Source of the DNA: Folioceros fuciformis
Taxonomy: Eukaryota
Assembly: GCA_049999805.1 (NCBI GenBank)
Contig: JBNGIO010006246.1
Coordinates: 46,736-82,811, forward strand
Direction of reading: 5' to 3'
Length of the DNA stretch: 36,076 bases
The position numbers were made by a program, and so were the translations under genes. Numbering within the stretch: position 1 is the first letter of the stretch; each line of letters starts with the position of its first letter. The notes beneath the pieces were generated by a model. That model saw nothing but the letters and a program-made list of their open reading frames with translations, searched no databases and was not told where the DNA came from. This document shows positions 1-36,076 of this stretch, in pieces.

Positions 1-560
1 ATCTATGCATCTAATGTTGCCTCAGAAAGAAATACAAATAATGGAGCAAGTTAGGGGAGCACTTACATGACCAAGTGCCATAGATGTTGGTAGGGGACTT
101 CAATTTTGTAGAAAGGAAGGAAGATATTCGAGGGGCAAGCTCAATGGATACCTAGGTTGTGCCCTCATCATGGTAAGAGTTGAGGCATACCACCTTGAAT
201 GTGAAGGATCCTTGGCTTGCCCTCTCAAGGCATTGGCGATTATAATCCCTTCTACACAGTTGGTCCAACTAGCAACAAGCATCTTTTGGAGCTAGAAGAC
301 TTGATAGATTTTATATCCCTATTGGTTGGTTAACTTTTGTGCTCTCATATAGTATTTGGTGAGCATAGTCTTATCTGATCATCATCCGATAAACCTCCAC
401 CTTAACCTATCCCATGGTTCAGGTAGGCACTAGTGCAATAGGTAGGTCTTTCAAATGAAAAATTCTCTTGTGGCACGAGAAGCTGGCAAGGAGTGAAGCA
501 GGGGGGATAAACCAGCAGTGTAAAGGCTAATTTGTGCAAACAATGAAGCCACTAGATTTT
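1..560 (+). mobile_element. Degenerate LINE (non-LTR retrotransposon) ORF2 APE-endonuclease remnant, truncated by the window start
   Basis: APE motifs appear in the correct order: IYASN (1-15), LVGDFN (GDFN 93-104), RRLDRFY (294-314), LSDHHPI (371-391). Stops and frameshifts lie between them. The right boundary is approximate. Confidence 0.8.
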
Positions 561-754
561 AAAGGAGGTTATTGGGAGGTAAGTAAAAGAAGGAGTAGTA
601 TTAGGGTGTGGAGTCCACATGGTAAATGGATCCCCTGGAAAAATGGTATTGTTTGTTTTTTCGGAGTTTTGGTTGAATTCTATGAAGAAGTAATTAAGAA
701 ATTAGGCTAGGTAGGTTGATCAGGAGCTAGGTAGTGGATGTGGGCGAAAGGTGA

Positions 755-1627
755 ATGGCTAGGTTGTTCCTTGGGTCGCATGTGCGTAGAACCCTAGGGC
801 TGTGTGTGTAAAGGCGAGACGGGGTTTTCCTTGGAGCGTGTGGGTGGCCCATTCTTAGGTACTGGATGCAGGATTTCGAGATGCCAGGCAGCTGGGGCTG
901 GGAATGAGGAGTCTCAGCGATCCCCATGCTTTGTTACGAGTCTGCTTGTTAGAGGGGCTTCAAGGCTGGCCCATGCAAGGTGTCTTGTGGTAGTCTCGAA
1001 GCGGGGCGGAGGAGTAGGAGGAGGCTCGTTACTCCGATGCTGTCGTAGCAATTTCTTGCAGGCTTTTCCATTCAGGATATTGGGCTGGTGGGTAGTTGTG
1101 GATGTGGGGAAGAGGGGATAACGGATGATTAGGGCTAGGCTCCAAGGTGTCCTTCTATATGCCACTTGGAATCCTCAATTGGACGGGGTGAAGAGCTTGG
1201 CACTGGTAGGGTTGCACTCGGTAGCATTGCTGGAGAATGGATTTGTCTACACATGGGGTCGAGATGAGGGGGAAGGCAGACTAGGCCTAGGCTTCGAGTT
1301 GTTTGACGATTGTGTGGCAAGACCCACAAGGGTGGAATCACGGCCTGTACCGGTTTGTGCTGTGGCTTGCGGGAGCTTCTTCACCATGGCTCTAGCCAAG
1401 GAAGGACAAGTTTGGTCTTGGGGAGGAAATAGCAACTATGAGCTTTGGGCTGGCAAGGAGGAGTCCCTGGGCTTCCCGACATCCAAGCTGAGCCAGTGGG
1501 GTTCAGTCTGCGAAACAGTAGGCAGAGGAGCGAGGGCATTCATTGCAATGCCATCGCTGTGGCCGCAGGTGCAAACCATGGGGTGTGCCTTGGTCTAGGC
1601 CCCATTGTGAAACATGCATCTGAGTGA
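755..1627 (+). pseudogene. RCC1/UVR8-family pseudogene (At5g48330/RUG2-like) with frameshifts, stops and internal deletions
   Basis: Collinear blocks across three frames: RQLGLG/NEESQRSP; ISCRLFHSG..LWMWGRGDNG*LGLG; LALVGLHSVAL; YTWGRDEGEGRLGLG..VACGSFFTMALAKEGQVWSWGGNSNYEL; GVPGLPDIQAEPV..VAAGANHGVCL. An Arg-rich, transit-peptide-like start begins at ATG 755. Confidence 0.8.
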
Positions 1628-1724
1628 AGAATTTGGGAGCGCACCTGCTGCACGACGACAGTTTTGCCCATTCGAGCAGAGAGGAGGCTGGCTGGATCCG
1701 GTGATAGCTGGCTGGTCGCGGCTA

Positions 1725-2110
1725 GCAAGCAAGCAAGCTGGCTGGTCGGCAGCAGGTTGGCATATGGGCGGCAACATATCTAGGCCGACATACCGGTGAG
1801 CCAGGCTGGGCTGGCAAGGCAAGCAAGTTGGCTGGTCGGCAGTAGGCTGGCAGATGGGTGACGGCGTATCCAGGCCGACAAACCGGTGAGCCAAGCCGAG
1901 CTGGCAAGGCAAGCAAGCTGGCTGGTCGGCAGCAGGCTGGCAGATGGGCGGCGGCGTATCCAGGCCGACAGACCGGTGAGCCAGGCCAGGCTGAGCTGGC
2001 GAGGCAAGCAAGGTGGGTGGTCGGCAACAGGCTGGCAGATGGGTGGCAGCGTATCCAGGCCGACAAATCGGTGAGCCAGGCCAGGCCGGGCTGGCAAGGC
2101 AAGCAGGGGA
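1725..2110. repeat. GC-rich tandem repeat, ~4 units of 90-95 bp, decaying into GGCAG-rich sequence to ~2510
   Basis: AAGCAAG(C/T/G)TGG(C/G)TGGTCGGC recurs at 1731, 1821, 1911 and 2006; a partial unit starts at 2101. Confidence 0.9.
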
Positions 2111-2823
2111 CCAGATGGTTGGCAAGGCAGGCAGGAAGACAGCTAGAGAGGCCGCTGGAGTGCTGGCTGGAGCATGGCCAGGCAACCAGGCATGGCTGTC
2201 GGATCCAAAAGGCTGGCAGAATCCAGGCCGTAGGTGGACTGGATCCAGGTAGGCAGCGACGGATCTGGTAGGCGGGTGGCAGACATGCTGGCAGGATTCG
2301 GGAAGGTAGGCAGGCCAGGTCAGATGCAAGCAGTCGGGGCGGATCCAAGTAGACGGCAGCAGGTAGGCGGGCTAGCCGGATCGGCTAGGCGGCTGGCAGG
2401 CAAAAGCGTTGGCATCCAGGCGGTGGAGCATCCAAGTAGCAGGCAGGCAGTTGCGCAGGCCGAGGGCTGGGGACCAGATGGGTTGGCCAGATCAACAAGT
2501 AGGCAGGCGATTGGATTGGGGATGGAATTGCAGGAAGACTCAAGGAAATCCAGGCAACTCTTGTTTGTGTGCTTGTGTTTTTGGTGCAAATTAGTTGCAG
2601 TTGAGATGTACTACGTCCGATGCCTCGGCACTATATGAGCCCATACTGGCGAATGAGGCTGGTGTCGAGGCTAGGTAGTTCCAGGCGGCCTTTCCAGTGT
2701 CTGTTTATGGCCTTGGCCTTAGGGGGCTGGACCGGGTGTGGTTGTAGACAATGAGAGAGGGAGGGCCAGTCTCTAGTTGTGTTGAGGCCGTGGTGTAAGA
2801 GGACATCCTTGTCATCAGGCGAT

Positions 2824-3280
2824 ATGGCTGATGGAGAACCTGCGAAGGGGGTAACAACGGAGGCCAAGTCTCACGACGACGCAGGGTACCCCCGCAGTTT
2901 CAAGGTTGTGAGGACCTCTATAGGCCGTGACTCAGGAGAGGATGAGATGTGAGACTTGAGTGAATTCACAAGTCGGGTACAATAAGGTGCGCACCACTCG
3001 GAACAGGTCCAGGGTGCACGTTGTGGTGACCTCAGTGTGGGGTTACATGTCTATGCTTTAAAGGAGCTTGAGGATGATGAGAAGAAATACTTCGATGTTG
3101 AAGTCCGGAAGATCGAGAGGTTCATTGAGCATCTACGAGTAAGCGCTGGAAATGGAGAATGTTGATGTAAGTTTACAATCAAGTGAGATGAGGGTCCCAT
3201 GAAAGGGAAGGTGCTGTCGGACAGAACTGTAGAAGAGCACCCTCATCTGGTGGCGTTTTTCAAGCTAGTGGTTAATCAAG
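2824..3280 (+). pseudogene. Intronless SAWADEE-domain pseudogene (SHH1/At4g25330-type histone-reader domain)
   Basis: One frame from ATG 2824: EAKSHDDAGY...SEQVQGARCGDLSVGLHVYALKELEDDEKKYFDVEVRKIER..H...GEC*CKFTIK*DEGP...HPHLVAFFK. This follows the SAWADEE pattern, including the C..H..CxC zinc ligands. In-frame stops at 2950, 2983, 3163 and 3184. Confidence 0.72.
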
Positions 3281-4973
3281 GCACCACCATCTTTCCAGAA
3301 AACAAGCATGCGAGCACTGGTGGGAGAAGAAGAGCCTACAATCGCAGGGCTGGCAAAAGTTTGGCGTGACCTGGTGGCAGGGAGTGCTATGTTTGCAGCC
3401 CCTGCTCAACAAGAGCAAGGACAAGAGGCCTTGGGGAATTTATTAGCAGACACAAGGGGATGGAGTGACAGCCGAGCCTCGCACTTTTGCCACTGTTCCC
3501 CAAGCTGGTGGCAAGGCAGGGGCCGTACGGGAAGGCTACCGGGTTCATGCTCATGTTGAGGATAGCACATTTGGGGTCAATATGCGCAGTAAGGGATTTT
3601 GTTGTGACTATGCCCAGCTGAACGAGGATTTGTTGGAGATGCTACTGATGATTTTGTAGGGGGTAACCAGTAATGAGTTTGATGGTTCTGTAGGGAGTAA
3701 CTAGTAATGAGTTTCTAAAGGCAGCTGACAACCCCTCATAGGTTGGAGTTAGGGTTAGGTTCTTGGTGGATGTGAGAAAGAGTTTTGAGCGTGTGATTGA
3801 TACTGGCACTGGTATGTGGTAATGGGGGGCTCTTGGCCAAGATAGTATAAGGGGCCAGCCCTCCCATTTAGGGGGAGGCAGTCTTTGGTGTGATTCCCCT
3901 TGTTTTGCGTGCATGTTCTTGGATTGGGACGGTGGTCTGGTGTGAGTGTGTTGTTTGGGCTTGATCCCTTTGCAACCAAGGGGGACGTGGTGGATTCCTA
4001 GGCTGCCAAGATCTGTGTGGTCAGATTCGCAGTTGCTAATTCTTCTTGCATGTTGGCTGAGTTGCCTTAACGTCCCTAGGTAGGTTTCTAAGGAAAGGGT
4101 TGCCGGGCTATGAACCAAGAATGGCTATCTAGCCCAAGACTTCATATCTCAGCCTTAAGGTTGCAAGGGGGGAGGGCTGCTGTGTTGTAAATTCTAGGGT
4201 TGGAGAGTTGTGTTGCACATTTGAGGGTACTGAAGTGTGGAGTTGGAACTGAGTGTGGAGCCATGAGGCTGGAAAGTGGAGTTGAGATTGGAGATTGACA
4301 TTGGGGTTTCTTTTTCAGTTGCTAAGGTGGCTGTTGCTAGGAATAAAACTACGGAGTTAGGTCTAACTGTTGTAGTTGTTATTACGTTTAGGTAGGGGTT
4401 CATAGGTAGGATTATGTTAGCGTGTTAGGGTAGTTTAGTTGACTGCCTTGGCACGAGATCACTCCCTTGGGAACGGATCTCAGAACTGCAACGAGAAGAA
4501 GGGTTAATGTGGACCCTTTGGTGATTCTTGAGTCTAGAGAATCACTCCACATAGGGTAAACACTTTCAATGGAAGGAGTGGGACTTTTCTGGTGACAAAG
4601 AGAACGGTATTCTGAACTTCAATTTGAGCTGGGCAAGCAAAGTTTGAAGAGGTTAAAGTAAGGGGTTGGTTTAAGCACGCTAAGGTCAAGTGAACAAGGT
4701 CTCCATTAAAGTAGAGATGGCTTTTGGTCTCTAGCCTTGAGGAGAGAAAAGTGATCCATGCTTTTGAAAAATGATGAATTCACATGTTTTGATAAATTAG
4801 TGAGGAAACTAAAACATGCAAATATTATCACTAAAATGAAAAAACATGGTTTGTAGGAAACTAGTATGTCAAAACCTTTTAATTATTCTTTGTAGATGTA
4901 GTAATGTCTTCCAATGGGACGGTTTTGCATATAAACCTCCATAGGAACTTTGGGGTAAAGATTCCTTGGGGAT

Positions 4974-6148
4974 GGATCAATCATGAGATGGGGAATGTTT
5001 TAAAGTGCTATTTTGTGTGCGGATCAATACTGAGATGGGGGACATCTTAGAGCGTTGTTTTACACGTGGATCAATTTTGAGATGAGAGATGTCTTAAAGT
5101 GGTGTTTCCTGTGGGGATCAATCTTGAGATCAGGGATGTCTTAAAGTATTGTTTTGCAGGCAAACCGATACTAAGATGGGGGTTGTCTTCCAGTGCTGTT
5201 TTGTACGTGGATCAATATTGAGATGAGGGTCAATCTTAAAGTGCTATTATGCGAGTGGATCACTACTAAGATGGGGAACATCTTCAAGTTTTGTGTTGTG
5301 TGCGGATCAATTATGAGATGGGGAACATCTTACAATGTTGTTTTGCGTGCAGAACACTATTGAGATGGCGGACATGTTAAAGTGTTGTTTCGCGTGTAGA
5401 TCAATACTGAGATGGGAAACATCTTAGAGTGTTGTTTTGTGTGTGGATCAGTACTAAGATGGGGAGCATCTTAACATGCTGATTTGCACACAGATTGGTA
5501 TCGAGATAGGGGATATCTTAAAGTGCTGTTTAACACTCGGATCAGTACCGAGATGGAGGGCATCTTTAAGTGATGTTTTGTGCTTGGATTAATATGGAGA
5601 TTGGGGATGTCTTTAAGTGTTGTTTGGCATGCAGATCAATACTGAGATATTGAATGTCTTTAAGTGTTGTTTGGCATGCAGATCAATACTAAGATATTGA
5701 ATGTCTTTAAATGTTGTTTTGCATGCATATCAATACTGAGATATTGAATGTCTTTAAGTGTTGTTTTGCATGCAGATCAATACTGAGATATTGAATGTCT
5801 TTAAGTGTTGTTTTGCATGTAGATCAATACTGAGATATTGAATGTCTTTAAGTGTTGTTTTGTGCGTGTGTTAAAACTAAGATGGGGGATGTTTGTAAGT
5901 GTTGTTTTGCATGCGAATTAGTACTGACATATTGGATGTCTGTAAGTGTTGTTTTGCACGTGGATCAATACTAAGATGGATACCATCTTTAAGTGTTGTT
6001 TTGCGCGTGTGTTAAAACTAAGATGGGGGATGTTTGTAAGTGTTGTTTTGCATGCGAATTAGTACTGACATATTGGATGTTTGTAAGTGTTGTTTTGCAC
6101 GTGGATCAATACTAAGATGAAGATCATCTTTAAGTGTTGTTTTGCGCC
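4974..6148. repeat. 47-bp tandem array, ~25 copies, each unit containing an inverted repeat
   Basis: The GATCAATACTGAGATG... unit recurs every ~47 bp (4974, 5021, 5068, 5115 ... 5821 ... 6103). Consensus is about GGATCAATACTGAGATGGGGAACATCTTAAAGTGTTGTTTTGCGTGC. Confidence 0.95.
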
Positions 6149-6194
6149 CGGGATGAAAAACAATGTGGAAGTATGAGGATTTTTTTGCCCCACA

Positions 6195-6356
6195 ACACCT
6201 CGAACGTCCAAGGCATTAGAGTAAAAAAAAAGTCCCACACCCCTTGGGGTTTGGAGCACTAGGCTTAAAAAAATGCCCAAACCTTGGACATTTGAGGCAT
6301 TAGTCTAAAAAAGACACACACCAACCTCGAACATCCAAGGCATTAGGCCCAAAAAT
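6195..6356. repeat. Degenerate ~40-bp repeat, about 4 units
   Basis: ACCTCGAAC(G/A)TCCAAGGCATTAG at ~6197 and ~6324, with two diverged units between; each ends in an A-tract. Confidence 0.6.
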
Positions 6357-6814
6357 ATCTTGGATGTCAGAGATGATCCAAATGTCTTAGGCTCAAAGGT
6401 GCAAAAACCCTAATCGTTTGCAAACTAAGGGTGTAACAAATCTTATGAGTATGAAATATAATTAGATACAATGTTTCAATACTTGCTTGTTGGATTTAAA
6501 ATAACCCTTGAATGCCTTTGCATCTTTTCTAACAGGGTCTTTGTAGTGGACCAATCGACTCTACTTTGAATCCATGCTCACATGTTGTTACTAGTGTACT
6601 ACATTGGGTGAAGTATGACAGTTCATATGACCATACTTTACTTTGTAGAACTTAATTATGTACATATATATGAGACCAGTTCATATGTTAATGTGATGGT
6701 ACTTTGTAGAATATACTAAGCCACCTGATTGATTGACGGTAGCTCATAGGATTCACAAGCTGTCTTGGTTTGTGACGTGTTAGTTAGAGTACAAAGTGCG
6801 CTGGATGATCCGTT

Positions 6815-6931
6815 CTATTGTCCTTCAATGCGCAAACAAAACAGAGCCAACCAATTTGAAGTAGGAACCTCTTGCTCTGTTGTCCTTTATTGTGCAAAGA
6901 AAGCAGAGCCAACCAATTTGAATTAGGGACT
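6815..6931. repeat. ~61-bp direct tandem duplication
   Basis: TTGTCCTT...GCAAA.AAA.CAGAGCCAACCAATTTGAA.TAGG occurs twice. Confidence 0.75.
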
Positions 6932-7525
6932 GACACTTAAATATCACATGTACTATAAACTGATCCGCAAATCAAATTTGCATATGGGTGACCGTGAGAA
7001 TATGCTGCCTTAGACCATACGTCCTGCAGACTTTACTTCCAACAGTACACTGGGTAGGAAGTTGTCAGTAAAGTATGATAAGTGACTTGGTGAGTAGGTG
7101 ATTTAGTGCCTGAAGCCTAAAAGTTAACGAAATAACGAACAAACAAAGAACGTTTAGAGGAGCTTTGCGTAATTGAGGAGGCCAGTTCATAGTGGAAGGA
7201 CGGCGCCTGCCTGGGCTGCGGCAGGTCACGGGCGAGCGAGCACCTCCCGTCTCCCGGCTAAAGCAGCGAGGTCCCTCTCTAGCGGAGGAGGAAGAAGCAG
7301 TCGCGTTCCCCGCATCGACAACCTGGCTAGCGTCAGAGTCGCCCTTGGTATCAGCATGGCCTGGCCTTGCTCTGCTGTGCATGGCATTGCATTTCGCAGC
7401 CCTCGTTTTGCGTCGCGTTTTGCTGTTGCTTCATCGCATCGACATCGTTGCTGATCGATGCCTTGTGTGGCGTCTTCTGGTTTGCGGTTGTTGCAGGGGC
7501 AGGAGGCAGCATCATCGGCCTCGCC

Positions 7526-8533
7526 ATGGCAAGCCCGGCTCCAGGAGCGGAAGAAGCCCCTGCGCCGGCGGCGGAGGGCGAGCAGCCTCCTGCGCGTGGC
7601 GCAAGCGGGAGGTACCGGAGGACCAGCGAGCAGGACCTGGACGTCCCCTTCATGAGCACAAACAAAGCACCGAGCTGCGTGCAGCTGGGATGCACCCACA
7701 CGGGAGCGGAGGGGGCGCTGGTGCACTGCCCGAGCTGCCCCCAGGGGCTCCTGGAGCGGGGAGCTACGTGGACGTGGCGGGAAGTGAAGGCGCAAATGGA
7801 GCTTCCCCGACCACCGAGCACCTGTCTCCCCGTGGAGGACTCCCAGCTCCATATGCGCCTCTTCACCATCCCGCCTCCCTTCAATCGGCTGCACTACCTG
7901 GAGGAGTGCGACAATCGTGACATGGCGCGGTGCGCGCAGCTGCTGCGACTTGTCCAGCTCGGTAAGCACTACCTGAACGGAATCTTCGTGCCCGGGGGGT
8001 CTTCGGGCCACGACCGGGCCGGGCCGCGATCCATCCGCTTCTGCGCCAACTTCGATCACCTGGGGCACGGCAACGCGGCCACCAACTTCCCGGACCCCGG
8101 AGAGGACGCGCTCGGTGACGACTACAGCGTGTACCCGGATTCTTGGATCAAAGGGAATGTGATTGTGGACTACTCTGAGTTCGCACACGAGCTGGAGGAT
8201 GGGAGTGCCTTGGCGCTGGTCACCATTGCTTCCACTCCTGGAAAGATCAATGACCTGGAGCTCGCCACCATGGGAGGTAAGGACGTTGTGTACATGGTGT
8301 CCGCTCTGCGTTTCCATTACCAGCCGCCACCGCCGCGCGCCCAGGCTGTCGGCTGGTTCTATTCCACCGGGAGGCGCTACAACAACCACTTCATGGATCC
8401 CGTCTTCGACGACATCCTCTACTACATGCGGGGCAACCACGACGACGAGTACAACGACTCCCTGCGAGAATCATGGAGAGAGACGCTCTGGTGGCGCGTT
8501 CTTACTCGCTGCAACACCCTCTGCTCTTACTGA
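7526..8533 (+). CDS. Intronless protein of unknown family (~335 aa) with a Cys/His cluster near the N-terminus
   Basis: Long open frame with strongly C/G-ending codons and good start context (GCCATGGC at 7523). An acceptor-like TTGCAG ends at 7496. An Ala/Pro/Glu-rich N-terminus is followed by globular-looking sequence. An upstream coding exon cannot be excluded. Confidence 0.72.
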   Translation: MASPAPGAEEAPAPAAEGEQPPARGASGRYRRTSEQDLDVPFMSTNKAPSCVQLGCTHTGAEGALVHCPSCPQGLLERGATWTWREVKAQMELPRPPSTCLPVEDSQLHMRLFTIPPPFNRLHYLEECDNRDMARCAQLLRLVQLGKHYLNGIFVPGGSSGHDRAGPRSIRFCANFDHLGHGNAATNFPDPGEDALGDDYSVYPDSWIKGNVIVDYSEFAHELEDGSALALVTIASTPGKINDLELATMGGKDVVYMVSALRFHYQPPPPRAQAVGWFYSTGRRYNNHFMDPVFDDILYYMRGNHDDEYNDSLRESWRETLWWRVLTRCNTLCSY

Positions 8534-8743
8534 TGGAGGACTTTGTGTGTTGCTTTAATTTCCATCCTTGTGAAGATGCAATATGCTTACTGCGGCTTTT
8601 ACATAGATAACTATCTACATGCCTTCCACCACTGCTAATGCTGCAGAGGACTAGTTTACATTGTAGAGAGGCCCCGTCTTGTCTACACTGCCGGCATCTT
8701 GTTGGTGTCTGTGTGCGTTTTTTGAGTATTGTGCCCTGTTTGC

Positions 8744-11700
8744 TTACGGCTTCCACAGCTTCATGGTGCTATCACCGCTGTATGTGACCAACAAGTTCCT
8801 ATGAGGATGATGTGTCACTCCGATTACGTCCTTGTCGTGTGCCTGCGCGTTCACATTGTGGAACTTCGTGTTATCATGCTGACGCCAAGTGTCAGCGCAT
8901 AAAATGACTTGCTGGACAAGGTACAGCACTGTAACCATTACTCACCTTCATCAAATGCTCCAGCTTCCCCGACTGGTGACTGAAGCAGTATATCATCCTG
9001 AACGCACAGAGGCCACATGTTTTAGCCAGGGGACGTACACTGGACAAGCAAGTCGGTCACAAGATTTATAACGTGGAACCTGTCTTCCCCGATGGAGTAA
9101 ATCCACTCTCCTTTTGGAGAAACGCATGCGCCAACAAAGTCTCCACCTTCCCGTTTTCCAGATGAGAAACTTTTGACCACCTGGGGAACCGAGGACAAGC
9201 GCCCGTCAGACTAGTGCACCAATACACAACTTCTTGCCTTAGCTCTGTTGCAACCATTTATGGGGGCCTAGGAGGATGGCAATTGAACAGAGGACCTGGC
9301 CTTGCATCGTCATCACGTAGATGGATGAGGCTCGGCTGCAAACTACAATCTGATCCATGTTCTTGGGCATCAGGTGTACTGAGTTGACCGTAGCCTCTCC
9401 ACCCTGTCAAAAGTCAGAGGTCAAGTTGACTCCACTTTCCCAGATTGTGTCACAGCACGAGCTACACAGTGAAGGGGAACATACACGCAATGGAGGAGGT
9501 GGTTTGAACGTTTGTAGACAATCTTGTCCCTTGACATCCCAAACCTGCAGAGCCAAGCACCTACGTGAGATCCACAGACAGCAAGACGCTTGAGGCATCC
9601 ATCTTCGCTCAGTGCTTACCTTTACTGTTCCATCACTGGAAGCTGTAATCACGCGGCTGCCATCGCCATTGAAAATGGCATCATTGACATACGAAGAGTG
9701 TCCTCGGAACTCCTTCAACATTTTCCCCGACTTCAGCCCATGTATCCTGCCATTCATTGTGAAGGATCAGAAGGGGAAAGCCGACACCTGAATATGGTAT
9801 TTGTCATGAACTTCCTGGACACGCACAGGATGTACTTGGGGTCCACATAAGGTATTCTCATGACCGAAACGCACCTTGCCGAACCATCGAATGATGCACT
9901 CAGCACCTGACTGCTGTCCCTTGAGAAGTTCACACTTGTCACGCCTTTCGCATGAGCACGCTCAAACCGCCTTAGGCACTGCCCAGTCCGTATTCGCCAA
10001 ACCTACACAGGTAAACAAAACAGTTGCATGCATGGATAAATAAAACTATGCAAGATGAGGATAACACAACAAACTGAGATATAAGCAGTACTTTTATTTT
10101 GCCATCCTGGGATCCTGAAGCAAGCATCTCAGAATCTCTGCTGAAGTTGACGCAAAGAACTGCATCATCATGCATCATAAAAGCATCCTGTGACAACCGA
10201 CGTCATCTTAATTGTAATCTTCGTTTGCGTATCTGCTGGATAAGACAGCAATTGGAGTTTAAAATCCCAATCAGTAGATACAAACATCAGCTTGATACTG
10301 GAGATCCTTTTTCAGCTTGCCACTGATGTAGTCCCAGACCTAAAAAAAATACGATGAAATTTTTGTCAAAAGACCAGGATGAATAGAAGAAAAAACCAAG
10401 TACACATGGATTGCTGGCAGTAAACGAGACAGACTATTCCCAATGGGCGTGAGTGGATTGGTCGTATCTACACACCTCAATGAAGCCATCCACTGAAGCT
10501 GACACCAAATACTGCCCATCTGGTGAGAACCTAGCACTTTCAGGGTGACTCTGTTTTCCAAACTGCAGGGAATATCAAGAAACAGTAGTCAGCCCGTTGG
10601 GCACAGGGGACCAGAATACATTTGAGCCTTAAATTCACACCCTGCATCCCACAAGTAAAATGCGACATACACAAGAGCATAACCACCTTAATCGTATGAC
10701 CAAGAACAGTAGGGTAAATTTCTTCTTCATCAGCTTTGATTGCCGCTGCCCCTTTAAAAAGATCAAACTGTGTTCCAGGGGGCAGCAGCCCTGGCACAAG
10801 GAATCGCACCGCATAAAAAGACTGGCCACATGCGCTGCCCAAGTAAGACGTGCCAGTCTTGTCACTGCCACAACTGCGAAACATGGACCCGGAAAAGATG
10901 TCACGCAATGCGACCTACCTTGATGTTGTTGCCACTTCAAGGCCTGGCCAATCAATGCCATCAGTCTTGACGGTGGAACGACAGTAACTTCCTGAGAAAG
11001 GGCTGAAAACCACGCATGACAAATCAGTGTATGCATCTTACACACAACTCGCCTTCAATACGTTGGTAGTGTCATGCAAGAAGTACCCTGTTCACAGAAA
11101 ATCAGACAACGCACTGGATGTCATCACCACAGAGAGTGCTCACCGTGGGCTATTTGAGCTCTACGCTTTTCCTTCGAGGAGTCTTGATATGCCTAAGCAA
11201 ACCGCAAGGTCAGTAGGCTTGCACAATCACCGTGTCATTCTTGAAATTCACTTAGGATTATTTTGGACGCGTCGATGAAAAAAACTTCAGGTGAAACCTA
11301 ACCCAAGCAGACTCCACAACCTGAACCCAATACGTCAACAGCAATGGAGGCAGCCTGGGGTTACCTCACGGGGATCGAAGTATGTTCTTGCTAGAAGATG
11401 TTCGAGCCGCAGGTAACGCTCAGGTTGCTCCTGCTTCATAAAGCCCATTGCCTGAGTCTGTCGTAGAATTGCCCTGGCAGTGTCGAGCTCCCGAAGCTCT
11501 ATCATCTCCAGCACAATCTACAAGGCGATTCAAACAAAAGTTTCTCTTCAGACTAGCTTCAAGCAATAATTTGGTCAAAGCACTTCCCATAGCCCATGAC
11601 GAAAACTCCAACCAAGTATAAATCTTCCCGACGATCCGATAAGCTTATCAATCCCATATTACATCCCCAACCTGCTCATATAGATCCTCCAGCTTCTTTC

Positions 11701-12036
11701 GTGGCAATTTGAGCTGTGCGACTTGCGGGAGAACCGCATCCCACCGACCATTGTTGATGTCAGCAACAAACGTCTCAAGACTGTCCACAGTATTCAGAGA
11801 TACTTGACACTCATTCTGCAAAGTCTGAAAAGTCTGGTGCAAAGAATTTTCCTTGAAAAACTGCAGCATAATCTTCACCACACTGCATTCGCCATGGGAC
11901 AGGCCACAGATTCGCGTTATGAGAGCTGTGATCTGCCAGTTTGTGCATCAGAACCTGCAATGCTGAATGAGCTCCTCGGCCACCTAGAATTACACGATTG
12001 AGCTTACTCTCGGGCCTCGATTTCCAGCGTGGACAT
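8744..12036 (-). CDS. SMU1: SMU1, LisH-CTLH-WD40 spliceosomal protein (513 aa, 16 exons)
   Basis: Exons 12036-12008, 11882-11672, 11517-11365, 11192-11144, 11002-10919, 10790-10687, 10562-10476, 10339-10286, 10187-10092, 10002-9875, 9746-9620, 9544-9485, 9403-9296, 9180-9080, 8997-8946, 8842-8744. All are GT-AG and total 1542 nt in frame. The protein reads [18 protein letters not shown]...[22 protein letters not shown]...[22 protein letters not shown]. Confidence 0.97.
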
Positions 12037-12397
12037 GGCCACTGCCTTGGCGACGTGAGAGTGACTGCCCAACTGTGGGAGAACTCACGCCTTAGGATCC
12101 TGATTCCTGCGCTCCACTTCGCCTCGCACGATTCTCGATTTTTTCACTCCGCTCCAAAAACCCTTGAAGTTCAAACCCTACCGTAAACCAGAGACCCATA
12201 AGCGTTTAAACCCTTCCCGTCATGGAATGAACTCGGAACGGTGAACGGTCATATTTCCGGGACTGCTTTGTTGCAGTTTGGAGAAGTTCAATCTAGCACA
12301 AGCACCGGCAAATTTCGGCAGCAGCAATCTTCGTCTCCCTCGTCCTGTCGGCCATGTTTTGGATTCGTCAAGGAGGATTTCTGGCAGAAATGAACTG
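12037..12397. promoter_or_regulatory. Probable bidirectional promoter for SMU1/SLX1 containing a telo-box
   Basis: 361 bp separate the divergent ATGs. AAACCCTA at 12173-12180 is flanked by two AAACCCT variants. Confidence 0.65.
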
Positions 12398-13706
12398 ATG
12401 GAGGAGCCGGAGCGGGCCGGTGTGCCGGTGGAGGAGGAGGAAAGCCAGACTGGATTCTTCGCATGCTATCTGCTTTGTTCTGAGAATCCTCGCAGCAAGG
12501 GTCGAACGTACATCGGGTATGCTGGGAGCTGGAGGGAATTGTAAGTCGCTTACCTGCTTGACCGTAATTCTGACAGCAGGTGTTTGATGTGAAGCAGATT
12601 CACAGTAAATCCGCGCAGGCGCCTGAGGCAGCACAACGGTCAAGTCAAACAGGGAGCGTGGCTGACAAAGAAGAACCGGCCCTGGGACATGATTCTTTGC
12701 GTGCACGGTTTCCACACTCAGGTGGATGCATTACAGGTGAGTAGAGTGTGCCAAATTTTATCATGTTGTAGTCGGGGGTGCCTGAGCACGCTCTCCATGT
12801 TCATCCACCACTCTGTTCTGTTGCGTACTGGTGCACAGTTTGAATGGGCATGGCAGCATCCCCTCAAGTCTCTCGCGGTGAGGGAGGCAGCTGCCAAGAT
12901 ACAGATGAGGGGAATCCGTGGCAAGGTCCTTCTGCTTTTCACCATGCTCACATGTCGGAAATGGGAGAGGTAGGCAATGTTGCAGGCTTCCTTCTCGTTT
13001 TGGTGCTTGCACAAGTTTGTGCTGAAGGCTGAGCAAGCTCCATGTGCCTTGGCACACGTGCAGGATGCACCTGAATGTGCAGTTCTTCTCCACCAAGTAC
13101 GCGTACCTCCGAAACGGTTGCCCTCCTCTCGCACGCCAGATGCGAGTGTCTGTTGCCCCCATGGATGATCTCCCCTGTTACAGCAGTGCAGCACCGGAGT
13201 CAGATGAAATGGAGCTCTCAGCAGAAGAGGAGGATGCAACCAAGGAGCCAATCTCGGCTCCGGAGTCACCGCTAACACCGACAGCCCACGCAGCAGAGCC
13301 CCAGGGCATGTCCTCCCCGGAGATGATGCCGTCAGAGGAATCGAATTTGCCCTGCGGTACAAGGACTCCTCAATGCAGCAGTCAATGGTTGAGCAGACGT
13401 AGCTCTGCTCCAGATCCGCCACCAGCAACAGACCCCGAAAGCTTGCCCGTCCAAAAGCTGCCTCTCCAGGAATCGAACTGGATGGCTCCCACCGGCAAGA
13501 TCCATTGCAATGACAAATGGCAGCCCAAGCAACGGAGGAAAGTGCGTAAGGAGCCAGCATCGTTCTGCCCTCCGAGTTCTTCTGAGGTGATTGTCATTGA
13601 TGCTTCCCCTTTGCCAGCCCGCAGTGACAGGGAGGTAATTTGCATCGAGGCCTCTCCCCTTCCCGTGTGTAGGGAAGTAATAGTCATCGAGGACTCCCCT
13701 TGGTAG
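12398..13706 (+). CDS. SLX1: SLX1-family GIY-YIG structure-specific endonuclease (343 aa, 4 exons)
   Basis: Exons 12398-12516, 12598-12736, 12839-12969, 13064-13706 (1032 nt). Motifs FFACYLL..TYIGFTVNPRRRLRQHNG..GAWLT..RPW..ALQFEWAWQHP. Disordered acidic/Pro-rich tail; no RING recognised. Confidence 0.93.
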
Positions 13707-14581
13707 CGTGCCTGGTGGGCTCTGACAAACCTGTGTGTCAGGAAGAGGGGAGTGGCATTTGTGTGGCCTCCTACGCGGAGCATGAGTTCCTCCGGCTGGG
13801 CAGGTGACTATTCTCAGTTGCTGCTGCTACAATTCTTGGGAGAAGACGCCTAAACCTCCAGTAGCCCCCCAAGGCACTGCGCAACCGCACCAGACAGCGT
13901 CTAACAGTAAACTTAGACATCCTCTCGAACATTATTCATCACAAATGCAGATAACCGTGGTGCTCCTGGTGGAACTCTGACAACGCCTTCGTCCCCTGTC
14001 TTCGTAATCCAACAACCGCCAGAATGCTAAAACGACTTGTCTTGCGAGTCCTGGGCGTCCTGATAGCTGAGTACGAAACATCCAAAGCATTAGGTTAGCG
14101 AAAATGCTCTACGACAAGTCGGGCGTGGCTTCGAAATTGAACGGGATTTAATCACCAATTTTTTAACTAAGTAGTATTAGTATCATGATTTTCTTTCAAA
14201 GAATGACATGGTCTACCTTGGCACACTCCCGATTTTTTTAATGTTCATACAATATTTTATTATCTTTAAAGATTATTTAAAATGTTTGAAGACTGCGCTA
14301 AAAATTAGCATCTTAAGCATTCAAACTTTCTGAAAGATACGGTTTAGTATTTTTAAATGCAAAAACTCATAGTTCGTGTCAACTTCTTCAAAAGAAAGGT
14401 TGAGTACATACATAATTCTATTCAAGCATGTAGACTTCATTCCTTTAAGAATCTCATCTACACTAAAATAAGAGTGGGTAACCTAAGGCCCACCACACAA
14501 AATCTAAACTAGTCACAATTCTCTCACTATGAGCCTACAATCAACTTTCTTACAGAAGAAATTAGGTTTTTTTTAACACAA

Positions 14582-14681
14582 NNNNNNNNNNNNNNNNNNN
14601 NNNNNNNNNNNNNNNNNNNNNNNNNNNNNNNNNNNNNNNNNNNNNNNNNNNNNNNNNNNNNNNNNNNNNNNNNNNNNNNNN
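14582..14681. other. Assembly gap (100 N)
   Basis: Run of N. Confidence 0.99.
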
Positions 14682-15082
14682 GTCCATATCACCTCTCCCA
14701 CCAAAAGCTTGAGTGAGAAGGAAACATGCAAGCTTCCTTCTTCAAGCTTTGTTACTTGAAAGGTCCTCAAACCCATCAAAGAAGAATCTTGAAGCCTAAG
14801 TTTTTTGGAAGTCCAAGGCCATGATATCTCTTGCTCACTAAAACATTTAAAAGGTCCTCAAAGTTCCTTCAAGTCCATATACCTCTCCTACCAAAAGCTT
14901 GAGTGAGAAAAAGCATGCATGGCCCTTAGGCATGCTTCCTCTTCTAGGAAGCTTTGTTATTTGAAAGGTCCTCAAACCCATACTAAAGACAAGGAAGAAA
15001 AATTTTGAAACTCAAGTTTCCTTGGAAGCCTGAGCATATGATATCTCTTGCTCACTGAAACACTTGAAAGTTCCTTAAACCT
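14682..15082. repeat. ~190-205 bp tandem repeat, two visible units abutting the gap
   Basis: GTCCATAT..CCTCTCC.ACCAAAAGCTTGAGTGAGAA at 14682 and 14873. TTGAAAGGTCCTCAAACCCAT and GATATCTCTTGCTCACT are shared by both units. Confidence 0.85.
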
Positions 15083-15967
15083 CTGCGCACACCTAAACCA
15101 TAGGAAGTATACCAAGCTCGGACACCGACAGACCTACAGAGGAGAAGAAAGCTACTTCGTGCAAGAGCGATCACCGACGAACTGCCATGTCTTTTGTTCC
15201 CCTCTCTATGGGTAGAGAAGAAATATTAAGTTACAAATGAGAAGTTACAGTTGAAGATCGTGCAAACCGAAGGCCCAGCTGGACTAAGCTTGGGGTAGTT
15301 GGCACGATCAGGGACGAGTTGGAAATGTGCTACGTAGGGGACACTGCTTTCTCCAATCAGGAGGCGCAGATGAAAGCATCGGGGTTGAGGGATAATGTGG
15401 TTCGAACTGAGAGCCGTCTAACAAGACCCAAGCATCCTCGTGCAGGTCACACCTAATCACGCACAAATTCTTGCCAACTGAATCATCAGACTTGACTGAA
15501 CCTTCGACCGTGGCTTGTTGGGGGAAGGAGTTTGTCCAGTCGTGAGCCGGAGCGAGGCTGGCAAGCACTCACACAGGGAAATCTGAGCAAGAGAGGAAAA
15601 AACCAGATCAGGTCGAAGCAAGTAGGTGGGGAACAACCGCTCATCGACATGAAGAGAATAGGCATAACCGTGCGAATCAATGTGATGACATGCTTGGCGG
15701 AATGCAGTGAAGGGGGTGTTGGATTGTCTTATAAAAAAAAAGCAAGGAGCAAGAAGGAGGAGTTGGGAAATTCGTGAAGACAGATGTATGTATGTAGGCT
15801 TGAGGGGGCTTTACAATTGATCTTGGGCTCGGGCTCAGGCTTGGGCTTGCCTTGCCCTGCCTTGCCTTGCCTGCCCTTCCATGTTGCCGGCCTTGTATTG
15901 CCTTGCCTTGCCTCCATCTCGACTCTGGCTAACACTCTTGCGTTGTTGGGAGGATGTTGAGGACAGA

Positions 15968-17239
15968 TCATGCATGAAGCACCTGCGAGCTGGATGGGTT
16001 GAAATCCGCAAAGAGCTTGGGGGCGTGGATGACTTCCCAGTCCACCTCGAAGACGCTTCCTCGGCTGCTGCCAGCATGGGCGGCATCCAGCAGCGTGCGC
16101 TTGACATGACCCACCAGGACATGGAGGCTGAAGGCCACGACGAAAAGCTTGCCGTTCATGGAGTTGACAGAAAAGGGGCGGCTCATGGGTGGAGGCAGAG
16201 GCGGACCCAAAACATTCTTCCAGGAATCACTCTCTTCCTCGTACACCTTGAGCTTGAAATGCTCCTCGTGGTCCGTGATAATGTAGAGATGGCCGTCCAG
16301 TACGACGCTGAGGCCGGTCCAGCCTTCTCGCATTCCCATCGTCATCCCCTCCCACCGGTTGAGCTTGGGATCGTAGACCTGGCCCCGGGGCGGCGAGAGG
16401 AAGGGCCAGGACCAGCCCTCCGTGAGATGCAGCTTCCCCTTGAGCACCGTGGCATCGAAGCGCGCCATGTTGGCCCCCATGTTGGCCACGGGCCGCCACT
16501 CGTCCTCCACGGGATCGTAGACTTCGGCCGAGCTGAGGCTGCAGTCGGTGCTGTTCCCGCCTGCCGCGTACACCCGCCCCTCGATCGTCCCGCTGGCGAA
16601 GAAGGATCGGGGAGTGGACATGGAGGAAACGCAGCTCCACCGGTTCCGGCAGAGCTCGTATTTCAGCACGCGGTCCATGGGGCAATCCATGTCGGACCGC
16701 ATTCCCCCGCACACCAGGAGCACGCCCTGCTCCGGGACCGAGGCGCATCCGAAGCCGGCCGGGCAAACCCTCTCCGTGCACGGCATGGCCGGTATCACAT
16801 GCCAGGATTGCATGCGCGGGTCCAGGGCCTGCCATTGAATCCTCCCCGTGCTCTTGTGGAAGGCGAAGACGAGCAGCCACTGCTCCGCCAGGCCTTGCGC
16901 CCGCCGTGCTAGGAAGTACTCCGACCGGGACAGAGTCCAATTCCACGACCGGCAAACTTCCCTGGCCGCTGCTCGGCATCCCAGCGGCACCCGCAGCAGG
17001 CAGCAGAGGGCCAGGTCGTCCGGCAGCCCTGGTATCAGCGGCTCCGAGAAGCATCCAGCATCGGGAGGAGCCTGACCAGCGGCAGGGGCATCGGCAGCGG
17101 CGTCGGCATCGGCAGCGGCAGGAGGATGTTGCTCCTTTGCTGCTGCTGTCATGGAGGCAGGCCTGTCTTCCGTGGCCGAAGGAGCGCTCAGGACAAGGCT
17201 GAGGAGGGAAAGAGAGGAGGACGATGGGAAAGGGAACAT
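15968..17239 (-). CDS. F-box/kelch-repeat protein, At1g30090-like, intronless CDS (start at 17239 or 17152)
   Basis: F-box EPLIPGLPDDLALCCLLRVP; kelch repeats VCGGMRSDMDCP, MSTPRSFFASG..VYAAGG..SAEVYDP, TEGWSWPFLSPPRGQVYDP..MREGWTG; C-terminus DFNPSSSQVLHA. Confidence 0.93.
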   Translation of the reverse strand: MFPFPSSSSLSLLSLVLSAPSATEDRPASMTAAAKEQHPPAAADADAAADAPAAGQAPPDAGCFSEPLIPGLPDDLALCCLLRVPLGCRAAAREVCRSWNWTLSRSEYFLARRAQGLAEQWLLVFAFHKSTGRIQWQALDPRMQSWHVIPAMPCTERVCPAGFGCASVPEQGVLLVCGGMRSDMDCPMDRVLKYELCRNRWSCVSSMSTPRSFFASGTIEGRVYAAGGNSTDCSLSSAEVYDPVEDEWRPVANMGANMARFDATVLKGKLHLTEGWSWPFLSPPRGQVYDPKLNRWEGMTMGMREGWTGLSVVLDGHLYIITDHEEHFKLKVYEEESDSWKNVLGPPLPPPMSRPFSVNSMNGKLFVVAFSLHVLVGHVKRTLLDAAHAGSSRGSVFEVDWEVIHAPKLFADFNPSSSQVLHA

Positions 17240-17804
17240 CTACAGCCTGCAATCCCTGCACAGCAAGACAAGCCACATTCTCATTCTCCGTCTGTGTGCT
17301 CCAGATGATGCTGCTGCTGGTACTGCTGGGTTCAGCTCAGAGACGGAAGAGGCACACGCTGGGAGCATGCCAGGGTCGGCATCCGGCCCTGCCCAAACAC
17401 CCCAGACAGAGGAAGACGGAATGAGGAGGAAGAACCCAAAAAAACAGGAAGAAGACGCAGAGAGCAGGAAGCAGAGGTGGAGAAGTAAAAGGTGGCCAAC
17501 GGACTGACACGGAGATCGTATGTGGCAACGGAAGAGGGGACCGAGCCTGGATATAGCTCTGCCCTTGGCTTTGCTTGCCTTCCCTCCTAGTAGACAAATC
17601 GCTCTTGTCTGCACTCCTGATGGACCTTCCCGGCCTGTGCCTACGGTGGTAGCAGGAGCGGGCCTCTCTCTTGGAGCAAGGAGTCGTCTGCACACTCTCT
17701 GGAGAAAGAAAGCGTGTCCGTCATCTCGTTTTCTGGATGTGCGTGTAACAGAGAGAGCATGGGGAAACCGAAGATGGCGGGGTGAAGGTGGGGCAGTGAG
17801 AGCT

Positions 17805-17904
17805 NNNNNNNNNNNNNNNNNNNNNNNNNNNNNNNNNNNNNNNNNNNNNNNNNNNNNNNNNNNNNNNNNNNNNNNNNNNNNNNNNNNNNNNNNNNNNNNN
17901 NNNN
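17805..17904. other. Assembly gap (100 N)
   Basis: Run of N. Confidence 0.99.
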
Positions 17905-18764
17905 GTGTAGTTCCATCCAGCCTTCATCACCCCGATGTTGCTTGCTTTGTTTTGTCGGCGCCTACTCTGTTGCCAGGATGTATCCATGTTATCTACCGCA
18001 TGTGTCACAGTTGGGGACCGCCATAGCCCTTATTGGGCCGTGCCTGCCTTGCTTCGAGCCACAAATCCTCCAACAGCCCCAACTGTTTAGGGCCCCACCC
18101 CAAGTTGCGTTTGCCTTGAGATGGCAGCCTCGTCCAGCTCAGACCATGCAAGCACCCATTCACGTTCTTGGGATTCACCGGGTCCCATAGCCCATACGCC
18201 ATGGGCCATGGCTGGGCATCAGGTCCTCATCATCAGCCAAGGAGGAAGTGGCGGGCATGCTCCTCGCATGTCCATAGGCGTGTGTGTATGCACAAACTTG
18301 TGTACAAAGACATGGTGTCGTAGTTCCCTGACCTGCACCTGCATTTGCGAGGTACCCGTGTGAGGGAGAGAGAGACTTGTACTCCACACTTTGACTTCGA
18401 TTACCCAGGCAGGGCAGCAAGCAGAGCTACTGCGTCAGGGGAAGGAAGGGCAAAGCGCAGCTTGTCGATGATGAGGGAAGGTGTCGTAGTGTGTACACTG
18501 CTACCACCTACTTCCTGCTGCTGGTTGTGTGCTGCACAATCAGTGCAACCACAAGACGCAGTGTCAATCATCGTCAAGCATAATCCAAAGAGTGTTGCAA
18601 CAGCAACAACACAGGAGAGGAGAGCGGAGCGGAGCAGGGCAAACAGCACACCCAACAAAACAGCACAAGCAGGCGGTTAATCCCAATCATGCCCAGCAGC
18701 AGGTACTGATTCCCACCCCAATTGGGCACGTGAACTTCAATCTATGTACATACCTTGGGATTGA

Positions 18765-19040
<276 letters not shown>

Positions 19041-19936
19041 TGACGGAACCGTGTGTAGCCCACCACCCCACCACGTGCTACACCACACGCAGTTCCATGG
19101 CCGCAGCATCCCATGTTAGTGTGGGTGGGCGGGAGTACATCCATGCGTGGGAGGGAGGGACAATAAAAGAAGTCGTATTGTACAAGAGCAGAATTGTCAG
19201 CACTCGATCTGGGTAGGAGTCACCAGCCGGCAGGTGGCGTTGGGATATGGGCAGTCGCGGCAAGCGAGGCGAGGATCCGGATGGCGACGTCGAGGGCCTG
19301 CAAGCCACCGAGTGACCCATGCCCGGGCCCCAGGCAAATTCCCGTACCAAGCCTTACTAGGGAGTCGGGAACCAGCAGTCTGGGTAGAATCAGAGCGCGT
19401 GCCCGGATGTCAGCCAAGAGAGGAGTCTAGTCTAGTCTGCATCTAGCTGCTGACACGCAGCGAGGACTCCGCATGCATCGCCCACTTCCGCATTCATGCG
19501 CCCGAGGCAGCTGCACCTTCATGAATGCAGTGCAGGGTGGCCGTACCTGGAGCCTGCTGCCCGAGGTGCAGGTGCAGGGGCCGGCCTGCATCTCGCATGC
19601 TTCAAATCCGCCAATTCAAGGCTAATCATTCTGTTGTCTGCTTCTCTTCTCTTTTGCTTCACACAGATCATGTACGAACACATGCATCAAAGTCAGCTTC
19701 CGCAACAACATGGCCACTTCCGTCGGCTCACACACATGATACCAGCCAGCGGCAGCGGCAGGATCCAGATTTCCAGATTTCTTCTAACCAGTCAAGGACT
19801 CTCCCACTTGCCTCTCCGATCGACATCTTGGATATGCGACAGTGGATTGGGATACATAATATGGGCCACCTGGTGGCAAAGAATGGGAAGGGATAACCAA
19901 GTACCAGAGCGAGAGTCTACAGTAGCTGTTACAACA

Positions 19937-22118
19937 TCAGGACCTGTCAAAGGTGACACCAGCCTTCTGTGCATCCAAGGAGATTCTCGCTGCATCCAGC
20001 ATGTTGCCTGAACCCTTGAATGCGTTGTACAGCAGCTTGTAGGTGATGGCATCTGGCTTGCATTTCGACTCCTGCATCCTCGCGTACGTCTGCTCGGCCT
20101 GATGGAATACATCACCCCACTAAGATGCACGTACACCGACCGACACGGCCCAGTGCAGAGTATTCTGGACGTGACCAGAGACACTGGACACACAACGCAC
20201 ACCCAAGCAACAAGTGGGGGGAGGCACTGCACTGGGTTCAGGGTACGCACCGTGGTTCGTCGGCCAGCTTTGATGTACATGCCGATGAGGGTGTTGAAGG
20301 TGGAGGCAGTAGGCTTGTGACCTGAGGCTTCCATCAGTCTGCATATTCGTTCCGCCTCCACCGTGTTCTTCTGGTTGGCATAGGCATGCATGAGGGAGTT
20401 GTATATTGCTGGTTGCGCCTTGCACCCACTGTTCACCATTGAGCTGCATCCAATACACAACGCCAGCAGCAGCAGCAGCGGAGTCAAGACTAGTCTGACA
20501 CCCATGCAGCAGCAGCAGGATCTCTGGCCGTTCTGCACATGCATCCAAAAAATCGGAAGAGGGACCGGACCGAACCGAAATATCTTCTCTGCATTCGCAA
20601 GCTGTCCGGATTGACAGTACCCGTTGATGACCACGGCATAGGCTATAGAATCGGGCTCTGTACCTCCGTTTCTCATCTCCACTAAGATGTACTCAGAAAT
20701 TTCTGTTTGTCCACAACGGGCATAAGCTTCCATGAGTGACGTGTAAGTAATCGCGGAGGCTTCACAACCTGCAGGAGGGAGACGACGTGAGTGAGATGAA
20801 CCTGGCGAGTATCAACCAAAGCGAACACGAGCAGTTCTTACCACCAGACCTTGCAAGTCCAGGAGGGTACATACCGGTCTCCTGCATTTTCTCAAACACC
20901 TTGCGAGCTTTATCTGGTGCACCAGCTTTGCTGTAAGCATTGATTAACGCATTGAAAGTTACCATGGTTGGCTCCACTCCATCCTTTTCCATTTGTCCCA
21001 GAATGCCATCACACTGTTCATGTCTCCCTGCTTTGACATAGGCATTCACCAGAATTGAGTAAGGGATGTCATCTGTTATCGCCCCAGCTTGTAAACCCTT
21101 CCTACAATGGTTATTCACAGATCGGTCAGTTCCGCAAAAACCCATCTGTCAACCCTATGCACATAAACTCCCAGACCAGCAGGGGGAAACAATCGAGCTC
21201 CCTACCTCAGAACGCTCTCTGCCCCCTCCCAAAGGCCTTGGTACACATAGCCGTGCATCAGGGATGTATATGTGATAGTATCAGGTAGCAAGCCTTGCTT
21301 CAGCATGAAGTCAAAGACAGCTTCGGCATCTTCCAACATGCCTTCTCTTCCAAAAAGAGTGATGGTTTCCGTGCACAACCTCACATCTGGCTTGCACCTG
21401 CACGCTCTCAGCAACTTGTTTCATAAGTCTACACCATCGGACAGAAAATAACCAAGCCACCCTGATGTAGATAATCCAGGTGGACATCAACTCCCTAATC
21501 TCAAGCTTGCAACACTGTTCAATATTCTAACCCTCGTCGTTACCTGCTCATCATGAGCTGCCTCCACACCTCCTTCATCCTGTCGAAATTTTTTAGCTTG
21601 CCATATCCACGAAGAAGGGCAGTGTAGGAGATGACATCAGGTTCATGCCCTCCTTCCTGCAACTCCTCGAAGATCCGCAACGCATCACCCATTCGGCCTT
21701 CACTGCCATCACGTCAAGCCCACCCAGCTTAACTCCTCAAGCAGGCAACCCAACCACCATTATATCATATTTCCAGACATATACCTGGCAAGTTTATGCA
21801 ATGCTATGTTGTACTCTTTCAAGTCCTTCCGAGCATAGGAAAGGGCCAATTCTGCGGACGGCTTACAATCCGTCACTCTCACCGCTGCCCAAAGTCGCAC
21901 ACCCTACACCCATCACATAAACACAGCACACTCTCACCAGTTTTGCTGATAGATGCAGCCACCAAGTGGCCAGCAGGTTCCAAAAGGGGCGACGGCGATT
22001 TCTTCGAAACTACCGGGCATGACCTTCTACTGCTCTGCTGAAGGCCATTGCGGCAGGCGGCTCTCACAGTATCTGTGAGCAAAGCCCCTTGGGCTACTAA
22101 GCAGGCTGCCAGTGCCAT
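19937..22118 (-). CDS. P-class pentatricopeptide repeat protein (~468 aa, 8 exons), probably organelle-targeted
   Basis: Exons 22118-21938, 21884-21785, 21702-21544, 21397-21206, 21101-20875, 20768-20576, 20443-20251, 20098-19937 (1407 nt, phases consistent; intron 1 least certain). Tandem 35-aa motifs such as PDVISYTALLRGYGK, PDTITYTSLMHGYV, PTMVTFNALINAYSKAG, PDSIAYAVVINGYCQSG. Ala/Ser/Arg-rich N-terminus. Confidence 0.88.
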
Positions 22119-22410
22119 ACCCGACGCTGGGCTAGAGAACGAAGTGAAGAGCAGTATCTCAGTCCATTCTAGGTGCGTCACCAAAACCCCATCTGAGGGG
22201 AACTGTATTTGCGGCTCGTTCAAATCTCAGCACGGAAGTATACTGTACCCACAATCTGTTCCGGACTAAGGTGGGCCTCGGCTTCTTCAAATGTCAAGCA
22301 AATCAGTGGACACAGGCGGAGGGGCAGTTTGGTCACGAGCTAGGGGGCCTTTTTTTATCCGCACGGTTTTGCCTTTTCTGCGAGCTTTGAAGGTCCAAGC
22401 GGGGGAAGAG
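22119..22410. promoter_or_regulatory. Probable bidirectional promoter for PPR/RRP4
   Basis: 292 bp separate the divergent ATGs. A site-II-like TGGGCC lies at ~22272. Confidence 0.55.
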
Positions 22411-23880
22411 ATGAGAGGGGCTGTATTGTCCCACCTGAGCGAGGGGCATCGGAGCCGCCTCTCACGAGCTCAGGAAGGGTTGAAGGATGCCAGGGGCAAC
22501 TTTCCGTCTTCGGCGTTCGTTAATGTCGGGGATACAATTCCTGTGGACCACGAGGCTGGCTTTCTGAGGTACCCTGCCGCACCTGCAGCACGGGTGGGTG
22601 AGAAGTTGGCTTCATAACACCCGGTCAGGTATGGACTGATGCCTCTGCAGGGGCCATGGAACACAGCTGGTAAATGGACAGCTCCTGGCCACGGTTTGTG
22701 GAGTTGTGGAACGAGTGAACAAGCTTGTCTCTGTGCAGCCTTTGAGATCCAGGTGAGGGAAAGGCTGTGGGAATTGCAGTCATGTGTCTGTGTTTCTTCT
22801 GGGGAAGAGCTCATGCCAGCTCGGCCATCCTGTTGTCTGTAGGTATAATCCGGAGACCGGGGATGTCGTGATTGGTCGAATTACGGAGGTTAGAGACTTG
22901 CTGTAGACTGGGTTCTGCATCATTTGCGAAGCAAGCTGAGTATGGGTAGTGTTTCCATCGTCCTCGCATGAAGAAGAGTTCTGCTCGTGCAGGTTGCACC
23001 CAAGAGATGGAAGGTGGATGTTAACTCAAGGCAAGATGCTCAACTGATGTTGTCCTCTGTTAACCTACCAGGCGGCGTTCAGGTACTATCAAGCCTTGGA
23101 TGTTTAGAGAGAGTCTGGGCTGAGCTTGGTTCGTGGATGTTCTAACAGTGAGTGTCTCTTTCTTGCAGAGGCGGCGGACAACTGTGGATGAACTGAATAT
23201 GAGATCTCTGTTTGAAGAGAAGGACCTTATCAGTGTAAGCAATTCCGTGAACATCCTGCCTCCTAAGTTTCACAGTAAACGGTGAAGCTGATCCCGTGGT
23301 CTCCCAGGCTGAAGTGCAGAGCATACACCAGGATGGGTCACTTCACTTACATACTCGAAGTCTGAAATACGGCAAGGTCTGTCAGACTTCGCTCTGAGTG
23401 TTGTTCCGCTACTATGTCTGAAGGCAGCATGGTGATAGCTTACTTCGGTGGTGTGATCTGCAGCTTCAAAATGGCCAACTGGTCAGTGCAGCGCCTTATC
23501 TCATCAAGCGCTTGAGGCAACACTTTCACCAGTTGAAGCAGTACGGGTTGGAGATGATCATCGGTTGCAACGGGAATATTTGGATCTCAGCTCCTTCCGA
23601 GACCGCAACACCTGAGGTTTCCAAGAGGGATGGTGCAGGTCCGACAGAGGAGAAGCAAGCAATCAAGTCTGTATCACTCGAACTTCGCAAAACGATTTGC
23701 AGATTTGCGAATGCTGTGCGTGTGCTTAGCACCTTGGGGCTGTACATACATCCGGATTCCATAATTGATACCTACGAATCCAGTTTGCTATGGAACGTTG
23801 AGATCAACGACATGATGGCTCCCGACTTTCTCCTCAGTATAGTTGAAAAGGAGTTGCAGCGTAGAGTTCAGAAATTGTAA
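22411..23880 (+). CDS. RRP4: Exosome cap subunit RRP4/EXOSC2 (315 aa, 7 exons)
   Basis: Exons 22411-22568, 22651-22752, 22843-22888, 22993-23082, 23169-23234, 23308-23376, 23464-23880 (948 nt). Motifs FLRGHGT, VCGVVERVNKL, GDVVIGRITEV, RRRTTVDELNMR, LHTRSLKYGKL, IIGCNGNIWI. Confidence 0.95.
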
Positions 23881-23909
23881 GACCCCGAAACTCCCAATTG
23901 TGCCACCAT

Positions 23910-26100
23910 CTAGTTCGCAGCAACAAGGTGACCAGATTCTACAGCTGTGCCAGACTGCTGCAATGCGCTCTCAAAAAACCCTGCCCACTGGCCGGGTGCT
24001 TCTGCCAAGGGGGGTGTGAACAGGGAGATGATGTCCCGCAAGGTAATCACTCCTAAAACTTGTTTCTTGTCGTCCACCAGATAACCTCTTTCACTGCGCG
24101 CAATTATGAGCTTCTCCATGGTGTCCTTCAGGCTGTCCTCAGGCTTGCTTGTCACAGGCTCCGACATCTTCGACATGGCAAGAGATGCCACACTCAGTGT
24201 GGCGACTGCAATGGACGTAGCTAGCTGGTCCTCAACCTCATTGTACGGCTGGGATGGGAGCCCTTCCAACCTGCTTGAGTCTACCTTCAAAAACTCTTCC
24301 ACTGTGATCGACCTGGGAAATTGCTTAAGAAGATGAGAACCAAAATCTCCTAACAGGTCTGTCTGCCTTCTATGTGTGCTTTCTGCGTCCAGTGCACTTA
24401 CCTGCGTTTATTGAAAAGATCCGCCTGGTCCAGTATCAAACTCACGTCTATGCTCCTGACGTTGCCACGAAGCTGGTTGGTTTCACGGTCAATCACAGGC
24501 ACACTGTTGATTCGGTTCTTCCATAGACATTCCAGGGCGGAGGAAAGTTTGTCGTCACCAAAAACGGAGATTATTTTCCCCGCATTTTGATCCGCTTGAA
24601 ACCTACAGAGACACCAACATGATTGGTGATGGTGAGTGCCTGATTTGAGTGCTGCATTTGGTTGCGACAGTTTTCCAAGAGGGGAAAGGAGTAGACCTGT
24701 AAGCACTTAGAGGTTTTTCGGCTATGGCGTCGAACCAGCTCAGCCCTGCCAGTTGCAAAAGCAGTTGCACAGCTGCAGCCTTCATCAAAGTAAACAGCAA
24801 TCCCAATATAATACCAGGAATGGCAGCATTCAAGGTGAGGCAAGCTAACTAATGCTGAGGAAAAATCCCCGATGCAGGTCAGCTGTAAACCGGATCCAAA
24901 CCTTTGCGAATTCCGCACCTGTGTAATGAATGCAGTGACTTTGGGGCTGTCGACGTCCACTAAAGGAACCGCTTTCAACTTGTGCTTCGACAGAAGTAGC
25001 AAAGCATGTAGCAGGCTATCCTCCGGATGAACAGGGAGAAATGCCCCCCATCGAAATGACTTGGCAAGGGTCTCAACCTGTGATACGCTTGTTAAGAACC
25101 ATGTGCTGTTTTTCTGTAGAGTGAGTCGCTTGCCAAGTCTGATTCTTCGATCTTTCAAGTATAGACTTTTAGTAAAAAACTTCAGATGAAGCGCTTAGAA
25201 TTTCACCTTTGCACACCGAACCCTGTCGAGCTGATTGAGGAGACCAAAAAACCCCATCGCTTCGAGGTCCTGTTTTGTTCCCTGCTCCTGCTGCTCTCTC
25301 TTGCTCTTGTCATCTTTCTTGCCCAACCTCCCTCCAAGAGCCTTTAAGATGCCCTTCGTCTGTTGTGAATCCTCCGAACCTCCAGACTCTGCAACCAGGC
25401 TACTCGTGTTGGCTTGAATGGTTTGGTCAGCCAAACGCCTAAGATCCGCGTTATCAGTATCGCGAGCGTATTGATGAGTCTCCTCATCTTTGACTAACAG
25501 CCCTGTCACCTGAGCTTCCGCCTCCTCCACTTCCATCTCCTAAACTCGAATCACACAACGCAAACAAGCTCATGGGTGAGACCAAACCTCCTCTCACATC
25601 ACCAGGCCACAACCAACCTTTCCTTCTGAGATGATATCTACCTGAAGAGCCCAGAGCACCAGGCCGGTGAAGTCCACAAGACCTATATAACGATCTGCCA
25701 AAGGAACAGTTTCCGGCTGCAATGCGTCTCGCACTGGAGCTCCCATCACGTTTTCCTTGTACAGACGGATGATGGCGTCCCCCATAGTGTCATCAGAAGC
25801 CAACTCCACCACTGCGCGACACAAGCTATTGCCTCACTCTACACTCTCACAGAATTGGAACTCGACACAGCACATGGCCATAAACGGACGGACACTACCT
25901 CCTTCATTGCGGATTCCGGGAATGGAAAACAGAGGGATCCGATCGAAGAATAACTTCAAAGCCTCTGTTGGTTGCACCGGGTGATTGCATGTCTCCTCTT
26001 GCTGGTCTGCCTTCTCTAAATTCTCAATAACAATTGACTTCTTCTCCTGCAAGCTCCTCTCCGTGTCAGAAACAATACGTTGCAGAATCCTCGCATCCAT
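23910..26100 (-). CDS. CBS-domain protein, SnRK1/SNF1 regulatory gamma-subunit-like (At1g69800-type), ~516 aa, 7 exons
   Basis: Exons 26100-25899, 25811-25642, 25539-25207, 25077-24919, 24779-24697, 24602-24402, 24312-23910 (1551 nt in frame). Motifs FFDRIPLFSIPGI, GAPVRD..YIGLVDF, LAKSFRWGAFLPV..LLLLSKHKLKAVPLVD, INSVPVID, LGVITLRDII. Confidence 0.9.
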
Positions 26101-26499
26101 GTCTGGTTGCTTCACTCGCAGGCTGTTTCTTGCTCACCTCTTCCACATCTCCAGAACCATTGAATCCCCTTCCCCCATAGTTTAAATACTTGGTCATGAG
26201 CTCCCTCTGCGAGGCGTTGGCGGTGCCAAGTGTCCAACACCTGTCGACACCTGGTTCCCTGTCGACACCAGGCCAGACCCAAAGGAACCCACTCACCGAC
26301 GATTTGTTACGTAGATGTACAGCAGTGTACAGAAAGGTATAATATTAGGTCAGATATCTAATATATATGTATCATCTATTTTGTCTCTGTGGCTTTTACT
26401 CTCTTCCTCTCCTAGCACCACGGCCTGGGCCTAGTTCCTTTTCTTCCCAGGCCACAACACTTGAGGTCCCAAAAGAGGGGGATGGTGCAGCTCCCATCT

Positions 26500-27560
26500 A
26501 GGAGAAGTATGGATTGAACTCCGCAAAACGATTTACAGACACGATTACGGTAGACATCATCAAACCTTCCAAACCTCCAACACTGGCTACAGACGTGGTG
26601 GAGTTTGCCGTCAACACATGGGGATGCCGAAGGAGTATGTGCAGGCAGTACGGCAGTTTCTGGCCCTCACCACACACGAGCAAGTAGAATGAAGTTGCTT
26701 ACCGAGAGCTTTGATTGTGTTGGACGCTCCTGGAGCGCGATTTTTGGTTTGTCCTGGGGATTTGATGGCAGTCACAGTGAGCGATTCTAACAGATTCCGG
26801 CCTGTAGTTGCGAGCAATGCAAAATGGAGTTGAATTTGAGCATGTCGGGTGTCATTTCCCTGATTCTTGCTCCGTAACCAGCAGTGATATTCAGATCTCG
26901 GATAGAACTAAAATGCCTGTGTGGAAAGATGCAGAGGAGGCCAATCTTTCTTCGTGATGCACTACCACGTTGCAGCCCCTTCTTCGCAACCGTACACTGA
27001 AGAAGGTCCTACGCAATGCTTGCTCAGGGGTATGTTCATTGTAGGGTTGAAACATGGTCAAGAACTGAAAATCCGGGCCCTTGCGACGAAATGCACCGGG
27101 TCGCAACACCTGAAATGGATACCTGCGTTTGTGGAGTACACTCATGTAGGTCGTATCCAGATTGGCGATGCTCTGATGGAAACTTTCACACTCCTGGGAA
27201 AACACGATACCATAGCCTCTTCTCCGAGAAAGACATTGTAATTACAGGTGTGCTTCAACACAGGACTCCTAGTTGCTATCGTTTGCCCTTTCCCGTGCGC
27301 AGCGGTATCAACGTGGAGATTAAGGTGATGCCTCCGTTGGTCAAGCTCGTAACGGGTACGACTCTTACTTCGAAATGTTCTGTGTTATGGAGAACGCGTT
27401 TCGTTCAGCAGAGGCCATGGGAAGACCTGATCTAGTATCCATCATTCGAATTCCCAACAGTTTCATGTTCTATGTGAGATCGACTGGATGGCTTCATGAG
27501 GCTGCTCAGATCTTCGTTGATGCCAAGTTGGACAACTTGAAGCAGGCGCGCCTGTTTTAG
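26500..27560 (+). pseudogene. RPB3: RNA polymerase II/IV/V subunit 3 (RPB3-like) pseudogene, copy 1
   Basis: Collinear blocks in shifting frames: PTLATDVVEFAVN, RASRMKL, CEQCKMELNL, SVTSSDIQISD, GMFIVGLKHGQELKIRALATKCTGSQHLKWIPA..IASSPRKTL*, AEAMGRPDLVSI..SFMFYVRSTG. The start is approximate. Confidence 0.8.
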
Positions 27561-28040
27561 TAATCCATCAATCATTCGACTTGAGCTTCATGGACTCCTT
27601 CGCACACCTAGGAGCATTCTGGAAACTTGGGACCTTGGAATCTGGCGCATATGCGTTTGACGAACATTGAACCTAGCCCGGTGGTCACGAGCAGCGCGTG
27701 AACGGTCAAGAGTGTAGCCGTGAAGCGGTTGCCGCCCGATGAGGGTCATGACTCGTCGTAGCTGGTCAAAAGGATGGTGCCTGTTCTCTCCCGGAATTCG
27801 GCAAGGTGCACAAAGATGTCCATTGTGCAAGGACGCAGATGCAAAGTGCCGAGCTGCGAGCCAGTTGTCATCTACTGCACAACAGAGAGCCGTCTAGTGG
27901 CGGTGCTCTTGCTCACGAACGACTTCGTCGCTTTCTCCCATAGGTGCCTCAGACTAGAAGCCTAATCTGAGGACTGACCACACTGCGCCTGTGAGCAAAG
28001 TGGGCGGGCACCATTTGTTTCTCGTACACCTGGACAGGGG

Positions 28041-28542
28041 AGGCAAGAACGTGTCCATGGGGGCCCCGGCGCGCAGTATGAGGATAATGTGGCGAACAGT
28101 GCACTGAGTGGCGCATTACGCATCATCAGGCAATCGTGCGCAGCGGCTAATCCCGTAAAACTTAACCACATAACAAACTGTTACAGTTCAGGCTCAATTA
28201 ACTCTTGTGGCCAAGGCTTCCATGGGCCGTGCTTCTCGTGAAATTGCTTGCTGTGAGATAATGCGGCGAGGATGTCGGCAGGCAGAGCAATGAGTTCGCA
28301 TGGGGAATAGAGATGTCCACCATGTGCAAGCATGTTGACTGCCAGGGTGTGGTGTGAGCGCGCAGGTTTGAACTGTTGCACAGTTCCTGATGAAGGTAGG
28401 GTCCGGCAGCTGCTGATGAAGTATAAATGGACAATGCCTCCAGGGACTGTCATCAGAGTCTTTCATCATCTCATCCGATCCTGCGAATCGGTAGCTGCTG
28501 CCCGCCTACAGTCTGTCCCAGCTGAGTTCAGTCGCCTGCAAC
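28041..28542 (+). promoter_or_regulatory. Promoter/5' region of repeat-protein gene 1 (ABRE-like and TATA elements)
   Basis: ACGTGTC at 28049-28055 and TATAAAT at 28422-28428. The region aligns with 31135-31613. Confidence 0.6.
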
Positions 28543-29122
28543 ATGGGGCTCCGACTGCTGGGTCTGTTGCTGGTGCTGTTTGTTGCTGTTTCGCTTGTTC
28601 AGGAAGCGAGTGCTCGATATGACTTGCCTGAGCAGACGTTTAAGCCGGGGAAGGGACATGCTTATGGATATGGCAAGCACAAGGAGGTGAAGAAGCCCGA
28701 GGAGAAGCCATACAAGAAGCCCGAGGAGAAGCCATANNNNNNNNNNGGAGAAGCCATACAAGAAGCCCGAGGAGAAGCCATACAAGAAGCCCGTGGAGAA
28801 GCCATACAAGAAGCCCGAGTACAAGCCTGCCTCACCCCCTGCTTACACCAAGCCTGAGGAGAAGCCAGGCAAGGGCCATGCCTATGGATACGGCAAGCTG
28901 AAGAAGCACGAGGAGAAGAAGCCCGTGTACAAGCCGAAGCCGGTGGAATACAAGCCTGCCTCACCCCCTGTCTATACCAAGCCCAAGGAGAAGCCAGGCA
29001 AGGGTCATGCCTATGGATATGGCAAGCCGAAGAAGCACGAGGAGAAGAAGCCGGAATACAAGCCTGCCGCCCCCCCTGCCTACACCAAGCCTGAGGGGAA
29101 GGCATCTCCTCCCAAGTACTGA
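28543..29122 (+). CDS. Secreted Lys/Pro/Glu/Tyr-rich repeat protein (PRP/extensin-like cell-wall protein), copy 1
   Basis: Signal peptide MGLRLLGLLLVLFVAVSLVQEASA; KPYKKPEE repeats; three KPGKGHAYGYGK; three YKPA(S/A)PP(A/V)YTKP; ends SPPKY*. The apparent frameshift coincides with a 10-N gap (28737-28746) inside the 24-nt repeat. Confidence 0.88.
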
Positions 29123-29719
29123 GGCCACCACCTGACACCGGGGATAGTGCGCTGAAATCTGCCTAGTACGTCCACAATGGTGAATGGCGCACATGATTTT
29201 TTGCAGCTTGGTGGGAGTAACTTGAAAATCCATCCTTCTCACGTCTCTCGAACTGGGTGTGTGGCAGGATCACCCGGAATTGACAATGGAATTGCTGTGA
29301 CATCTCAAGGACTGTTGTGAAGTGAAATCGTTTCCGGCGAGTTTCCAACACCTGTAGGAATTATTTGCAGCCCTTCTCACCAAAGTGGCTGCGTGCTTTG
29401 AAGAGAGTAGGACACATTTGTTCTGGTTGCCAGATTTCGGGAACCGATCTGCGCCACGGCACATGTTGTAAATAAAGCTTCAAAGAGTGCTACATCAGTT
29501 TCAGTTCTCCTTCTCGTCCCATTTCCTTGCACCAGACTGGTATAGTTCACGAGTTTCGTACTAGTAGTGCGCTTGGTAGGCAATTCAGCCAATGCGTGGC
29601 AATGTAGCTATGGCATACTAAAGAAGACACTCCCTCTCTCTACATGCTTTATTGTTTTCCCACGGGATATCCATCCTCCATTCCCGGGAACTCGACATCC
29701 GGTTTGGGCAGGCGAGCCA

Positions 29720-29832
29720 GAACGTACTCTGAACAACATTCAATGCTGGAGGCAAGAGGAACGTACTATGACCAACATTCAATGCTGGAGGCGAGCGAGA
29801 ACGTACTCTGAAAATAATTCAATGCTAGAGAG
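29720..29832. repeat. ~39-bp tandem repeat, 3 copies
   Basis: GAACGTACT.TGA..AA.ATTCAATGCT.GAG at ~29720, 29759 and 29799. Confidence 0.85.
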
Positions 29833-29895
29833 TTAATGTTTGAGCGCTGGTAACGTAAGTTGGCCACGAGAGGTCCGTGGCGACGAAGTAGCGAG

Positions 29896-30905
29896 ATGGA
29901 CACCAGCATTTTCCCAGTGTGCGTGCCAGCGAAATCGGAGACGATGTTCTCAAAGCACATGATCGGCGGGATGCGGAGATCAGCAGAGATCAAGCTCTCC
30001 GCTGCAAATTATGATACTTAATGTTCCCAACGGATTGGCCATCGATATCGTGGAGCTGATGTGAAACATTACCAGTGATCGCTGTGGAGGTTGTGGCGTA
30101 CAGACTCGATCTTATTGCCCCCACCAGCGATCCAGGAAAGATGACGAACCTGCCTCCAAAGAGATGCGAGGACTGCGCTCTGGGGTTCCATCACGACGTG
30201 AGGGGAGAGCTAAGAATCAGATGAGACGCTGACTCTAACCAACTATGATCATTAGATCTCAGATGAAAATGTTACAATAGTACCGAAATCTCGGTAGCTC
30301 GGGCTAAAACTTCCTTGTTGTGTGGGATACCGTGTTGATTCATAATTGAGATCCTCTGGTACTCTGGAGTGATCAGGGACAGCTCCGAGGTTAGGAAGAG
30401 GTCAAGAGCTGAGACTGTGGGCCATGGTCACGGAAGGCATCGAGGAGGAACACTTGAAGCGGTCTCGATTGCTACATTTCCCCACATTTGAGTCGCCCAG
30501 CCGGATTGTCGCAAACCTCCGGTGGCGACCCCCGTACACAACCAAAAGCAGGACTGGATTGCCTCTAGCGCAACCAAGGTGTTTGCATTTGCCCGATTAT
30601 GAAAAGGTCATCCAGATTTCCTTGACGCTATCTTTGGCAATTCCTTGCGCGCACAGCGATTTGAATATTGTGGAAAGTTGACACTAAGACTAAGCTTGCG
30701 CAGGTCCCGGGCGCACAGGATCCGGAGGCTTACACTAACGGGGCCACGACGAGGAAGGGTTGCATAAACCAGAGGCAATGGGAAACCCTGGTTTCGTGGA
30801 CAGCCTTACCTTCGACATGGAATCGACTGGCCACGGACTGCTCAAACTTGTCCGATGGTCCTGTATGCAGTTCAGATACGAAGGTAGAAGCTGGCTTCCA
30901 TCTAG
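29896..30905 (+). pseudogene. RPB3: RPB3-like pseudogene, copy 2, near full length
   Basis: From ATG 29896: QHFPSVRASEIGDDVLK..QALR, MILNVP..LAIDIVEL, EVVAYRLDLIAPTS, CEDCALGF, DETLTLTNYD, RLGRGQELRLWAMVTEGIEEEHLK, DPEAYT, DEE..KPEAMGNPG..SLTFDMESTG, VLYAVQIRR*KLASI*. Many frameshifts and stops. Confidence 0.82.
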
Positions 30906-30941
30906 ATGCTCTGCACCGAAAAGACATCCACTCGCCGAGCC

Positions 30942-31128
30942 ACCTGGATGTGCAGCTGGTTAAAGACCAGAAGTCTACGTGCAGAGCTCCATTGATAGGA
31001 CCAACCTTCTGGCCCACGTTGATTGACGAGGACCTGGATGTGCAGCTGATTAAAAACCACAAGTCTACATGCAAAGCTTCATTGACAGGACCAGCCTTCT
31101 GGCCCACCTTGATTGCCGAGAACCTGGA
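30942..31128. repeat. 90-bp tandem duplication
   Basis: ACCTGGATGTGCAGCTG at 30942 and 31032; a third ACCTGGA at 31122. Confidence 0.88.
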
Positions 31129-31134
31129 CAAGGC

Positions 31135-31613
31135 AGGCAGTAACGTGTCCGGGGGGACTGGCGCGCAGTCAATCGAGAATGTGATAAATAGGAGACTGAG
31201 TGCCGCATTATCAGGCAATCGTGCAACGAACTCGGAAAAGCTTGACCGCATGGGGAACTGTTCCATTTAAAGCTTGACTCTCTTGGCCGAACATTTAAGT
31301 GCTTCTAGTAAAATTGCTCGGCGAGGACATCGGAAGGCAGAGTAATGGAGCCCCGTTTTCGAGATCTGGGATTTGTGGAAATAGTCCACGCGGAGAGGGG
31401 ATTCTGACAATGTTCATGAATATTGACTGGCAGGGCCCGGTGCGTGAGACGGTGAGAGTGCAGCTGGTTTGAACTGATGCACAGTTCTTGGATCAAGTCA
31501 TGGCCGGGAGGTGCTGGTGCAGTATAAATGGGTAGTGGCCGCTAAGATTCGAAACCATCGTCTCTTATCGTCGACTCTGGAAGAGTCCCTTTGTCCATTA
31601 CTTAGCCTGCGAC
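31135..31613 (+). promoter_or_regulatory. Promoter/5' region of repeat-protein gene 2
   Basis: ACGTGTC at 31143-31149 and TATAAAT at 31523-31529. Homologous to 28041-28542. Confidence 0.6.
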
Positions 31614-32133
31614 ATGGGGATCCGACTGCTGGGTCTGTTTCTGGTGTTGTTCTTTGCGGTTTCGTTTGTTCAGGAAGCGAGTGCACGATATGACATCCCT
31701 GGAGACAAACTCAAGAAGGGACATGCCTATGCTTACGGCAAGCAAAACAAGGTGAAGAAGCCGCACTACAAGAAGCCCGAGGAGCATCCGTACAAGAAGC
31801 CCGAGGAGCATCCGTACAAGAAGCCCGAGGAGAAGCCATACAAGAAGCCCGAGGAGAAGCCNNNNNNNNNNCGAGGAGAAGCCATACAAGAAGCCCGAGG
31901 AGAAGCCATACAAGAAGCCCGAGGAGAAGCCTTACAAGAAGCCCGAGGAGAAGCCTTACAAGAAGCCCGAGGAGAAGCCTTACAAGAAGCCAGAGGAGAA
32001 GCCCTACAAGAAGCCCGAGGAGAAGCCGGGGAAGGGCCATGCCTACGGATATGGTAAGCCGAAGAAGCACGAGAAGAAGCCTGATTACAAATCAAAGACA
32101 CACGACAAGCCTGTTTCTCCTCCCAAATACTGA
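31614..32133 (+). CDS. Secreted Lys/Pro/Glu/Tyr-rich repeat protein, copy 2
   Basis: Signal peptide MGIRLLGLFLVLFFAVSFVQEASA; about ten visible (K/H)PYKKPEE repeats; KGHAYAYGK and KPGKGHAYGYGK; ends SPPKY*. A 10-N gap (31862-31871) lies within the repeat. Confidence 0.88.
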
Positions 32134-32960
32134 GCCCATCAATGGGGACAACGCACTGGCATCTGCCCAGAACCAGGTACTTGACAATCGTGAACAGCAC
32201 GCATTGCTCATGCAGCGTCTGAAGAAAAGGCCTCATCATCCTTTTCCTCATCACTGGAGCGTTTGGTGGCAGATCGCCTGGAAACCATGAAAGCTCCGAG
32301 ACCTCGACGACTTTGTCAATTGACAACGTTTTTTACCAGATTTTAACTACCGTAGGAGAACTGTTAGCAGCCTTCCTGTCTTCGTGGCTGTGTGCATTGA
32401 AGCGCTTGAACAGCAGGATACATCTGTCTCAGTTGAGCAGAATCGGGAACCGGTATAAGCATGCACTGAACAAATCTTGAAATACATAACTTCCTGCTTT
32501 CCAAGTCCCTGCAGATTGAACATCCCTTCGTAAGCACGTGGGATCCACTAGTGAATCCATACTTCACTATGTCCATCTGAAGCTAGAGCGTGCTCGATGC
32601 GTGTGGCTGAAACCCCTTCCGGCATGCATCACGTCTCTCCAAGTCTGCCCACCATCTCGTCCCTCATTAGCATTAGAGGTGCTAATAGTATTAGCATTCA
32701 CATCCGTATTAGTATCGATATCATTAGCAACGTGAAAACCAGTAGTCAAGCCCCAATAAGATAATAGTTCACTTGCGCAATATATCTAAAACTCGAGGGG
32801 CCAGGAAGTTTTCCTAAAGCCATGCCTACGTATAAATACATGGTGCAGCCGCATCTCGCTACAACAAAATCTGACTGACGCCTCCGGCTATAAGTGCTCT
32901 CTAGGTCACTCCATATTTTTCCTACTTGTTTCAAAGATCATAAGCTTTGTTCTAGGCACA

Positions 32961-33569
32961 ATGCAGGGCTTGCTTAATCTCAAGTTAAAAGACATGGCTG
33001 GTGTAGGCGTGGGAGACAAGATTATTCTAAGTGGTCGACCATGTATCATACAAGAGAACACAAAGATTGGGAAGTTTTATTTTTTGAGGGGACAAGACAT
33101 CCTCTTGCATCAGGAAGTTCGAGATTACATCTTATGCTCCAAGCAAAGTCCATGTCAGGCAGTTGAGATTGTCTACACAAAGTACTCAGTCATGTCCACT
33201 AGCAAAGCAGCTAAGGGACGGAGATGCGTGACCTTGAGACAGATTGAAACGAAGCATCATGAAAACGTTGTGTTGCAACTTCCTCTTGATCCAGAGCTTG
33301 ATATGCTTGTAGAAGACGGGCTAGCAAAAGGAAAGCATTTGGTGATGACGCTCATGTTTGTCTTGGCAGGAGGAGCTAAAGTTTCCAAAGAGTTTCGTTT
33401 TGAAAATCTATGTGAGATTATCTCGATGGAAATATTGTGGCAGAGCAATTGTGCAGATGTGTCACATGCACAAGATGCTAGGAAAAACGATTGGTGGTCA
33501 TTTGGAAAATTAGATGAGAGTGGTCCAAAGCCAGGTGAAGACCTCTGGGAATACTATCACCGTGCTTAG
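32961..33569 (+). CDS. Highly diverged eIF5A-like protein (202 aa, intronless) with a shortened hypusine loop and a C-terminal extension
   Basis: IILSGRPCII ~ IVIKNRPCKV; GQDILLHQEVRD ~ AIDIFTSKKLED; YSVMSTS ~ YQLIDIS; LQLPLDPELDMLVEDGLAKGKHLVMTLM ~ LKLPNDDTLLQQIKSGFDDGKDLVVSVM. The ORF is uninterrupted; expression is unknown. Confidence 0.7.
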   Translation: MQGLLNLKLKDMAGVGVGDKIILSGRPCIIQENTKIGKFYFLRGQDILLHQEVRDYILCSKQSPCQAVEIVYTKYSVMSTSKAAKGRRCVTLRQIETKHHENVVLQLPLDPELDMLVEDGLAKGKHLVMTLMFVLAGGAKVSKEFRFENLCEIISMEILWQSNCADVSHAQDARKNDWWSFGKLDESGPKPGEDLWEYYHRA

Positions 33570-33635
33570 TATGGTTTTGGCTATTGGAAGCCCAGACTTT
33601 GTTATGGTTTTGGCTATTGGAAGCCCAGACTTTGT
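33570..33635. repeat. Perfect 33-bp tandem duplication directly after the eIF5A-like stop codon
   Basis: TATGGTTTTGGCTATTGGAAGCCCAGACTTTGT at 33570 and 33603. Confidence 0.95.
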
Positions 33636-35400
33636 TTGCAGGTCAAGTCTCTAATCCTAGTCTAGATTTTAGGTTTATCATATACGATAAAATTGACATG
33701 CGATGTCAAATATTGTTAGTGTCCAATACATTGTGACAATATTGTATTCTTGCTTTGCAAAGGGTGTTGGCTAATGCGATCTTTAGAATAATGAGAAGTG
33801 GAGGTAGAGTGAGTTTTGCACAATAGGTTGTAGGTAGGCTGAGGCTGGCTTTTGTCATTTCACATGACGACTCTTCTCTTTTTGGTCTTTGGGACTGGTA
33901 GGGTGGTCCTTTTCATCTTTGGAGTTGATGAGATTTTTCATCTTTTTTTAATAAAATTATTCTCATCACTCGTATAAAGATTGTTGGATAAGATATAAAT
34001 TATATAATAATAAAATAATAATAATACTTCACTGAGTACGAAGTAAATCTGTGTTAATTGTGCAACATGCAGGCAGGGCTGCTCCTTGTCAGATATGTCT
34101 GATTTATGTCATGTCTGAGTTGCTACTGCAACCTTGTGGTGCGTGATTGTTTGCAAATCCTTTGTCCCGGTTCATCCAAGATGGTCCATGATATGTATGA
34201 CTGGCAGTATGCGATGAGATATGTACGCCGCGGATCAAGGATCAGTAGCCCAGCATCGGGATGGGAAGGCAGGGCGGGGAGCAAATGGAGGAGATTACGG
34301 ACAGGATCCCAGAAAGAAGCCGGGCCAGACAGTTCCGGAACATTCTCATCATCTCTGTCCAACATTCGGGACCCGCACCCGGAAAAGCATGTGCAGCCAA
34401 AATACGAGTGGGAAAGTGCTGTGAATTGGGATGCGGGGCACATGTCGTCACAGCTATGGAGGTGTAGAAATGAAATCAGAAACTAAAAGCAAACTTTTGT
34501 CCAATTCGTCAGAGCGGTGTCAAAGATCTGGGTGTACGAGCTGCAGCAGACGACTCGTCACGTACGTCTGTTCACCAGTATGAGATGAGTGCGGTACAAG
34601 CATGTCGTCCTGTATGTATGTGCATATGTATGTCCTGAGCGGGAGAACAATGAGAGGTACATGGCGCACTTCCTCGCCTAGCATATATGGCCTAGCCCAC
34701 TCTACGCATTTCAGAGAATGAATGCTGCTGGGAACAAAAAAAAATGAACTACAATGCAATGACCCTCACATCTCTCCACCATGCAAGCGGAGGGTGCTGG
34801 GCAAAAAAATATGCCTGACCTAGCCTGAAGGAAGTGTGACTCGATCACCAAGCAGGGGGTGAGAGAAGGAAAAATGGGCTGTCGGTAATCATCAAGGATG
34901 AAGTGTGTCTGACTGTTAAGGGGATGTACTACACTCGGCTGTCTTCTCCTGCGGAGGGTCTGTGCAGGAGATTGAAAGGCTTGTCAAATTCTAGTTGCAG
35001 ACTATGGAGAGTGGGAGAGAAATGTAGGATAGCCATGGCCTATTGACCTGCGATGAATGCAGGCAGACGGTGTGCAGCTTCACGTCGAAATGACTAGCCA
35101 GCCTGGAGCGCATTCTCTCCCATCCATCCTTCCTTCCTCGATGGCAAACCTAAGCTAATCAGGTACCTTCTCGTGCGGCTAGCTGGTGACGTTCGTCTTG
35201 CTTCTCCACTCTTGACGTGACCAGCTCAAGGCCTGAGACCCAAGAATGTATGCCCTAGGCTTGGAAAATCCCTCCGTCAAGCCTTGTGCTGTTCCCAGGA
35301 AAATGCAGCTGCAGCAGCAGTGATTCCAGAGTAATCCGAATGGCATTGTAGCCATTGTGCTATACATAGACTGTATTTCACGCGTGGATCGTCGTGTAGG

Positions 35401-36076
35401 TCACAAGTCGTCCCACAGCTTGGGATCCGCAAAGGAATCGCCTCCAATGGCGTCGTCGAAGGCGTCCGCTCCTCCAGGCTGGTGCCCTCCCAGCTGCATC
35501 TGCTCCAGCGCCATGGCCTGCCGGAGCTCCAGCTCGTCCAAATCCAACTGCAGGCACGCGCCCGGCGCACTGCACGTGCTGCTGCTCTCCATCGCCCCTA
35601 GCGTTGCTCCAGGACCTGTTCCGCTTCCAGCATTGGCATTGGCAATCCTCTGTTGCTGATGCTCCTGCTCCTGCGGCGGCGGCCGGTGCTGTTGCTGTGG
35701 CTGCTGCCGATGCTGTTGCTGCGACTGCTGCTCCTGGACATGGAACCAGTCATGAGTCGGCGTGGAGAGATTGGAGGATGTGGCTGTGGCCGCCGTGTCC
35801 CCGAGAGAGTCCAGAGCAGAATCTACCCGCTCCCCGGATACCTCCCCCCGCGTACTCATGCTGCTACAGCTAGAGGACATTTCGGCCAGCTTCACCCAGA
35901 ACTGCGCGTCCGGATGCATCAGCATTTGCTGTTGATGCTGCTGCTGCTGTAAATGCTGTCGCTGCATCATCTCGTGTTGCAGCCGATCCATCTCCATTTT
36001 CATCTCGTGTTCCCGCAGTCGCAGCTGTATCTGCAGCTGCACCTCCATCTGCTGCTGCTCCAGCTGGAACTGACCC
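35401..36076 (-). CDS. C-terminal part of a Gln-rich protein, probably a transcription factor; 5' end lies outside the window
   Basis: The frame is open from the window end to the stop at 35401. It has poly-Q tracts, Ser/Thr-rich linkers and an acidic-aromatic terminus (DAFDDAIGGDSFADPKLWDDL*). No DNA-binding domain is visible. Confidence 0.75.
   Translation of the reverse strand, partial: GQFQLEQQQMEVQLQIQLRLREHEMKMEMDRLQHEMMQRQHLQQQQHQQQMLMHPDAQFWVKLAEMSSSCSSMSTRGEVSGERVDSALDSLGDTAATATSSNLSTPTHDWFHVQEQQSQQQHRQQPQQQHRPPPQEQEHQQQRIANANAGSGTGPGATLGAMESSSTCSAPGACLQLDLDELELRQAMALEQMQLGGHQPGGADAFDDAIGGDSFADPKLWDDL

What the first reader, a model, noticed from the sequence alone, without database searches (positions are those of the whole stretch)
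32961..33569. eIF5A-derived ORF that has lost most of the hypusine loop: a possible plant parallel to fungal HEX-1 neofunctionalisation
Seen: an intact, intronless 202-aa ORF matching both eIF5A domains. The segment between RPC and DI(F/L) is 17 aa rather than ~23, with STSKTGKHGHAK reduced to NTKIGK. There is a novel ~50-aa Trp-rich acidic tail. Known: this loop is nearly invariant in eIF5A and is required for recognition by deoxyhypusine synthase. Fungal HEX-1 (Woronin body) is an eIF5A paralogue that lost this function and became a self-assembling structural protein. Inference: an open frame despite heavy divergence suggests a repurposed protein or a decoy. The C-terminus (HRA) is not a canonical PTS1, so any parallel would be an analogy only.
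Basis: partly seen in the sequence, partly recalled or inferred. Interest (0 to 1): 0.72.

Follow-up and report, generated by a model that had tools for sequence, protein, structure and literature searches.

The report
Diverged eIF5A copy without hypusine loop
A plant-type genome carries an intact, intron-free and very diverged copy of the translation factor eIF5A that has lost the loop needed for its unique hypusine modification; it is probably a repurposed or fading paralogue, but whether it is made or used is not shown.

Summary
The 202-codon ORF at 32961..33569 (+) is real. Standard searches find nothing: Pfam, PDB phmmer, two protein libraries and the ESM atlas. Targeted tests support descent from eIF5A.

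- BLASTP against a sunflower eIF5A record gives E 1e-5, colinear over both domains. Smith-Waterman z is 8.3, with 0 of 1000 shuffles as good.
- A model folded without any alignment has eIF5A chains as its best PDB matches (Z up to 8.3). HEX-1 comes next.

The loop count is right: 17 residues against 23. The Gly-Lys of the hypusine site is kept, but HGHAK has become FYFLR. The core is basic (pI 9.1). The 52-residue tail is acidic, Trp-rich and predicted disordered.

Neutral decay to this divergence left the frame open in 0 of 3000 simulations, so the frame was probably maintained.

Weak points: no relatives were found, and the lineage is not in the libraries. There is no clear promoter. The single RNA-like run has only one 171-nt low-depth contig on the ORF.

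Verdict: a real eIF5A derivative that is almost certainly not hypusinated. Its function is unknown and no HEX-1-like property is shown.

The parts
32961..33569 (+). Intact intronless ORF, 202 aa plus TAG stop (P0001)
   Evidence: GC at codon positions 1/2/3 is 0.52/0.34/0.43.
32997..33170 (+). Residues 13-70: region colinear with the eIF5A N-terminal domain, with I21, P27 and C28 retained
   Evidence: BLASTP; MAFFT; conserved-column count. On its own it is weak (z 1.8-3.8). No structural test: pLDDT is below 40 in the alignment-free model.
33057..33089 (+). Residues 33-43, NTKIGKFYFLR: remnant of the hypusination loop. Gly-Lys kept, HGHAK replaced by FYFLR, hairpin 6 residues shorter
   Evidence: The loop's role in entering the DHS tunnel comes from passages of PMC10042821.
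33171..33404 (+). Residues 71-148: eIF5A-type C-terminal OB domain with an inserted helix (residues 111-122)
   Evidence: Alignment-free AF2 model. VIA Z 8.3/8.2/8.0 to Leishmania and Arabidopsis eIF5A, rmsd 2.3-2.5 A over 71-76 residues. Top row of the search that does not use Foldseek. SW z 8.4 against P0185.
33411..33566 (+). Residues 151-202: acidic, Trp-rich extension beyond the end of the eIF5A alignment, predicted disordered
   Evidence: Composition and pI. pLDDT below 50 for residues 161-185. No similarity to eIF5A (z about 0). Weaker codon-position GC pattern, 0.49/0.42/0.40.
33570..33635 (.). Perfect 33-bp tandem duplication starting at the first base after the stop codon
   Evidence: DNA-run contigs break here.
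32831..32838 (+). TATAAATA, 123 nt upstream of the ATG. Ambiguous: a possible TATA box, but it lies 21-28 nt before the end of the upstream gene's RNA-like contig, so it may be that gene's polyadenylation signal
   Evidence: Sequence. The X3 contig 31986-32859 ends at 32859. The reading as a poly(A) signal is inference.

Best explanation
The ORF is a lineage-specific, intronless and extremely diverged paralogue of plant eIF5A, probably a retrogene. Its reading frame has been kept open by selection for most of its history.

What it keeps is the two-domain beta architecture. The C-terminal OB domain with the eIF5A-type helix is shown. The N-terminal barrel is inferred from the colinear alignment only.

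What it has lost is the feature that makes eIF5A a translation factor. The hypusination hairpin is 6 residues shorter, and the residues after the modified-lysine position have changed from HGHAK to bulky FYFLR. It therefore very probably cannot enter the deoxyhypusine synthase tunnel and is not hypusinated (inference).

Two further changes stand out. The core has switched from acidic to basic (pI 9.1 against 4.9 for an ordinary eIF5A). A 52-residue acidic, Trp-rich, disordered tail has been added beyond the ancestral end, most simply by loss of the old stop codon (inference).

The mechanism I commit to, all inferred: it no longer acts in peptide-bond formation. It works as a small binding module, with the basic barrel pair holding RNA or a ribosome-associated partner and the acidic aromatic tail serving as a docking motif. 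Expression would be low or restricted to particular tissues or conditions.
For: Descent from eIF5A:
- BLASTP to sunflower eIF5A gives E 1e-5 and 26% identity over 118 residues spanning both domains, with 41% over 32 residues in the C-domain helix region. BLASTP to an algal-type eIF5A gives E 9e-5.
- SW against P0185 gives z 8.3, 0 of 1000 shuffles as good. Reversed-sequence and tail controls give z of about 0 to 1.
- tblastn of P0185 against all six frames of the window hits only this ORF (E 0.002-0.003; the next hit is 0.06).
- MAFFT reproduces the same colinear alignment.
- Of 26 columns at least 90% identical among 34 IF5A rows, P0001 is identical at 9, against about 20% identity overall.

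Fold, from a model made with no alignment:
- In Foldseek over 350,542 PDB chains, ranks 1, 2, 4 and 6-11 are eIF5A (best E 0.011).
- In VIA over 48,161 representative chains, rank 1 is eIF5A at Z 6.7.
- In the VIA second look, ranks 1-17 are all eIF5A at Z 8.3-6.8. HEX-1 follows at 6.7-6.2 and generic OB folds score 5.8 or less.

Frame maintained:
- Substitution-only neutral simulation left the frame open in 2 of 3000 runs at 45% identity and 0 of 3000 at 23%.
- The chance of 202 open codons at local composition is about 1e-6 to 3e-6.
- GC1 > GC3 > GC2, as in coding sequence.

Loss of hypusination:
- Loop data.
- Human EIF5AL1 differs from EIF5A1 at only three residues and is not hypusinated (PMC10093921, abstract).

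Plant context: neighbouring genes carry PPR, F-box/Kelch, RCC1, CBS and KH domains.
Against: - Profile methods do not recognise the protein. Pfam gives 0 families at E up to 10. PDB phmmer lists no eIF5A at E up to 10. hhalign gives P 0.0088 with probability 4.6%. An HMM of 108 eukaryotic eIF5As scores it 2.9 bits, and it is not among the six best-scoring of 5002 real, reversed and shuffled sequences. ESM recognition is 1942, below the 2300 mark.
- The pairwise E of 1e-5 would be only borderline in a database-wide search. No Foldseek E-value reaches 1e-3, and the Z of about 8 is at the tool's stated grey limit.
- C-domain similarity is significant only against the single land-plant record. That record carries an internal duplication, which gives it two chances to match.
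- No homologue exists in 1.84 billion representatives or in the other collections, so neither age nor selection can be measured.
- GC3 is 0.43, below every neighbouring gene (0.49-0.78) and close to the flanking non-coding DNA (0.36-0.45).
- There is no independent promoter evidence. The only TATA-like element may belong to the upstream gene's 3' end.
- The binding-module mechanism rests on charge and composition alone.
Confidence: 0.55

Rival explanations
1. It is a relic: an eIF5A-derived gene that was functional for a long time but is now silent and freshly released from constraint. It would be an intact but dying pseudogene with no present function.
For: GC3 (0.43) has drifted to the level of the surrounding non-coding DNA, unlike all neighbouring genes. 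There is no clear promoter, and TATAAATA sits at the upstream gene's RNA contig end. The tail shows weak codon-position structure. No annotated relative exists anywhere.
Against: There is not a single stop or frameshift in 202 codons. The simulation shows that even 0.1 substitution events per site leave the frame open in only 214 of 3000 runs, so any silent period must be short. Conserved core positions are still enriched.
Confidence: 0.25
2. The similarity is spurious: a chance or de novo ORF whose resemblance to eIF5A is coincidental.
For: All profile and library searches are negative. The HMM even prefers a different, non-colinear alignment of residues 57-83 to the loop region. ORFs of 202 codons or more arise in 7 of 200 simulated windows. 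The structural Z values are in the tool's grey zone.
Against: Three methods of different kinds all point to eIF5A and to nothing else: BLASTP/SW, MAFFT colinearity and an alignment-free AF2 model searched by two aligners. The best sequence match is to the land-plant member, as descent predicts. Ranks 1-17 of the second look are a single family.
Confidence: 0.1
3. It is a competitor or decoy of the eIF5A pathway: a non-modifiable eIF5A look-alike that occupies the ribosomal E site, DHS or an eIF5A exportin and so damps eIF5A function.
For: The two-domain eIF5A architecture and the Gly-Lys position are retained. The N-terminal part is basic, and DHS binding is helped by a positively charged eIF5A N-domain (PMC10042821, passages). 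Human non-hypusinated EIF5AL1 has growth-inhibiting effects (PMC10093921, abstract).
Against: 17 of the 26 most conserved IF5A columns are changed, including all five residues after the lysine and the following Lys-Lys pair. The shortened hairpin could not reach the tunnel or the peptidyl-transferase centre (inference). No expression is shown.
Confidence: 0.07
4. It is a HEX-1-like self-assembling structural protein.
For: It shares ancestry with the fold that HEX-1 uses, and HEX-1 chains appear among the structural matches (Z 6.2-6.7).
Against: HEX-1 matches are weaker than eIF5A matches. The C-terminus HRA is not PTS1-like, whereas Hex1 needs PTS1 targeting (PMC3713238, passages). HEX-1 is specific to Pezizomycotina (same paper). 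Nothing indicates lattice contacts.
Confidence: 0.03

Closest known systems
Canonical plant eIF5A (small multigene family; hypusinated translation elongation factor)
   Same: Colinear similarity over both domains, best to a land-plant member. The C-terminal OB domain with helix matches Arabidopsis eIF5A-2 (3hks) at Z 8.0, rmsd 2.3 A, 20% identity. The motif around Pro-Cys and the Gly-Lys of the modification site are kept.
   Different: Only about 20-26% identity. No Pfam match. The loop is 6 residues shorter and HGHAK has become FYFLR. The core pI is 9.1 instead of about 4.9. There is an extra 52-residue tail. The ORF has no intron; that plant eIF5A genes have introns is recalled, not tested here.
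Fungal HEX-1 / Woronin body major protein
   Same: An eIF5A-fold protein that no longer serves in translation. It appears in the structural hit lists.
   Different: HEX-1 still carries a recognisable eIF5A domain (PMC5656841, passage). It has a C-terminal PTS1 and self-assembles in peroxisomes (PMC3713238, passages). This ORF has none of these features shown, and it is structurally nearer to eIF5A than to HEX-1.
Human EIF5AL1
   Same: An extra eIF5A-family gene whose product is not hypusinated and is unstable or weakly expressed (PMC10093921, abstract).
   Different: EIF5AL1 differs from EIF5A1 at 3 residues. This ORF differs at about three quarters of its positions and has a new tail.
Archaeal aIF5A, giant-virus eIF5A and bacterial EF-P
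   Same: The same fold family. aIF5A and EF-P appear lower in the structural lists (1eif Z 5.8; EF-P 6s8z Z 5.2).
   Different: All 120 archaeal and 17 viral loci were fetched by means of the intact loop motif. Sequence similarity to them is weaker: hhalign P 0.021 against the archaeal alignment, and SW z 1.0-2.7 for 8 of the 9 divergent viral-contig forms (L135 reaches 4.0), against 4.8-6.0 for the four algal-type ones.

Membership tests
eIF5A (functional, hypusinated translation factor) | Conserved hypusination loop (S-K-T-G-K-H-G-H-A-K) on an extended hairpin | tested here: not met
   Only T-K-I-G-K is retained. HGHAK is replaced by FYFLR and the hairpin is 6 residues shorter.
eIF5A (functional, hypusinated translation factor) | Match to the Pfam models IF5A-like_N (PF21485) and eIF-5a (PF01287) | tested here: not met
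   0 families at E up to 10. True IF5A proteins carry these domains.
eIF5A (functional, hypusinated translation factor) | C-terminal OB domain of eIF5A type | tested here: met
   Alignment-free model: Z 8.3-6.8 to 17 eIF5A entries, rmsd 2.0-2.5 A. Top row of the wide search, Z 6.7.
eIF5A (functional, hypusinated translation factor) | N-terminal SH3-like barrel | tested here: inconclusive
   The sequence alignment is colinear but weak on its own. pLDDT is below 40 without an alignment. The confident model was guided by eIF5A rows and is not independent.
eIF5A (functional, hypusinated translation factor) | Deoxyhypusine and hypusine modification by DHS and DOHH | not testable with these tools
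   Needs a biochemical assay. Inferred absent from the loop changes and from PMC10042821 and PMC10093921.
eIF5A superfamily (homologue by descent) | Statistically supported, colinear sequence similarity to family members | tested here: met
   BLASTP E 1e-5. SW z 8.3, 0 of 1000 shuffles. It is the only tblastn hit in the window. Profile tests are not significant.
HEX-1 / Woronin body protein | C-terminal PTS1 peroxisomal signal | tested here: not met
   The C-terminus is H-R-A. The PTS1 pattern (small residue, basic residue, Leu/Met) is recalled. Hex1's dependence on PTS1 comes from PMC3713238.
HEX-1 / Woronin body protein | Closer to HEX-1 than to eIF5A | tested here: not met
   HEX-1 entries score Z 6.7-6.2, below 17 eIF5A entries at Z 8.3-6.8.
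HEX-1 / Woronin body protein | Self-assembly into a crystalline lattice | not tested
An experiment is needed.
Processed retrogene | Intronless copy of an intron-containing parent, with a poly(A) remnant and target-site duplications | tested here: inconclusive
   The ORF is uninterrupted over the whole alignment. No flanking direct repeats were found. There is only an A/T-rich stretch near 33945-34030. The parent gene could not be seen because the genome is not held.

The most novel reading that the evidence does not exclude
A plant lineage has independently turned the near-invariant translation factor eIF5A into a non-hypusinated protein with a new job. It keeps the barrel-plus-OB scaffold, has reversed its charge and has gained an acidic Trp-rich docking tail. 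As far as my searches show, this would be the second case of eIF5A neofunctionalisation after fungal HEX-1 and the first in plants.
Probability: 0.35. Interest if true: 0.75.

Novelty: new variant of a known kind. Interest (0 to 1): 0.5.

Why it matters
eIF5A is one of the most conserved eukaryotic proteins and the only known carrier of hypusine. Paralogues that abandon the modification are very rare: fungal HEX-1 is the textbook case, and human EIF5AL1 is a near-identical one.

A maintained, strongly diverged, loop-less derivative in a plant would show that the scaffold can be reused outside fungi. It would also give a natural experiment on which eIF5A surfaces matter without hypusine.

It is also a methodological case. 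All standard family searches missed the gene, and it was recovered only by a targeted pairwise comparison and by searching with an alignment-free structure model.

If the ORF proves to be silent, it is simply an unusually well-preserved relic.

Tried and rejected
**Searches that found nothing**
- Pfam at E up to 10.
- PDB phmmer: only two quercetinase chains at E about 2.
- The search for homologous proteins.
- phmmer over 1.84 billion representatives.
- ESM atlas, whole protein and residues 1-150.
- Related loci in metagenome and viral contigs.
- Earlier scan findings.
- Paralogues inside the window.
- Rfam.

The own genome is not held, so the parent eIF5A gene, paralogues and synteny could not be examined. 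The exact look-up showed that neither this ORF nor the neighbouring Kelch F-box protein is in the protein collection. The absence of relatives therefore says little.

**Profile tests**
- hhalign against the eukaryote-type alignment: P 0.0088, probability 4.6%. Against the archaeal alignment: P 0.021, N-terminal 32 residues only.
- HMM of 13 sequences: the ORF ranked 2nd of 1001.
- HMM of 108 sequences: not significant and partly non-colinear.

**Expression**
- No listed holder is on record as RNA.
- Run X3 is labelled only 'RNA?'. Its very uneven depth (0 to about 12,000) looks like RNA.
- On the ORF, X3 has one 171-nt contig (33163-33333, depth 3.4) and no cover elsewhere. Flanking transcribed stretches have depth 287 and 156.
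- The contig could come from an own transcript or from about 1% read-through of the highly expressed upstream gene. I draw no conclusion on expression.

**Other steps**
- The AF2 model guided by an eIF5A alignment (pLDDT 74; 83-92 in the 10-residue blocks spanning residues 11-130, apart from one block at 76) is circular. I use it only for the disorder of the tail.
- The self-association test could not be run: complex prediction had a full queue and then became unavailable.
- The bacterial promoter/terminator scan is irrelevant for a eukaryote.
- A viral (giant-virus insertion) origin was considered and rejected. Similarity to 8 of the 9 divergent viral-contig eIF5As is weaker than to the plant one, though L135 reaches z 4.0. 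The neighbours are ordinary plant-type genes.
- Capture by a transposon was considered. No terminal repeats flank the ORF.

**Literature**
Searches found no paper describing a loop-less eIF5A derivative in plants. Only open-access full texts are covered.

Full report
**1. What is in the sequence**

An uninterrupted ORF of 202 codons runs from ATG 32961 to TAG 33567-33569 on the + strand. The stop-free frame begins at 32790. No in-frame ATG lies upstream, and no other ATG lies between about 32865 and the start.

In 200 simulated 36-kb sequences of local composition, 1 had a stop-free run of 259 codons or more and 7 had 202 or more. The ORF is therefore unusual for a window, although such frames would occur by chance somewhere in a large genome.

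GC at codon positions 1/2/3 is 0.52/0.34/0.43. This is a coding-like pattern, but GC3 is below every neighbouring gene (0.49-0.78) and close to the flanks (0.45 and 0.36).

The neighbours are plant-type genes with PPR, F-box/Kelch, RCC1, CBS, KH and GIY-YIG domains.

**2. Standard searches see nothing**

- Pfam: 0 families at E up to 10.
- PDB phmmer: only two quercetinase chains at E about 2.
- Word-indexed protein search: 0 hits.
- phmmer over 1.84 billion representatives: 0 hits.
- ESM atlas: no usable hit, recognition 1942.
- Metagenome and viral contig scans: no relative.
- The genome is not held.
- Neither this ORF nor the clearly genuine Kelch F-box neighbour is in the 15-billion-protein collection. 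The lineage is unsampled there, and the lack of relatives is uninformative.

**3. Obtaining eIF5A sequences by tool**

I scanned genome contigs and viral contigs with a degenerate pattern for the loop motif quoted in the finding. This gave archaeal aIF5A and eukaryote-type eIF5A ORFs. A further protein search added 120 eukaryotic eIF5As. One is a sunflower record, P0185, which carries an internal duplication.

**4. Is the ORF eIF5A-derived?**

Evidence for, from sequence:
- BLASTP against P0185 gives E 1e-5 and 26% identity over 118 residues, colinear through both domains. A second HSP gives 41% over 32 residues around the C-domain helix.
- BLASTP against an algal-type eIF5A gives E 9e-5. Against another protist eIF5A it gives 0.037.
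- Smith-Waterman against P0185 scores 69, z 8.3, with 0 of 1000 shuffles as good. The reversed sequence and the tail give z of about 0 to 1.
- The signal is mostly in residues 71-150 (z 8.4) and is specific to the land-plant sequence. The N part gives z 1.8-3.8, with 4 to 67 of 1000 shuffles as good.
- tblastn of P0185 against the whole window hits only this ORF (E 0.002-0.003; the next hit is 0.06).
- MAFFT of the ORF with 34 IF5A sequences gives the same register.
- At the 26 columns at least 90% identical among the 34 rows, the ORF matches 9.

Evidence for, from structure. An AlphaFold2 model made from the single sequence is poor (pLDDT 39) but mostly beta, with one helix at residues 111-122. 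Searching with it gave:
- Foldseek against 350,542 PDB chains: eIF5A at ranks 1, 2, 4 and 6-11, with best E 0.011 and probability 1.00. No row reaches E 1e-3.
- VIA against 48,161 representatives, independent of Foldseek: an eIF5A at rank 1 (Z 6.7) and a Woronin-body protein at rank 2 (Z 6.2). Generic OB folds are tied within 1 Z unit.
- The VIA second look: ranks 1-17 are all eIF5A (Z 8.3-6.8, rmsd 2.0-2.5 A, 61-76 residues), including Arabidopsis eIF5A-2 at Z 8.0. HEX-1 follows at 6.7-6.2, and other OB folds score 5.8 or less.
- These matches cover model residues of about 69-162 only. The N-terminal domain is not structurally tested.

Evidence against:
- hhalign gives P 0.0088 with probability 4.6%, and 0.021 against archaea.
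- A 13-sequence HMM ranks the ORF 2nd of 1001.
- A 108-sequence HMM gives 2.9 bits, a partly different alignment, and does not place the ORF among the six best-scoring of 5002 sequences. This is expected if the heavily weighted loop columns are missing, but it is still a failed test.

Overall I put descent from plant eIF5A at about 0.85-0.9.

**5. What changed**

- Between Pro-Cys and Asp-Ile there are 17 residues instead of 23.
- The alignments place T-K-I-G-K opposite S-K-T-G-K, so the Gly-Lys of the modification site is kept.
- The next five invariant residues, HGHAK, are now FYFLR. The following Lys-Lys pair is Gln-Glu, and the hairpin is 6 residues shorter.
- In the human eIF5A-DHS structure, the loop enters the active site through a tunnel and nearly the whole N-domain is needed (PMC10042821, passages).
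- Three substitutions are enough to abolish hypusination in human EIF5AL1 (PMC10093921, abstract).
- I therefore infer that this protein is not hypusinated and cannot act as eIF5A does.
- Residues 1-150 have pI 9.06, against 4.94 for an ordinary eIF5A. Residues 151-202 have pI 4.63, 4 Trp and no eIF5A counterpart. They are of low confidence even in the alignment-guided model (that model is circular for the core).

**6. Maintained or decaying?**

Starting from the ORF itself, substitution-only neutral evolution left the frame open in:
- 214 of 3000 runs at 0.1 events per site;
- 11 of 3000 at 0.25;
- 2 of 3000 at 0.5 (45% identity);
- 0 of 3000 at 1.0 (23% identity).

Indels would make this worse. 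If the homology is real, the frame has been protected for most of the divergence. This argues against a plain decayed retrocopy. It does not exclude a recently silenced relic.

**7. Expression and surroundings**

- Two DNA-like runs cover the region evenly at about 10x with no differences in the ORF. They may be the source sample.
- One run labelled 'RNA?' has very uneven depth: up to about 12,000 on the upstream proline-rich-protein gene, 287 on 31986-32859 and 156 on 34484-35500. On the ORF it has a single 171-nt contig (33163-33333) at depth 3.4. I do not read this as evidence for or against expression.
- The 287-depth contig ends at 32859, which is 21 nt after TATAAATA (32831-32838) and 102 nt before the ATG. 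The apparent TATA box may therefore be the upstream gene's poly(A) signal (inference).
- A perfect 33-bp tandem duplication starts right after the stop codon.
- No flanking direct or inverted repeats suggest a transposon or target-site duplication.

**8. Comparison with known systems**

It is a homologue of eIF5A by descent. It fails the defining features of a functional eIF5A, namely the loop and the Pfam models.

It resembles HEX-1 only in being an eIF5A-fold protein that has left translation:
- HEX-1 keeps a recognisable eIF5A domain (PMC5656841, passage).
- HEX-1 has a PTS1 and self-assembles (PMC3713238, passages).
- This ORF ends in HRA and is structurally nearer to eIF5A.
- Self-association could not be tested.

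Plant eIF5A is described as a small multigene family of hypusinated isoforms (PMC8309165, passages). My searches found no report of a loop-less plant derivative.

**9. Verdict**

- Best reading (0.55): a lineage-specific, selectively maintained, non-hypusinable eIF5A derivative acting as a binding module. The mechanism is inferred.
- Rivals: a freshly silenced relic (0.25), a spurious resemblance (0.10), a pathway decoy or competitor (0.07), and a HEX-1-like assembler (0.03).
- Novelty: a new variant of a known kind.
- Interest: 0.5.

Noticed in passing
window about 28540-29125 and 31614-32133 (+): Tandem pair of genes for secreted proline-rich repeat proteins: a signal-peptide-like N-terminus followed by K-P-E-E-K-P-Y-K repeats (24-nt period, 11 copies in the second gene). 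In the RNA-like run X3 the second gene reaches summed depth of about 12,000, and a contig runs on from 31986 to 32859, implying a 3' UTR of about 730 nt.
   Followed up: partly
window 33570-33635: Perfect 33-bp tandem duplication beginning at the first base after the ORF's stop codon. Contigs of both DNA runs break here. Cause and meaning unknown.
   Followed up: partly
window 30665-31270, both strands: Long open frames on both strands (201 aa on +, 178 aa on -), with a 90-nt tandem repeat (2.1 copies, 88% identical) at 30942-31128. The + frame has no Pfam match.
   Followed up: no
window 7226-8533, both strands: GC-rich stretch (0.60) with open frames of 400 aa (+) and 414 aa (-). Neither has any Pfam match. 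Which strand codes, if either, was not determined.
   Followed up: no
window near 17800-17920, 28740 and 31860: Runs of N (read as X in translations) inside or next to genes, including both proline-rich repeat genes. They are assembly gaps or masked stretches and break the apparent frames.
   Followed up: no
L121-L137 (viral contigs): 17 IMG/VR contigs, mostly giant-virus MAGs, encode eukaryote-type eIF5A with an intact hypusine loop. They fall into three length classes: 141-144, 157-158 and 169-171 aa. The longest has an insertion in the C-terminal domain. The 157-158 aa class is 80-99% identical to pelagophyte-like proteins.
   Followed up: partly
P0185 and P0184: The sunflower and Paracoccidioides eIF5A records each contain an internal duplication of 40 to 60 residues, probably from gene-model or assembly artefacts. 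The duplication gives P0185 two chances to match the C-domain.
   Followed up: partly
P0212: A 157-aa metagenome eIF5A-like protein in which the hypusine-loop segment is replaced by unrelated residues while the rest is normal. This looks like a frameshifted stretch in the assembly rather than a natural loop-less form.
   Followed up: no
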